Below are positions 1 through 49,271 of a stretch of 49,271 bases of DNA, one piece after another. The DNA lies in assembly GCA_038046265.1 (NCBI GenBank), contig JBBSWN010000013.1, positions 1 to 49,271 on the forward strand, read 5' to 3'. The notes below the pieces were generated by a model. That model searched no databases and was not told the origin of the DNA. It saw only the letters and a list, made by a program, of their open reading frames with translations. The DNA is from Nanobdellota archaeon. GTDB taxonomy: Archaea > Nanobdellota > Nanobdellia > SCGC-AAA011-G17 > JACPIM01. Position numbers and translations under genes: made by a program. Numbering within the stretch: position 1 is the first letter of the stretch; each line of letters opens with the position of its first letter.

Positions 1-44
1 AATGTGGGTTTTTAAATATTACTTTTTTGGAAAAATTAATGTAT

Positions 45-154
45 CGGGCCTACGAGGATTCGAACCTCGACCAGAAGCTATCCTCGTTTTTGCTTAAGCT
101 TTTTTGAAAAGCTTACTCCGAAGGCTACTGTTCTATCCATTAAACTATAGGCCC
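45..154 (-). tRNA. intron-containing tRNA, probably tRNA-Arg(UCG); 38-nt intron at the canonical 37/38 site (plus-strand 80..117)
   Basis: The reverse complement folds with a GGGCCUA/UAGGCCC acceptor stem, GUUU/GAAC D-stem, CGAGG-UUCGAAU-CCUCG T-arm and discriminator G. The anticodon loop CU-UCG-G is interrupted after position 37. One U-U mismatch in the anticodon stem makes the isotype tentative. Confidence 0.8.
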
Positions 155-255
155 ATAACCTTTTTAGGAAAAAGCTTCACCAAAAAGAAGCTCAACTAAA
201 AAGGATTGATAAAAATTAATAGAAATCTATTTAAAAAGTTATTTCCTTTTATAAT

Positions 256-1569
256 TTGAAAAAAATGGGTGATTTAGACAATTTCTTTTATCCAAAAAGT
301 GTTGCTGTAATTGGAGCATCAAACAAGCATGGGAAAGTCGGAAATGCCTTAATGCTGAATTTGAAGAAATTTAAAGGAAGAGTTTACCCAGTTAACTTAA
401 ATGAAAAAAGTGTTTTGGATTTAAAAGCTTATAAAAGTGTTTTAGACATTAAGGAAAAAGTTGACTTAGGCGTAATTGCTATTCCAGAGAAAGTAGTTTA
501 TTCTGTTTTAGAAGAATGCGGAAAAAAAGGAATAAAGAATGTAATTATAATAACTGCTGGTTTTGGGGAAGCTGGAAATAGTGAAGGACAAAAAAGATTA
601 ATTCAAATTTCCAAAAAATATGGAATAAGGATATTAGGGCCTAATAATTTTGGGAATGTAAATCCATACATTAATTTAGATACTTCTTTTTCTAAATTAA
701 CGCCTGAAAAAGGGAATGTTGCTTTAATATCACAGTCAGGAGCTTTGTGGGTTTACATCAGCCAATTAAGTTTAGGACAATTTGGATTTTCAAATTTTTC
801 CAGTTTGGGAAATATGGTTGATGTTGATTTTTCTGACTTAATTGAATATTTGAACAAAGAAAAAAATACAAAAGTTATTGTCTGCTATATTGAGACTTTG
901 AGAAACGGGAAAAGATTTATGGATGTATGCAGGAAAAGCAAAAAACCGATTATTGCTATTAAAGCTGGGGCAACCTCTGCTGGACAAAAAGCTGCTTTAA
1001 GCCACACTGGAAGTTTAGCTGGAGAAATTGAAATTTACAAAGCTGCTTTCAAACAATGCAATGTAAGTTTTGCTGAAACTGTTGAAGATGCTTTTGACAA
1101 AGCACAATTTTTGGTTCACCAGAAATTAAAAGGAAACAAGACTGTAATAATAACCAATGGTGGCGGATTGGGAGTATTGTGCGCTGATTATTGCGCAAAA
1201 AACAAATTAGATGTTGTGAAATTGCCTGAATCTTTAATAAAGCACTTGGATGTAAGCCATAACTGGAGCAGAAATAATCCTATTGATTTAGTTGGTGATG
1301 CTGACGAGAAAAAATACAGAGAGATATTTTTGAAATTGGAGGAAAATAATTTCTTTGACAATGTTATTGTTATATTAAGCCAGCAGGAGATGATTGATGT
1401 TTACAAAGTTGCAAAAGAAGTTGTTGATTTCAGGAAAAGAAGCAATAAGAATGTTGTTTGCTGCTTGGTTGGTATTGGGGAGAATATTGAAAAAGCTAAG
1501 AAACTATTGAAAGAAAATGGAATAATGAGTTTTTTTGAACCTGAGAGATGCGCCAAGGTGTTAAGCTAA
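256..1569 (+). CDS. acyl-CoA synthetase (ADP/NDP-forming) alpha-type subunit, with CoA-binding and succinyl-CoA-synthetase-like domains
   Basis: N-terminal CoA-binding motif SVAVIGASNKHGKVG, ISQSGAL, and the phospho-His loop SHTGSLAG. The ORF opens with TTG at 256; an ATG at 265 lies about 27 nt downstream of a TATA-like ccttttataat. No ATP-grasp beta subunit is adjacent. Confidence 0.75.
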   Translation: MKKMGDLDNFFYPKSVAVIGASNKHGKVGNALMLNLKKFKGRVYPVNLNEKSVLDLKAYKSVLDIKEKVDLGVIAIPEKVVYSVLEECGKKGIKNVIIITAGFGEAGNSEGQKRLIQISKKYGIRILGPNNFGNVNPYINLDTSFSKLTPEKGNVALISQSGALWVYISQLSLGQFGFSNFSSLGNMVDVDFSDLIEYLNKEKNTKVIVCYIETLRNGKRFMDVCRKSKKPIIAIKAGATSAGQKAALSHTGSLAGEIEIYKAAFKQCNVSFAETVEDAFDKAQFLVHQKLKGNKTVIITNGGGLGVLCADYCAKNKLDVVKLPESLIKHLDVSHNWSRNNPIDLVGDADEKKYREIFLKLEENNFFDNVIVILSQQEMIDVYKVAKEVVDFRKRSNKNVVCCLVGIGENIEKAKKLLKENGIMSFFEPERCAKVLS

Positions 1570-1614
1570 ACGGCTACCATTACAAACTATTGTTATTTTA
1601 TTTAGAAAGTAAGG

Positions 1615-4074
1615 CTATGCTTTTAACTCATTATTATTTTTGACAAAATTATGATTAATTTCAATGGCTTCGAAACTCTGCAAGATTGCCCTCTTTGCAA
1701 CATGAGTTTTATGCTTTTTAAAAAAACTTTTTACTTCATTTAGTTTATCCAAAGTTTTGAATCTATGCAAGCATACTTTGATTATATTTGACATCATATG
1801 CCCTTCATGATATCTTTTGTAATATTCATCATAATTTTCTTTAAAGAACTGCCAACCCAAGTCATCTGCAAAATAGTTGCTTCCAACTGCAGACAAAATA
1901 TACACTGCATCCTGACTTCTCACATGTTTTGATAAACTAAATTCCAAAGCTTTTCTTAAAATATGTTTTTGCCTGAAATTTCCTAGAGAAGCCAGAATTC
2001 TCATTTTTTCTTCCTGCAATTCTTCTTTTATGTACATATCTTTTAATAGTTCAAAAGTTCTTTCATCCCCTGTATGGGCTACCAAACTATAAATTACACT
2101 TCTCAAGTTTGGATTTATTTTATTTCCTGCTAAATGTTCTTTAAATCTCTTATTTGCTTCTTCGATAATTTGCTTGTGATCACTAAATCCTAATGAATAT
2201 AAGACCGTTGTTCTCAACAAAATGTCAGAATGAGTCTCACCAGGCTTTTGATCCCACCCAACTTTCTTGTATATGTCGGAAAATAAACTAATAAAAAACT
2301 TGTTTAGTTTTTCTGAAAATTTTTCATAAAACAATATTTTTATTTTTTCCAAGTTTGCTGCTGTATCATTCCATAACACATAATTTGTTTCATTCTTGAA
2401 TCTTTTGACTAAATTTAGATATTCATCTACTTTAACATAACAACCTCGGGACAATGAATAAAAATCATTTTCCATCCCGATTTTATCAATCATATTTAGA
2501 TTAGAATTAATTAATTGATAAAACAAGGATTTATCATAATTAACCCTGTAAAAACCGATCTGGCCTGGGTTAATCAAGTTTAAATTTTTTACCTTGAAAA
2601 TTCTGGATTTCATATTATAATATTTTACATGATTGCCTTCAAGAACACTCAATGGAATATGCCACAAGCTCTTGTCTTTTTTCTTCAAATAGAGAAATCT
2701 TTCCTGCTTAATCTTTTTATCTGAAAAAGATATTATCGGGTAGCCTGTCTGCCTTGTCCAGTGATGCATCATCTTTTTTACAGGCTTTTTAGAAATTTTC
2801 TCCAAAGAATCCCATAAATCGTCTGTTGTTGCGTTTTTGTACATAAATTTAGATAAGTAATATTTTAGACCAGTTCTAAAAACTTCCTCTCCAAGATAAG
2901 ATTCAAGCATTCTTATTACTGCAGATCCTTTATTATAACTGATTGCGTCGAAAATTTCAGATATTTCTGCTGGGTTTTTTACATTTACTTCAATTGGATG
3001 GCTGTTACTTAGGCTGTCTAAATGCTGGGCTGAAGTCCTTACATCTACCAAGTACTTTGTCCATATATCGAATTCTGGAAATAATTTATCAGTAACTTTA
3101 TACTCAATCCATGATGCAAACCCTTCATTTAACCATAAATCATTCCACCATTTCATTGTAACCAGGTTTCCAAACCACTGGTGGGCTATTTCATGATTTA
3201 TTGTGTGGACTATGTTTTCTTTTATTCTTTCTGAAGAGTTTTTTTCATCAAACAACAACTGAGTTTCCCTGTAAGTTACCAAGCCCCAATTCTCCATTGC
3301 GCCTGATTCAAAGTCAGGAATTGCTATTAAATCCAGTTTTGGCAGAGGATAAGGAATTTTAAAATACTCGTTATAAAATTCTAAACTTCTAACAGCAACA
3401 TCCAGGGCTAATTTTCCCCTTTCTTTTTTTCCTGGAGTTGTGTAAATTCTGACTTTTGTGTTATCTTTTGCTCTGCCTTCAACATATTCCAGATCTCCTA
3501 TTATGAAAGCCAATAAGTAAGTTGACATTAAAGGAGTTTCTTCAAAGACAAATTTCTTTAGACTATTTTGAACAAATGATTTTTTAAGAGGCATATTTGA
3601 AATAGCGTCAAGATCTTTTGGAATATTTAATGTTAATGAGAATTTTGCCTTCAAGTCTGGCTGATCAAAACATGGAAAGGCTTTTCTTGCGTCTGTTGAT
3701 TCAAACTGGGTTGTAAGCATTATTTTTTGCTTATCTCTTATACTGTAAGTGCTTTTATACCAGCCGCGCAAATCATCCCTGATTTTTCCTTCAAACTCCA
3801 AATACAGATTTATTGCTCCTTTTATCTTATTTTGGAATGCAAATTCTGCTGTCTGATATTTTTCATTGTAAGTTATTTTCTTTAATTTATTATTTTTTAT
3901 TTCAGCCTTTTTTATTTTTATATCCTGGCAATTTAACTTTAATTTACTTGAACTTTTAAGAATTTTTATTTCTATATTTACTTTTCCAGAGAAATTTAAA
4001 CTATTAAAGTCTGGAGTTAATTCCAAAGCATATTTTAAAGGAATAACTTTATTTGAAAGAAGATAAGGATTCAT
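1615..4074 (-). CDS. M1-family aminopeptidase (aminopeptidase N / tricorn-interacting factor F3-like)
   Basis: GAMEN exopeptidase motif (ESGAMENWG) and zinc motif HEIAHQWFGN...WLNEGFA in an 819-aa ORF. Confidence 0.9.
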   Translation of the reverse strand: MNPYLLSNKVIPLKYALELTPDFNSLNFSGKVNIEIKILKSSSKLKLNCQDIKIKKAEIKNNKLKKITYNEKYQTAEFAFQNKIKGAINLYLEFEGKIRDDLRGWYKSTYSIRDKQKIMLTTQFESTDARKAFPCFDQPDLKAKFSLTLNIPKDLDAISNMPLKKSFVQNSLKKFVFEETPLMSTYLLAFIIGDLEYVEGRAKDNTKVRIYTTPGKKERGKLALDVAVRSLEFYNEYFKIPYPLPKLDLIAIPDFESGAMENWGLVTYRETQLLFDEKNSSERIKENIVHTINHEIAHQWFGNLVTMKWWNDLWLNEGFASWIEYKVTDKLFPEFDIWTKYLVDVRTSAQHLDSLSNSHPIEVNVKNPAEISEIFDAISYNKGSAVIRMLESYLGEEVFRTGLKYYLSKFMYKNATTDDLWDSLEKISKKPVKKMMHHWTRQTGYPIISFSDKKIKQERFLYLKKKDKSLWHIPLSVLEGNHVKYYNMKSRIFKVKNLNLINPGQIGFYRVNYDKSLFYQLINSNLNMIDKIGMENDFYSLSRGCYVKVDEYLNLVKRFKNETNYVLWNDTAANLEKIKILFYEKFSEKLNKFFISLFSDIYKKVGWDQKPGETHSDILLRTTVLYSLGFSDHKQIIEEANKRFKEHLAGNKINPNLRSVIYSLVAHTGDERTFELLKDMYIKEELQEEKMRILASLGNFRQKHILRKALEFSLSKHVRSQDAVYILSAVGSNYFADDLGWQFFKENYDEYYKRYHEGHMMSNIIKVCLHRFKTLDKLNEVKSFFKKHKTHVAKRAILQSFEAIEINHNFVKNNNELKA

Positions 4075-4153
4075 AATAATTAGGAATTTACTTTGTTTAA
4101 ATATTTTTTGCTTAAATTTTACTAAATTGATTTTTCGAAAAATAGTTACAATT

Positions 4154-5161
4154 TCAATCTTTTGGTGACTTTGTCATGGGGATTTTCTTGTTATTTTTAT
4201 AGATGAAAACATCTTCTATTCTAATTCCAAATTTATTGTAATATCCTGGTTCTAGTGTAAAAATCATGTTGTCTTTAAATTTATCATTTGATAAGGATGA
4301 TATTCTAGGGTTTTCATGAACTTCTAGGCCTATGCCGTGTCCAAGGCTATGAGTAAAGAATTTTCCAAGATTTTTTAATGCCAAGTTATGAAGATTTTTT
4401 GGATCTAAGTTTTGAGAAATGCACTGTTCTTGAGTTTCAAGAACTTTGTTGTATGTTTGTACTTGTTTTTTATTTGGACGGCCAATGAATATAGTCCTTG
4501 TTATGTCAGAGCAGTAATTTTTATATTTAACCCCTAGATCAATTACTGTAAAACCTTTTAACTTTGAGTTAGCTGAAAGATGATGAGGGTTTTTTGAGTT
4601 TAAATTTGATGCAACTATTGGAGTAAAAGAAGGTTCTAAGTTTAGGTCGAGGATTCTTTTTTCAATGAATTTTTTAAGATTAATTTCTGTTTTTGCTTTT
4701 TTTGCATAGCTTATAGATTCTTTGATTAATTTGTCGGCATAGAAACAGGCTTTTTTTATTAAATCAACTTCAGTTTCTGTTTTTATAGATCTTAGTTTTT
4801 TTATTTCTTCTGAAATATCCTTAAATCTTGCTTTTTTGAATTTTGCTTTTAGGAATTTTAAGCTGTTTAAGTTTGTATAGTCCTTGTCAATTCCTATTGT
4901 TTTTGGCCTTAGCTTTTTTATTTTATTAAACATTTTGTTATCAATTTTCTGGATGTTTTTTATTTTGGATTTTTCTGCTATTGACAATTCAATCGGGGAA
5001 ACAAAAAGAACTGGATTTTTATTTATCAACAAAATTGAATTAATGTGAGAAATTTGAGTGAAGTAAACAAAATTGGGGTTTACTTTTTCTGCTGAATTTG
5101 ACAATAAAGCCAAGTTTATGCTGCTTTTTTCCATAAAAGACTGGAATTCTTTTAATTTCAT
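4154..5161 (-). CDS. M24-family Xaa-Pro peptidase
   Basis: Pita-bread metal ligand motifs DLGVKYKNYCSDITRT, HSLGHGIGLEVHE, and EPGYY...IRIED. Confidence 0.85.
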   Translation of the reverse strand: MKLKEFQSFMEKSSINLALLSNSAEKVNPNFVYFTQISHINSILLINKNPVLFVSPIELSIAEKSKIKNIQKIDNKMFNKIKKLRPKTIGIDKDYTNLNSLKFLKAKFKKARFKDISEEIKKLRSIKTETEVDLIKKACFYADKLIKESISYAKKAKTEINLKKFIEKRILDLNLEPSFTPIVASNLNSKNPHHLSANSKLKGFTVIDLGVKYKNYCSDITRTIFIGRPNKKQVQTYNKVLETQEQCISQNLDPKNLHNLALKNLGKFFTHSLGHGIGLEVHENPRISSLSNDKFKDNMIFTLEPGYYNKFGIRIEDVFIYKNNKKIPMTKSPKD

Positions 5162-5207
5162 AAGAATAGAAAATCTTTATTAAGTATTTAAATTTATATT
5201 TTACTAT

Positions 5208-6407
5208 ATGGATAAAACAGTATTGAAAAATGGACTGACAATTATTTTTGAAAAGACAAAAAGCAAATCAATTACTTTAGGTATTTGTGTTAAAACAGGC
5301 TCAGTAAATGAAACTAATGAAAATAGGGGGATTTCCCATTTTTTAGAGCATTTGATTTTTGAAGGAACAAAGAACAGAACTGGTAGGGAAATAGTAAAGG
5401 AAATTGAGGGTGTAGGAGGGGAATTTAATGCTTTTACAAATTATGAGCTTACGTTTTTTTATGCCAAGGTTTTAAGCAAATTTTTCAACAATGCTTTAGA
5501 TGTTATTTCTGACATTTTAAAAGATTCATTATTTGAAGACAAAATTATTGAGAAAGAAAGAAAAGTTGTTTTGGAAGAAATGAATTTGTGGAAAGACGAG
5601 CCAAAATCATATCAATGGTATCTTTTTCATAAGGCGCTTTACAAAAATCATCCTGCGAAGTATCCAGTCATAGGATTTAAAGAAACTCTTCTAAGATTAA
5701 AGAGAAATGATATTTTAGATTATTTTGACAAATATTATGTTCCAAACAACATGGTGGTTATTTTAACAGGGGACATAACACCAAAAATAAAAAGCAAATT
5801 AAAAAAAGAATTTGATGAATTAAAATTCAAACCTATTATCAAGCCAGAAATTAAAGAGGAAAAAGAAAACTACGGGCTTAGAATAAAAAAGAGAAAAGAT
5901 GTTATTCAGTCTTATTTTATAACTGGATTTAAAACAGTTACTTTAGGACATGAAGACAGCTACGCTTTAGATTTATTGAGTGTTATTTTAGGATGGGGCC
6001 AGAGTTCAAGATTATTTAATGAAATAAGAATGAAAAGAGGGCTTTCTTATGATGTTGGGGCGACGCATGAATGCAACAAAACTTTCGGGTATTTTGGAGC
6101 TTATCTAAGCACTGAACCCAAAAATCTAGAACTATGTAAAAATTTAATATTAAATGAGTTTAAGCTTGAAAAATTAACTGATAAAGAAATTGATGATGCA
6201 AAGAATATGATTGAGGGCTTGAAGTTATTAAGAAATGAAGATACAAAAGAGCTCGCTTTTTCTTTAGGATACTGGGAAAATTCCAGCAAAGCAGAAGACT
6301 TTTACAATTATATAAAGAAATTAAAAAAAGTTACAAAACAAGATATTTTAAGAGTTCACAAGAAATACTTTACAGGAAAATACAGCGAAATTTTAATTGC
6401 TAAATGA
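5208..6407 (+). CDS. M16-family (insulinase/pitrilysin-like) zinc peptidase
   Basis: Inverted zinc motif HFLEHLIFEG (HxxEH) near the N-terminus; the length and two-domain layout are typical of the family. Confidence 0.85.
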   Translation: MDKTVLKNGLTIIFEKTKSKSITLGICVKTGSVNETNENRGISHFLEHLIFEGTKNRTGREIVKEIEGVGGEFNAFTNYELTFFYAKVLSKFFNNALDVISDILKDSLFEDKIIEKERKVVLEEMNLWKDEPKSYQWYLFHKALYKNHPAKYPVIGFKETLLRLKRNDILDYFDKYYVPNNMVVILTGDITPKIKSKLKKEFDELKFKPIIKPEIKEEKENYGLRIKKRKDVIQSYFITGFKTVTLGHEDSYALDLLSVILGWGQSSRLFNEIRMKRGLSYDVGATHECNKTFGYFGAYLSTEPKNLELCKNLILNEFKLEKLTDKEIDDAKNMIEGLKLLRNEDTKELAFSLGYWENSSKAEDFYNYIKKLKKVTKQDILRVHKKYFTGKYSEILIAK

Positions 6408-6409
6408 AT

Positions 6410-7708
6410 TTAAGGAGTATATCTTACCATTGTTCTTGGGAAGGCTATTGCATCTTTAATATTTTCCAATTTACAAATCCAAGCAATAACCCTTTCTACA
6501 CCCATTCCAAAACCAGAATGAGGAACAGAACCAAATTTTCTTAGTTCCAGGTACCATGAATAATTTTCAGGCTTTTCACCTTGCTGCTTTAATCTTTCTA
6601 TTATTTTTTCTGAACTTGATTCACGTTCAGAACCACCGATTATTTCACCATAACCTTCTGGAGCCAGACAGTCAAAACCCAAGACTACTTTTGGATTTTT
6701 AGGATCTTCAAGCATATAGAAAGCTTTTATTTCTTTAGGATAATGAGTTACAAAAATTGGAGTATCAAATAAATTAACTAGTTTTTCTTCTTCGATTGTT
6801 CTTAGGTCTTTGCCCCATTTTACCTTCATGTTTTGTTTTTCAGCAAGTAATTTTAAAGCTTCATCATAAGTAATTCTTGGAAATTTTTTTTCTAGGCAAG
6901 GCTTTAATTTTTCTATGTCTCTTTCTAATATTTTTAATTCTTCTTTGTTTTTTTCAAGAACTGTTTTTACAATATGCTTTATTAATTCTTCTGCCAAATT
7001 CATTAAATCTGCAAAATGAAGCCAGGCAGCTTCTACTTCAGCATGCCAGTATTCTGTCAAATGCCTTGAAGTTTTAGATCTTTCTGCCCTAAATGAAGGA
7101 GCAATGCAGTAAATTTTTTCCAATGCGAAGATAACTGCTTCTGCATATAACTGCCATGACTGTGTTAGATACATTGGCTTTCCAAAGTAATCTACTTTAA
7201 ATAATGTTGAGCCGCCTTCACAAGCATTTGGTGTAAATGAAGGACTTTGATGTTCAAAGAAATTATTTTTCCTGAAATATTCGTGGATTGCACCAAAGAC
7301 AGTTGACCTTATTTTTAGTATTGCTGTTAATTTTCTTGATCTTAACCATAAATGCCTGTTATCTAATAATAGTTCTTCAGACTGATCTTTTTTTATAGGA
7401 AAAATGTCAGCAAAACCAATAACATTTAACTTTTTTACTTGAACTTCATAATCTGTTACTGCTCTTTTATCTTCTTTAATGTCCCCTTCTAGTTCAACTG
7501 AGCTTTCAACTAATATTTTATTTGCAGATTCCCATTCTTTTTCAGAAACATTTTCTTTTTTAACCACAGTTTGAATAATATTAGAGTGGTCTCTTATAAT
7601 CAAGAAAACTAGATCTTTCTGCTTTCTTTCCCTATAAACCCAGCCATGTATTTTTACCTGGCCTGATTTTTTTTCCAGTGCTTCTTGAATTGATAAAGCA
7701 GTTTGCAT
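6410..7708 (-). CDS. asnS: asparaginyl-tRNA synthetase
   Basis: N-terminal OB anticodon-binding domain. Class IIb motif 2 FRAERSKTSRHLTEYWHAEVE and motif 3 GFGMGVERVIAWI...AFPRT match the AsnRS pattern rather than AspRS. Confidence 0.85.
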   Translation of the reverse strand: MQTALSIQEALEKKSGQVKIHGWVYRERKQKDLVFLIIRDHSNIIQTVVKKENVSEKEWESANKILVESSVELEGDIKEDKRAVTDYEVQVKKLNVIGFADIFPIKKDQSEELLLDNRHLWLRSRKLTAILKIRSTVFGAIHEYFRKNNFFEHQSPSFTPNACEGGSTLFKVDYFGKPMYLTQSWQLYAEAVIFALEKIYCIAPSFRAERSKTSRHLTEYWHAEVEAAWLHFADLMNLAEELIKHIVKTVLEKNKEELKILERDIEKLKPCLEKKFPRITYDEALKLLAEKQNMKVKWGKDLRTIEEEKLVNLFDTPIFVTHYPKEIKAFYMLEDPKNPKVVLGFDCLAPEGYGEIIGGSERESSSEKIIERLKQQGEKPENYSWYLELRKFGSVPHSGFGMGVERVIAWICKLENIKDAIAFPRTMVRYTP

Positions 7709-7750
7709 CCTAGAAAAATAGAAATGGGTTATTTTTAAAGTATATCTTTA

Positions 7751-7767
7751 GAAAAGCTTAAATATAA
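7751..7767 (+). promoter_or_regulatory. BRE/TATA-like promoter for vapB (leaderless geometry)
   Basis: gaaaagcttaaatataa; the TATA starts about 30 nt before the ATG at 7787. The same GAAAAGCTT-TAWA pattern recurs at other gene starts in this window. Confidence 0.45.
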
Positions 7768-7786
7768 CTAAATCTAACTAATATAT

Positions 7787-8008
7787 ATGGAAGAAGAGAT
7801 TAGAGCAAAGGCTAAGAAATGGGGAAGCTCAATAGGAATTATAATTCCAAAAGAAATAGTCGAAGCTAAAAAAATCAAAGAAAATGATGAAATACTTATA
7901 GAAATAAAAAATCGGCCTTTAGCTGGAGAATTTTTTGGTAGATTTCCAAGAAAATCTAAAAAGACAGCACAAGAAATAAAAGATGAAATGAAAAGGGGAT
8001 GGAATTAA
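7787..8008 (+). CDS. vapB: AbrB/SpoVT-fold antitoxin (VapB-like)
   Basis: KKWGSSIGIIIPKEIVEAKKIKENDEILIEI is a swapped-hairpin AbrB-type motif. The 73-aa ORF overlaps the downstream PIN gene by 10 nt. Confidence 0.75.
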   Translation: MEEEIRAKAKKWGSSIGIIIPKEIVEAKKIKENDEILIEIKNRPLAGEFFGRFPRKSKKTAQEIKDEMKRGWN

Positions 8009-8370
8009 ACAGATATTTTTTTGACAGTTATGCTATTATTGAGATTCTAGACGGTAATCAGAATTATGCTAAATTTAGTAATGAACCTGTCATAATTACT
8101 TTATTTAATCTTGCCGAAATATATTGGTTTTGTATTAATGAATATGAAGAGTTTAAAGCAAACGAAATTTATAGCAAATATAAACAAGCTATCATGTCAA
8201 TTTCTGATGACATATTGAAAGAAGCTATGAAATTCAGGAAAGAACATAAAAAACAGGATCTTTCTTATACAGATTGTATTGGCTATATCTTTGCAAAAAA
8301 GAATAATTTAATTTTTTTAACTGGAGATAAAGAATTTGAAAAGATGGAAAATGTAGAATTTGTCAAATAA
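7999..8370 (+). CDS. vapC: PIN-domain ribonuclease toxin (VapC-like)
   Basis: Acidic PIN residues occur in the expected order (FFDSYA, NLAEIYW, YTDCIGY, LTGDKEF). The 123-aa ORF is coupled to an AbrB-type partner. Confidence 0.75.
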   Translation: MELNRYFFDSYAIIEILDGNQNYAKFSNEPVIITLFNLAEIYWFCINEYEEFKANEIYSKYKQAIMSISDDILKEAMKFRKEHKKQDLSYTDCIGYIFAKKNNLIFLTGDKEFEKMENVEFVK

Positions 8371-8835
8371 TTATTCTATGAATTCTTCGATTATTGGATT
8401 AACTATTTTTAAAAAATCCTGGGTTTTCATTACAATGCTTTTCGTCATTAAACCAGCATTAAAAGCTATTTCTTCATTTCTTAACAAGGATTTATCTACA
8501 AGAGTTTTAATCTTGAAAATATTGCCAAAAGGAGGGACTTCACCTGGAACACAATTAGTAACTTTTAAGACTTCTTCTTTTGTTGCCAAACTTAGGCTTT
8601 TTTTAGTTATTATTAATCTTAATTTTTTTAAGTCTATTCTTTCATTTCCAGGAAGAACACACAAGAAGAATTGACCTTCTGACCTTAAAATAATGGCTTT
8701 AGCACCCTGCTCTTCTTTAGTTCCTCTTACTCTTGCTGCATCTTTGGATGTTGGTGTTGGTTCATGATCATAGACTTTATAGGTTATTTTATTTAAGTCT
8801 AGAAGCTTCTTTATTTCATTAAATACTTGCTCCAT
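8371..8835 (-). CDS. YbaK/ProX-family aminoacyl-tRNA deacylase domain protein
   Basis: Pattern HEPTPTS..AA...G......AKAIIL...F.L.VLPG..RIDLKKL...G.VPPFG....LVD.SL....IAFNAG is typical of the YbaK/EbsC family. Confidence 0.7.
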   Translation of the reverse strand: MEQVFNEIKKLLDLNKITYKVYDHEPTPTSKDAARVRGTKEEQGAKAIILRSEGQFFLCVLPGNERIDLKKLRLIITKKSLSLATKEEVLKVTNCVPGEVPPFGNIFKIKTLVDKSLLRNEEIAFNAGLMTKSIVMKTQDFLKIVNPIIEEFIE

Positions 8836-8853
8836 ACATCAAAAATCTAAGTA

Positions 8854-8870
8854 GGAAACTTTATAAATAA
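8854..8870 (+). promoter_or_regulatory. BRE/TATA promoter for tRNA-Asn
   Basis: ggaaactttataaataa lies about 28-30 nt upstream of the mature tRNA 5' end at 8893. Confidence 0.5.
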
Positions 8871-8892
8871 TTTTATTGAGAATTCTGTATAT

Positions 8893-8994
8893 GCCCGGAT
8901 AGCTCAGACTTTGTCTTCAAATGAGCAAAGGAGCAACAGGTAGAGCGCATGGCTGTTAACCATGAAGTCGGAGGTTCGAGTCCTCCTCTGGGCG
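8893..8994 (+). tRNA. tRNA-Asn(GUU) with an intron of about 28 nt inside the D-loop
   Basis: GCCCGGA/UCUGGGC acceptor stem, and GCUC...GAGC D-stem separated by 37 nt instead of 8-10. The anticodon arm CAUGG-CUGUUAA-CCAUG and T-arm GGAGG-UUCGAGU-CCUCC are intact; discriminator G. Confidence 0.85.
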
Positions 8995-8995
8995 T

Positions 8996-9946
8996 TTATT
9001 TGTTTTTTCTTAATCTATATAATTTATAGAAACTAACTAAGCTTATTATTAACAAAATTGTTGATACAAGAATTATATCATTTTGCCTTATTCTGTAACC
9101 AAAGATTACGAAATCAAATATCAAGAATTCTGCAATTGACTTTATTGTTTTTCTTGGAACAAATTGGTAAAATGAACCTATAATCAGGGTTAATATTGCT
9201 AGAATTAGCCAAGACTTTTTTGATAGTATATTTGATATAAATGAATGGGTGTTGTAATTAAAAACAAGATAAAATACTAGATTTACTATGACTAAGGCAA
9301 ATATTGAGTAAATTAACTCTTTAGTTAGGAAGAAAACTAAAAATGCCGAGATTAATGAAGTTACTAAACCTCTTTGTAATTTGTTTTTTGGCCAGAATAA
9401 TGTTATTATAGAAGCTGGAATAAAAGATAAAATTGAAGGAGTAATTACAGCAAATGTCATTAATGAAGCAGCTTCTTCTTCTCCTAAACCTTGAAATCTC
9501 CATTGAAACATCAAAGAAATAGCGTAAAGAGCTATTGAACTTATGCCTGCTAATAACACAAAACTCAACTTTCTTAAATAATCTTTTTTTGACTCTAAAA
9601 AATTTAAAGCTGCAAAGTAAGATACTAACATAAAAAACATATGAAGAAATATAAAGAAGAACTGCTCATCAAGCCAGAAAACTTCTCTGTTTAAAGTTGG
9701 AACAGCTGAGAAATAGTAAATATAAAACATAAAAGGACCAAGCATACTAGCTACAATACCCTGCTCTTTTCCTTTTCCAATAAATTGAGTTATTAAAAAT
9801 GCTGTTAAAAAAATCACAGTTAACTTTATAGCAACGTAGTTTAAATGAACAGTCCAGTTAGTTGCAAGATGATAAACAATATCTAAACCATTCATCACTA
9901 AAGTTATAATCAAAGAAAAAAGAAAATTAGAAAGAAATTTACTCAT
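8996..9946 (-). CDS. polytopic membrane protein of unknown function
   Basis: About 8-9 hydrophobic segments. The likely start is the ATG at 9946 (MSKFLSNF...), 2 nt after the stop of the upstream cupredoxin gene. The N-terminal extension to 9994 in the ORF track would overlap that gene. Confidence 0.6.
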   Translation of the reverse strand: MSKFLSNFLFSLIITLVMNGLDIVYHLATNWTVHLNYVAIKLTVIFLTAFLITQFIGKGKEQGIVASMLGPFMFYIYYFSAVPTLNREVFWLDEQFFFIFLHMFFMLVSYFAALNFLESKKDYLRKLSFVLLAGISSIALYAISLMFQWRFQGLGEEEAASLMTFAVITPSILSFIPASIITLFWPKNKLQRGLVTSLISAFLVFFLTKELIYSIFALVIVNLVFYLVFNYNTHSFISNILSKKSWLILAILTLIIGSFYQFVPRKTIKSIAEFLIFDFVIFGYRIRQNDIILVSTILLIISLVSFYKLYRLRKNK

Positions 9947-9948
9947 TT

Positions 9949-10341
9949 TTATTGTACAATTACAGCACCTTTCATTGATGGATGAATTCCACAAATATAG
10001 TCTGTTCTTCCTGGGCTGTTAAAAGTAAAGGTTACAGAATCTCCTTGTTCCAAATTGTCTGATGCTAAAACACCGTCAATTGACTCTACTGTATGAGAAA
10101 CAGAATCATCATTTCTCCAAGTTACCTCTGTCCCTACTTTTACTTTTATTTCACTAGGAACAAATTTAAAATTCTTTATTATAACTGAGGCTGCTTCTCC
10201 GCCAGCACTAACTCCTTTTTCATCACCCTGTTTTTCAACTACAGGAGCTGTTTCTTCTACTGGTGCTGTTTCTTGTTTTGAACAACCAGTTATTAACAAT
10301 CCCAAGATTATTAATAAAACCAAAAAAATTGCTTTTTTCAT
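9949..10341 (-). CDS. cupredoxin (plastocyanin/amicyanin-like blue copper) lipoprotein
   Basis: Signal peptide with lipobox LLITGC. Type-1 copper ligand pattern SHTV ... CGIHPSMKG (His, Cys, His, Met). Confidence 0.8.
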   Translation of the reverse strand: MKKAIFLVLLIILGLLITGCSKQETAPVEETAPVVEKQGDEKGVSAGGEAASVIIKNFKFVPSEIKVKVGTEVTWRNDDSVSHTVESIDGVLASDNLEQGDSVTFTFNSPGRTDYICGIHPSMKGAVIVQ

Positions 10342-10394
10342 AATTATTTTCAGTAAACGAATATATATAAATCTTGTTAAAAATATAATTTAAA

Positions 10395-11147
10395 ATGTAT
10401 TTTCATAATTTTGACCCTGTTTTGTTTAGATTAGGGTTTTTGGAGATTAGGTATTATGGATTAGTGTACTTGCTTGGGTTTTTACTAGTTTTTTTATTTT
10501 TAAGAAAATATAAGAAAGAACTTAGTTTAAAGGAAGATGATGTATATAATTTAATTTTTTACTTGTTTATTGGCGTTATTTTAGGGGCTAGAATATTTCA
10601 CTTTATTTTTTCTGAGCCTTATATTTTAATTAATGATCCTCTGGAGTTTTTCAGGATTTGGAACGGGGGAATGAGTTTTTTTGGAAGCTTGACAGGAGTA
10701 ATTTTAATGGTTTATATTTTCTGCAAAAGATATAAAACTAGTTTTTTCAAGACTGCTGATGTTTTAGTTTTGCCTGCTACGATTGCCTTGTTTTTTGGGA
10801 GAATTGCTAATTTTATAAATGCTGAGTTGATTGGAAGAATTACAGATGTTTCCTGGTGTGTTATATTTCCTACTTATTCACAATGCAGGCATCCATACCA
10901 GATTTATGCTGCTCTTTCACATCTAGTTTTATTAATTATTTTAATTTTTACATGGAAACTGAAAGAGAAAAGAAAATTAAAGAATGGCGTTGTATTTGTA
11001 AGTTTTGTTGTATTTTACAGCTTATTAAGAATAACAACAGATTTTTTCAGGGAAGACTTAAGAATATTCGGGTTTACAATATGGCAATACATTAGTTTAG
11101 CTTTCTTATTACTTGGGATTTATATTTATAAGAAATTAAAAAACTAA
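10395..11147 (+). CDS. lgt: prolipoprotein diacylglyceryl transferase (bacterial-type Lgt)
   Basis: Collinear with E. coli Lgt motifs: FDPVLF..G...IRYYGLVYLLGF, WNGGMSFFGS, GRIANFINAELIGR, RHPYQIYAA, DFFRED. Confidence 0.85.
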   Translation: MYFHNFDPVLFRLGFLEIRYYGLVYLLGFLLVFLFLRKYKKELSLKEDDVYNLIFYLFIGVILGARIFHFIFSEPYILINDPLEFFRIWNGGMSFFGSLTGVILMVYIFCKRYKTSFFKTADVLVLPATIALFFGRIANFINAELIGRITDVSWCVIFPTYSQCRHPYQIYAALSHLVLLIILIFTWKLKEKRKLKNGVVFVSFVVFYSLLRITTDFFREDLRIFGFTIWQYISLAFLLLGIYIYKKLKN

Positions 11148-11434
11148 ACTTCTGCCGGCACTTTTTTTGGTGGTACTAAAAAATTCTGAACCCTAACAAG
11201 ACTTTCCAAACCAAAAATCTTATCTTCTTTAATCTTAGCTCTTGCTTGCTTAGAAATTGTTAATTCATATTTATCATTTAAACATTGTCTAGTTTGAAAA
11301 ATTCTTAAAACTGCGTGAGGAATTTGATAGTCGTCTATTCCAATAATTTTGACAAGGTCTGTTTTATTTTTCTCGGCTTCTACATAAAAACTACCTATTT
11401 CCTTGTCAAAATAAATTTTTATTGTTACTGTCAT
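11144..11434 (-). CDS. small hypothetical protein, paralogue of the upstream gene
   Basis: 96-aa ORF whose start overlaps the upstream stop (ATGA). It aligns along its length with the 97-aa neighbour (beta-hairpin N-terminus, KYELTISKQARAKI vs YKVAFTPEAKRFI, LVRVQN vs IVELQN). Confidence 0.5.
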   Translation of the reverse strand: MTVTIKIYFDKEIGSFYVEAEKNKTDLVKIIGIDDYQIPHAVLRIFQTRQCLNDKYELTISKQARAKIKEDKIFGLESLVRVQNFLVPPKKVPAEV

Positions 11435-11724
11435 AATATTTTTACTAAACCTTTTCTTGGTCTTTGTACTGCTTTATTTTGCAATTCAACTATTTTTTCT
11501 ACCAAGTCTCTTCTGCTTTTTGGAATAAATCTTTTGGCTTCTGGAGTAAAAGCTACTTTGTACTGGCTGTTTTGGCCTTCTTTTGAAAGAAAAATAGAAG
11601 TAATCTCACTTAAAAGAGCTTCGTAAGTATGAGCAACGCATAGTCCTGTTTGTGCTTTTTTTCCAGAATATAACACAGCACTCTGCCCCCCAACTTCATA
11701 ATCTACTGTAAGTTGTCTAACCAT
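11431..11724 (-). CDS. small hypothetical protein (possible HicB/UPF0150-like fold)
   Basis: 97-aa ORF. LTVDYEVGGQSAVLYSGKKAQTGLCVAHTYEALLSEITSIF loosely resembles the HicB N-terminal pattern. The fold assignment is weak. Confidence 0.5.
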   Translation of the reverse strand: MVRQLTVDYEVGGQSAVLYSGKKAQTGLCVAHTYEALLSEITSIFLSKEGQNSQYKVAFTPEAKRFIPKSRRDLVEKIVELQNKAVQRPRKGLVKIL

Positions 11725-11772
11725 TTGATTTTGCGCAAATATTTATATATAAAAAGACTTCGGTTTTAATGA

Positions 11773-12057
11773 ATGAAGATAGACAAAGAGTTAATTGAAA
11801 GGGTGGCTAAGGTATCAAGGCTTAATTTAAAAGAAGAAGAAAAAGAGAGTTTTGTAAAGGATTTTAAGGATGTTTTAGAGGTTTTTTCCAAGATTGGAAA
11901 GGTCAAGACAGACAATCTAGATTTAAGTGTTCAGCCAGTTAAATTTGAGAATGTTTTTAGAGAAGACAAAGTTGAAAAAAGTTTAAATGAAAAAGAAGTT
12001 TTTAAAAATACAGAGCTAAAAGAAAAAGGATTTTTTAAAGGACCAAAGATTTTATGA
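11773..12057 (+). CDS. gatC: Asp/Glu-tRNA amidotransferase subunit C
   Basis: The 94-aa sequence IDKELIERVAKVSRLNLKEEEKESFVKDFKDVLEVF is typical of GatC. It overlaps gatA by 4 nt. Confidence 0.85.
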   Translation: MKIDKELIERVAKVSRLNLKEEEKESFVKDFKDVLEVFSKIGKVKTDNLDLSVQPVKFENVFREDKVEKSLNEKEVFKNTELKEKGFFKGPKIL

Positions 12058-13358
12058 AAACAAGAGAATTTTTACAAGAAGCTAAAGATTTAAATAAAAA
12101 GTATAATTTCTTTATTACAATTAATGAAAAAGCAGAAGATGGAATTCCTATTTCTGTCAAGGACAATATATGCACAAAAGGATTAAAGACAACTGCGGGG
12201 TCAAGAATTCTGGAAAATTATGAACCTGTTTTTGATGCTACTGTCATAGAAAAGGCAAAGAAAAGCAAGTATGTTGTTGTAGGGAAAACTGGAATGGATG
12301 AATTTGGTTTTGGGAGTTTTTCAACAAATTGTGCTTATGAAATTCCAAAAAATCCCTTAGATAATACAAGAAGCTGCGGGGGGAGTTCTGGAGGTGGGGC
12401 TGGATATACATATGCAAGCAAGCTTTCCAATTCATCTATTGGTGAGAGCACTGGAGGAAGTATTTCATGTCCTGCTGCTTTTTGCTCTGTTGTTGGGATT
12501 ACACCAACATACGGACTTGTATCAAGGTATGGATTAATTGACTATGCAAATTCTTTAGACAAAATAGGAACTTTCGGGAAAAGTGTTAAAGATGCTGTAA
12601 AATTACTGAATGTTATTTCTGGGTATGATGAAAAGGACAGCACTTCAATCAAGAAAGGAAAGGAAAATTATGAAAAGTATTTAGGAAAAGATATAAAAAA
12701 ATTTAAAGTAGGAGTAATTAAAGAGTTTTCAAATGGGGAAGGCATTAATTTAGAAGTTGAGAAAGATTTCTGGGATGGAGTCAAGAAACTAGAAAGCAAT
12801 GGAGTAAAATGCAAGGAAGTTTCTTTTAAGTTAAGTGATTTGGTTTTACCTGTTTATTATGTTATTGCAATGTGCGAAGCTTCCACTAATTTAGCTAAAT
12901 ATTGTGGGATAAGATATGGAATGACTAAGGAATTAAAAGGAACATTTAATGAATATTTTTCTTCTGTAAGGGAGAGTTATTTTGGAAAAGAAGCTAAGAG
13001 AAGAATTTTACTAGGGACATTCATGAGAATGGCGGGATATAGAGATGCTTATTATATCAAGGCCTTGAAATTAAGGTCACTAATTACACAAGAATATAAG
13101 AAACTGTTTAAGGAGTTTGATGTTTTATTAACACCAACAATGCCTATTTTACCACCTAAGTTTTCTGAAATTGAGAAATTAAATCCTGTTGAAAATTACA
13201 TGTGTGATATTTTAACTACTGGGCCCAATTTAAGCGGGCTACCTATGATTTCAGTTCCTGTTAAAAAGAACAGGGCTGTTGGAATGCATTTTATTGCAGA
13301 CCATTTACAAGAAAACAAGATAATTAGCATTGGGGATTATTATGAAAGAGTTAGATAA
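12054..13358 (+). CDS. gatA: Asp/Glu-tRNA amidotransferase subunit A (amidase)
   Basis: Amidase signature GGSSGGGAG...STGGSI and the catalytic Lys region ISVKDNI. It lies between gatC and gatB. Confidence 0.9.
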   Translation: MKTREFLQEAKDLNKKYNFFITINEKAEDGIPISVKDNICTKGLKTTAGSRILENYEPVFDATVIEKAKKSKYVVVGKTGMDEFGFGSFSTNCAYEIPKNPLDNTRSCGGSSGGGAGYTYASKLSNSSIGESTGGSISCPAAFCSVVGITPTYGLVSRYGLIDYANSLDKIGTFGKSVKDAVKLLNVISGYDEKDSTSIKKGKENYEKYLGKDIKKFKVGVIKEFSNGEGINLEVEKDFWDGVKKLESNGVKCKEVSFKLSDLVLPVYYVIAMCEASTNLAKYCGIRYGMTKELKGTFNEYFSSVRESYFGKEAKRRILLGTFMRMAGYRDAYYIKALKLRSLITQEYKKLFKEFDVLLTPTMPILPPKFSEIEKLNPVENYMCDILTTGPNLSGLPMISVPVKKNRAVGMHFIADHLQENKIISIGDYYERVR

Positions 13359-14730
13359 TGCAAAAATAGGATTGGAAATTCACATACAGCTTAAAACTTC
13401 AAGTAAGTTGTTTTGTGGTTGTTCTACAAAATCAGGCAAACCAAATACAGAGGTGTGTGAAATTTGTCTTGGAATGCCTGGAAGCAAGCCAGTTGTAAAT
13501 AGAAAGGCTGTTGAATTTGCAGTAAAATTAGGATTGGCTTTAAATTGTACAATACAGAAAGAGAATTTTTTTTCACGCAAGGTTTATGGATATCCAGATA
13601 TGTCAAAAAATTTTCAGATAACACAGTATGAATTTCCTTTATGTGCAAATGGAAATGTAAGGTTTAAGAACAAAGTTATAAGGATAAGAAGAATACATAT
13701 TGAGGAAGATCCTGCTTCTATTCAATATCCCAAGACTATTTCAGATTCGGATTATTGCTTAATTGATTATAACAGGGCTGGAGTTCCTTTGTGCGAAATT
13801 GTAACTGAACCAGATTTAACAAGTGCCGAAGAGGCCAAGGAATTTTTAGAATATTTGATCAGCATTATAGATTATTTGGATATTTATGATTCAAAGAATT
13901 TCACAATTAGGGTGGATGCAAATGTTTCCTTGCCTGGAACGAAGAGGGCTGAAATAAAAAACATTACTGGATTCAGGGCTGTTGAAAAAGCAATTGGATT
14001 TGAAATTATAAGGCAGAAAGGAAAACTAAGGAGAAATGAGGAATTTAAACAGGAAACAATGCATTTTGATGCAATCTCAAACAAAGTAATTCCATTAAGA
14101 GAGAAGGAGTTTGAGGAAGATTATGGGTATATATTTGATCCTGACTTACCAAAGCTTTTAATTGAAGAAAATTTGATTAAGAAAATTAAAAACGAGATTC
14201 CTGAATTACCAGGAGAAAAAATAAAAAGGCTGATTAAAGAATATAATTTAAGTGAAGATATAGCAAGTGTTCTGGTTTCTGAAAAAGAAATTTGCGACTT
14301 ATTTGAAGAAAGTATAAAAAAAGCTGAGAAAGAATTAGTTATTAGATTGACTACTGGCATATTAAAGAAGGTTCTTAATTACAATGGAATAAAATTAAGA
14401 GAAAGCAAATTAACCAAGGAGAATTTTATTGAGTTATTAAAATTAATTGAAAAAAATGAATTAACTGTGAGAATGGCTGATTTATTATTAAGGAAATTAA
14501 TTTTCAGCAAGAAAAATACAAGAGAACTAGTTAAAGAATTAAAATTTACAAAGATTAATGACATGGACAAGATAGTTGAGAAAGTTCTGGGAAAAAATAA
14601 GGAAGCTGTAGAAGATTATAAAAAAGGAAATTCAAAAGCTTTGCATTTTTTAATTGGACAAGTTTTAAAAGAAGCCAAGGAAAAGGCTGATGCTAAACTA
14701 ATTGAAAGAAAAATATTAGAAAAAATTTAA
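13342..14730 (+). CDS. gatB: Asp/Glu-tRNA amidotransferase subunit B
   Basis: IGLEIHIQL...KLFCGC...CEICLGMPGSKPV, DYNRAGVPLCEIVTEPD, and a C-terminal YqeY-like tail. ATG at 13342 is preferred over the TTG at 13330. Confidence 0.9.
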   Translation: MKELDNAKIGLEIHIQLKTSSKLFCGCSTKSGKPNTEVCEICLGMPGSKPVVNRKAVEFAVKLGLALNCTIQKENFFSRKVYGYPDMSKNFQITQYEFPLCANGNVRFKNKVIRIRRIHIEEDPASIQYPKTISDSDYCLIDYNRAGVPLCEIVTEPDLTSAEEAKEFLEYLISIIDYLDIYDSKNFTIRVDANVSLPGTKRAEIKNITGFRAVEKAIGFEIIRQKGKLRRNEEFKQETMHFDAISNKVIPLREKEFEEDYGYIFDPDLPKLLIEENLIKKIKNEIPELPGEKIKRLIKEYNLSEDIASVLVSEKEICDLFEESIKKAEKELVIRLTTGILKKVLNYNGIKLRESKLTKENFIELLKLIEKNELTVRMADLLLRKLIFSKKNTRELVKELKFTKINDMDKIVEKVLGKNKEAVEDYKKGNSKALHFLIGQVLKEAKEKADAKLIERKILEKI

Positions 14731-14746
14731 AAAATAAAAAAAGAAT

Positions 14747-14950
14747 TTATCTTTTTTTACCCATTGTAGCACAACAGTCTGGACATGTGTGCATTGCGCA
14801 ACCGCATAAACCAGCTAACAAGAACAATGCTGTCCACCATTGGATATTCCAAAAGTCCCAGACATTTAAGTCCCTTAACAAAAATAAAACTCCCAAGACC
14901 AAAAACAATAGTCCTGTAACCATATGACACTTTTTACATCCTCCAAACAT
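14747..14950 (-). CDS. small Cys-rich two-TM membrane protein
   Basis: The 67-aa ORF is preceded by a strong SD (GGAGGTG). It has an N-terminal CKKC, two hydrophobic helices and a C-terminal CGC..H.CPDCC cluster. Confidence 0.55.
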   Translation of the reverse strand: MFGGCKKCHMVTGLLFLVLGVLFLLRDLNVWDFWNIQWWTALFLLAGLCGCAMHTCPDCCATMGKKR

Positions 14951-15022
14951 TAATACGCACCTCCAAAGATTTTTAAATTATATATTACTTAATTAGTATT
15001 TAAATATATAGGATGGTTTAAA

Positions 15023-15307
15023 ATGGTCAGATTTAAAGAATTGTGCAGAAAATGCAGAAAAAACATGGTTTTAGTTTCAAGTAAAACAAAATTTCCTGTT
15101 TGTTATGACTGCCAGAAAGAAGAACTACAAGGAGAGATTAAGGACAAGAAGATGAAAGAGATGTTTGACATTCCTGAAGAGTTTTACAGGGAAAGCTTGT
15201 TTTTAAGGAGCATTAAAATTAATTATTTAAAATTTGGAAAGTTAAGCAGCAAACAGTTAGAATGGTTCAAGAAAGTTGTTGACGAGATGAAAAAAGATAA
15301 AGAATAA
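15023..15307 (+). CDS. small zinc-ribbon protein, unknown function
   Basis: CRKC...(17 aa)...CYDC four-Cys motif followed by a helical basic tail; 94 aa. Confidence 0.5.
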   Translation: MVRFKELCRKCRKNMVLVSSKTKFPVCYDCQKEELQGEIKDKKMKEMFDIPEEFYRESLFLRSIKINYLKFGKLSSKQLEWFKKVVDEMKKDKE

Positions 15308-15827
15308 CTGCTTTCTTAATAACGACGTCTGTTAATGGTTTATCATTTGCATTTCTTGGTGCACTGCTGATTTTATCAACAATATCTATGCCTTCAATCA
15401 CTTTTCCAAAGACAGGATGTTTTGTGTCCAGGAAATTATTATTTACTGTGTTTACGAAGAACTGAGAACCACCTGTGTTGGGGCCAGCATTTGCCATTGA
15501 TAATGTACCACGGTTGTTTTTGTTGTTTTTTGTGAATTCATCTTTTATTGTGTAACCTGGGCCGCCTCTTCCTGTTCCAGTTGGGTCACCGCCCTGTATC
15601 ATGAAATTTGGAATTACTCTATGAAAAATTACATTATCATAGAATTTTTGTTCAACTAATTTTTTGAAGTTTCCTGCTGTAATCGGCATTGTATCTTCAA
15701 ATAATTCTATTTTTATATTTCCTAATGTGGTTTCAAGTAAAACTATGCTGTTCATTTTTTTCTCCCCGGTTTTACAACCTGTTATTAAAAACAAAGATAT
15801 TAATAAAATTAAGATTAGTTTTTTCAT
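15267..15827 (-). CDS. cyclophilin-type peptidyl-prolyl cis-trans isomerase, lipobox-containing
   Basis: FHRVIPNFMIQGGDP, SMANAGPNTGGSQFF; N-terminal signal peptide with LFLITGC. Confidence 0.9.
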   Translation of the reverse strand: MKKLILILLISLFLITGCKTGEKKMNSIVLLETTLGNIKIELFEDTMPITAGNFKKLVEQKFYDNVIFHRVIPNFMIQGGDPTGTGRGGPGYTIKDEFTKNNKNNRGTLSMANAGPNTGGSQFFVNTVNNNFLDTKHPVFGKVIEGIDIVDKISSAPRNANDKPLTDVVIKKAVILYLFSSRQQLS

Positions 15828-15869
15828 TTTTAATCAATGTAATAAAGATCGTAACTTACTTTTCTTGGT

Positions 15870-16190
15870 TTAATTCGATTTTTTTTCATTTTGTTGTTTT
15901 TGCTTTAGTTTTTCGTTTTCTTTCAGGACTGCGCTTTGAAATTCAGTTATTCTTTCTAATCTGCCTGTTACTAAGAGAGTTACTGGCCCTTCGTCGTCAG
16001 CAGACTGGTAAAAAAAATCTACTCTTAATCCGGTATGTTTTATTTTCCATGCCCTGTTTAAGAAAATCTCACCATATTCACTTGAACGCCGCGCAATACT
16101 ATCGGAGTTTATTCTTGACATAAATTCTGAAAATGCTCCTGCAACATAAACCCCATCTTCTACACCGCTGTAAATTATTTTTTTAGTCAT
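15870..16190 (-). CDS. hypothetical protein
   Basis: A 106-aa ORF with a Lys/Gln-rich tail and no recognisable motif. Confidence 0.4.
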   Translation of the reverse strand: MTKKIIYSGVEDGVYVAGAFSEFMSRINSDSIARRSSEYGEIFLNRAWKIKHTGLRVDFFYQSADDEGPVTLLVTGRLERITEFQSAVLKENEKLKQKQQNEKKSN

Positions 16191-16352
16191 AAAAATTTAC
16201 TATTTTTGCCTATTTTTAAGATTATCTGTTTTCCGAAAAATATCTTGTATTTTTAAATTTCTTTCATAAACTTTGTAAAGTTTCTAGATGTTCGTAAAAT
16301 ATTCGGAGAATTTCAGGCAAAATATTTAAACAAATTTCTTTATTTTTTATTT

Positions 16353-16634
16353 ATGAAAATCTTTGAAACTGTTGACGGAAATGGCAGAAAAATTTATTTG
16401 ACAGACGAAAGATGGAGCCATATTCAAAGACATGAAAATATTGTAAATATATTTGACAGAATTACAGAAACTTTAAGTAAACCAACTAAGATATCTATTC
16501 TTGAAGAAGATCCTAGAAGCTACTTTTACTTTCGCTATTATAAAGATCTAAAACAATACCTGAAGATTATAGTAAGCTATTTAAACGGTGAAGGCTTTAT
16601 AGTAACTGTTTACTATACAAGGAACTTAAAATGA
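16353..16634 (+). CDS. putative BECR/DUF4258-like toxin
   Basis: KIYLTDERWSHIQRHENI...ETLSKP...GFIVTVYYTRNLK matches a recurrent small archaeal and bacterial family with W-HI--RH and a C-terminal ITAY-T motif. It is coupled (4-nt overlap) to a DUF2283-like gene. Confidence 0.5.
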   Translation: MKIFETVDGNGRKIYLTDERWSHIQRHENIVNIFDRITETLSKPTKISILEEDPRSYFYFRYYKDLKQYLKIIVSYLNGEGFIVTVYYTRNLK

Positions 16635-16990
16635 CAAAAATTTACCTATACTATGATGAAGAAGGAGATTATTTAGAAATAAATATTGGTAAATATGTAG
16701 ATAAAGCTTATGAAGATTTGGGAAATGGAATTGCTGAAATGATTGATGAAAAGGAGAATGTTGTTGGAGTAAATGTGGCTGGCTTTATAAAAAAGATTAG
16801 GAAGATGAAAGAGATTAAATTACCTTTTTTAATGAATTCTTATTTGACAATTCTTTACGATGAGAAAAGAGATTTTTTCCAATTGTCTTTAGGAAAAACG
16901 GGAAATAACATAGATGTTTTTAATTTTAAAAAAAAGACTAAAAACTTAAAAGACATTGAAATAAATTTACCATTGGAGATTGTTTCTTAA
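16631..16990 (+). CDS. DUF2283-like protein (putative antitoxin), two repeats
   Basis: IYLYYDEEGDYLEINIG...GIAEMIDEKENVVGVNV fits the YD-E-D-LYI DUF2283 signature. A second degenerate copy is present (ILYDEKRDFFQLSLG). Confidence 0.55.
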   Translation: MTKIYLYYDEEGDYLEINIGKYVDKAYEDLGNGIAEMIDEKENVVGVNVAGFIKKIRKMKEIKLPFLMNSYLTILYDEKRDFFQLSLGKTGNNIDVFNFKKKTKNLKDIEINLPLEIVS

Positions 16991-17012
16991 GTTATTATAA
17001 AAGTTATTTTAG

Positions 17013-17357
17013 TCATTTTAAGGTGTTAATTATCTTTTGTCTCTCTAAATTTATTTCAATAATTCTCTGCTTTAAATAAAATTGCCATGATTGCTGTGGT
17101 TTAAATTGATGAATAAAAATTATTGGGATATTGTTCTTTTTATAAATCTTTTCCCGAAAATCATAACTAAATTTCTCAGATCCGCATACTTCAATATAAA
17201 TTCCAAGTTCAGGCAGATAAAAATCAGGAGTCCAGACTCTTGGCCTATTTTTGTCATCTTGAACGAAGATTGCCTGTTCATATAAGCATGAAATACCCAA
17301 TTCCTTTAAATAGCTCTCGACTTCCTGTTCAGAAATTGTTGGAATTAAACTGCTCAT
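17013..17357 (-). CDS. hypothetical protein with a PD-(D/E)xK nuclease-like motif
   Basis: TPDFYLPELGIYIEVCG resembles the PD...E-x-K core, but Cys replaces the Lys. Confidence 0.4.
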   Translation of the reverse strand: MSSLIPTISEQEVESYLKELGISCLYEQAIFVQDDKNRPRVWTPDFYLPELGIYIEVCGSEKFSYDFREKIYKKNNIPIIFIHQFKPQQSWQFYLKQRIIEINLERQKIINTLK

Positions 17358-17371
17358 TTTATTTTATGGTA

Positions 17372-17635
17372 TTAATTTTCTGGTTTATTTGGAATTATTT
17401 GTGGATATAAATGACCAGTCAAATATAAAGCATCACAAAAATTACAACCATAAGCTGTTGCATCATCCCATAAGTCATTACTATAACATCTCATACATCT
17501 TCCAGTAAAATGCCCTGTTGGTTCGTTATTTGGATTATTTAATTTTTTTATTTCTTCCAAGACTTTTGGATCTAATTTGTTTTTTCTTAATTTATCCAAT
17601 GTTCCTTCACCAAAGATTTCATCTATAGATTTCAT
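17372..17635 (-). CDS. small four-Cys zinc-finger protein
   Basis: CMRC...(16 aa)...CNFC. The 87-aa ORF starts 2 nt after the aspS stop. Confidence 0.5.
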   Translation of the reverse strand: MKSIDEIFGEGTLDKLRKNKLDPKVLEEIKKLNNPNNEPTGHFTGRCMRCYSNDLWDDATAYGCNFCDALYLTGHLYPQIIPNKPEN

Positions 17636-17636
17636 T

Positions 17637-18947
17637 TTAAGGTGTTAATCTTTCTGGATCTCTTGGAAGCAAAATTGCTTCACGCACATTTTCTAGATTT
17701 AACATTCTTTGAATTATTCTATCAAAACCCAGGCCTGCTCCGCCATGAGGACAGGAACCATATTTAAAAATGTCAGCATAAAAACCCATCTTATCCAGGT
17801 CAATTCCTTTTTCTTTTGCCTGCTGCTTTAAAACTTCGTATCTATGCTCTCTTTGGGCTCCTGTTGAGATTTCAACTCCTTTGTACAATAAATCAAATGA
17901 CTGAGTAACTTTTGGATTGTTTTTTGGCTTCATATGGTAAAAAGGACGTTTTTCTACTGGATATAAAGTTACAAAAACAAAATCAGAATCATACTTTTCT
18001 TTTACTATTTCTCCCAGTAATTTTTCAGCTTCTGGATCTGGGTCTTCTTTTTCAGGAATTTTCTTTCCTTTTTTTTCCAATAATTTTCTTGCTTCATCTA
18101 ATGTAATTCTTGGGATTTTTTTAGGAACATCAATTTTCACATTTAACAATTCAAGTTCTGGCCTGCACTTTTCTTTAACTTCTTTTAAAACATATTTCAT
18201 TAATTCATCTATAATGTCCATTACATCATTTTCATCTTTAATAAATCCCATTTCAAAGTCAATGCCTGTAAATTCTGTCAAATGCCTAGTCGTATGTGAT
18301 TTTTCAGCTCTAAAGACTTCTCCAATCTCATAAACTCTTTCCAGTCCTGAAAGAACAAACATTTGTTTGTAAACTTGCGGGCTTTGAGCTAAGAAAGCTT
18401 CTTTTCCAAAATAATCTATTGCAAACTGCTCTGCTCCTGATTCAACACCGCCTGCTGTTATTTTAGGAGTATTTATTGAAACAAAGTTCTTACTTTCAAA
18501 ATAATTAGAAATGAAGTTAAATACTTTTGATCTTACTTTAAAAATTGCTGAAATATGAGGCCTTCTTAAATCCAGGAATCTATAGTCTAGTCTTTTGTCT
18601 ATCATTGTCTTTGATTTTTCTGATGTATCTATTGGCAATGGTGTCAAGGATTCTGACAAAACATTTAGATCATGTATAGAGATTTCAAAACCTTTTTTTG
18701 CCTGCTTGCTTGTTTTTATTTTGCCTTCTATTTCAATTACTGACTCTATAGGGATTTTTGAGATTTTATTAAAAATATCTTCTTTAATTTCATCTTTATG
18801 AGCCACACACTGTATAGAATCTGTTTTGTCTCTTAAAACAATAAATTGAACTTTTCCCAAGGATCTTATTTCAGAAACCCACCCTTTTACAAGGACTTTT
18901 TTATTATTGTCTTTTTCTGTTAATTCGGATATAAATGAACGCTCCAT
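17637..18947 (-). CDS. aspS: aspartyl-tRNA synthetase, archaeal type
   Basis: OB-fold N-terminus, motif 2 VFRAEKSHTTRHLTEFTGIDFEM, motif 3 GGAGLGFDRII, and C-terminal LLPRDPERLTP. Confidence 0.9.
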   Translation of the reverse strand: MERSFISELTEKDNNKKVLVKGWVSEIRSLGKVQFIVLRDKTDSIQCVAHKDEIKEDIFNKISKIPIESVIEIEGKIKTSKQAKKGFEISIHDLNVLSESLTPLPIDTSEKSKTMIDKRLDYRFLDLRRPHISAIFKVRSKVFNFISNYFESKNFVSINTPKITAGGVESGAEQFAIDYFGKEAFLAQSPQVYKQMFVLSGLERVYEIGEVFRAEKSHTTRHLTEFTGIDFEMGFIKDENDVMDIIDELMKYVLKEVKEKCRPELELLNVKIDVPKKIPRITLDEARKLLEKKGKKIPEKEDPDPEAEKLLGEIVKEKYDSDFVFVTLYPVEKRPFYHMKPKNNPKVTQSFDLLYKGVEISTGAQREHRYEVLKQQAKEKGIDLDKMGFYADIFKYGSCPHGGAGLGFDRIIQRMLNLENVREAILLPRDPERLTP

Positions 18948-18982
18948 TAGCTTAATGAGCTATATAATTAATTTATAAATTT

Positions 18983-19435
18983 TTAGGTATGTTTTTTGTA
19001 AATTCTTTTTTCTAAGTAATTTTCAAGAATTCTTGAAGAAGGAAAAAACATTGGTTTTGGCAGATTATCTAGGGAGAACCACTGCCATTCTGTTATTTTA
19101 TTAGGTTCTAGCACTTTTGGCATACCATCAAATTCATCACATAACATTCCAATTGTGACAAAATGAGCATCTTCAACTTTGTCATTTGCAATAGAAATAA
19201 ATTTTAATGATTTAGCTTTCATCCCAGTTTCTTCTTCTAGTTCTCGAATTGCGGTTTCTTCAAAAGTTTCTAGAAATTCTAGTTTTCCACCAGGCATTGT
19301 CCAAGTTCCTTCACCATGAAGAGCACTAGTTGCTTTTTTAGGGTCTGGATGTCTTTTTCCTAGAAGCACTTTATTGTCTTTTAAAATTAAGACTCCAACA
19401 CCTACGCCAACTTTTTTATCAGATAGTGAGCTCAT
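18983..19435 (-). CDS. NUDIX hydrolase
   Basis: Nudix box GGKLEFLETFEETAIRELEEETGM. The start overlaps the gatE stop by 4 nt. Confidence 0.85.
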   Translation of the reverse strand: MSSLSDKKVGVGVGVLILKDNKVLLGKRHPDPKKATSALHGEGTWTMPGGKLEFLETFEETAIRELEEETGMKAKSLKFISIANDKVEDAHFVTIGMLCDEFDGMPKVLEPNKITEWQWFSLDNLPKPMFFPSSRILENYLEKRIYKKHT

Positions 19436-20859
19436 TTTAATAATTTATTTAATAACTCAGAGATTTGCTTTCCAGGCACTTTGTTTTTGAATTCTTTCAT
19501 TGCTTCACCCATCAAAGCTGAAAATGAAGCTCCTTTATTTTTTACTATTATTTCCTTTAATTTAGTTTCAATTTCTTTATTGTCTTCCTGCTTGTATTTA
19601 TTTAAATCAATATGTTTTCCTTGAGCTATATCTAATAAAATATCCTTTACAGCTTCCCTGTTAATTGACTTATTTTCCAAATTTTCAAGAACAAACTCAA
19701 AATCCTTTCCTGATATTTTTTTAGAATCTATGTTAAATCTTGTTTTTAGTTCTTTGGGAATTTCGATTAAGATTTCTGCAATCAAGTTTGGATTTATGGA
19801 GTATTTTTCTGCATAATAATCAAAAGGAATATTTTGCTTTAAGATTTCTCTTGCAAGAACTGAGTTTAAGGAATATTTTTTTTCTATGTTTACTGTCCTT
19901 TCTGTTATTAATTCTGGAATTTTAATTTCTGCCAACAATTTTTTTGTAATTTTTACTGGTGGAATGTCTGTCTCAGGGTATAAACGGCTTCCAGTAGGCA
20001 TGGGCCTTAAGAAAGAAGATGAGAAATCTGGCTCTACTTTTCTTACTTCTGATTTTATTTCTTTTTTATGCTTTAGATTTTCTGACTGCCTTTTTATTTC
20101 GTTTTCAACTGTTTTTGGAATTCCCTTTAAATCCTGGAAACCTTTTAATTCAACTCTCGGATGACCTTTTATGCTTACATTAACATCCTGTCTTACACTT
20201 CCTAAACCTCTTTTAGCTTTTTCTGTGCTTCTTAATATCATTCCAATTAATCCGGCAACTTCTTTTGCGTGCTCAGGATCTTTAATATTAGAATCTGTTG
20301 CTATTTCAATTAATGGAATTCCTAATCTGTCAAGATTATACGTAACTGATTTTTCATCTCGTTTTATTTTTTTAGCTGCTTCTTCTTCCAGGCAAATTGT
20401 TGGGATTTTTACAGGTCCTTTAGAAGTTTGTATTGTGCCATCAACTGCAATCAAGGCTGTCCTTTGAAAACCGGAAACATTAGAGCCATCAACAACAACT
20501 TTTCTCATTACTTGGATTTCATCAATTACTTTTGCGCTTGTCAGCAAAGCAATTTGCAAAGCAACTTTTAGAGCTTCCTTGTTTAATTCTTCTGGAGGAG
20601 ATTCATCTAATTCAACTAAGCAAGCAGTATCTTTGTTAACTTCGTAAATGAATGTTTTGTCTTTTTGCTCTTCGTATAAAGCAGCTACATCCACTTTTCC
20701 CAGCTCGCCTGCAGAAGCTCTTAGTTTTCTTTTTATTGTGTAATCTACTTTTCCTGTATTTGTTATAGACGGGCATTTACAGAACAACTTGTGAGTTTCT
20801 AACTGCTGGTGTATTTCCAGACCACATTTAAAATCTAGTTCCTTATAATTTAATTGCAT
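19432..20859 (-). CDS. gatE: Glu-tRNA(Gln) amidotransferase subunit E, short form
   Basis: KCGLEIHQQLETHKLFCKC, VDGSNVSGFQRT, GSVRQDVNVSI, FLRPMPTGSRLYPETDIPP and a YqeY-like tail are GatE-specific. The 475-aa protein has no segment where the AspRS-like insertion normally sits. Confidence 0.8.
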   Translation of the reverse strand: MQLNYKELDFKCGLEIHQQLETHKLFCKCPSITNTGKVDYTIKRKLRASAGELGKVDVAALYEEQKDKTFIYEVNKDTACLVELDESPPEELNKEALKVALQIALLTSAKVIDEIQVMRKVVVDGSNVSGFQRTALIAVDGTIQTSKGPVKIPTICLEEEAAKKIKRDEKSVTYNLDRLGIPLIEIATDSNIKDPEHAKEVAGLIGMILRSTEKAKRGLGSVRQDVNVSIKGHPRVELKGFQDLKGIPKTVENEIKRQSENLKHKKEIKSEVRKVEPDFSSSFLRPMPTGSRLYPETDIPPVKITKKLLAEIKIPELITERTVNIEKKYSLNSVLAREILKQNIPFDYYAEKYSINPNLIAEILIEIPKELKTRFNIDSKKISGKDFEFVLENLENKSINREAVKDILLDIAQGKHIDLNKYKQEDNKEIETKLKEIIVKNKGASFSALMGEAMKEFKNKVPGKQISELLNKLLK

Positions 20860-20948
20860 TTTAAAAATAGAACTGTTTTAGTTTAAATAAATTATTATTT
20901 AGTGCATCATCGAAATCCTTTTATATTAGTTTCCTTAAAAGTTAGTTT

Positions 20949-21218
20949 ATGGTAGAAACAGCTCTTAATGATGATGAATTGAAAAGAATCCATGGACTAG
21001 AATATCTAACCGAGGTTAGTTGTTCTGAAGGCCCTAGAAAAATAGGTTTTGGGAGAGGTAAATTTGTTATTTTGGATGTTAGTGGATCCAGAAGTGATGA
21101 TATAAGAATAACTATAGGGGATAGCTTTTATGAAACTCTAAGAGAGCAAGCAAAGAGAGGAGACTATAGATCTGCTAAAGAATTTTTTGAAGCTTATGTA
21201 AGAAAACCAGAAGAATAA
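20949..21218 (+). CDS. hypothetical protein
   Basis: An 89-aa ORF on the opposite strand between gatE and gatD, with no recognisable motif. Confidence 0.4.
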   Translation: MVETALNDDELKRIHGLEYLTEVSCSEGPRKIGFGRGKFVILDVSGSRSDDIRITIGDSFYETLREQAKRGDYRSAKEFFEAYVRKPEE

Positions 21219-21221
21219 AGT

Positions 21222-22511
21222 TTAATTTTCAGAAAAATCAGGCTCTGTTCTTTTTGAGATTTCACCTCTTAAGTTTTCATGAAATAATTCTTTAACTTTA
21301 TTTTTAGGATAGTTGCTTAACAACCATGCTAACTTGATAAAAGCTGTTTCTGTCAACATGTCCAGATTATGGCCCAAGATTCCTGCTTCCTGCAATAAAC
21401 GCCCCGTTGAATAAACATTCATGTTTACCCTGCCGTAAATTGTTTGGGAGGTTGCTACCAATGGTATTTTTTTAGCCAGTTTTTTTAGTTCATTGTGGAT
21501 TTTTTCATTTTCAGATGTAAACTTGTCTATTTTGTTTATTGGGAAATTTCCTGCAAGACCATAACCTTCCAATATTAAACCATCAAAATTAGAATAATTT
21601 GTTATTTCTTTTGCAAGCATATTTGGGTGGGATTTTAGGATTCCGACTTTTAATTTTGGGTTAAATAATTTTAAAGATAGTTTTTTTTCTTCTTTTTTTG
21701 GATGGTGTTTTAAGAAAGTAATATTTCCATTTTCAACTCTTGCTATTGCTGTGTCACTGACAACTTTGAAAGCATTTCTTGATGAGCTGTGTAATTTTCT
21801 TGTTTTTAATGATGGCATTATTAAGCAAGAATCATCATTCATTGATTCATGCATGCAAATTGCAACATCTTTAAAATCTGTTTTTGCAATGAAATGTGCT
21901 GCTGACAATAAATTTAATTTTGCATCTGCACCGCCTCTATCTGAGCTTCTTTGCGATCCTACTAATAGCACGGGGATTGGCAAGTTTTCTAAAACAAAAG
22001 TTAATGCAGCAGCTGTAAATCCTAATGTGTCTGTACCGTGAGTTATTATTATGCCATCAACACCTTCTTTTATTTCTTTTTCTATTTCTTTTGCAATTAT
22101 GTTGTAATGGTTGAAGTTCATGTCTTCTGACCACATGTTACTAATAAGCCTGGATTTTATGTTTGCTATTTTTTTTAGCTCGGGAAACATAGCTATAATT
22201 TCTTCTGGCGAAAACCTTGCTATTACACCACCAGTTTCATAGTCAACAAGCGCAGCTATTGTTCCGCCTGTATGAAGAATAGAAATAGTTTTTAGATCTT
22301 TATTATTAGAGATTTTTGGATGTTTTATTTCTGTTGTTTTTGCTTTCTGCAATATTTCTATTTTTTTTATTTTGTTTTTATCTATTCCCATGTTATAACC
22401 TGACTTTAATTTAATAACAAAGCTGTCAGTTGGAGAAGGAATAAAAATACCTTCAAATTCCTCAGAACTTGTGAAAACTTTTACTTTATCACCTGGATTT
22501 AAATTTTGCAT
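21222..22511 (-). CDS. gatD: Glu-tRNA(Gln) amidotransferase subunit D (asparaginase-like)
   Basis: The N-terminal GDKVKV...FEGIFIP domain is followed by asparaginase motifs HTGGTIA and HGTDT. Confidence 0.9.
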   Translation of the reverse strand: MQNLNPGDKVKVFTSSEEFEGIFIPSPTDSFVIKLKSGYNMGIDKNKIKKIEILQKAKTTEIKHPKISNNKDLKTISILHTGGTIAALVDYETGGVIARFSPEEIIAMFPELKKIANIKSRLISNMWSEDMNFNHYNIIAKEIEKEIKEGVDGIIITHGTDTLGFTAAALTFVLENLPIPVLLVGSQRSSDRGGADAKLNLLSAAHFIAKTDFKDVAICMHESMNDDSCLIMPSLKTRKLHSSSRNAFKVVSDTAIARVENGNITFLKHHPKKEEKKLSLKLFNPKLKVGILKSHPNMLAKEITNYSNFDGLILEGYGLAGNFPINKIDKFTSENEKIHNELKKLAKKIPLVATSQTIYGRVNMNVYSTGRLLQEAGILGHNLDMLTETAFIKLAWLLSNYPKNKVKELFHENLRGEISKRTEPDFSEN

Positions 22512-22871
22512 TGAAATTATGTTTTTATCTTAATTTAAATAATTTATGAATATTCTAGAAAATATATCTTTTGATTTATAGTTTATACTTACAAAGTATT
22601 TATATATTAAGAAAGAGTAAATAATAAATTAATAAATATTCAACTTTAAACTATTTGATTTTAATTGGCGTTAAAATCAATTTGGCACTTGAAGTTTTGG
22701 CGAACTTCTTATGACTTATTTAGATTTATGTTTTCTATCAAGAGTTTAAATCATTTATCATTAAACTCAAAATATTTCTTAAAAAGATAAAATACAAACT
22801 AGAATATAAATATTATTGTAGTTTAGTATATATATCAAGATCAATAAAAAAAGCGGGGAGGAAGAGGATAT

Positions 22872-23963
22872 ATGGAAAGTTTTGTAAATAATGCGTTAAA
22901 ACAAGCCAAAGAATATGGAATGGGAGATGTCCAGGTTGGCGTTGCTAATATTAAAGTTTTTGGGTGTGGCGGCGGTGGTTCAAACACTGTAACGTGGCTG
23001 CACAAGAAAGGAATCCAAGGAGCAGAGGTTGTTGCTTTAAACACAGACAAACAACATCTTGAGATTTCAAGTGCTGACTACAAAGTTTTAATTGGAAAGG
23101 AATTAACAAGAGGTTTAGGAGCTGGCGGATTTCCAGAAAAAGGAAGAGAAGCTGCTAAAGAAAGTTTGCATGATTTAAAAGAGGTTCTTAAAGGAAGCGA
23201 CATGGTATTTGTATGCGCTGGTTTAGGTGGAGGAACAGGTTCAGGTTCTGCGCCTGTTGTTGCACAATTAGCTAGAGAGCAAGGTGCTATTGTTATTGGC
23301 ACAGTAACAATGCCATTTGATATTGAAAGAGCAAGAGTGGATAAAGCTGAATTTGCACTGCAGCAATTAAGAGAAGTAAGTGATACTGTAATTGTAATTG
23401 ACAATAATAGATTAACAAGCATTGCAGGTAATTTACCAATACAACAAGCATTTGCTGTTGCTAATGAATTAATTTCTACAATGATTAAAGGTATAGTTGA
23501 GACTATTGCAGTGCCATCATTGGTAAACTTGGATTATGCTGATGTAAAAGCAATTATGTCAAATGGAGATGTATCTGTTGTTGGCATTGGTGAAAGCGAC
23601 ACTGATTCAAGAGTAGAAGAAGCAACAAGAAGAGCTTTGACAAATCCATTATTAGATGTAAGTTATGATGGAGCCACTGGAGCATTGATACATATTACAG
23701 GTGGAGATGATTTAACATTAGATGAAGTTAACAGAGCAGGTGAATTAATTACAGAAACTCTAGATCCTGATGCTAATGTAATTATGGGTGCTAGAATTGA
23801 TCCTAGCATGAAAGGAAAGATCAGGATTATGAGCATTATTACTGGAGTAAATTCGCCATATATCCTTGGAAGAGTAGACAAGAAGAAATTTGTCAACTCA
23901 GGAGTCAAGTTAAGTCCAGATCTAGGAATAGATATGCTGACTTCAACTCCAAGAAGATTTTAA
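22872..23963 (+). CDS. ftsZ: cell division GTPase FtsZ
   Basis: GCGGGGSN and tubulin signature GLGGGTGSGSAPVVA. A strong SD (GGGGAGGAAGAGG) lies upstream. Confidence 0.95.
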   Translation: MESFVNNALKQAKEYGMGDVQVGVANIKVFGCGGGGSNTVTWLHKKGIQGAEVVALNTDKQHLEISSADYKVLIGKELTRGLGAGGFPEKGREAAKESLHDLKEVLKGSDMVFVCAGLGGGTGSGSAPVVAQLAREQGAIVIGTVTMPFDIERARVDKAEFALQQLREVSDTVIVIDNNRLTSIAGNLPIQQAFAVANELISTMIKGIVETIAVPSLVNLDYADVKAIMSNGDVSVVGIGESDTDSRVEEATRRALTNPLLDVSYDGATGALIHITGGDDLTLDEVNRAGELITETLDPDANVIMGARIDPSMKGKIRIMSIITGVNSPYILGRVDKKKFVNSGVKLSPDLGIDMLTSTPRRF

Positions 23964-23970
23964 GATGCTA

Positions 23971-24040
23971 AGGGCATTTCCCCCATGCCCTATTGCTAAA
24001 TCTTGCTAGTGCAGATTGCACTAGCTTCTTTTTCTTTTTT
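23971..24040 (+). terminator. two stem-loops plus a T-tract downstream of ftsZ
   Basis: AGGGCAT-ttccccc-ATGCCCT (23971..23991) and GCTAGTGCA-gat-TGCACTAGC (24005..24025) are followed by ttctttttctttttt. Confidence 0.55.
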
Positions 24041-24168
24041 ACAAATCTTTTTAGACAAAAAGCTTTACCAAAAAATGTTACGGAAAGATGTACGAGAAAA
24101 GCCTTTTTTATAACTAGAAACATTTTTATATGAAATAATGGTATATTTATTAAAGAAGAGGTGATATT

Positions 24169-24735
24169 TTGAGCAAGGAATTCAAGTTATTTTTAATGAT
24201 ATTACTAGTTTTAGGAGCAGGATTTTTAAGCAACAAGATAATTATTTCGGGAAAATTCTATATTGTTGGAGAAAATAGAGAAGCAGGAATAACTGTTTTG
24301 TCAGAGCCAAATAATGCCGAGGTATTTATAGGGCCAAATTATGTTGGAAAAACTCCTATCACTATTACAATAATTCCTGGAACTCATGAAATTACATTAA
24401 AGAAAGTTGGATATCATGATTTAAAAGAATATGTTGAATTAAAAAAAGATGAATCAAAAGATGTTTTTTTAGAATTAGAAACTGTTTATGGAAAAATTTA
24501 TGTTGAAAGCATACCAACACATGCTGATGTTTCTGTTGATGGAATATACAAAGGGATTACACCTAAGTTAATTGCAGACTTGGATGATGGAAGCCATGTA
24601 ATAAAAATCTCAAAAGAGAATTATGAGGATTATGTGGATTATGTTTTTGTTGGAGAAAAAGAGAAGAAAGTATTTGTTAAACTTGAAAAGAAAAATATAG
24701 ATTTTCCTCTGCCATTGCATTATGGCAAGAGCTAG
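24169..24735 (+). CDS. membrane-anchored protein with two PEGA domains
   Basis: N-terminal TM segment, then SEPNNAEVFIGPNYVGKTPITI..GTHEITLKKVGY and SIPTHADVSVDGIYKGITP...GSHVIKISKENY. TTG start with a GAGGTGA SD. Confidence 0.7.
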   Translation: MSKEFKLFLMILLVLGAGFLSNKIIISGKFYIVGENREAGITVLSEPNNAEVFIGPNYVGKTPITITIIPGTHEITLKKVGYHDLKEYVELKKDESKDVFLELETVYGKIYVESIPTHADVSVDGIYKGITPKLIADLDDGSHVIKISKENYEDYVDYVFVGEKEKKVFVKLEKKNIDFPLPLHYGKS

Positions 24736-24736
24736 T

Positions 24737-25336
24737 TTATTTTAAGAACAGTTTTTTTATTTTTTCTATATATTCTTCTTTAGCCCATTCTTTTAGATTA
24801 GTAATTCTTGTTCCATATTTGTTGAAGAAAGTAATTCTGCTTAATGGTATTTTAGAGAGTTTCTTTTTTTGTTTTAAATCTTCTTCATAACCCAAAGTAA
24901 TAATTATTTGAGGAGTTATGCTGTTTTCTAATCTTAATATTCTTGATATTGCTGACTTTTCAAAGACATTCACCCAGCAGGAACTTAGGCCTATGTCTGA
25001 AGCTTTTAAAGAAATCAAGAGAGCAGCTGCTGCAGAATTTTGAAGAGAGTATTCTTTTGCCCTTTCTTTGTAATAAGTTTCAAGCCTTCCTTGATCAGAA
25101 CAAACAACTATGAAAACTGGGGCAGAATTCATCCAGAACTGCCTTAATGAAGCTTCTGCAATCTGGTTTTTCAAGGATTTATCATTTATGACAACAAACC
25201 TAAAGTCCTGGAGATTTCCTGAATTAGGGGCTGTTCTTGCTGCCTCAAGCAACAAAGCTATTTTGTCAAGCGTTACCTGCTTTTCAAGATATTTTCTTAC
25301 ACTATGCCTTTTCTTGATTGCTTCATCTAAGTTCAT
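24737..25336 (-). CDS. nitroreductase-family flavoprotein
   Basis: AIKKRHSVRKY...APNSGNLQDFRFVVI is the typical nitroreductase N-terminus. Confidence 0.8.
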   Translation of the reverse strand: MNLDEAIKKRHSVRKYLEKQVTLDKIALLLEAARTAPNSGNLQDFRFVVINDKSLKNQIAEASLRQFWMNSAPVFIVVCSDQGRLETYYKERAKEYSLQNSAAAALLISLKASDIGLSSCWVNVFEKSAISRILRLENSITPQIIITLGYEEDLKQKKKLSKIPLSRITFFNKYGTRITNLKEWAKEEYIEKIKKLFLK

Positions 25337-25374
25337 TAGTAAACTTTAAATTTGCTAAATTTATAATCTTTTTG

Positions 25375-27066
25375 ATGGATTATAAAGAGCTTGTAAAATA
25401 TTATGAGGAATTAGAAGGAACTACAAAGAAATTAGAAAAGACTGACATTCTTTCAAAATTGCTAAAAAAGTGCTCTTTAGAGGAATTAGACTTAATTGTT
25501 TATTTAGTACAGGGGAAAGTTTTTCCTGAGTGGGATGAAAGAAAAATTGGATTCAGCTCCAGATTGATGTTAAAAGCCATAAGCTCTGTAACAGGAGTTA
25601 ATAGTGAGGAAGTAGAGAAATTATGGAAGAAAAAAGGAGATCTAGGAACAGTTGTTGAAGAATTAATCGGAAAGAAAAAACAAACTACTTTAGTTTCAAG
25701 AAAATTAGACACTAAAAAAGTTTTTGAAAACATAAGAAAATTAGCTGAATTAGAAGGTGAAGGGACAGTAAACAAGAAAGTGCAACTAGTTGCTGAATTA
25801 TTGAGCAATTCTAATGACAAAGAAGCTAAGTTTATTGTCAGGACTGTTTTAGAAGATTTAAGAGTTGGAGTAAAGGAAGGCATAATTAGAGATGCAATTG
25901 GAAAAGCTTTTGAAAAAAATGTAGATGAGGTAGAAGAAGCATTTAATTTAACTGTTGATTATGGGGAAGTTGCCAAATTAGCAAAGCAAAATAAGTTAAA
26001 AGACATTGAAATAAGGCCTGGAAGACCGGCAAAACTAATGCTTCCTGTACTTGTAAACAGTGTTGATGAAGGTATTGAAGCTTTAGGAAAAACTGTTCAA
26101 GCTGAATTTAAAATGGATGGATTTAGAATTCAGATCCATAAGAACAATAAAGAAATAAAACTGTTTACAAGAAGAATGGAGGATGTTACTAAGCAGTTTC
26201 CAGATGTTGTTGAATTTGTAAAAAAACATGTCAAGGGAGAAAAATTTATTATTGACTGTGAGGCTGTTGGATTGGATAAAAAAACTAACAAGTACATGCC
26301 TTTTCAGAATATTTCACAGAGGATTAAAAGAAAATATGACATTGAGCAGACTGCAAAAGAATTTCCTGTTGAGCTGAATATTTTTGACATTCTTTACTTA
26401 GATGGAAAAGATTTAATGAAACTTCCTTTAATTGAAAGAAGAAAAATTCTTGAAAAAAATGTAAGGGAGAAAAAATGGGAGGTTGTTTTAACAAGAAAAT
26501 TAGTAAGCAGTGATGAGAAAGAGATTTCTGAATTTTTCAATGAATCTCTAAAAGCTGGAAATGAGGGAATTATGCTGAAAAATATTAATTCTTTTTATAT
26601 TCCAGGAAGGTATGTTGAGGGGTGGTGCAAATTAAAAAATGTTCTTGAACCTCTGGACTTAGTTATTGTCGGAGCAACGTGGGGTGAAGGAAAAAGGGCT
26701 GGTGAATTAAGCTCGTATATAGTTGCGTGCAGAGACAAGGATAAATTTTTAGAATGCGGCATGGCAAGCACTGGAATGAAAGAAAAAGAAAATGAAGAAG
26801 GAGATGCAACTTACAAAGAAATGACAAAACTACTAAAACCATTAATTACAAAGGAAGAAGGGAGGACTGTTTTTGTCAAGCCAAAGATAATAATTGAGGT
26901 TGGATATGAAGAAATACAAAAAAGTCCCAGTTATAGTTCTGGTTACGCGCTGAGGTTTCCAAGAGTTTTACGCTTAAGAAATAATGAAAAGACCTTAAGT
27001 GAAATTAACACAATCAAAGATGTCGAGAAAATATACAATTACCAAAGGGGGAAAAAAATAATTTAA
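25375..27066 (+). CDS. lig: ATP-dependent DNA ligase
   Basis: Motif I EFKMDGFRIQIH (KxDGxR), EGIMLK, and WCKLK. ATG at 25375 is preferred to the TTG at 25318 because a TATA-like aaatttataat lies about 25 nt upstream. Confidence 0.9.
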   Translation: MDYKELVKYYEELEGTTKKLEKTDILSKLLKKCSLEELDLIVYLVQGKVFPEWDERKIGFSSRLMLKAISSVTGVNSEEVEKLWKKKGDLGTVVEELIGKKKQTTLVSRKLDTKKVFENIRKLAELEGEGTVNKKVQLVAELLSNSNDKEAKFIVRTVLEDLRVGVKEGIIRDAIGKAFEKNVDEVEEAFNLTVDYGEVAKLAKQNKLKDIEIRPGRPAKLMLPVLVNSVDEGIEALGKTVQAEFKMDGFRIQIHKNNKEIKLFTRRMEDVTKQFPDVVEFVKKHVKGEKFIIDCEAVGLDKKTNKYMPFQNISQRIKRKYDIEQTAKEFPVELNIFDILYLDGKDLMKLPLIERRKILEKNVREKKWEVVLTRKLVSSDEKEISEFFNESLKAGNEGIMLKNINSFYIPGRYVEGWCKLKNVLEPLDLVIVGATWGEGKRAGELSSYIVACRDKDKFLECGMASTGMKEKENEEGDATYKEMTKLLKPLITKEEGRTVFVKPKIIIEVGYEEIQKSPSYSSGYALRFPRVLRLRNNEKTLSEINTIKDVEKIYNYQRGKKII

Positions 27067-27235
27067 AAGAGTAATTTTTCAGTGAAAAAAAATAATTATT
27101 TATCATAATAATCTTTATATAGTAGTTGTGGGTACAAAGTTATAAGTAATTGTATACTTAAGTGAATAAAGGGTGATATACTACATAAGTAGTTAAAATA
27201 AAAAAAGACGGGTGATATCCTGGGAGGGTTTTATA

Positions 27236-28063
27236 ATGATTGTTAAGGATGATTTTTTAAGTAAATTAAGGCAATATTTTGCGCTGAATCTTTATGAAGT
27301 TAGAATTTGGACAGCGCTTCTTTCTCGTGGTGTTTCTACAGCAGGTGAATTAAGTGATATTGGTAATGTTCCTAGGTCCAGAGCATATGATGTTCTTGAA
27401 AGTCTTGAAAAAAAAGGTTTTGTGGTAATGAAATTAGGAAAGCCAATAAAATATTTGGCTGTTGAACCTCAAGAAGTTGTTGGAAGAGTCAAGAAATTAG
27501 TCAGAATAGATTCTGACAACAAAATCAAGAAATTAGAGGAACTAAAAGACGGGGATGTTTTAGGAGAATTAAATTTATTGTTCAAACAAGGCATTGAATT
27601 TGTTGAAGCAACAGACTTATCAGGAGCAATTAGAGGGAGACACAATTTGTACACTCACATGGAATGCATGATAAAGAATGCAAAGAAAAGCGTTACAATC
27701 ATGACAACATCAAAAGGAGTTTTGAGAAAAATAGAAGCTTTAAAGCCAGAGCTTGAAAGGCTGGCTAAAAAAAGTATCAGCATAAGAATAGCTGCTCCAA
27801 TTACAAAAGAAAATTTAAGCGTTGCTCAGGATATTTCCAAATTTGCAGAAGTAAAAAACAATGACGGAATTAAAGCAAGATTTATTTTAGTTGACAGCAA
27901 GGAATTAATGTTTATGGCATTAGATGATGAAGAAGTTCATCCCAGCTATGACTTGGGAATATGGGTAAACACTCCTTATTTCACTACAGCTTTAGAGACA
28001 ATGTTTAACTCTGCTTGGAAAGACTTAGAGACATTGAACAAGGCGAGTTCAAGAATTAAATAA
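27236..28063 (+). CDS. TrmB-family transcriptional regulator
   Basis: N-terminal winged helix LNLYEVRIWTALLSRGVSTAGELSDIGNVPRSRAYDVLESLEKKGFV. The ATG at 27236 has a GGGAGGG SD 8 nt upstream. Confidence 0.8.
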   Translation: MIVKDDFLSKLRQYFALNLYEVRIWTALLSRGVSTAGELSDIGNVPRSRAYDVLESLEKKGFVVMKLGKPIKYLAVEPQEVVGRVKKLVRIDSDNKIKKLEELKDGDVLGELNLLFKQGIEFVEATDLSGAIRGRHNLYTHMECMIKNAKKSVTIMTTSKGVLRKIEALKPELERLAKKSISIRIAAPITKENLSVAQDISKFAEVKNNDGIKARFILVDSKELMFMALDDEEVHPSYDLGIWVNTPYFTTALETMFNSAWKDLETLNKASSRIK

Positions 28064-28081
28064 TTCTTTTTATTTTTAATT

Positions 28082-28522
28082 ATGCCAGAATTTATTCAGG
28101 TTTTCACAAAAATAGAATTAACAGAAAAAGAAGTCAAAGCTATTGAGAGAATTTATGGCATGGAAAAGATGGAAGTGAGTAAAGGTTTTTTGGATAAATT
28201 ATTTTCTTTTTTCTCATCCAAAGAAAATGGAAGAAGCGAGGCTGTTGATATTTTTGAGAAAGAGATTTACAGATTAAGACAAATGAGAATAAGACTACAA
28301 GGAGTTTTATTTGAGAACAGGGATCCAGAGAGTCTTACAAAAGGAGAATTTATAGAAATTGCAAGTGCAATTGAGAATTTAAAAAGACAAGTTGACAATA
28401 TAAAGAAAAGAAAAAGCATGTTAGTGAAAATTATAGGTGAAAGCAAGTTTCTTAAAGAACTAGGGGGGGAGATAAAATCGAGCTTAAGCGCCTTGGTAAG
28501 CGCAAAGAAGTTTTCAATTTAG
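28082..28522 (+). CDS. hypothetical coiled-coil protein
   Basis: A 146-aa ORF 18 nt downstream of the TrmB-family gene, with no recognisable motif. Confidence 0.45.
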   Translation: MPEFIQVFTKIELTEKEVKAIERIYGMEKMEVSKGFLDKLFSFFSSKENGRSEAVDIFEKEIYRLRQMRIRLQGVLFENRDPESLTKGEFIEIASAIENLKRQVDNIKKRKSMLVKIIGESKFLKELGGEIKSSLSALVSAKKFSI

Positions 28523-28523
28523 A

Positions 28524-29300
28524 TTAAAATTTTAATTTTCCTTTCTGCCAGTCATTAATAACCATTCTCGCTGCTGATTCAATGTCTAATTCGCCTTTCT
28601 TTTTTAACTTCTTTTTTGCTTCTGCTATTTGTTCCAAAACTTCTTCTGGTTTTTGCTTTGGTTTTATGGAGTATTTTTTTTCAAGCAGTTTTTTGTTTTT
28701 TTGCAAAATAGTAGAAATGAGTTGAACAGCAACTGTTTCAGGATCTTGAATTGATGTCAAGGTTGCTTTCATTGCCAGATCAGCCTCACTTCTTTCCTGC
28801 AAAGGAATCACTCCGGGAGTATCAATTAACTTGAAATTCCTGCTTAATTTTATCCACTGTATTCCTCTTGTGAAACCTGCAACTGGGCTTGTTCTTGCTG
28901 ATTTTTTTCCTACCAAATAATTTATAACTGAAGATTTGCCGGTGTTTGGGTAACCTACTACACCGATTGTCATTGGCCGCTTTTTAACTAATCTTGTTAT
29001 TGTCTTTATCAACCTCACTTTTCCACGCCTTTCCCTGCATGAGATTGGAGCAACAGCAGCAAATTTACTTAATTCGTCAAAAGCTTCCTGCAATTTAGTC
29101 AAAGAAACCAAGTCTGATTTATTCAAAATAAAAATGAACTTTTTTCTATATGCTCTTAATTTTTCCTCAATTTTAGGATTTCTAGTTTCATTATAAAATC
29201 TTGAATCCAATATATTCAAAATAATGTCTGATTTTCTCAATATTTCATCAACAAGATCCCAATATCTTCTCTTCACTTCCCTCCAGTCTTTAGCTACCAT
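28524..29300 (-). CDS. circularly permuted GTPase (YlqF/RbgA/Nug-like ribosome biogenesis GTPase)
   Basis: The G motifs occur in permuted order: NKSDL (G4), then GYPNTGKSS (G1), then DTPG (G3). Confidence 0.8.
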   Translation of the reverse strand: MVAKDWREVKRRYWDLVDEILRKSDIILNILDSRFYNETRNPKIEEKLRAYRKKFIFILNKSDLVSLTKLQEAFDELSKFAAVAPISCRERRGKVRLIKTITRLVKKRPMTIGVVGYPNTGKSSVINYLVGKKSARTSPVAGFTRGIQWIKLSRNFKLIDTPGVIPLQERSEADLAMKATLTSIQDPETVAVQLISTILQKNKKLLEKKYSIKPKQKPEEVLEQIAEAKKKLKKKGELDIESAARMVINDWQKGKLKF

Positions 29301-29330
29301 GTAAAAAGCAAAGAATTCAGGGTTTATAAA

Positions 29331-29723
29331 TTATAATTTTAATTCAATTCCCCTTCTATAATCCCGCATATTTTTTAAACTTGGAAAAGAAAAATACCAG
29401 TTTCTTCCTCTGTAAGACATATATAGTGAGGCTGTCACTTTATCACTTAAAGATAATCTAGAAAACAAGTTTTTTGAGACAACTCTGGTGAACAGGGGGT
29501 AAGTTTCTTTTTTGTCTCCAGATTCGGAATCATTCCTTGTGTAAGGCTGAACAGGATCAAGAAACTGAAAACAGACTAGATAAACAGGATTTCCAGACTT
29601 ATTTTTGTCTTGGCTTTTTCCAACAACTGTTACATCAAAACCAGATTTTTTGAACTTTTTTCCAGTTTCCTCGTCTTCAAACCAAGCTGCTTTTTTCTTT
29701 CTTCTTAAATTTAATTTTAGCAT
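29331..29723 (-). CDS. hypothetical basic protein
   Basis: A 130-aa ORF with no recognisable motif. Confidence 0.4.
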   Translation of the reverse strand: MLKLNLRRKKKAAWFEDEETGKKFKKSGFDVTVVGKSQDKNKSGNPVYLVCFQFLDPVQPYTRNDSESGDKKETYPLFTRVVSKNLFSRLSLSDKVTASLYMSYRGRNWYFSFPSLKNMRDYRRGIELKL

Positions 29724-29812
29724 ATTTTTGAGTAAGGTATAGCTTTTTAAAGATTATCCTGCGAGCTTGGAAATAAAAAAGGTTTTAAAAGAGATTTTAT
29801 AAATAATAACAC

Positions 29813-30889
29813 ATGGTAGATGAAATATTTCAAAAATTTACAGAAGATGACATAAAAAGTTATGAAAAATCAGGGTATAAACTGGTAGGAAAAAACAAGC
29901 ACTCAGCAGTCCAGTTATGCAGGTGGACTAAAAGCAAAATTAAAAACAAGAAAAACTGCTATAAATCAGTTTATGGCATTAAGTCCCATAGATGCATCCA
30001 ATTTACTCCGACCTTGGATTTCTGTGATTTTTCATGTACTTTTTGCTGGCGTTCTTTTGGAAAAGACAGATTTAAATCAGAAAACAAGTGGGATTCTCCT
30101 TCTGAATTAATTGACGAAATGATTTTGGCTCAAAGAAAATTAATCTCTGGTTTTGGGGGTGATAAAGAAGTTACTAAGCAAAGTTTTGCAGAGGCAAATG
30201 ACCCCCACCATGTTGCAATTTCTTTAGATGGGGAGCCAACTTTATACCCTCAAATAGCAGACCTAATTAAGGAAATTAAGAACAGGAATATGACTGTCTT
30301 TATAGTGACAAACGGGACAATGCCAAACAGAGTAAAAGAATTATATGAAAAAGAAGCTGAGCCTGACAATTTATCTATAAGTGTTTATGCAACAAACAAA
30401 GAAAATTATAAGAAAATAACAAATTCTTTTATTGAGAATGAATTTGAAAAAGTTTTAGAAACTCTAGATTTAATGAAAAACTTCAAAACTGCAAGAACTA
30501 TCATGAGAACTACAATAGTAAAAGGATTAAATGATGGCAATGCAGAAGAGTTTTCAAATTTAATAAATAAATTCAAGCCAAAATTTGTACAATTAAAAGG
30601 ATATTCATGGTTGGGGGAAAGTAAAAAAAGACTAAAATTAAGCAACATGCCTGAAATGAAAGAAATAGAAAATTATGGAAAAACAATACAAGAAAAAACA
30701 AATTATATTCCAAAATTAAAAGACCCTGTCAGCAGAGTAATTATTTTTGTAAAGGATGAAGAAACATGGCTTTGGAACAAGGAAAAAAACAAAGAGCAGG
30801 ATGAAAGACTAAGCAAAAGGCCTGAATCAAATTTCCAGACAAAAAAAGTCCTGAAAGGCAAACTTTTTAAGGAGCTGGCAAGAACTTAA
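29813..30889 (+). CDS. taw1: tRNA 4-demethylwyosine synthase (radical SAM, Taw1/TYW1)
   Basis: Radical-SAM cluster CDFSCTFCW plus three upstream Cys (LCRW...NCYK...HRCIQ) for the auxiliary cluster; AISLDGEPTLYP. Confidence 0.85.
   Translation: MVDEIFQKFTEDDIKSYEKSGYKLVGKNKHSAVQLCRWTKSKIKNKKNCYKSVYGIKSHRCIQFTPTLDFCDFSCTFCWRSFGKDRFKSENKWDSPSELIDEMILAQRKLISGFGGDKEVTKQSFAEANDPHHVAISLDGEPTLYPQIADLIKEIKNRNMTVFIVTNGTMPNRVKELYEKEAEPDNLSISVYATNKENYKKITNSFIENEFEKVLETLDLMKNFKTARTIMRTTIVKGLNDGNAEEFSNLINKFKPKFVQLKGYSWLGESKKRLKLSNMPEMKEIENYGKTIQEKTNYIPKLKDPVSRVIIFVKDEETWLWNKEKNKEQDERLSKRPESNFQTKKVLKGKLFKELART
30858..30872 (+). promoter_or_regulatory. candidate BRE/TATA for tRNA-Phe, embedded in the taw1 3' coding end
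   Basis: gcaaactttttaagg lies about 30-35 nt upstream of the tRNA 5' end. Only 8 nt separate the taw1 stop from the tRNA. Confidence 0.35.
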
Positions 30890-30897
30890 TTTTATAA

Positions 30898-31006
30898 GGG
30901 CTCGTAGCTTAGCCTGAACCTTTTTGGCATTGTTTCCAAAAAGATGGCTTGGGAGAGCACTACGCTGAAGCCGTAGGTATCGGCGGTTCAAATCCGCCCG
31001 AGCCCA
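30898..31006 (+). tRNA. tRNA-Phe(GAA) with a 35-nt intron in the D-loop (about 30915..30949)
   Basis: GGGCUCG/CGAGCCC acceptor stem, and GCUU...GAGC D-stem separated by 44 nt. The anticodon arm CUACG-CUGAAGC-CGUAG (G37 present) and T-arm GGCGG-UUCAAAU-CCGCC are intact; discriminator A. The insert contains a perfect CUUUUUGG/CCAAAAAG hairpin. Confidence 0.85.
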
Positions 31007-31014
31007 TTTTCTTT

Positions 31015-31030
31015 AAGAAAATTTAAATAG
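31015..31030 (+). promoter_or_regulatory. BRE/TATA promoter with leaderless geometry for the 31051 ORF
   Basis: aagaaaatttaaatag; the TATA starts about 29 nt before the ATG at 31051. Confidence 0.4.
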
Positions 31031-31050
31031 TCTAAAACTAAATTATTTTT

Positions 31051-31299
31051 ATGCAAAAAGAGGGTAAAATTACAAATCCTAAAGAAATTGCAGATCTTGT
31101 TGATTCTGGCAAGCTTAATCTTAGGGATTTTTTAGGATTAAAATCTGCAGATACTGAAACAGTAGTTAATGAATTCCTACAAAGAGGATATAATATTGAT
31201 GTAACTTATGATAAAGAAGGAAAACCAATAAGTTATGGCATGGCTAGGCCATTTTCAAAAGCAGCTTTACAAGTAGCTGGAATTTGTTCTGCGGAATAA
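31051..31299 (+). CDS. hypothetical protein
   Basis: An 82-aa ORF with a matching promoter geometry and no recognisable motif. Confidence 0.45.
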   Translation: MQKEGKITNPKEIADLVDSGKLNLRDFLGLKSADTETVVNEFLQRGYNIDVTYDKEGKPISYGMARPFSKAALQVAGICSAE

Positions 31300-31334
31300 A
31301 AATATTTATAATATCAACAAATATCTAAAAATCA

Positions 31335-31874
31335 ATGCAAAAAAAGAGTTTAAGCAAAAAAGCAGCTATTGAGCTTTCTATGACTACTATTATTGTCATT
31401 ATAATTGGCATTACATTATTAAGCTTGGGTTTATTATGGGTAAGAGGGACTTTTAAGGACATAACAAGGCTTTCAGGAGATGCTTTTAAGCAAGCTGATG
31501 GAGCAATATCGGATATTTTTGAAGAAGTTGACAGAGCTGTTTATGTTTCTCCACCATCAGTAGACTTAGAACAAGGATCAGCTAAAACAGCACAATTTAG
31601 GATTACTAATTTTGAGCAAGAACAATTAAAGGCAAAGGCAACTGTTCAGAGCTCTGATGGAAAAATAAGCTGCTTGTTTGCTGACACTTTTAAAGCAGAA
31701 TCAAAAGAATACACTTTAGAATCTGGAAAAACAGTTGAAATAAAAGTTATCGTAGAAGACAAAGGATCTTCATTAGGAATAAAAGGTTGTAATTTTGATG
31801 TTCCTTCTGTTAAAAATTCTAATTCAGATTCTCTTATAGTAGCAGTAGTCAAAAAACAAGGCGTATTTGGATAA
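31335..31874 (+). CDS. putative archaeal type IV pilin-like protein (class III signal peptide)
   Basis: A basic N-terminus KKSLSKKAA is followed by IELSMTTIIVIIIGITLLSLGLLW, then a beta-rich soluble domain. Confidence 0.5.
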   Translation: MQKKSLSKKAAIELSMTTIIVIIIGITLLSLGLLWVRGTFKDITRLSGDAFKQADGAISDIFEEVDRAVYVSPPSVDLEQGSAKTAQFRITNFEQEQLKAKATVQSSDGKISCLFADTFKAESKEYTLESGKTVEIKVIVEDKGSSLGIKGCNFDVPSVKNSNSDSLIVAVVKKQGVFG

Positions 31875-31904
31875 AATTATAAATATTAATTTTCTTTAAA
31901 TTAT

Positions 31905-33260
31905 ATGCAATTACAGATTTACAACACATTAACAAGGAAAAAAGAAGTTTTTAAGCCATTAAAGGGAAATAAAATAAATTTATTCTGTTGTGGCCCAACA
32001 ACGTATGGGTTTATTCATATTGGAAATGCATGCACTTATACTAGGTTTGATTTTATTGTAAAATATCTAAGATATAGAAAATTCAATGTTTTTTACTTGA
32101 TGAATATTACTGATATAGATGATAAGATAATTAAAAAAGCAAAAGAAGAAAATACTGATTGGAAATCAGTTACAAAAAAGTATGAAAAAGCTTTTTACGA
32201 AGATATAAAAATTTTGGGAATAGACTCAGCTGATAAATTTGCTAATGCAACAGACTATATTCCTGAAATAGTTTCCCAGGTAAAGAGACTTGTTTCTAAT
32301 TATTATGGCTATAAAATATCTGATGGTTATTACTTTGATGCTTCTAAATTTAAGGAATATGGAAAACTGGCTAAAAGAACATATACAGAAGCAGATGACG
32401 GAGTGTCCAGGATTGATGAAAACCCAGAAAAAAGAAATAAAGCAGATTTTTGCTTGTGGAAATTTAAAAAAGGAAATGATCCTTTCTGGGAAACTGAATT
32501 AGGCGCAGGAAGACCAGGATGGCATATTGAAGATACAGCAATTACAGAAAAGTTCTTTGGCCCCCAATATGATATTCATGGCGGCGGTTCTGATCTAATT
32601 TTTCCTCATCATGAAGCAGAGATTGCACAAATGGAATCTATTTCTGGAAAACCTTTGGTAAGATATTGGATGCACGCTGGCATGATAAATATGAATGAAA
32701 GAAAAATGTCTAAGTCTTTAGGAAATATAGTTTCGGCTAGAGATTTATTGAGTAAATATGGCTCTAAATTAATCAGATATTTATTTTTATCCAATCATTA
32801 CAGATCACAGTTAGGATTTTCAGAAGAGATAATGAATGATATTAAAAATTCGCTTCAAAGAATCCAGGAATTTATATTAAAATTAAAAAAAGGAAAAGAT
32901 ACAAAAGAATCTGATAAATTACTGAAAAAGGCTAAGGAAAAATTTATACAAGAATTGGATGATGATTTAAACACACCACAAGCTCTAGCAGTTTTATTTA
33001 ATCTAATTAGAGATTTAAACAAAATTAAGAGTGGTGGGAAGAGAGTTTTAAAATTTTTTGAAGAAATAAATGAATTTTTTGGGTTCTTAGAATTTAAGGA
33101 AGAAAAAATCCCAGAAGAAATAAAAGATCTAGTGCAAAAAAGGGAAAAAGCAAGGAAAGAAAATAACTTTAAAGAAGCAGACAAATTAAGAAATTTAATA
33201 AAGGAAAAGGGCTATTTAATAGAAGACACAAGCGGTAAAACCATTGTAAAAAGGCTTTAA
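31905..33260 (+). CDS. cysS: cysteinyl-tRNA synthetase
   Basis: CGPTTYGFIHIGNA (HIGH), GWHIEDTA, and KMSKSLGN. Confidence 0.95.
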   Translation: MQLQIYNTLTRKKEVFKPLKGNKINLFCCGPTTYGFIHIGNACTYTRFDFIVKYLRYRKFNVFYLMNITDIDDKIIKKAKEENTDWKSVTKKYEKAFYEDIKILGIDSADKFANATDYIPEIVSQVKRLVSNYYGYKISDGYYFDASKFKEYGKLAKRTYTEADDGVSRIDENPEKRNKADFCLWKFKKGNDPFWETELGAGRPGWHIEDTAITEKFFGPQYDIHGGGSDLIFPHHEAEIAQMESISGKPLVRYWMHAGMINMNERKMSKSLGNIVSARDLLSKYGSKLIRYLFLSNHYRSQLGFSEEIMNDIKNSLQRIQEFILKLKKGKDTKESDKLLKKAKEKFIQELDDDLNTPQALAVLFNLIRDLNKIKSGGKRVLKFFEEINEFFGFLEFKEEKIPEEIKDLVQKREKARKENNFKEADKLRNLIKEKGYLIEDTSGKTIVKRL

Positions 33261-33338
33261 ACAGCTTAATCCTCTGCCATTTATAAACAAGAAGCTTTAT
33301 AAATACAATTTCTCATTTATAAATAAACAAGAGTAAAA

Positions 33339-33890
33339 ATGGCTAAAAAAGAAATAAAAATTCAAAACATAGTTGCTTCAGCTTCTTTAGGTCATGATAT
33401 TCCTTTAATAAAATTAGCAGAAGCATTGCCAAACACAGAGTATAATCCTGAACAGTTTCCTGGCTTGGTAATGAGAATAAAAGAACCTAAAACATCTGCC
33501 TTAATCTTTAGTTCTGGAAAAATTGTTTGCACAGGCGCAAAATCAATGGCAAAAGTTAAGCTAGCTGTTCATGCAATAATAAAAAACATTGAAAAGATAA
33601 GGATAAAGATTACTACTTTTCCACAAATTAAAGTTCAAAACATGGTTGCATCTGGCTCAATACACATGGACTTAAACTTAAACTCATTAGCATTAGAACT
33701 GGAAAACACAGAATATGAACCAGAGCAGTTTCCAGGCCTTGTTTACAAGCTTTCAGGAACAAGAGCAACATTTTTGCTATTCAGCAATGGAAAAATAGTG
33801 TGTACAGGAACAAGAAGTGAATCAAAATTAAGGGAAGCAGTAGACTTATTAGTAAAAAACTTAAGCAAGATAGTAAAAAAATCAAAATAA
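33339..33890 (+). CDS. tbp: TATA-box binding protein
   Basis: Two TBP repeats, IQNIVASASL...YNPEQFPGLVMRI and VQNMVASGSI...YEPEQFPGLVYKL. Confidence 0.95.
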   Translation: MAKKEIKIQNIVASASLGHDIPLIKLAEALPNTEYNPEQFPGLVMRIKEPKTSALIFSSGKIVCTGAKSMAKVKLAVHAIIKNIEKIRIKITTFPQIKVQNMVASGSIHMDLNLNSLALELENTEYEPEQFPGLVYKLSGTRATFLLFSNGKIVCTGTRSESKLREAVDLLVKNLSKIVKKSK

Positions 33891-33913
33891 TTCTCCGAAA
33901 GATTTCCGATACA

Positions 33914-33930
33914 ATAGCTATATAAATAAG
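33914..33930 (+). promoter_or_regulatory. TATA box upstream of mcm
   Basis: atagctatataaataag lies about 70 nt before the mcm start, implying a 5' UTR of about 45 nt that contains the GTGAAGCTTTTTTTCTAAAAAAG element. Confidence 0.45.
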
Positions 33931-33998
33931 TTCAAGCACTAATTATTGTCAATCTTTTTTGTGAAGCTTTTTTTCTAAAAAAGATTTAGGGGGAAAAG

Positions 33999-36014
33999 TT
34001 GGTGAATGATGTTGTTGAACAAATAGAGAAATTTCGCGATTTTCTAGAGCAAAATTATCAAACACAGTTAAATGAAATCATATTAAAAGGAAGGAATTTT
34101 TTGTTGATTGATTTTACAAACTTATTAAAATATGATCATGAACTGGCAGACCAATTATTAGACCAGCCAGAAGAAACAATAAAAGCATTTGAATTAACTT
34201 TGGAACATTTTGACATTTCAACATTATTGAGAATAAGATTTTTTAATCTGCCCCAAAGCCAAAAAGTAAAAATAAAAGACATAAGAAGCAATGATTTAGG
34301 AAAATTTCTGTTGACAGAAGGAATTGTCCGTCAGTCTTCAGACGTTCGTCCTCAAGTTGTGTCTGCAAAATTTGAATGTCCTTCCTGCGGCAATTCAATT
34401 TCAATTCTGCAAGTTGATGTAAGATTTAAAGAACCTTATAGATGCACATGCGGTAAAAAAGGACGCTTTAGATTATTGTCAAAAGAATTAGTTGATGCTC
34501 AGAGGATTGTTGTTGAAGAAAGTCCAGACACATTAGAAGGTGGGGAGCAGCCAAAAAGATTGAATGTTTTTTTAAAAGAAGACTTAGTTGAACCAATTAT
34601 GGAAAAGAAAACTACTCCTGGATCAAAAGTAAGAATCAACGGCATTGTAAAAGAAGTTCCAGTCCTACTAAAAACAGGAACACCAAGCACAAAATATGAC
34701 ATTATGATGGAAGCTAATTTTATTGAGCCACTAGAAGAAACATTTGAAGAACTAGAAGTAAACAAAGAAGATGAAGAAAAAATTCTTGAATTAAGCAAAA
34801 ATCCTAAGATTTACGAAAAATTAGTCAACAGCATTGCTCCCTCAATATACGGACATTCTGAAATAAAAGAAGCTTTAATACTTCAATTATTTGGTGGGGT
34901 AAGGAAAGAAAGAAAAGACGGCACTTGGAACAGGGGAGACATTCATATTCTTCTGGTAGGTGATCCTGGATCGGCCAAATCAAGCTTGCTGTTTTTCATG
35001 TCAAAAATAGCACCAAAAGCAAGATATGTTTCTGGTAAATCTGCTTCAGCAGCTGGTTTAACAGGAGCAATTGTAAAAGATGAATTTTTAAAAGGATGGG
35101 CATTAGAAGCAGGAGCTCTCCCATTAGCCAATGGGGGAGGTGTGTTCTTGGATGAGCTTGACAAAATGGATTCAGAAGACACATCAGCTTTGCATGAAGG
35201 TCTTGAACAACAGCAAATTACATTTAGCAAAGCAAATATCCAGGCAACTTTATTGACAAGAGTAAGTGCATTAGCAGCAGCAAACCCAAAACTAGGAAGA
35301 TTTGACCCATATCAACCAATTGCAGCACAAATTAATCTGCCTCCTGCCTTGATCAACAGGTTTGACTTAATTTTCCCAATGAGAGATATTCCAGATGAAC
35401 AAATAGACGCGAAAATCGCAACTCATATTTTAGAAGTTCATGAAAACAAAGGAACAATAGAGCCTGATATTGAAAGCAAATTCTTAAAAAAATATGTTTC
35501 ATATGCAAAAAAGAAAATTCTTCCAAGATTAACAGAAGGAGCAAAAGAAGAAATAAAAAATTTCTATGTAAGTTTAAGAAACAGCGGCGATTCAAAAGAC
35601 GGAGTAAAACCAATTCCTATTTCAGCAAGACAATTAGAAGCTTTAATAAGATTAAGTGAAGCATCTGCAAAAATACGCTTAAGCAGCAAGATAACAAAAG
35701 AAGATTCAAGAAGAGCAATCAGAATTTTAAGAAGATGTCTGGAAAAAGTCGGAATTGATCCAGAAACTGGAAAATATGACATTGATGTTTTGTCAACAGG
35801 AATTTCTACATCTCAAAGAGGAAAAATAATTATAGTTCGTGAAGTCATAAATGAATTTGACAGAAACGGTGTTAAAACAATACCAATTGAAGATGTAATT
35901 AATATTTGCAAAGAAAAAGGCCTTGAAGAAAGCAGGATAGAAACAATTCTTGACCAGCTGAAAAAAGAAGGTGAAATATTCCAGCCAAAAGTCGGATTTA
36001 TCAGCAAAATTTGA
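33999..36014 (+). CDS. mcm: MCM replicative helicase
   Basis: Zinc motif CPSCGN...CTCG, Walker A ILLVGDPGSAKS, Walker B FLDELDKM, arginine finger SARQLEALIRL, and a C-terminal winged helix. TTG start after a GGGGG SD. Confidence 0.95.
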   Translation: MVNDVVEQIEKFRDFLEQNYQTQLNEIILKGRNFLLIDFTNLLKYDHELADQLLDQPEETIKAFELTLEHFDISTLLRIRFFNLPQSQKVKIKDIRSNDLGKFLLTEGIVRQSSDVRPQVVSAKFECPSCGNSISILQVDVRFKEPYRCTCGKKGRFRLLSKELVDAQRIVVEESPDTLEGGEQPKRLNVFLKEDLVEPIMEKKTTPGSKVRINGIVKEVPVLLKTGTPSTKYDIMMEANFIEPLEETFEELEVNKEDEEKILELSKNPKIYEKLVNSIAPSIYGHSEIKEALILQLFGGVRKERKDGTWNRGDIHILLVGDPGSAKSSLLFFMSKIAPKARYVSGKSASAAGLTGAIVKDEFLKGWALEAGALPLANGGGVFLDELDKMDSEDTSALHEGLEQQQITFSKANIQATLLTRVSALAAANPKLGRFDPYQPIAAQINLPPALINRFDLIFPMRDIPDEQIDAKIATHILEVHENKGTIEPDIESKFLKKYVSYAKKKILPRLTEGAKEEIKNFYVSLRNSGDSKDGVKPIPISARQLEALIRLSEASAKIRLSSKITKEDSRRAIRILRRCLEKVGIDPETGKYDIDVLSTGISTSQRGKIIIVREVINEFDRNGVKTIPIEDVINICKEKGLEESRIETILDQLKKEGEIFQPKVGFISKI

Positions 36015-36050
36015 TTAAGGCATTCAAAAGCCTTAAAAACCTTGTTTTAT
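36015..36050 (+). terminator. stem-loop plus T-runs after mcm
   Basis: TTAAGGC-attcaaaa-GCCTTAA (36015..36036) is followed by ccttgttttatttcc. Confidence 0.4.
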
Positions 36051-36060
36051 TTCCAAAATC

Positions 36061-36471
36061 ATGAGCTATGAAGAATTACTTAAAAAAGCAAGAAAAGAAC
36101 TTCCTACGACCATTGTAAGTAGCAAGGAAAGGTTTGAAATTCCTAAAGTAACTGGCCATGTAGAAGGAAACAAGACAATTATAACTAATTTTCTCCAGAT
36201 TTGTGACATTTTTGGCAGAGAAAGTTCTCAATTACTAAAATATCTTCAAAAAGAATTAGCTACTCCTGCTGTTTTAGACAATCAAAGACTGATTTTTGGA
36301 AGAAAATTAAGCTCTAATTTCATAAACCAAAAAATAGAGCATTTTGCAAAAATCTTTGTTCTTTGCAAGGAATGCGGGAAACCAGATACTAAATTAATTA
36401 AAGAAGACAGGTTCTTGTTCTTAAAATGCACAGCTTGCGGGGCAAGGCATTCTGTAACAGCCAAGATTTAA
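36061..36471 (+). CDS. translation initiation factor aIF2 beta subunit
   Basis: eIF2-beta/eIF5 core with C-terminal zinc ribbon CKECGKPDT...CTACG. Confidence 0.9.
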   Translation: MSYEELLKKARKELPTTIVSSKERFEIPKVTGHVEGNKTIITNFLQICDIFGRESSQLLKYLQKELATPAVLDNQRLIFGRKLSSNFINQKIEHFAKIFVLCKECGKPDTKLIKEDRFLFLKCTACGARHSVTAKI

Positions 36472-36472
36472 T

Positions 36473-36766
36473 ATGTTTTTTGTCAAAATCCATAAAAAAT
36501 TAGGAAGAGAAGTTCTAGCAATATGTGATGAAGAGATTTTAGGAAAAACTTTAGAAGAAGGAGATTTTTATTTTGAAATTAAAGAAGATTTTTACAAAGG
36601 AGAAAAATTAAGTGAAGAGCAAGTAAGAGTACTCTTGAAAAATTCCCCCAACTATAATTTAGTTGGAAAAGAAATTATAAAAATAGCTTTAGATTTAGAA
36701 GTTGTAGAAAAAGAAAACATAATAAAAATAAAAGGTGTTCCACATGCCCAAGGATTTATCGTATAA
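36473..36766 (+). CDS. DUF424-family protein
   Basis: KIHKKLGREVLAICDEEILGKTLEEGD is typical of the archaeal DUF424 family, which is commonly found next to aIF2-beta. Confidence 0.65.
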   Translation: MFFVKIHKKLGREVLAICDEEILGKTLEEGDFYFEIKEDFYKGEKLSEEQVRVLLKNSPNYNLVGKEIIKIALDLEVVEKENIIKIKGVPHAQGFIV

Positions 36767-37097
36767 AGAAAACAGGCACAGCAATTATTTTGAAGCCATT
36801 CTTCAATTAAGGCCTTGTAATGAAAAATTAATGGACTTTGTTTTAAAAAGAATAAAAGAAAGAGAAAATGTTAATATTGTAAAGGAAGTTCTGTTAAAAA
36901 CAGGAATTGATTTATACTTGACAGACCAGAGATTTACCAGGGCTCTAGGAAAGCAGTTAAAACGCCAGTTTAAAGGTGAATTAATCTTAAGCAGAAAACT
37001 GCATACCAGAAACAGGATGACTAGTAAAAATATTTATAGGGTAACAGTTTGTTTTAAATTAAATGAAGAACGAAAAGATCCAGAATATAATTTCTAA
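36735..37097 (+). CDS. NMD3-related domain protein (short, no Cys clusters)
   Basis: NYFEAILQLR...GIDLYL...YRVTVCFKL matches the post-zinc-finger part of the NMD3 N-terminal domain. It overlaps both neighbours by 23-35 nt. Confidence 0.55.
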   Translation: MFHMPKDLSYKENRHSNYFEAILQLRPCNEKLMDFVLKRIKERENVNIVKEVLLKTGIDLYLTDQRFTRALGKQLKRQFKGELILSRKLHTRNRMTSKNIYRVTVCFKLNEERKDPEYNF

Positions 37098-37908
37098 GGT
37101 TAAGGGAAAGAAGAATTTAGGTGTTGATGATAAATACGTATTTGAAATTCTTGATAAATACTTAAAAAATCCTAAAATAAAAGAAATATTTGAAAAGCCA
37201 GAAAAAGAAATTCTAAAAAATAAGGTTTTTAAAAAATTAACAAAAGAAATAAGAAAAGAATTGTATAAAGTTCACGGATTGTATCAGGTAAAAAAACAAT
37301 CGAATAAACAAAATTTGCTAAAACAACTGGAAAAAGCCAGAAATATTGATGATACTAGAAAGACTTCGAGAGAGATTCTTAAACAGCACACATCTTCAAG
37401 AGAAAGATTAAGTATTTACAATAAGCTTTATTTAGAAATTTTAAAGCTTAAACCAGAATCAATATTAGACTTAGCATCTGGTCTAAATCCCTGCTCTATC
37501 ATTCTTTCAAACTTCAAAGGCAGTTATTACGCTTATGAAATAAGTAAAGATGATGTTGATTTTTTAAATAAATATTTTAAGGCAATAAAAAAATATAATA
37601 TAAATGGAAAAGCATTTGTTAAGGACATAACTAAAGACTTTAATTTTGAAAAAACTGATGTCTGCTTCCTGTTTAAGTTTCTTGATTTACTGGGAAAAAA
37701 CAGGAAATTATTCTTCATTAATTTGTTAAAGAACTTAAAATGCAAATACTTAATTGTAAGTTTTTCAAAGAAGACAATTTCCTTAAAACAGATGAAAAAC
37801 ACAGAAAGAAACTGGTTCATTAACTTGTTAAATAGCTTAAATTTAAGTTATAAAAGAATTGATTTTGAAAATGAATTTTTTTACATAATTAAATTAAAAA
37901 TTTTTTAA
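37063..37908 (+). CDS. FmrO/ArmA/RmtB-family 16S rRNA (guanine-N7) methyltransferase homologue
   Basis: HTSSRERLSIYNKLYLEIL...SILDLASGLNPCS, CFLFKFLDLL and IVSFSKKTIS are collinear with my recollection of the RmtB sequence (HASTKERL...LYDFIF...VLDIACGLNPLAL, LIFKLLPLLE, AVSFPTRSLG). Confidence 0.7.
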   Translation: MKNEKIQNIISKVKGKKNLGVDDKYVFEILDKYLKNPKIKEIFEKPEKEILKNKVFKKLTKEIRKELYKVHGLYQVKKQSNKQNLLKQLEKARNIDDTRKTSREILKQHTSSRERLSIYNKLYLEILKLKPESILDLASGLNPCSIILSNFKGSYYAYEISKDDVDFLNKYFKAIKKYNINGKAFVKDITKDFNFEKTDVCFLFKFLDLLGKNRKLFFINLLKNLKCKYLIVSFSKKTISLKQMKNTERNWFINLLNSLNLSYKRIDFENEFFYIIKLKIF

Positions 37909-38163
37909 AAGCTTAGTTATTTTATTTTTTAAGTCACTATAAACTTCTAATCGCTGTTCTTCAAGTTCCTTAAGAATATCCTTCCTAGATCTTGTTTTTT
38001 TAAAACTATCATCTGGCAATTGTTTAACTCTTTTTATTTGTAAATCAATACCATCTAATGTTTTGTCCAGGTCCATTAAAATACCTGAAATTTGTTGAAG
38101 TAAGGGATCAGTTAATCCTCCCTTACCAAAAATAAGATCTAACAATCCCATACAAATACTCAA
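37894..38163 (-). CDS. hypothetical coiled-coil protein
   Basis: An 89-aa ORF with a TATA-like tttatatagg about 25 nt upstream, giving leaderless geometry. Confidence 0.45.
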   Translation of the reverse strand: MSICMGLLDLIFGKGGLTDPLLQQISGILMDLDKTLDGIDLQIKRVKQLPDDSFKKTRSRKDILKELEEQRLEVYSDLKNKITKLLKNF

Positions 38164-38213
38164 ACTAAAACCTATATAAACATTTTTATACCTAAAACAT
38201 ATTTTCTTATATA

Positions 38214-40796
38214 ATGGATTTTGGTAATTTAGGAAAAAAAGAGGTATTTAGATTACTAAAAAGCTCTGAACTTGGTTTAACTGATAAAGAATCACAAAAT
38301 AGATTGCAGCTAAGTGGTTTAAATGAATTAAAGGCAAAAAAAGAAAATAAAACCTTAAAAATTCTTTTAGAACAAATAAAAAACATAGTAGTGTATATCT
38401 TGTTTGCAGCAGTTTTAATTTCTCTCTTTTTTAAGGAATATTTAGATGCTGGAGCTATTTTAGTAATTTTAATCTTGAACATTATCCTTGGCTTTATTCA
38501 GGATTTTAAGGCAGAAAAAGCGATTGAATCTTTAAAGAAAATAACTGTAACTAATGTAAAAGTCTTTAGAAACAACAAAAAGCAAGTAATAGATTCGCAA
38601 TTTCTAGTTCCAGGAGACATAATATTCTTGGAATCTGGAGACAAAATTCCAGCTGATTCTTATTTATTGGAAACAAATGAGTTCAAGGTTGACGAGTCTA
38701 TTTTAACTGGGGAAAGCGTGCCAGTTAAAAAAATAGCAGAAGAAAAAAAAGACAAAAGAAATTTAATTTTTTCAGGAACAAATGCTGTTTACGGCAACTG
38801 CAAAGCTCTTGTTTTAAAAACAGGAATGTCAACTGAAATAGGAAAAATAGCAGACTTAATCCAGACAGAAGAGCAAAAACAAACACCATTGCAGGAAAAA
38901 CTAGGGAAACTTGGCTTAAATTTAGGCATCATAACAATATTAATTTCAATAATAATTTTCATTTCGGGATTATTAAGGCAGCAGGAATTATCTGAAATTT
39001 TGTTAGTATCTGTAAGTTTGGCAGTTGCAGCAATTCCAGAAGGGCTGCCAGCTGTAGTTACTATTTCCTTGGCATTAGGTGTGCAAAGAATGGTAAAAAA
39101 TAATGTCCTGGTAAGAAAACTAAGCTCAGCAGAAACTTTGGGCGCAGTAACAATAATTGCAAGCGATAAAACAGGTACAATAACCTGCAATGAAATGACT
39201 GTGAGAAAAATTTATGATAATAAAAATATAATTGATGTAACAGGAGAAGGATATAATTTTCTTGGAAATTTTTTATTAAACAAATCAAAGTTTAACCCAA
39301 ATAAAATATCCAAATTAATCCAATGCTCAGTTCTCTGTAATGACGCACAATTGACAGACAAGAAACCATTTGGCGACCCTACAGAAATAGCCTTATTAAT
39401 TTTAGGAAAAAAATCAAAATTTGATTTCAACAATAAACGAGTAAAGGAAATTCCTTTTAGTTCTGAAAACAAATATATGGGTACAGTTAATCTTGAAAAA
39501 AATAAAAAAACACTCTTTCTAAAAGGAGCTCCCGAAGTAATCTTAAGAAAGTGCAATAGAATTTTAGTAAACAATAAAGTAATTAAATTAACAAATGAAA
39601 AGAAAAAAGAAATACTAAAGACAAATGAAAACTTTGCCAGTAATGCATTAAGAGTTCTTGGTTTTTCTTATAATGATAAATTAAATGGGAAAAATTCTGT
39701 TTTCCTTGGTTTAATTGGAATGATAGATCCTCCGAGAGAGGAAGTTCATGACTCTATAGCTCTTTGCAAAAAAGCTGGAATAAGAGTTGTTATGATTACA
39801 GGAGACCACAAGTTAACTGCCCAGGCAATAGCAAGGCAGATTGGTTTAAAAGACAGAGCTTTGACAGGAGAAGAACTGGATAAATTATCTCCCAAAGAAC
39901 TGAAAAAACTTTCAAAAGAAATTGATATTTATGCCAGGGTAAATCCAATCCATAAGGTAAAAATTCTGGAAGCTCTTGAAAACAATGATATTATAGCAAT
40001 GACAGGAGACGGTATAAACGATGCTCCTGCATTAAAAAAAGCAGATATAGGTGTAAGTGTTGGTGACAGCTCAGATGTTGCAAAAGAAGCCAGTAATTTG
40101 ATTTTATTAGACAACAGTTTTAGCTCTATTGTAAAAGCAGTTAAAGAAGGAAGGGGAATTTACAATAATATAAAGAAATTTGTCAATTACTTGTTATCCA
40201 GCAATTTGGGGGAAGTATTTACATTGTTCTTTGCAATGATGATAGGTTTTAAAGATTCTTTAGGAAATTTCATAATTCCTTTGCTGCCACTGCAGATTTT
40301 ATGGATTAATTTAGTAACAGACGGGCTACCTGCCTTGGCTTTGGGAATTGACCCCATTAACAATGATGTAATGAATAAAAAACCTAGAAACCCAGATGAA
40401 AGCATAATTTCAAAAAATATGATATTTAATGTCTTGTTTACTGGTTTTGTTTTTGCCTTGACTACTTTGATTTTATTTAAATTAAATTTAAATAATCCAA
40501 TAAAAGCACAGACAATTGCTTTTTCAACTTTAGTTATTCTAGAATTATTTAGGGTAAATATAATAAGAAAACAGTATAATACTAAATTATTTGCAAACAA
40601 GTACTTGGTTTTAGCTGTAGTCTCGTCTTTTATATTGCAGTTAATAACTATCTATACTCCTTTAAACAAAGTATTTAACACAACATTCTTGTCATCAGGA
40701 GACTGGTTTTTAATTATTTTATTAAGCTTGTTTGCAACAATAATTTGCAGAATATTTTATTTAATTTCTGTAAAAATAACTAAACAATTAGATTAA
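38214..40796 (+). CDS. P-type cation-transporting ATPase (type II, Ca2+-ATPase-like)
   Basis: TGES, PEGLPAV in TM4, phosphorylation site DKTGTITCN, MITGDH, and TGDGINDAPALKKADIGVS. Confidence 0.9.
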   Translation: MDFGNLGKKEVFRLLKSSELGLTDKESQNRLQLSGLNELKAKKENKTLKILLEQIKNIVVYILFAAVLISLFFKEYLDAGAILVILILNIILGFIQDFKAEKAIESLKKITVTNVKVFRNNKKQVIDSQFLVPGDIIFLESGDKIPADSYLLETNEFKVDESILTGESVPVKKIAEEKKDKRNLIFSGTNAVYGNCKALVLKTGMSTEIGKIADLIQTEEQKQTPLQEKLGKLGLNLGIITILISIIIFISGLLRQQELSEILLVSVSLAVAAIPEGLPAVVTISLALGVQRMVKNNVLVRKLSSAETLGAVTIIASDKTGTITCNEMTVRKIYDNKNIIDVTGEGYNFLGNFLLNKSKFNPNKISKLIQCSVLCNDAQLTDKKPFGDPTEIALLILGKKSKFDFNNKRVKEIPFSSENKYMGTVNLEKNKKTLFLKGAPEVILRKCNRILVNNKVIKLTNEKKKEILKTNENFASNALRVLGFSYNDKLNGKNSVFLGLIGMIDPPREEVHDSIALCKKAGIRVVMITGDHKLTAQAIARQIGLKDRALTGEELDKLSPKELKKLSKEIDIYARVNPIHKVKILEALENNDIIAMTGDGINDAPALKKADIGVSVGDSSDVAKEASNLILLDNSFSSIVKAVKEGRGIYNNIKKFVNYLLSSNLGEVFTLFFAMMIGFKDSLGNFIIPLLPLQILWINLVTDGLPALALGIDPINNDVMNKKPRNPDESIISKNMIFNVLFTGFVFALTTLILFKLNLNNPIKAQTIAFSTLVILELFRVNIIRKQYNTKLFANKYLVLAVVSSFILQLITIYTPLNKVFNTTFLSSGDWFLIILLSLFATIICRIFYLISVKITKQLD

Positions 40797-40833
40797 TAAG
40801 ATTTATAAACAATCTATATTCTTCCCTATATAA

Positions 40834-41178
40834 ATGAACAAAAAAGCCGAAGAACTAGCAAAGCAGCAGCAAATTGAAAGTGATATTTCAAGAGTTAAAT
40901 TACCGAGAGGTAAGCAATCTATAGGTATTTTAGATCAAAGACTTGGGGCTAGCAGGATGAGAGTAAAATGCTTTGACGGAAAAACAAGAATATGCAGAAT
41001 TCCAGGAAGATTAAAAAGAAAATTATGGTTAAGAGAGAGAGATTATGTTTTAGTTGAACCATGGGAATTGGGTGGGGATGACAAGGGAGACGTAATTTTC
41101 AAGTACAGGCCGGCACAAATAGCATGGTTAAAGCAAAAAGGACATATAAAAGCAATAGAAACAGTTTCAGAATTCTAG
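40834..41178 (+). CDS. translation initiation factor aIF1A
   Basis: S1-like OB core RMRVKCFDGKTRICRIPGRLKRKLWLRERDYVLVEPW. Confidence 0.9.
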   Translation: MNKKAEELAKQQQIESDISRVKLPRGKQSIGILDQRLGASRMRVKCFDGKTRICRIPGRLKRKLWLRERDYVLVEPWELGGDDKGDVIFKYRPAQIAWLKQKGHIKAIETVSEF

Positions 41179-41182
41179 AATA

Positions 41183-41698
41183 ATGGAATTAGTAAGGATA
41201 CCAAAGGAAAGAGTAGCAGTTTTAATAGGGAAAAAAGGGGCAACAAAAAGACTAATAGAAAGAAACACAAAAACAAAATTAACAGTAGACAAAGAAGGCA
41301 CAGTAGTAATTAATGGGGAAAGCATAGAGGAATTTGAAGCGTCCTCCATAGTAAAAGCAATTGGACGTGGTTTTAATCCTGAAATAGCATTAACTTTGCT
41401 AAATGAGGAAAACTGCATGGAAATAATAAGCATAAAAGACTTTGCAGGAAAATCGGAAAAAAAGTTTTATAGAACTAAATCAAGGTTAATTGGCACAAAA
41501 GGAAAAGCAAGAGAAGTAATTGAGAAACTGACAGAAACCCGCCTTTCAATTTATGGAAAAACAGTAGCTATTATAGGAAAAATAGAAAATGTAAGCATAG
41601 CAAAAAGAGGAACTGAAATTTTATTAAGAGGGGCTCCTCATGGAAATGCCTACAAATACATTGAAAGAGAGATGAACAATTTAAAAGAACAGCTTTAG
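41183..41698 (+). CDS. KH-domain RNA-binding protein (Dim2/Pno1-like)
   Basis: VRIPKERVAVLIGKKGATKRLIE and a second KH-like repeat LIGTKGKAREVIE. The position next to aIF1A is the conserved neighbourhood. Confidence 0.8.
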   Translation: MELVRIPKERVAVLIGKKGATKRLIERNTKTKLTVDKEGTVVINGESIEEFEASSIVKAIGRGFNPEIALTLLNEENCMEIISIKDFAGKSEKKFYRTKSRLIGTKGKAREVIEKLTETRLSIYGKTVAIIGKIENVSIAKRGTEILLRGAPHGNAYKYIEREMNNLKEQL

Positions 41699-41841
41699 TT
41701 GTTGAAAATAAAGAAAGTTAGTACAAACAAAACAAGCCATACAACAAAAGAAATTAAAGCCCAATTTTTATTTCTTAAAAAACTGGCATAAGCTAATGAA
41801 ATTGTTGCAATTATAATTGGAATAAATTGTACTGGGTTCAT
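41695..41841 (-). CDS. possible 48-aa two-TM micro-protein
   Basis: Hand translation gives MNPVQFIPIIIATISLAYASFLRNKNWALISFVVWLVLFVLTFFIFNN. Its ATG overlaps the stop of the upstream ORF (ATGA). The ORF is below the length cut-off of the ORF track. Confidence 0.3.
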   Translation of the reverse strand: MNPVQFIPIIIATISLAYASFLRNKNWALISFVVWLVLFVLTFFIFNN

Positions 41842-42011
41842 TCTACATTCGCTCCTATTACTAATAAAAAATTTCCAAAGGCAAAGAAACCTTGGGCAAT
41901 TGGATTAGAAGGATTTGTTATTAAGAAGGGTAAGGAAAAAGCAGTAATTAAACCAGCAATTGTTCTTATTACAAATCCAGTTGTAAAATGTAAACTTCCG
42001 CCTTTATCCAT
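41838..42011 (-). CDS. possible 57-aa membrane micro-protein
   Basis: The ATG at 42011 is preceded by a GGGAAGGGA SD and a TATA-like gaactttaaaataga. The product MDKGGSLHFTTGFVIRTIAGLITAFSLPFLI... is hydrophobic. Confidence 0.4.
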   Translation of the reverse strand: MDKGGSLHFTTGFVIRTIAGLITAFSLPFLITNPSNPIAQGFFAFGNFLLVIGANVE

Positions 42012-42196
42012 ATTGCTATAATCCCTTCCCAATATTTATTACTTTCTATTTTAAAGTTCTTGAAAATTATATTCTTCAAATTTGTGTACTTTTAAATTTA
42101 TTACAGTATGTCAGTCATTAATTAAGAAATAACTTAAAATTCTGCCCACAGATAATTATTGTCTAATTCGTTTTCTTTTCCAAGGTTTTCTTTATT

Positions 42197-42223
42197 TTTT
42201 CCGTAAACGCTTTTCTTAAAAGT
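42197..42223 (+). promoter_or_regulatory. 27-nt conserved element, copy A (upstream of top6B)
   Basis: ttttccgtaaacgcttttcttaaaagt is 25/27 identical to 45556..45582. It contains the CTTTTC/AAAAG dyad. Confidence 0.6.
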
Positions 42224-42230
42224 GTTTCTA

Positions 42231-42250
42231 AAGAAAAGCTTTATAAATAA
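42231..42250 (+). promoter_or_regulatory. BRE/TATA promoter for top6B
   Basis: aagaaaagctttataaataa lies about 45-55 nt before the GTG start at 42295. A GGTG SD follows at about 42282. Confidence 0.5.
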
Positions 42251-42294
42251 CTTCCTTCCAACATAATTATTCTAAAAAAGTGGTGTAATTAGAA

Positions 42295-45200
42295 GTGATA
42301 AAAGCTGAAGAATTAGCACAAAAGCAAAGAGAAATTTCTGTTTCTGAATTTTTCACAAAAAACAGGCATTTACTAGGTTTTGATAGCCCGGCAAAGGCAA
42401 TTTTAATGGCTGTAAAAGAGGCGTGTGACAATAGTCTAACCTATGATATGCCGTTTGTTATAAAAACTAAAGGCAAAATTTCGATAGTAAAAATAGGTGA
42501 ATTTGTTGATAATTTTATTAATAAAAATGAAGAAAAGTCTGAAAAGCTAAGAAATGGTAGTTTAGAAAAATTGCGGCTTGATGAAGGTATAGCTGCTTTA
42601 GCATTTGATAAAAAGACATTTAAACTGTCTTTTAGAAATATTTCTACAATTTTTCGACACAAAGTTAATAGTAAAATATATCGGGTTAAATTAGTTTCTG
42701 GAAGATATGTAGATTTAACTGCATATCACTCTGTTTTTACTTTAAACCAGGGTAAAGTCATATCAATTCCAACCGCTGATTTAAAAGAAGGTATGTCCAT
42801 TGTTGTTCCAAAAAAATTATGGAATAATCAATCAATAAATGAAATTAACTTAATTGAAGAGTTATTGCTTCTCGAACCATCATTAACTAATCGAATTAAT
42901 ATCTATGGAATTACTTCATTATTTACTGACCAAATAATTAAGAATATCAAGGATCTTTTACCAAAAAATAAGTGGTATAAAATAGGGGATTTTAAAAAAT
43001 GTAATTATCTCCCGCTTAACATTTTGCGAAATCTTAATATTGATTTAAATAGTTTTTCCGAATCCAAAATAGGTACTTCTCTTTGTAGATACAAAATACC
43101 AGCAATCCTGAAAATAGACAATAATTTAGCAGAATTATTGGGCTTTTATGTATCTGAAGGATCTATGTTAAAAACAGGACGCAGATTGCATTTCTCTTTT
43201 GGATCTCATGAAAAAGAGTTTATTTACTACGTACAGGATTTATATGAAAAGGTTTTTAAAATCAAGCCGAAAATCGGGAAAGCGCACAATACAGCATACA
43301 ATGTTATTTCAAATTGTACCATTCTATGCTTTGTATTAAAGAATATATTTAAAGTCGGGACAGATGCGAAAGATAAAAAAATACCTCAATTCGTGTTTAA
43401 TTTTCCCGCAAATCTAAAATACTCTTTTTTACTGGCTTATCTTGCTGGTGACGGGTATCCTAGTAAAAAAATTTTCGATATTTTAAAAAATAATTTACTG
43501 CTGACTGATTTAGATATTGACAAAACAACATGTGCAACTGCAAGTAATGATTTATTTATTGGTCTTCAATATATTTTATCTTCTCTGGGTTTAAGTTACA
43601 GCACTAGTATAAAAGAACCGAAAGAAAGAATTATTAATGAAATTAGGGCTAAATTTGGAAAAAGTTATTATATTTATATACCTACTAAAGGGAAAAATAG
43701 TGATATCAATTATTTACCAGTAAAAGATACTATTTCTAGTACAATAGATCTCCAAATAAAGCACTCTATTTTGAGGTATAACCAAAAAAACCTGCATATC
43801 GAGACAATAATGAATTCTCTAAGTAATTCAAAATTAATTTTACATGAAGGATTAGATTCCTTTTTAGCTGGCGATCTAGGTTTATTAGAAATAGTAAAAA
43901 TAGAAGAAATACCATATCATAAAGAATGGGTTTACGACGTATCAGTACCAGAATGTGAAAACTTTGTTGCAGGTATGGGAGCAATTGTTTGTCATAATTC
44001 TCTTGATGCATGTGAAGAAATGAGAGTTCTGCCAGAAATTAAAGTTGAAATCAAAGAGGTATCAGAAAATAGATTTAAAGTAGATGTTGAAGACAACGGC
44101 CCCGGAATTGTAAAAGAACAAATACCAAAAGTTTTTGCGAAATTACTATATGGAAGCAAATTTCACAGACTGCGCTGCAGCCGCGGTCAGCAAGGAATTG
44201 GAATTAGCGCTGCTGTTTTATATTCACAATTAACAACAGGCAAGCCAGCTATAATAACATCAAAAATTAGTCCAAAACAAAAAGCACACCGTTACTGGCT
44301 TCATATTAACACTGCAAAAAATGAGCCTGAAATAATAAAGGAAGATTCTTTTGAATGGAACAAAGATCACGGCACTAAAGTTGAAATAGAATTGGAAGGA
44401 AAATATCAAAAAGGAAAACAAAGCGTGGATGAATTTTTAAAACAAGTTGCAATTGTCAACCCACATGCTAAAATAACTTATGTAAATCCGCTAAATGAAA
44501 AAATAGAATATCCAAGAGTTACAAATGAAATGCCTGCAGAAGCAGTTGAAATAAAACCTCATCCATACGGCATTGAGCTTGGAATTTTAATAAAAATGCT
44601 GAAATCTACTGAATCAAGAACATTAAGCTCTTTTTTACAAAATGATTTTTCAAGAATAAGCAGTGTAACAGCAAAAGAAATTTGTGACAAGGCAAATTTA
44701 GACCAGAAGTTAAAACCAGAAGAACTGACATTACCCCAGTCAGAAGCTTTGTACAAAGCAATGCAAAACACAAAAATAATTGCTCCTCCAACAAACTGCC
44801 TTACTCCAATTGAGGAAGAACTATTAATTAAAGGCCTTCAAAAAGAGATTAATGCTGAATTTTACACATCTGTTTCAAGAAGCCCTGTTGTATACAAGGG
44901 AAGGCCATTTTTAATTGAAGTTGGAGTTGCCTATGGGGGAGACATAGAAAAAGAAGCACAGGTAAGATTAATGAGGTTTGCTAACAGAGTTCCTTTACTA
45001 TACCAGCAAGGGGCGTGCTCAATAACAGAAGCTGTACAGGAAACAAATTGGAGACCATATGGACTGCAGCAAAGCAGTGGAAGTTTGCCTTATGGACCTT
45101 TAGTTTTAGTTGTTCACATGGCCAGTGTATGGGTTCCTTTTACATCAGAAAGCAAGGATGCTATTGCACATTATGAAGACATTATAAAAGAAATTAGATT

Positions 45201-45528
45201 AGGGTTGCAGGAATGCGGAAGAAGACTGGGAATTTACATAAGAAAAAATGTAAAAGCTAAAGAACAAAAAGAAAAAATTGACTTATTTACAAAATTTATT
45301 CCTGAATTAGCTTCATCATTAAGTTCATTGACAGGAGAAAAATCAAAAACTCTTGAAGAAGAACTGACTAAAATTTTAAACAAGAACATGAAAGAATTGT
45401 TAAGCAACATTGATAATGCAGAAATAAAGCAGGAAATAAGAGAACAGATGAAAGAACATTTAAACGGAAAAAAGGAGAAGATTGAAGTTAAGAAAACAAA
45501 AAAGGAGATTCAAACACAGCTTAAGTAA
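42295..45528 (+). CDS. top6B: DNA topoisomerase VI subunit B, interrupted by an intein
   Basis: The exteins (555 aa joined) carry the GHKL N-box ...KEACDN|SLDACEE, the G-boxes DNGPGI and GQQGIG, and the H2TH and transducer regions. The total ORF of 1077 aa is about twice the normal size. Confidence 0.9.
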   Translation: MIKAEELAQKQREISVSEFFTKNRHLLGFDSPAKAILMAVKEACDNSLTYDMPFVIKTKGKISIVKIGEFVDNFINKNEEKSEKLRNGSLEKLRLDEGIAALAFDKKTFKLSFRNISTIFRHKVNSKIYRVKLVSGRYVDLTAYHSVFTLNQGKVISIPTADLKEGMSIVVPKKLWNNQSINEINLIEELLLLEPSLTNRINIYGITSLFTDQIIKNIKDLLPKNKWYKIGDFKKCNYLPLNILRNLNIDLNSFSESKIGTSLCRYKIPAILKIDNNLAELLGFYVSEGSMLKTGRRLHFSFGSHEKEFIYYVQDLYEKVFKIKPKIGKAHNTAYNVISNCTILCFVLKNIFKVGTDAKDKKIPQFVFNFPANLKYSFLLAYLAGDGYPSKKIFDILKNNLLLTDLDIDKTTCATASNDLFIGLQYILSSLGLSYSTSIKEPKERIINEIRAKFGKSYYIYIPTKGKNSDINYLPVKDTISSTIDLQIKHSILRYNQKNLHIETIMNSLSNSKLILHEGLDSFLAGDLGLLEIVKIEEIPYHKEWVYDVSVPECENFVAGMGAIVCHNSLDACEEMRVLPEIKVEIKEVSENRFKVDVEDNGPGIVKEQIPKVFAKLLYGSKFHRLRCSRGQQGIGISAAVLYSQLTTGKPAIITSKISPKQKAHRYWLHINTAKNEPEIIKEDSFEWNKDHGTKVEIELEGKYQKGKQSVDEFLKQVAIVNPHAKITYVNPLNEKIEYPRVTNEMPAEAVEIKPHPYGIELGILIKMLKSTESRTLSSFLQNDFSRISSVTAKEICDKANLDQKLKPEELTLPQSEALYKAMQNTKIIAPPTNCLTPIEEELLIKGLQKEINAEFYTSVSRSPVVYKGRPFLIEVGVAYGGDIEKEAQVRLMRFANRVPLLYQQGACSITEAVQETNWRPYGLQQSSGSLPYGPLVLVVHMASVWVPFTSESKDAIAHYEDIIKEIRLGLQECGRRLGIYIRKNVKAKEQKEKIDLFTKFIPELASSLSSLTGEKSKTLEEELTKILNKNMKELLSNIDNAEIKQEIREQMKEHLNGKKEKIEVKKTKKEIQTQLK
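42433..43998 (+). mobile_element. intein (522 aa) with a LAGLIDADG homing endonuclease domain
   Basis: Block A is SLTYDMPFVIK..G (Ser1) and block B is LTAYH. The two LAGLIDADG motifs are LLGFYVSEGS and LLAYLAGDGY. Blocks F/G are VYDVSVPECENFVAGMGAIVCHN, followed by Ser+1. Confidence 0.85.
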
Positions 45529-45555
45529 GCTTCATTTTTGGTGAAAGCTTCTCGG

Positions 45556-45582
45556 TTTTCCGTGAACGCTTTTCTGAAAAGT
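45556..45582 (+). promoter_or_regulatory. 27-nt conserved element, copy B (immediately upstream of top6A)
   Basis: ttttccgtgaacgcttttctgaaaagt ends 4 nt before the top6A ATG. It is preceded by the hairpin AAGCTTCA-tttttgg-TGAAAGCTT (45527..45550). Confidence 0.6.
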
Positions 45583-45586
45583 TCAA

Positions 45587-46675
45587 ATGGCAGAAAAAAC
45601 TAAATCAAAAAAAGTTCTTGAAGAATTTGGCTCAAATATAGTATCACAGATAAAGAAAGGGAAAAATCCTGAAATAGAAATGACATTAAGAAATTTAAGT
45701 AATATAGTTTACGACACTAAAAACAAGATCCTGAAATTGGGAAATAAAATGCAGAGCAGGTCATTCTTTAATTTAGCCCATTCAAAGAAGTTTTTGCAGA
45801 CAGTTGAAATCGCAAGTAAAATTAAAAAAGAGCTTTTAGAATCAGGAAAACACTCCAGCTTAAGAGACGTTTTCTATATGGTAAAAAGAACTATTCCAGG
45901 CACTGACATTAACCTAGTAGATGACCAAACAGAATCAGACAAAGCCATTGAAGACCTTGAAGTTATAACAGATTTTTCAAGAGAACAACTGCATATAGCA
46001 GCAAATAAAATGGGAAGCGTGGCTGGAAAAGTAGTTATTGAAGACAAGGGAGACACAATTGACTGGAGTAAAATGGGGAGTGGAGGATGGTCAATTCCTT
46101 CTATAACAGATGAATTGAAATTTAAGAAAGTCAATGCAAAATATGTTCTTTACACGGAGAAAGCAGCTGTGTTTGAAAGATTAAATGAAGACAAGTTCTG
46201 GGACAAAAACAACTGCATAATTATTTCATCACAAGGCCAGACAACTAGGGGGATTAGAAGAATGTTGCAAAGATTGTATGAAGAACACAATCTTCCAATT
46301 TATGTTCTCTGTGACGGAGACATTTATGGCGCATATATTTATTCTGTAATAAAATATGGATCAATTGCTCTTGCGCATGCATCGGGCAGATTAACAATTC
46401 CTGGTGTAAAATATGTTGGAATTACGATGGATGATGTTGTAAAATATGATTTAAAAAAACATTTTATCAAATTAGATGAAAAAGACTATGCAAGAATAAA
46501 ACAAGTTTCAGAATATGCTTGGTTTAAAAATAATAATAACTGGTTAAGGCAGTTTAAGATGATGAAAGATTTTGGGGCAAAAGTGGAAATCCAGTCCCTT
46601 ACTTCAAAAGGAATAAGCTTCATTTCTGAAAAATATTTGCCTGAAAAAATAAAAAACAAGGAATTTTTAGATTAA
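45587..46675 (+). CDS. top6A: DNA topoisomerase VI subunit A (Spo11 family)
   Basis: Catalytic Tyr region SLRDVFYMV, Toprim Glu LYTEKAAVFERL, and the DxD motif LCDGDIYG. Confidence 0.9.
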   Translation: MAEKTKSKKVLEEFGSNIVSQIKKGKNPEIEMTLRNLSNIVYDTKNKILKLGNKMQSRSFFNLAHSKKFLQTVEIASKIKKELLESGKHSSLRDVFYMVKRTIPGTDINLVDDQTESDKAIEDLEVITDFSREQLHIAANKMGSVAGKVVIEDKGDTIDWSKMGSGGWSIPSITDELKFKKVNAKYVLYTEKAAVFERLNEDKFWDKNNCIIISSQGQTTRGIRRMLQRLYEEHNLPIYVLCDGDIYGAYIYSVIKYGSIALAHASGRLTIPGVKYVGITMDDVVKYDLKKHFIKLDEKDYARIKQVSEYAWFKNNNNWLRQFKMMKDFGAKVEIQSLTSKGISFISEKYLPEKIKNKEFLD

Positions 46676-46682
46676 TTTACTC

Positions 46683-46699
46683 AAAAACCTTTATAAATC
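46683..46699 (+). promoter_or_regulatory. BRE/TATA promoter for tRNA-Ile (and probably topA)
   Basis: aaaaacctttataaatc lies about 30-34 nt upstream of the tRNA 5' end at 46723. Confidence 0.45.
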
Positions 46700-46722
46700 A
46701 ATTAAAAATCCTTTTTCTATAT

Positions 46723-46823
46723 GGGCCCGTAGCTTAGTCTGGTTGGAGCACTTGGGCTTAAAAATGACCCATCTCAGTCGACTGATAATCGAGCGGTCGT
46801 CAGTTCAAATCTGATCGGGCCCA
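46723..46823 (+). tRNA. tRNA-Ile(GAU) with a 26-nt intron in the 5' strand of the anticodon stem (about 46752..46777)
   Basis: GGGCCCG/CGGGCCC acceptor stem and GCUU/GAGC D-stem. After the insert is removed, the anticodon arm C|UCGA-CUGAUAA-UCGAG is perfectly paired. T-arm GUCAG-UUCAAAU-CUGAU; discriminator A. The spliced sequence closely resembles my recollection of typical archaeal tRNA-Ile(GAU) sequences. Confidence 0.85.
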
Positions 46824-46834
46824 TGTCTTATAAA

Positions 46835-49024
46835 ATGTACAAGCTAATAATCAGTGAAAAACCACAAGCAGCATTAAAAATAGCAACAGCTCTAGCAGAC
46901 GATAAAATAGAGGAAAAGCAGAAAAACAAGGTTTCTTACTTCAAGATAAAAAGAAACAAGGAAGAATATGTTGTTGCACCAGCAGTCGGCCACTTGTTTG
47001 CATTGACAGACAAAAGAAAAAAAGGACTTACTTATCCTTCTTTTGATGTTGAATGGAAAGAAGCTCATTTAGTTTCAAAGAAAGCAAAATTTTCTGAAAA
47101 ATACTTGGACTTGATAAAAGAACTTTCAAAAGACTGCAAGGAAATAATCATAGCAACAGATAAAGACTTGGAAGGAGAACTAATTGGGTATAATATATCA
47201 AGATTTGTAAGCCAAAACAAGAAAGCAAAAAGAATGGAATTTTCTACATTAACTAAAGAAGACTTAATTACTTCTTTGGAAAATGCAAAAAATGAAATTG
47301 ACCTTCCATTGGCAAGAGCAGGTGAAACTCGTCATGTAATGGATTGGATATGGGGAATTAATACATCAAGAGCATTGACACTGGCAATAAAAAGAGCTGG
47401 AAACTTTAAGCTAATGTCATCTGGCAGGGTCCAGGGACCAACCTTAAACTTGATTGTGAAAAAAGAAAAAGAAATTCTTGCGTTTAAGCCGGTGCCATTC
47501 TGGAATGTAGATTTACATACAGACAAATTCATTGCACAGCATGAAAAAGGAAATATTTTTGAGAAAAAAGAAGCAGATGACATATTAAAAAACACAAAAG
47601 AGAAAAAAGCTTTTGTAAAAAACATAAAGAAAACAGAATTTATCCAATCTCCTCCTAACCCCTTTGACTTAACCTCTTTGCAGTTGGAAGCATACAGAAC
47701 TTTAGGAATAAACCCAAAAGAAACTTTGTCATTGGCTCAGGACTTATATACAAGTGGTTTAATATCATATCCAAGAACTTCCTCCCAGAAATTACCTTTG
47801 TCATTAAACTTGAAAAAAATAATTGAACAGCTAAATAAAAACTCAGCTTATAATGAAATTTGTTCTGAATTATTAAAAAAAGAGTTAAAGCCAAATGAAG
47901 GACAAAAATCAGATCCCGCTCACCCAGCCATTCACCCAACAGGAGAATTTGCATCCTTGGAAGGAAAACAGTTTAGGTTGTATGATTTAATTGTTAGAAG
48001 ATTCCTAAGTACATTTGGGGAAAATGCAAAAAAACAAACTAATCATATTGACATTGATATAAATAATGAAACATTCTCAGTTTCCGGCACAATAACTTTG
48101 GAAAAAGGCTGGTTAAATTATTACGGAAGATATGCAAAGTCAAAAGACGTTGAACTTCCTAAGTATAAAGAAGGCCAGGAAATAAAAGTTAATGAAATTA
48201 AAATTGAAGACAAAGAAACTCAGCCCCCAAAAAGATACACTCCAGCTTCTATTATCAAAGAATTAGATAAAAAAACGCTCGGAACGAAATCAACTCGTGC
48301 AGCAATTGTAGATGCTTTATACAAAAGAAATTATGTTCAAGGTACATCAATTCAGGCAACAACTTTGGGCATAAGAACAATAGAAACTCTTGGTAAATAT
48401 TGTGAACAAATTATAGATGAAAAATTAACTAGACATTTTGAAAAAGAAATGGAGCAGATAAGGGAAAATACAAAAAATCCCGATGAAGTTTTAAATGAAG
48501 CAAAAGAAAGATTAGTTGGGGTTTTCAAGAAATTTTCAGAAAATGAGGAGAAAATAGGCAAGTCATTGTTAGAATCACACAGAACAACAGAAGCTGAAAT
48601 GAATACATTTGGTCTGTGTCCAAAATGCAATACAGGAAACTTAAAAATATTGTATTCTCCAAGAACAAAAAGCAAGTTTGTCGGCTGCACTCATTATCCT
48701 AACTGCAAGAATATTTATTCACTGCCTAGAAACGGATTAATAAAAAAAATAGAAGAAAAATGCAAAGAATGCAACTTTTACCAGGTTTTAGTTATAAGAG
48801 CTGGAAAAAGACCATGGAAACTGTGTTTAACTCCTAATTGCAAGTCAAAAGAAGCCTGGGCCAAGCCTTTTGTAAAAAGCCCTGAAGGAAAATCCGACGA
48901 AAAAGATTTACCAAAAACCGACGAGACAGTAAAAGAAGAAAAACCAGAAGAAAAGAAAATAGATATAAAAGAAAAACCTAAAAAAGCAGTTAAGAAAAAA
49001 ACTAGTAAAAAGAAAACAGCATGA
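46835..49024 (+). CDS. topA: type IA DNA topoisomerase (archaeal TopA/Topo III-like)
   Basis: N-terminal YKLIISEKPQAA, Toprim IIATDKDLEGELIG, catalytic Tyr ISYPRTSSQ, and two C-terminal zinc ribbons (CPKCN...CTHYPNC; CKECN...CLTPNC) plus a Lys-rich tail. ATG at 46835 is preferred to 46823, which overlaps the tRNA. Confidence 0.9.
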   Translation: MYKLIISEKPQAALKIATALADDKIEEKQKNKVSYFKIKRNKEEYVVAPAVGHLFALTDKRKKGLTYPSFDVEWKEAHLVSKKAKFSEKYLDLIKELSKDCKEIIIATDKDLEGELIGYNISRFVSQNKKAKRMEFSTLTKEDLITSLENAKNEIDLPLARAGETRHVMDWIWGINTSRALTLAIKRAGNFKLMSSGRVQGPTLNLIVKKEKEILAFKPVPFWNVDLHTDKFIAQHEKGNIFEKKEADDILKNTKEKKAFVKNIKKTEFIQSPPNPFDLTSLQLEAYRTLGINPKETLSLAQDLYTSGLISYPRTSSQKLPLSLNLKKIIEQLNKNSAYNEICSELLKKELKPNEGQKSDPAHPAIHPTGEFASLEGKQFRLYDLIVRRFLSTFGENAKKQTNHIDIDINNETFSVSGTITLEKGWLNYYGRYAKSKDVELPKYKEGQEIKVNEIKIEDKETQPPKRYTPASIIKELDKKTLGTKSTRAAIVDALYKRNYVQGTSIQATTLGIRTIETLGKYCEQIIDEKLTRHFEKEMEQIRENTKNPDEVLNEAKERLVGVFKKFSENEEKIGKSLLESHRTTEAEMNTFGLCPKCNTGNLKILYSPRTKSKFVGCTHYPNCKNIYSLPRNGLIKKIEEKCKECNFYQVLVIRAGKRPWKLCLTPNCKSKEAWAKPFVKSPEGKSDEKDLPKTDETVKEEKPEEKKIDIKEKPKKAVKKKTSKKKTA

Positions 49025-49271
49025 AACATATTGAAGTTGAGCTAAGGTCATTAATATCAAAAGAAAAATATAATGAATTGTTAAATTTCTTCAAAAAATT
49101 AAATCTTCAATTTACAGAAGATTTTCATGAAACTTTTTACTTTGACACAAAAGACCATTTACGCATTTACAGAACTAATAAAGAAGCAGTTTTATTGTTC
49201 AAGAAAGGAAGAATCCATGATGAAATAAAAGAAGAAATAGAAATTAAATTCAAAAGAGAAGAATTTGAAGA
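49021..49271 (+). CDS. CYTH-domain protein (CyaB/ThTPase-like triphosphate tunnel enzyme), 5' partial at the window edge
   Basis: Hand translation gives MKHIEVELRSLISKEKYNELLNFF...HETFYFDT...LRIYRT, with the ExExK-type opening motif (IEVELR). The ATG overlaps the topA stop (ATGA). The ORF runs off the end of the window. Confidence 0.55.
   Translation, partial: MKHIEVELRSLISKEKYNELLNFFKKLNLQFTEDFHETFYFDTKDHLRIYRTNKEAVLLFKKGRIHDEIKEEIEIKFKREEFE

Follow-up and report, generated by a model that had tools for sequence, protein, structure and literature searches.

The window, i.e., the whole 49,271-nucleotide stretch of DNA analysed, contains a gene for a homologue of bacterial prolipoprotein diacylglyceryl transferase (Lgt) that is divergent from a gene for a small blue copper protein and lies 4 kb from a cyclophilin gene. 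The features considered, including two on other contigs of the source genome (G000), were the following:

8996..9994, minus strand: polytopic membrane protein of 332 amino acids, directly downstream of the cupredoxin gene on the same strand (context only)
9949..10341, minus strand: lipobox cupredoxin (amicyanin/halocyanin-like) of 130 amino acids, candidate Lgt substrate (PF13473, 6.8e-13; PF00127, 1.5e-09)
10342..10394, no strand: divergent intergenic spacer between the cupredoxin gene and lgt, 53 bp, AT-rich, read directly
10395..11147, plus strand: lgt, prolipoprotein diacylglyceryl transferase homologue of 250 amino acids, seven transmembrane helices, Phe103 variant (window F96)
15267..15827, minus strand: lipobox cyclophilin-type peptidyl-prolyl isomerase of 186 amino acids, second candidate substrate (PF00160, 4.4e-53, 180 bits)
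G000:C10:61248-61685: LspA homologue of 145 amino acids with four predicted helices
G000:C18:117-737: Lit homologue (PF07314, 62.5 bits against a cut-off of 24)

The spacer contains TATATATAAA approximately 22–32 nt upstream of the lgt ATG and may act as a shared promoter region of the cupredoxin and lgt genes. The membrane protein encoded at 8996..9994 had no Pfam match, and a search of the ESM Atlas returned sub-threshold matches only. The source genome comprises 791 kb on 37 contigs, with estimated completeness of 96.9% and contamination of 0.21%. Sequencing runs containing the window stretch were groundwater metagenomes, and the closest public relatives of the window Lgt were labelled Candidatus Woesearchaeota archaeon. 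In the nearest relative, which has an Lgt 74% identical to that of the window, the gene order was the same, i.e., lipobox cupredoxin, lgt, a small open reading frame and gatCAB.

A first-pass annotation of the window had identified the product of 10395..11147 as a bacterial-type Lgt from its motifs, and this identification was borne out by profile and structure comparisons. Thus, the predicted protein matched Pfam PF01790 with an E-value of 1.9e-61 (207.9 bits against a cut-off of 24.9 bits; model positions 1–237 of 240), exceeded the cut-off of the NCBIfam equivalog TIGR00544 (161 bits versus 118.9) and aligned to E. coli Lgt (5AZB) with an E-value of 1.7e-39. An AlphaFold2 model, calculated from an input alignment of 38 archaeal homologues, was obtained with a pLDDT of 93.6 and a pTM of 0.89, and 5AZB was the sole significant match of this model in the PDB (Foldseek, E 1.4e-15, TMq 0.75). 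All of the motifs quoted in the annotation (YGLxYLxGF, WxGGMSFxG, GRxxNFxNxELxGR, RHPxQxY and FFR) were present. In E. coli numbering, which is used throughout, the window protein keeps Y26, R143, N146, E151, G154, Y235 and R239 (Y26, Y235 and R239 being Y21, Y208 and R212 of the window protein), and its signature motif from G142 to G154 is GRIANFINAELIGR. Compared with the E. coli enzyme, Phe replaces H103, Ala replaces E202 and Asp replaces E243, while position 206 is occupied by His (window H176). A genome profile search gave a single Lgt match in the source genome. The same contig carries archaeal markers, including TopoVI-B (with an intein), MCM, ATP-dependent DNA ligase, GatD and GatE, and the GC content across the lgt region is even (0.29–0.30). 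These findings confirm that the open reading frame at 10395–11147 is a genuine, full-length Lgt in a real archaeal genome.

Both lipobox proteins described in the annotation, i.e., the cupredoxin ending its signal peptide in LLITGC beside lgt and the cyclophilin 4 kb away, were found where it had placed them. The N-terminus of the cupredoxin is MKKAIFLVLLIILGLLITGC, in which the predicted signal peptide MKKAIFLVLLIILGLLITG is followed by the lipobox Cys, Cys20 (codon 10282–10284). Its copper loop is of the amicyanin-like C-x2-H-x2-M form, and its best NCBIfam match was amicyanin (TIGR02657). A lipobox cupredoxin also adjoins lgt in five relatives (G142, G044, G061, L033 and L034), in which the Cys is kept and the signal peptides have diverged. 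The cyclophilin begins with MKKLILILLISLFLITGC, and its predicted signal peptide MKKLILILLISLFLITG precedes Cys18 (codon 15774–15776). Among orthologues from nine relatives, the cyclophilin lipobox Cys was kept in seven (G142, G444, G061, G044, G336, G355 and G029) and absent in two (G056 and G448).

Further lipobox proteins were evident from a search of the whole source genome with a PROSITE-type rule, which, when applied to the first or second ATG, gave 12 matches in 849 open reading frames, compared with 1 match at 2059 internal ATGs (Fisher p ~0.001). This N-terminal enrichment above chance corresponds to about 7–12 lipobox proteins. About seven of these have textbook lipoboxes ending in I-[S/T/V]-G-C, namely the cupredoxin, the cyclophilin, a DUF192 protein, two paralogues of 316 amino acids and two small proteins, and the proteins belong to unrelated families and are scattered over at least six contigs. 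Within 170 kb of sequence flanking lgt in relatives, about 15 lipobox genes were judged convincing, and these frequently lay just downstream of lgt. Lipobox proteins as real features of the genome are supported by these results, and they are candidate substrates of Lgt. Their small number counts against the pathway proposed below.

The homologue of LspA that was found in the same genome matched PF01252 with 63.5 bits (cut-off 25) over positions 32–141 of the 142-position model. Both of its catalytic Asp residues, in LLDR and NLGD, were intact, matching the corresponding pair in an alignment to S. aureus LspA (6RYO). Its N-terminal part is shortened and its score against TIGR00077 (57.6 bits) falls under the cut-off of 73.95, an observation that likewise counts against the pathway. 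The Lit homologue, when aligned to B. cereus Lit (7B0O), keeps the equivalents of His85, Val89, Phe149, His153, Phe157 and Trp162, which are among the conserved residues of the B. cereus enzyme and include its catalytic His85/His153 pair (PMC8275575). Lit was found in 49 of 81 genomes of the order. The lspA and lit genes are unlinked to lgt in the source genome; lgt and lit are adjacent in four other genomes (G355, G424, G101 and G316), and lspA and lit are adjacent in one (G252).

Our preferred reading of these results, to which we assign a probability of roughly 0.7, is that the window lgt would encode the enzyme that initiates lipoprotein maturation in a bacterial-type pathway, which a Woesearchaeota-type DPANN clade would use instead of the archaeal lipidation enzyme AliA. 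In the predicted first step, secreted proteins with signal peptides ending in [I/L/V][S/T/V]GC, i.e., the cupredoxin, the cyclophilin and approximately 5–10 others, would cross the membrane. Lgt, judging from its homology and conserved active site, would then lipidate the thiol of the Cys with the glyceryl-lipid moiety taken from a phospholipid that has a glycerol head group. LspA, in which both catalytic Asp residues are present, would cleave before the lipidated Cys, and Lit, which retains the catalytic His pair, may shift the sn-2 chain onto the newly formed N-terminus. Thus, the functional Lgt-dependent lipoprotein pathway suggested by the first-pass annotation gains plausibility from the occurrence, in the same genome, of LspA and Lit homologues that retain their catalytic residues.

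The annotation had also pointed to loss of catalytic residues as evidence that would speak against such a pathway. In this regard, His103 has been replaced by Phe (GGMSFFGSL in the window Lgt versus GGMSFHGGL in E. coli Lgt) while the seven residues listed above, from Y26 to R239, have been kept. All of the E. coli variants H103A, H103N, H103Q, H103R and H103Y fail to complement (PMC4728403), and this counts against the preferred reading in that the replacement by Phe could abolish or change the activity. A Phe103 protein might be catalytically dead or have some other job, i.e., act on another acceptor or donor, serve a structural role or take part in lipid remodelling, with the lipobox proteins being processed otherwise. 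Consistent with this alternative are the essential nature of His103 in E. coli, where even Tyr among the five substitutions was inactive, the concurrent changes of E202 to Ala and of E243 to Asp in the same protein and the variation of positions 202, 206 and 235 within the order. What makes the alternative unlikely, in our estimation, is the behaviour of the remaining residues and of the genomes that carry the variant. The source genome has no second Lgt, and all of the other essential residues vary little or not at all across archaeal Lgt sequences that are only 26–79% identical. Thus, R143, R239, G98, G99, G104, D129, G154, H196, P197 and Y201 were invariant in 67 archaeal Lgt sequences, and Y26 (65 of 67), N146 (66 of 67) and E151 (66 of 67) were nearly so.

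Residue 103 in the same 67 sequences, from which unpublished genomes were left out, was His in 46, Phe in 17 and Tyr in 4. (Three loci from unpublished genomes, L006, L008 and L011, were included in initial comparisons of residues and identity and left out of the folding alignment, the trees and the final residue counts.) In single-copy orthologues from the family of the window genome (f1), residue 103 was Phe in genus g1, Tyr in g2 and His in g3, and the codons concerned (CAY, TAY and TTY) are single-nucleotide steps apart. On a tree of 187 sequences, the residue changed between His and non-His at least seven times. Genomes with non-His residues keep LspA, Lit and the lipobox Cys of the cupredoxin and cyclophilin orthologues, and none of the five Phe103 genomes searched for AliA gave a match. 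The switching among His, Tyr and Phe in single-copy orthologues, together with the persistence of LspA, Lit and lipobox substrates, suggests that Phe103 is tolerated as part of a lineage-specific remodelling of the pocket (F103, A202, H206 and D243) as opposed to inactivation, and we infer that this branch of Lgt can do without His103.

The group of proteins with Phe103 tends to have Ala202, His206, Asp243 and a Cys pair in a short head domain. Position 206 adjoins R143 in the E. coli Lgt structure, and among 150 global Lgt representatives, His206 was present in 11 of 19 proteins lacking His103 as opposed to 4 of 131 with His103. Compensation for lost His103 by His206 (window H176) was considered and set aside; the tree contains only three supported independent pairs, for which a sign test was uninformative, and the protein of locus L041 has F103 without H206. 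A relocated His thus stays speculation.

A second alternative accepts the pathway as real and confines it to the neighbourhood of lgt, such that Lgt serves a few dedicated neighbours, e.g., the adjacent cupredoxin, as a cassette. The frequent occurrence of one small lipobox gene next to lgt and the small number of lipobox proteins genome-wide are in line with this idea. It is rendered improbable by the distribution, over at least six contigs, of lipobox proteins as unrelated as the cyclophilin, the DUF192 protein and the two 316-amino acid paralogues and by the location of lspA and lit away from lgt in the source genome.

The prevalence of the pathway genes was determined in a sample of 401 genomes from the GTDB phylum of the source genome, each at least 90% complete; these genomes are related, and the counts do not represent independent events. 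Lgt was found in 337 of the 401 genomes, which represented 236 of 281 genera, and LspA (PF01252) was found in 338. Both genes were present in 324 genomes, Lgt only in 13, LspA only in 14 and neither in 50. Matches to both Lgt and LspA were obtained for 10 of 10 bacterial control genomes and for none of the four archaeal controls (M. jannaschii, H. volcanii, S. acidocaldarius and M. acetivorans). Six of the 401 genomes are unpublished (G242, G243, G321, G332, G359 and G395), all of which have Lgt and LspA and lack DUF63, the family to which AliA belongs (see below); without them, the counts are 331 of 395 for Lgt, 332 of 395 for LspA and 318 for both.

The statement in the first-pass annotation that archaeal lipobox processing has been attributed to other factors agrees with the literature, in which AliA and AliB are named (PMC12462473). 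AliA is HVO_2859 of Haloferax volcanii (PMC12462473), and since this protein carries the label "DUF63 family protein" in a paper on Haloferax (PMC9426492), AliA was searched for as Pfam PF01889. In control genomes, matches to PF01889 were limited to the three euryarchaeal species, H. volcanii, M. jannaschii and M. acetivorans. DUF63 was not found in the source genome, which is 96.9% complete, by a profile search at E ≤ 0.01. In the phylum sample, DUF63 was present in 17 genomes from 14 families, and all 17 were among the 50 genomes without both Lgt and LspA (17 of 50 compared with 0 of 351 genomes with either gene; 17 of 50 also when the unpublished genomes are omitted). This exclusive pattern, as expected if one lipidation system had been displaced by a non-orthologous one, is the strongest indirect evidence that the archaeal Lgt performs the function of AliA.

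To examine the descent of Lgt within the clade, a tree was built from 38 archaeal sequences, with E. coli as the only outgroup. Family labels of the genomes required 12 changes on this tree, which is the minimum possible and a value as low as which was reached in none of 200 shuffles. Such clustering fits mainly vertical descent within the clade. Together with the co-occurrence of Lgt and LspA and the exclusivity toward AliA, it suggests an old, clade-wide replacement of AliA by a bacterial-type pathway in most of the phylum as opposed to a recent acquisition. Since Lgt is both clade-wide and clustered by family, any transfer from bacteria would predate the archaeal clade. A recent horizontal acquisition by the source genome, or erroneous binning of bacterial or chimeric sequence with an archaeon, might be entertained for a family that is otherwise bacterial (as reflected in the control genomes) and is scarcely credible in view of the archaeal markers on the same contig, to which the annotation had already appealed against mis-binning, the even GC and low contamination, the 74%-identical orthologue with the same synteny from cupredoxin through lgt to gatCAB, the abundance of Lgt in the phylum and the family clustering on the tree. 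The annotation's view of lgt as an unusual horizontal acquisition was not upheld insofar as the gene is neither unusual in this phylum nor recent, synteny being kept by close relatives. It had itself listed a widespread and vertically inherited lgt as a finding that would weaken its proposal, and the presence of Lgt in most genera in part answers that description.

The lipid that Lgt might transfer was considered from the genes of lipid synthesis. Profile searches of the source genome found no GGGPS (PF01884), UbiA-family DGGGPS, PlsY or PlsC. As genes for neither lipid core were found, the donor lipid must, on this evidence, be scavenged, and the scavenged cores are probably re-headed. The two parts of a CarS-like gene occupy the ends of contigs C9 and C33, and this gene is directly upstream of a gene for a CDP-alcohol phosphatidyltransferase, all NCBIfam matches of which are below cut-off; the best of these, a weak one, is to archaetidylinositol-phosphate synthase. 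That the sole CDP-alcohol transferase is only weakly assigned counts against the preferred reading, the canonical donor of Lgt being of the phosphatidylglycerol/archaetidylglycerol type. A Bacillus heptaprenylglyceryl lipid, considered as a precedent for the action of Lgt on ether lipids, concerns an acetyl carrier and hence provides none.

The predicted nature of the core differs with the gene considered. CarS points to archaeal ether lipids. Ester lipids are suggested by Lit, which shifts an sn-2 acyl chain held in ester linkage (PMC8275575) and needs an sn-2 ester. One tentative possibility, which we regard as rather doubtful, is that these lipid-auxotrophic archaea anchor surface proteins with ester-linked, bacterial-type diacylglycerol from neighbouring cells and not with archaeol. 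The basis for this suggestion is the conservation of Lit, with its intact catalytic His pair, frequent adjacency to lgt or lspA and activity restricted to an sn-2 ester. If the suggestion were true, bacterial-type lipid would make up some or all of the Woesearchaeote membrane, an indication that the hosts or the sources of lipid are bacterial, and the variable residues of the Lgt pocket (103, 202, 206 and 235) would track the lipid scavenged by each lineage.

No archaeal Lgt or LspA genes have been identified according to reports from 2018 (PMC6098224), 2025 (PMC12462473) and 2026 (bioRxiv 10.64898/2026.03.08.710431), and a full-text literature search revealed no paper, beyond those stating that none had been identified, that links DPANN or Woesearchaeota with Lgt. 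The gene thus appears to be ordinary for the clade, yet unreported in the literature searched. Some lipoprotein-rich archaea lack both AliA and AliB, such that other pathways remain to be found (PMC12462473). For one large DPANN clade, the preferred reading would provide a concrete answer, i.e., canonical bacterial enzymes that are mutually exclusive with AliA. Also new is that the only Lgt of the window lineage has Phe in place of the His103 essential in E. coli and that His, Tyr and Phe switch among single-copy orthologues of one family. These naturally occurring proteins constitute a ready-made series of variants for probing the disputed role of His103. Three further questions can now be put to experiment, namely whether a bacterial-type Lgt functions in an archaeal membrane, which lipid is transferred (ether or ester, G1P- or G3P-based) and from what source lipid-auxotrophic DPANN cells obtain their lipids.

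The window locus was also compared with known systems. AliA and AliB (arCOG02177 and arCOG02178; PF01889; HVO_2859 and HVO_2611; PMC12462473) presumably perform the same role as the window Lgt, i.e., lipidation of the lipobox Cys. They belong to a different protein family, and DUF63 in the phylum sample is restricted to genomes without both Lgt and LspA. The lipid-anchored blue copper protein halocyanin, from the archaeon Natronomonas pharaonis (Mattar 1994, as described in PMC12462473 and the 2026 AliA preprint), resembles the window cupredoxin in being a small archaeal cupredoxin with a lipobox signal peptide. Its host, in contrast, is a haloarchaeon with AliA, and halocyanin carries archaeol, whereas the putative transferase of the window is a bacterial-type Lgt. 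The pathway for lyso-form lipoproteins of Firmicutes (Lgt, Lsp and Lit; B. cereus Lit 7B0O; PMC8275575) consists of the same three enzymes as are encoded in the source genome, and the catalytic His pair and aromatic cage of Lit are conserved in the source genome's homologue. That pathway has not been described in archaea, and the reaction of Lit requires an ester-linked sn-2 chain, which is absent from archaeal ether lipids.

The remaining comparison is with bacterial Lgt itself (E. coli b2828; 5AZB/5AZC; PF01790 and TIGR00544). The window Lgt is 27–34% identical to the E. coli enzyme, from which it differs by a short head domain that lacks approximately 22 residues between G154 and R195, by FGSL in place of HGGL and by the other three pocket differences, i.e., E202A, His at position 206 and E243D. 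Its host, unlike the hosts of bacterial Lgt, is an archaeon without genes for lipid-core synthesis. Common to both are the family and seven-helix fold, the GRxxNFxNxELxG motif (R143, N146, E151 and G154), Y26, Y235, R239 and RHPxQxY, as well as LspA (in the source genome, the homologue described above) and candidate lipobox substrates that are encoded alongside.

Genes for membrane lipid synthesis in the genome that contains the window (G000) and the gene of a Lit-family protein, an enzyme of bacterial-type lipoprotein modification, were located as follows.

G000:C9:15706-16163 (L044) and G000:C33:9284-10010 (L043), two pieces of a CarS-like gene
G000:C18:117-737, (-) strand, Lit-family gene (L051; PF07314)

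The CarS-like gene is split between two contigs that overlap in sequence at their ends, and a CDP-alcohol phosphatidyltransferase gene follows just downstream of it. Genes for GGGPS, UbiA-type DGGGPS, PlsY and PlsC were not found in the G000 genome. Head-group machinery is present in this genome and lipid-core synthesis is absent. The Lit-family protein keeps both residues of the catalytic His pair, and its presence in an archaeon is odd given that Lit chemistry requires an ester-linked sn-2 chain (PMC8275575). In related genomes, lit adjoins lgt (G355, G424, G101 and G316) or lspA (G252).

In family f20, a gene for a small lipobox protein (110-117 aa, N-terminus MKK...LLAGCV) was noted on the same strand immediately 3' of lgt at L010, L012, L017, L018 and L027, an arrangement that resembles a conserved operon of lgt and a substrate gene. 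At L035 and L036, in G439 and G440, two MAGs of only 1.2-1.5 Mb titled "uncultured Methanosarcinales archaeon", the encoded Lgt (50% identical) is of the Woesearchaeota type with Phe103. Neither MAG contained a DUF63 gene, and the organism label of both is probably wrong.

Two further ORFs were noted in the window.

8996-9994, (-) strand, polytopic membrane ORF of 332 aa, directly downstream of the cupredoxin gene
42295-45528, (+) strand, topoisomerase VI subunit B gene with an intein (PF14890, spanning residues 61-568)

The membrane ORF, the TTG start of which overlaps the cupredoxin 3' end by 46 nt, had no Pfam family and no convincing match in an Atlas search. The last ~10 residues (window 15267-15307) of the cyclophilin ORF, which overlap the Zn-ribbon ORF, look like a lineage-specific tail, because cyclophilin matches in G142 and G444 run through a TAG stop, and the alignments finish near residue 176.

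Active-site differences were also evident in Lgts of families f4 and f127 (L058-L060 and L065-L067), which belong to the same order as the window genome. In these proteins, residue 235 is Met, Ile or Leu rather than Tyr, accompanied by Ser202 and Arg206. Most substitutions of Tyr235 in E. coli Lgt are not tolerated. The combination is a second pattern of active-site remodelling, beside the Phe103 type.

Follow-up and report, generated by a model that had tools for sequence, protein, structure and literature searches.

The B subunit of topoisomerase VI (Top6B) is a published intein host (PMC4071816, PMC4760082). A 'top6B' intein allele of the InBase type has been described in Halobacteria (Soucy et al. 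2014, PMC4071816), and 15 Top6B inteins have been counted in Euryarchaeota and 'other archaea' (Novikova et al. 2016, PMC4760082). The text of Soucy et al. (PMC4071816) gives no coordinates of the insertion point, and the published haloarchaeal allele may be that of the N-box or that of the neighbouring site that precedes the SRGQQG motif. Among replisome proteins, inteins are concentrated in ATPase motifs, and functional retention has been proposed for them (PMC4760082). In the replication or topology ATPases MCM, DnaB and RFC-S, inteins sit in the P-loop, the best-conserved nucleotide-binding motif; several closely spaced insertion sites lie in the ATPase domain, and inteins at analogous sites were judged to be independent acquisitions (PMC4760082).

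Here we describe an intein at the N-box of Top6B, found in a window of 49,271 nucleotides (the whole stretch of DNA that was analysed) from a Woesearchaeota-type (DPANN) archaeon with a small genome. It resembles the published Top6B inteins in its host protein and in being full-size with a LAGLIDADG endonuclease, but differs in its DPANN host. It is also like the MCM, DnaB and RFC-S inteins in its placement, whereas those proteins are P-loop NTPases and Top6B has the GHKL/Bergerat fold.

Results

The top6B reading frame and its insert

The features of the locus are as follows (↓ in the text marks a splice junction).

42295..45528, + strand: top6B precursor ORF (N-extein, intein and C-extein), GTG start, 1077 aa, coordinates including the stop
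42295..42432, + strand: N-extein, 46 aa, ending ...AVKEACDN, which is the GHKL N-box E42-A-C-D-N46; aligned to 2zbk/1mx0
42433..43998, + strand: class-1 intein, 522 aa (residues 47-568), with embedded LAGLIDADG homing endonuclease; Pfam, NCBIfam, PDB phmmer, AF2 and Foldseek
42433..42465, + strand: splicing block A, SLTYDMPFVIK, with Ser1 (42433..42435) as first nucleophile
42718..42729, + strand: splicing block B, T96-A-Y-H99 (intein aa 96-99); T96 and H99 invariant
43135..43164, + strand: LAGLIDADG motif 1, LLGFYVSEGS (intein aa 235-244), acidic residue E242; G237 and G243 invariant
43372..43395, + strand: endonuclease block D-like DKKIPQFV; K315 invariant
43429..43458, + strand: LAGLIDADG motif 2, LLAYLAGDGY (intein aa 333-342), acidic residue D340; Y336, G339 and D340 invariant
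43924..43998, + strand: splicing blocks F and G (EWVYDVSVPECENFVAGMGAIVCHN), with H521-N522 at 43993..43998; NCBIfam intein_Cterm
43999..45528, + strand: C-extein, 509 aa and stop, opening SLDACEE with Ser+1 (43999..44001); HATPase_c and Topo-VIb_trans matches
45587..46675, + strand: top6A, Spo11-like catalytic subunit, intein-free; Pfam TP6A_N, Topo_VI_alpha and TOP6A-Spo11_Toprim

A first-pass annotation of this DNA had read the 1077-aa top6B ORF as a 46-residue N-extein followed by a 522-aa insert at 42433..43998, and these limits proved exact to the base. The insert lies in frame between N46 and the serine of the N-box (E42-x-x-D-N46↓S-L-D-A). When the exteins are joined in silico, a 555-aa product results, of which residues 4-529 align in a single stretch with positions 5-529 of the 539 in the NCBIfam Top6B model PRK04184 (724 bits, cut-off 274), whereas the unspliced ORF matches this model in two stretches with 705 bits. 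The spliced product also scores 566 bits with TIGR01052 (cut-off 381), and its alignment to Methanosarcina mazei Top6B (E=2e-166) runs unbroken through the junction; the alignments to 2q2e and 2zbk are single-stretch as well. Thus the N-box E..DNSLDA is restored by joining the exteins, as had been proposed.

In the alignment of the spliced protein to solved structures, N46 corresponds to N42 and E42 to E38 of the S. shibatae protein, in agreement with the earlier assignment of the N-box asparagine as the Mg-ATP ligand. By alignment with S. shibatae Top6B, in which these roles are established, E42 would act as general base and N46 would bind Mg-ATP. The C-extein completes the N-box (SLDA) and contains the G1 box DNGPG, the ATP-lid SRGQQGIG and the transducer domain with the switch lysine, K432 of the spliced protein, which is aligned to S. 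shibatae K427. The Top6B catalytic set (E42, N46, DNGPG, SRGQQGIG and K432) is therefore present by comparison with S. shibatae. As the intein interrupts the protein precisely at its Mg-ATP ligand, the unspliced form very probably has no activity. The top6A gene starts 58 nt downstream of top6B, and the gene order is the same in the relatives L001, L004 and L005.

The insert starts with SLTYDMPFVIK and ends with ...EWVYDVSVPECENFVAGMGAIVCHN, and the C-extein follows from nucleotide 43999 (...VCHN↓SLDA, His-Asn and then Ser+1). The TAYH block and the two LAGLIDADG motifs were found as the first-pass annotation had given them, and all splicing residues (S1, T96-x-x-H99, H521-N522 and S+1), together with the two acidic residues of a putative LAGLIDADG endonuclease, are present. 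Profile matches exceeded the curated cut-offs: Pfam Intein_splicing (PF14890; E=3e-21, 76 bits, cut-off 35.8), LAGLIDADG_3 (PF14528; E=1.7e-6, 28.7, cut-off 22.5, covering intein residues 231-292), NCBIfam intein_Nterm (TIGR01445; 39.5, cut-off 24.5) and intein_Cterm (TIGR01443; 23.7, cut-off 15.6). The intein signal in these profiles is far beyond chance. Because 'NSL' occurs at both junctions, the spliced product is identical when the boundaries are moved by up to three residues. Of the possible shifts, only DN↓S...HN↓S suits both the intein chemistry and the profile register, which is fixed by the alignment of intein_Nterm model position 2 to intein residue 2. Besides the top6B copy, no further intein copy was found in the window by tblastn and a custom HMM.

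Predicted structure

The AF2 model of the intein (pLDDT 93.3, pTM 0.92) has a full intein-homing-endonuclease fold, and the pseudo-dimeric LAGLIDADG core of alpha-beta-beta-alpha-beta-beta-alpha units is found in the prediction. The top Foldseek matches are all intein-endonucleases: 2cw7 (E=7e-38, TM 0.74), the TliVMA and PhoVMA inteins and PI-PfuI. The endonuclease part also matches I-DmoI and I-SceI with E of about 1e-5. Among solved sequences the nearest by PDB phmmer is PI-PkoII (E=4e-34), the Thermococcus kodakarensis Pol-2 intein of 2cw7, which is the best match over the whole length in both sequence and structure. The likeness spans the Hint domain, the DNA-recognition region and the two-motif LAGLIDADG core; however, PI-PkoII is only about 20% identical, has a family B DNA polymerase as its host and occupies another target site. 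With E242 and D340 in place, the PF14528 match and this fold, the endonuclease domain does look intact, as the first-pass annotation had suggested. K315 presumably has the active-site role known from PI-SceI and related enzymes.

Distribution of the N-box allele

The three nearest relatives differ in their state. L001, which is syntenic (extein identity 84.5%), reads ...VDN↓SLDAC... without an intein, and its empty N-box site of 42 bp is GTAAAGGAGGGTGTGGACAAT↓AGTTTAGATGCATGCCAAGAG. L004 (85.8%), likewise syntenic, is uninterrupted at the N-box but has an intein elsewhere in the gene. In L005 (85.9%) the N-box is occupied by the same intein, 80% identical to that of the window. Three states (none, site a, site b) among relatives of about 85% identity indicate recent gain or loss.

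At least 35 Top6B genes from named genomes, together with about 40 protein clusters, have the N-box allele, always with Ser1 and nearly always with HN↓S. Its hosts belong to Woesearchaeota, Aenigmatarchaeota, Archaeoglobaceae, Nanohaloarchaea and Halobacteriales. In Halobacteriales, including the cultured Halorutilus salinus F3-133, the N-box intein is 35-37% identical to that of the window; as a query, the H. salinus intein gave six matches only, none of them from Haloquadratum or Halarchaeum. Top6B has at least four intein sites, one neighbouring site preceding SRGQQG, and a single gene can hold as many as two inteins. The N-box Top6B intein is not new, since its host is published, and with dozens of public genomes carrying the same intein at the same site it counts as ordinary.

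The first-pass annotation had pointed to the Ser1/Ser+1 junctions, and these are present; they are not unusual, since Ser1 occurs in every one of about 100 relatives at the N-box site. Among the Top6B relatives listed, the C-terminal junction reads HN↓S or HN↓T throughout. The Ser/Ser junctions are ordinary also because archaeal polymerase inteins such as Psp-GBD Pol, with another host and site, use serine as both nucleophiles and a C-terminal His-Asn. The extein cysteine at position -3 is not conserved.

Three observations, all named in the first-pass annotation, would speak against an intein: no significant Hint match, the same region as a fixed domain in orthologues, and exteins that do not align contiguously when joined. 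The Hint and LAGLIDADG profiles gave significant matches with a confident fold, L001 and L004 are intein-free at the N-box, and the joined exteins align with Top6B in one stretch. Since none of the three tests that were run went against it, the intein reading is supported.

Conservation and selection

Three alignments were used: 43 N-box inteins; A1, a mixed set of 32 sequences, which also seeded the genome scan for relatives; and A2, 13 diverse members, intein-only. In the 43-sequence alignment, conservation is at least 98% at S1, T96, H99, G339-D340 and H521-N522, with S1 invariant, and at least 90% at E242. V500, Y501, D502, H521 and N522 are invariant in A2; in A1 the last two reach at least 90%.

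Between the window and L005, dN/dS was 0.107 for the intein, 0.115 for its endonuclease part and 0.072 for the C-extein, values that are rough because dS is near saturation. The exteins gave 0.03-0.07, a sign of strong purifying selection, and the intein including its endonuclease part is under purifying selection too (dN/dS of about 0.11). Synonymous divergence was 1.05 in the intein vs 1.31 in the extein, and amino acid identity 80% vs 86%. As intein and extein diverged in step, these figures fit vertical descent as well as recent homing. The GC content of the intein (0.284) is lower than that of the C-extein (0.342), yet its GC3 (0.20) is near that of host genes (0.22-0.28); therefore the lower GC is no sign of a recent import of foreign DNA.

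Related inteins in bacterial GyrB

The closest relatives outside Top6B are inteins at the homologous N-box of bacterial GyrB. Over the entire 522 aa they show 34-39% identity, and with 291-348 bits they score above the inteins from other hosts, which reach 234 bits at most. They share the position E-x-x-D-N↓S-x-D-E/A, Ser1, the terminal HN, Ser+1 and the length (527-552 aa), and their hosts are Acidobacteriota, Planctomycetota, Chloroflexota, Patescibacteria and others. GyrB differs in being an anciently diverged GHKL topoisomerase of another domain of life. In an NJ tree of inteins, which has a single outgroup and no support values, inteins group by host lineage, and those of GyrB cluster as a single clade, placed either next to the Top6B N-box inteins or among them. 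The reconstituted target DNAs of GyrB and Top6B are about 53% identical, with the common core GAgG..GTnGAtAAt↓TCn.TnGA.

Discussion

Very probably, the 522-aa top6B insert is a class-1 intein of canonical type that splices out of the N-box and homes, its Hint domain enclosing an endonuclease with two LAGLIDADG motifs. From its sequence we infer that the top6B precursor undergoes protein splicing. After translation of the 1077-aa precursor, an N-O acyl shift would occur at Ser1, the ester would be transferred from Ser1 to Ser+1, and Asn522, aided by His521, would cyclise to free the intein. An O-N shift would then give a normal peptide bond and a 555-aa Top6B with E-A-C-D-N-S-L-D-A, which would pair with Top6A from the adjoining downstream gene. 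The freed intein may cut intein-free top6B alleles at roughly 20-40 bp of N-box coding sequence, and repair of the cut allele would copy the intein in. Conservation, dN/dS and patchy presence give indirect support to the idea that the endonuclease still cuts and the element is still mobile, and likewise that the precursor has no ATPase activity until it is spliced, although the first-pass annotation went too far on both points.

The best surviving alternative, which we regard as unlikely, is an intein that still splices but has lost its homing activity, and that descends vertically as a passenger because its imprecise loss at the essential N-box would be lethal. Intein and extein identities that track each other across relatives (80/86%, about 65/63%), the similar dS of both parts and an intein tree that follows host lineage are consistent with this. 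However, both LAGLIDADG acidic residues and K315 are kept in more than 40 to 100 members, and the endonuclease dN/dS is 0.115, whereas a rise toward 1, or reduction to a mini-intein, would be expected of a dead endonuclease; recent gain or loss among the three nearest relatives also speaks against it. A function other than DNA cleavage could also account for the purifying selection seen in the endonuclease part.

It is improbable, to a greater degree, that the intein is retained as a post-translational switch whose conditional splicing at the N-box gates topoisomerase VI activity. The probable inactivity of a precursor interrupted at its Mg-ATP ligand and the long-term co-divergence of intein and host would fit such a role, and functional retention has been proposed for inteins in ATPase motifs (PMC4760082). 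Nevertheless, the target choice of a homing endonuclease alone predicts insertion into the most conserved DNA, the close relative L001 does well without the intein, and the element is without a redox-type catalytic cysteine, as it uses Ser1/Ser+1 and the extein cysteine at -3 is not conserved. The idea that the insert does not splice, is a decayed pseudogene or stems from a chimeric assembly is effectively refuted: apart from the slightly lower GC of the insert and the metagenomic contig nothing was found in its favour, whereas the frame is open over 1077 codons, all intein and extein catalytic residues are intact, the exteins evolve at a dN/dS of 0.03-0.07, the GC3 of the intein is near that of host genes, and the same architecture occurs on dozens of independent contigs from different samples.

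With the splicing and homing intein as the preferred reading, we lean slightly toward the idea that one intein lineage moved between the N-boxes of archaeal Top6B and bacterial GyrB, that is, a host switch across paralogues and across domains of life. Such a switch would be possible because the N-box coding DNA retains a common core. In the searchable literature we found no description of it; a search for inteins in Bergerat-fold topoisomerases found nothing, and the papers found for 'GyrB intein' deal with engineering of a Synechocystis intein. While the analogous-site inteins of MCM, DnaB and RFC-S were judged independent acquisitions (PMC4760082), the Top6B and GyrB inteins appear homologous, and a switch, if true, would contrast with the independent acquisition published for analogous bacterial and archaeal ATPase sites.

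In conclusion, this gene should be annotated as a top6B that contains an intein and has a mature product of 555 aa, instead of an unusually long Top6B, and the 1566 nt of the intein need to be taken out of top6B alignments and phylogenies. Ser1/Ser+1 chemistry without a catalytic cysteine is perhaps of minor interest for protein engineering. The locus is a further case of an intein that targets the motif by which an ATPase of replication or topology binds its nucleotide, this time in a GHKL fold and not a P-loop, and Top6B in DPANN archaea and haloarchaea is an intein hot spot. The Top6B/GyrB pair, with its one homologous site, is a natural experiment on the reach of a LAGLIDADG endonuclease that follows a conserved motif across paralogues.

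Results

Identity and boundaries of the intein

Features of the top6B locus
42295..45528, + strand: top6B precursor ORF, GTG start, 1077 aa (translation)
42433..43998, + strand: intein, ORF residues 47-568, 522 aa, beginning with SLTYDMPFVIK

Translation reproduced all strings quoted in the first-pass annotation, including the ORF length. ORF residues 1-46 end in AVKEACDN, the intein ends in EWVYDVSVPECENFVAGMGAIVCHN, and SLDACEE opens the C-extein; TAYH occupies intein residues 96-99, and the LAGLIDADG-type motifs LLGFYVSEGS and LLAYLAGDGY lie at 235-244 and 333-342. Because 'NSL' is present at both junctions, the boundaries can formally be slid by up to three residues with the product unchanged; the slid registers were rejected, since only DN/S...HN/S (slash, junction) agrees with intein chemistry and the profile-alignment register. 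Most Top6B N-box inteins have Cys at position -2 from the C-terminus (VCHN), here Cys520 (43990..43992). Extein position -3 is Cys44 (EACDN, 42424..42426), and Val in most relatives.

The insert had been described as a LAGLIDADG intein, and profile, PDB-sequence, fold and conservation evidence all agree. It matches four models above curated cut-offs: Intein_splicing (Pfam; E=3e-21, insert residues 15-522), LAGLIDADG_3 (Pfam; E=1.7e-6), and intein_Nterm and intein_Cterm (NCBIfam). Among solved sequences, PI-PkoII from the T. kodakarensis polymerase (2cw7, E=4e-34) is closest, followed by the TFIIB, KlbA, CDC21, RadA and VMA inteins. An AlphaFold2 model from a 32-sequence alignment was of high confidence over its full length (mean pLDDT 93.3, pTM 0.92). 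Its top PDB matches were intein-endonucleases only, that is 2cw7 (E=7e-38, TM 0.74), the Tli and Pho VMA inteins and PI-PfuI; its Hint part was matched by mini-inteins and its endonuclease core by I-DmoI and I-SceI. In 43 same-site inteins, S1, T96, H99, G339-D340 and H521-N522 are at least 98% conserved and E242 at least 90%, and K315 is invariant in both tool alignments. All residues that the four-step splicing pathway requires are thus present, and so is the acidic metal-ligand pair, E242 and D340, of a LAGLIDADG enzyme with two motifs.

Host protein

The in-silico spliced product (residues 1-46 and 569-1077) has 555 aa. As the annotation had expected of joined exteins, it aligns contiguously with Top6B: the equivalog model PRK04184 matches it without a break (4-529 to 5-529 of 539, 724 bits) and the unspliced ORF in two pieces, and M. 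mazei Top6B (2q2e, E=2e-166; 'vkeavdnaldacee') and S. shibatae Top6B cross the junction without a gap. In S. shibatae Top6B, E38 is the general base, N42 the Mg-ATP ligand and K427 the transducer switch lysine; spliced E42, N46 and K432 align with them. This alignment bears out the proposed split at the Mg-ATP-coordinating Asn, and the intein interrupts the N-box, the GHKL/Bergerat ATP-binding motif, immediately after this residue. It is reasonable to infer that the unspliced precursor would be unable to bind or hydrolyse ATP. The top6A gene starts 58 nt downstream of top6B and is followed by a type IA topoisomerase gene.

Intein states in relatives

The full ORF retrieves thousands of Top6B proteins, and insertion sites were mapped from alignment breaks of these homologues against the spliced query. 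The N-box position (site a) holds an intein in about 40 Top6B clusters, with Ser1 in all and HN/S in nearly all, so the insertion site is shared, a point that the annotation had raised. Further sites are b (before SRGQQG), c (inside SRGQQGIGI/C, with Cys1) and d (near spliced residue 355); some Top6B proteins, 1570-1650 aa long, contain two inteins. DPANN and haloarchaeal Top6B show at least three sites beyond the N-box (P0029/L004:6001-9153; proteins P0014, P0038, P0039, P0005, P0006 and P0037; locus L054 downstream of 4566). Site-b inteins of haloarchaea and nanohaloarchaea end in VKN/S and lack HN/S.

The gene order P-type ATPase or neighbour, eIF1A, KH protein, top6B, top6A is common to three syntenic contigs, one of which supplies the intein-free allele that was sought.

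Syntenic relatives (extein identity to the window)
L005, 85.9%: same N-box intein, 80% identical
L001, 84.5%: intein-free; uninterrupted DNA GACAAT/AGTTTAGATGCA
L004, 85.8%: N-box empty; site b holds a 483-aa intein that shares only 30% identity with the window's

Three intein states at near-equal extein identity show that turnover among the nearest relatives is recent. The roughly 600 bp upstream of top6B (window 41699..42294) form an AT-rich spacer that contains no convincing ORF; the corresponding spacer measures 50 bp (L001), about 160 bp (L004) or about 430 bp (L005).

Selection, window versus L005 (Nei-Gojobori; synonymous sites close to saturation, ratios rough)
Whole intein: dN/dS 0.107, dS about 1.05
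Intein endonuclease and DNA-recognition part: dN/dS 0.115, dS about 1.06
C-extein: dN/dS 0.072, dS about 1.31

Though rough, the intein and C-extein ratios are far from neutrality, and the comparable dS values fit an intein that has co-diverged with its host.

Wider distribution

When one genome per species was scanned, 80 loci showed both the N-junction pattern and a confirmed intein relative; their hosts were classed by C-extein. Top6B hosts are Woesearchaeota and Nanoarchaeia, Aenigmatarchaeota, an Archaeoglobaceae MAG, UBA346, Nanohaloarchaea and many Halobacteriales, including the cultured Halorutilus salinus F3-133. GyrB is the host at 46 of the 80 (42 upheld by a stricter junction regex), in Acidobacteriota, Planctomycetota, Chloroflexota, many Patescibacteria, one gammaproteobacterial MAG and one Nanoarchaeota MAG. 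The GyrB site, ...YEVVDN/S(L/V/I)DEA..., is homologous to the Top6B N-box site, and these inteins share 34-39% identity with the window's across its full length (loci among L036-L083, e.g. L036:3001-4593 and L045:3001-4605; proteins P0124, P0125, P0127 and P0130). Two same-allele members look damaged and may be decaying or variant: L053:3001-4558 (Halobacteriales) is disrupted close to the C-terminus of the intein by a stop or a frameshift and ends ...CVSQ, and L079:3001-4638 (patescibacterial GyrB) ends in KN instead of HN.

Searched exhaustively with phmmer, 1.84 billion representatives yielded 2210 proteins with E<=1e-3, of which 77 reach E<=1e-30. GyrB N-box representatives score 291-311 bits; secretion ATPase, AMP/thymidine phosphorylase, TFIIB and primase large subunit rank after them (165-234 bits, 28-35% identity). 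Reconstituted Top6B and GyrB target DNAs share the core GAgG..GTnGAtAAt/TCn.TnGA, with 70% identity among Top6B sites, 68% among GyrB sites and 53% between the two.

Other features of the window

By six-frame profile search, the 49-kb window contains no second intein. MCM, ATP-dependent DNA ligase and topoisomerase IA are frequent archaeal intein hosts.

33999..36014: MCM, intein-free
25318..27066: ATP-dependent DNA ligase, intein-free
46823..49024: topoisomerase IA, intein-free
46723..46823, + strand: tRNA match (Rfam), 101 nt, missed by ARAGORN
45..154, - strand: tRNA match (Rfam), 110 nt, missed by ARAGORN

The tRNA match at 46723..46823 adjoins the topA start codon at 46823 and is probably an intron-containing archaeal tRNA, because its anticodon-loop region has 35 nt versus 9 in the model.

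Discussion

The window very probably carries a splicing-competent intein in a functional top6B, and the first-pass observation and interpretation were judged correct overall. The precursor would be translated, Ser1 would start splicing to yield active Top6B, and the released LAGLIDADG endonuclease could home into empty alleles. The endonuclease is likely still active. That the intein is an immobile passenger, with splicing intact and homing lost, is unlikely, since the catalytic residues are conserved, dN/dS is low and the nearest relatives show three intein states. A regulatory switch by conditional splicing is quite improbable, and a non-splicing insert, pseudogene or chimera is effectively excluded.

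The Ser1/Ser+1 junctions are as annotated and are of an ordinary kind: every member of the N-box allele has them, and so does the classic Psp-GBD Pol intein. The window intein is ordinary for the field and of a known kind, Top6B being a published intein host. A 'top6B' allele, which may lie at the N-box or at site b, was reported in 8 Halobacteria (Soucy et al. 2014, PMC4071816). With 15 inteins across Euryarchaeota and other archaea, Top6B ranked sixth among archaeal hosts in the count of Novikova et al. (2016, PMC4760082), who emphasised intein clustering in ATPase motifs; a later study just stripped inteins from its Top6A/B sets (PMC9348778). The window's lineage, DPANN, was barely sampled in published surveys, with 2 genomes in one (PMC10643990).

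In a neighbour-joining tree rooted on a TFIIB intein and carrying no support values, all GyrB N-box inteins fall in one clade, whose sister is the main Top6B clade, and a second Top6B clade lies deeper, outside both. This grouping is a lead, and a possible N-box intein lineage common to Top6B and GyrB is a by-product of this analysis that deserves follow-up.
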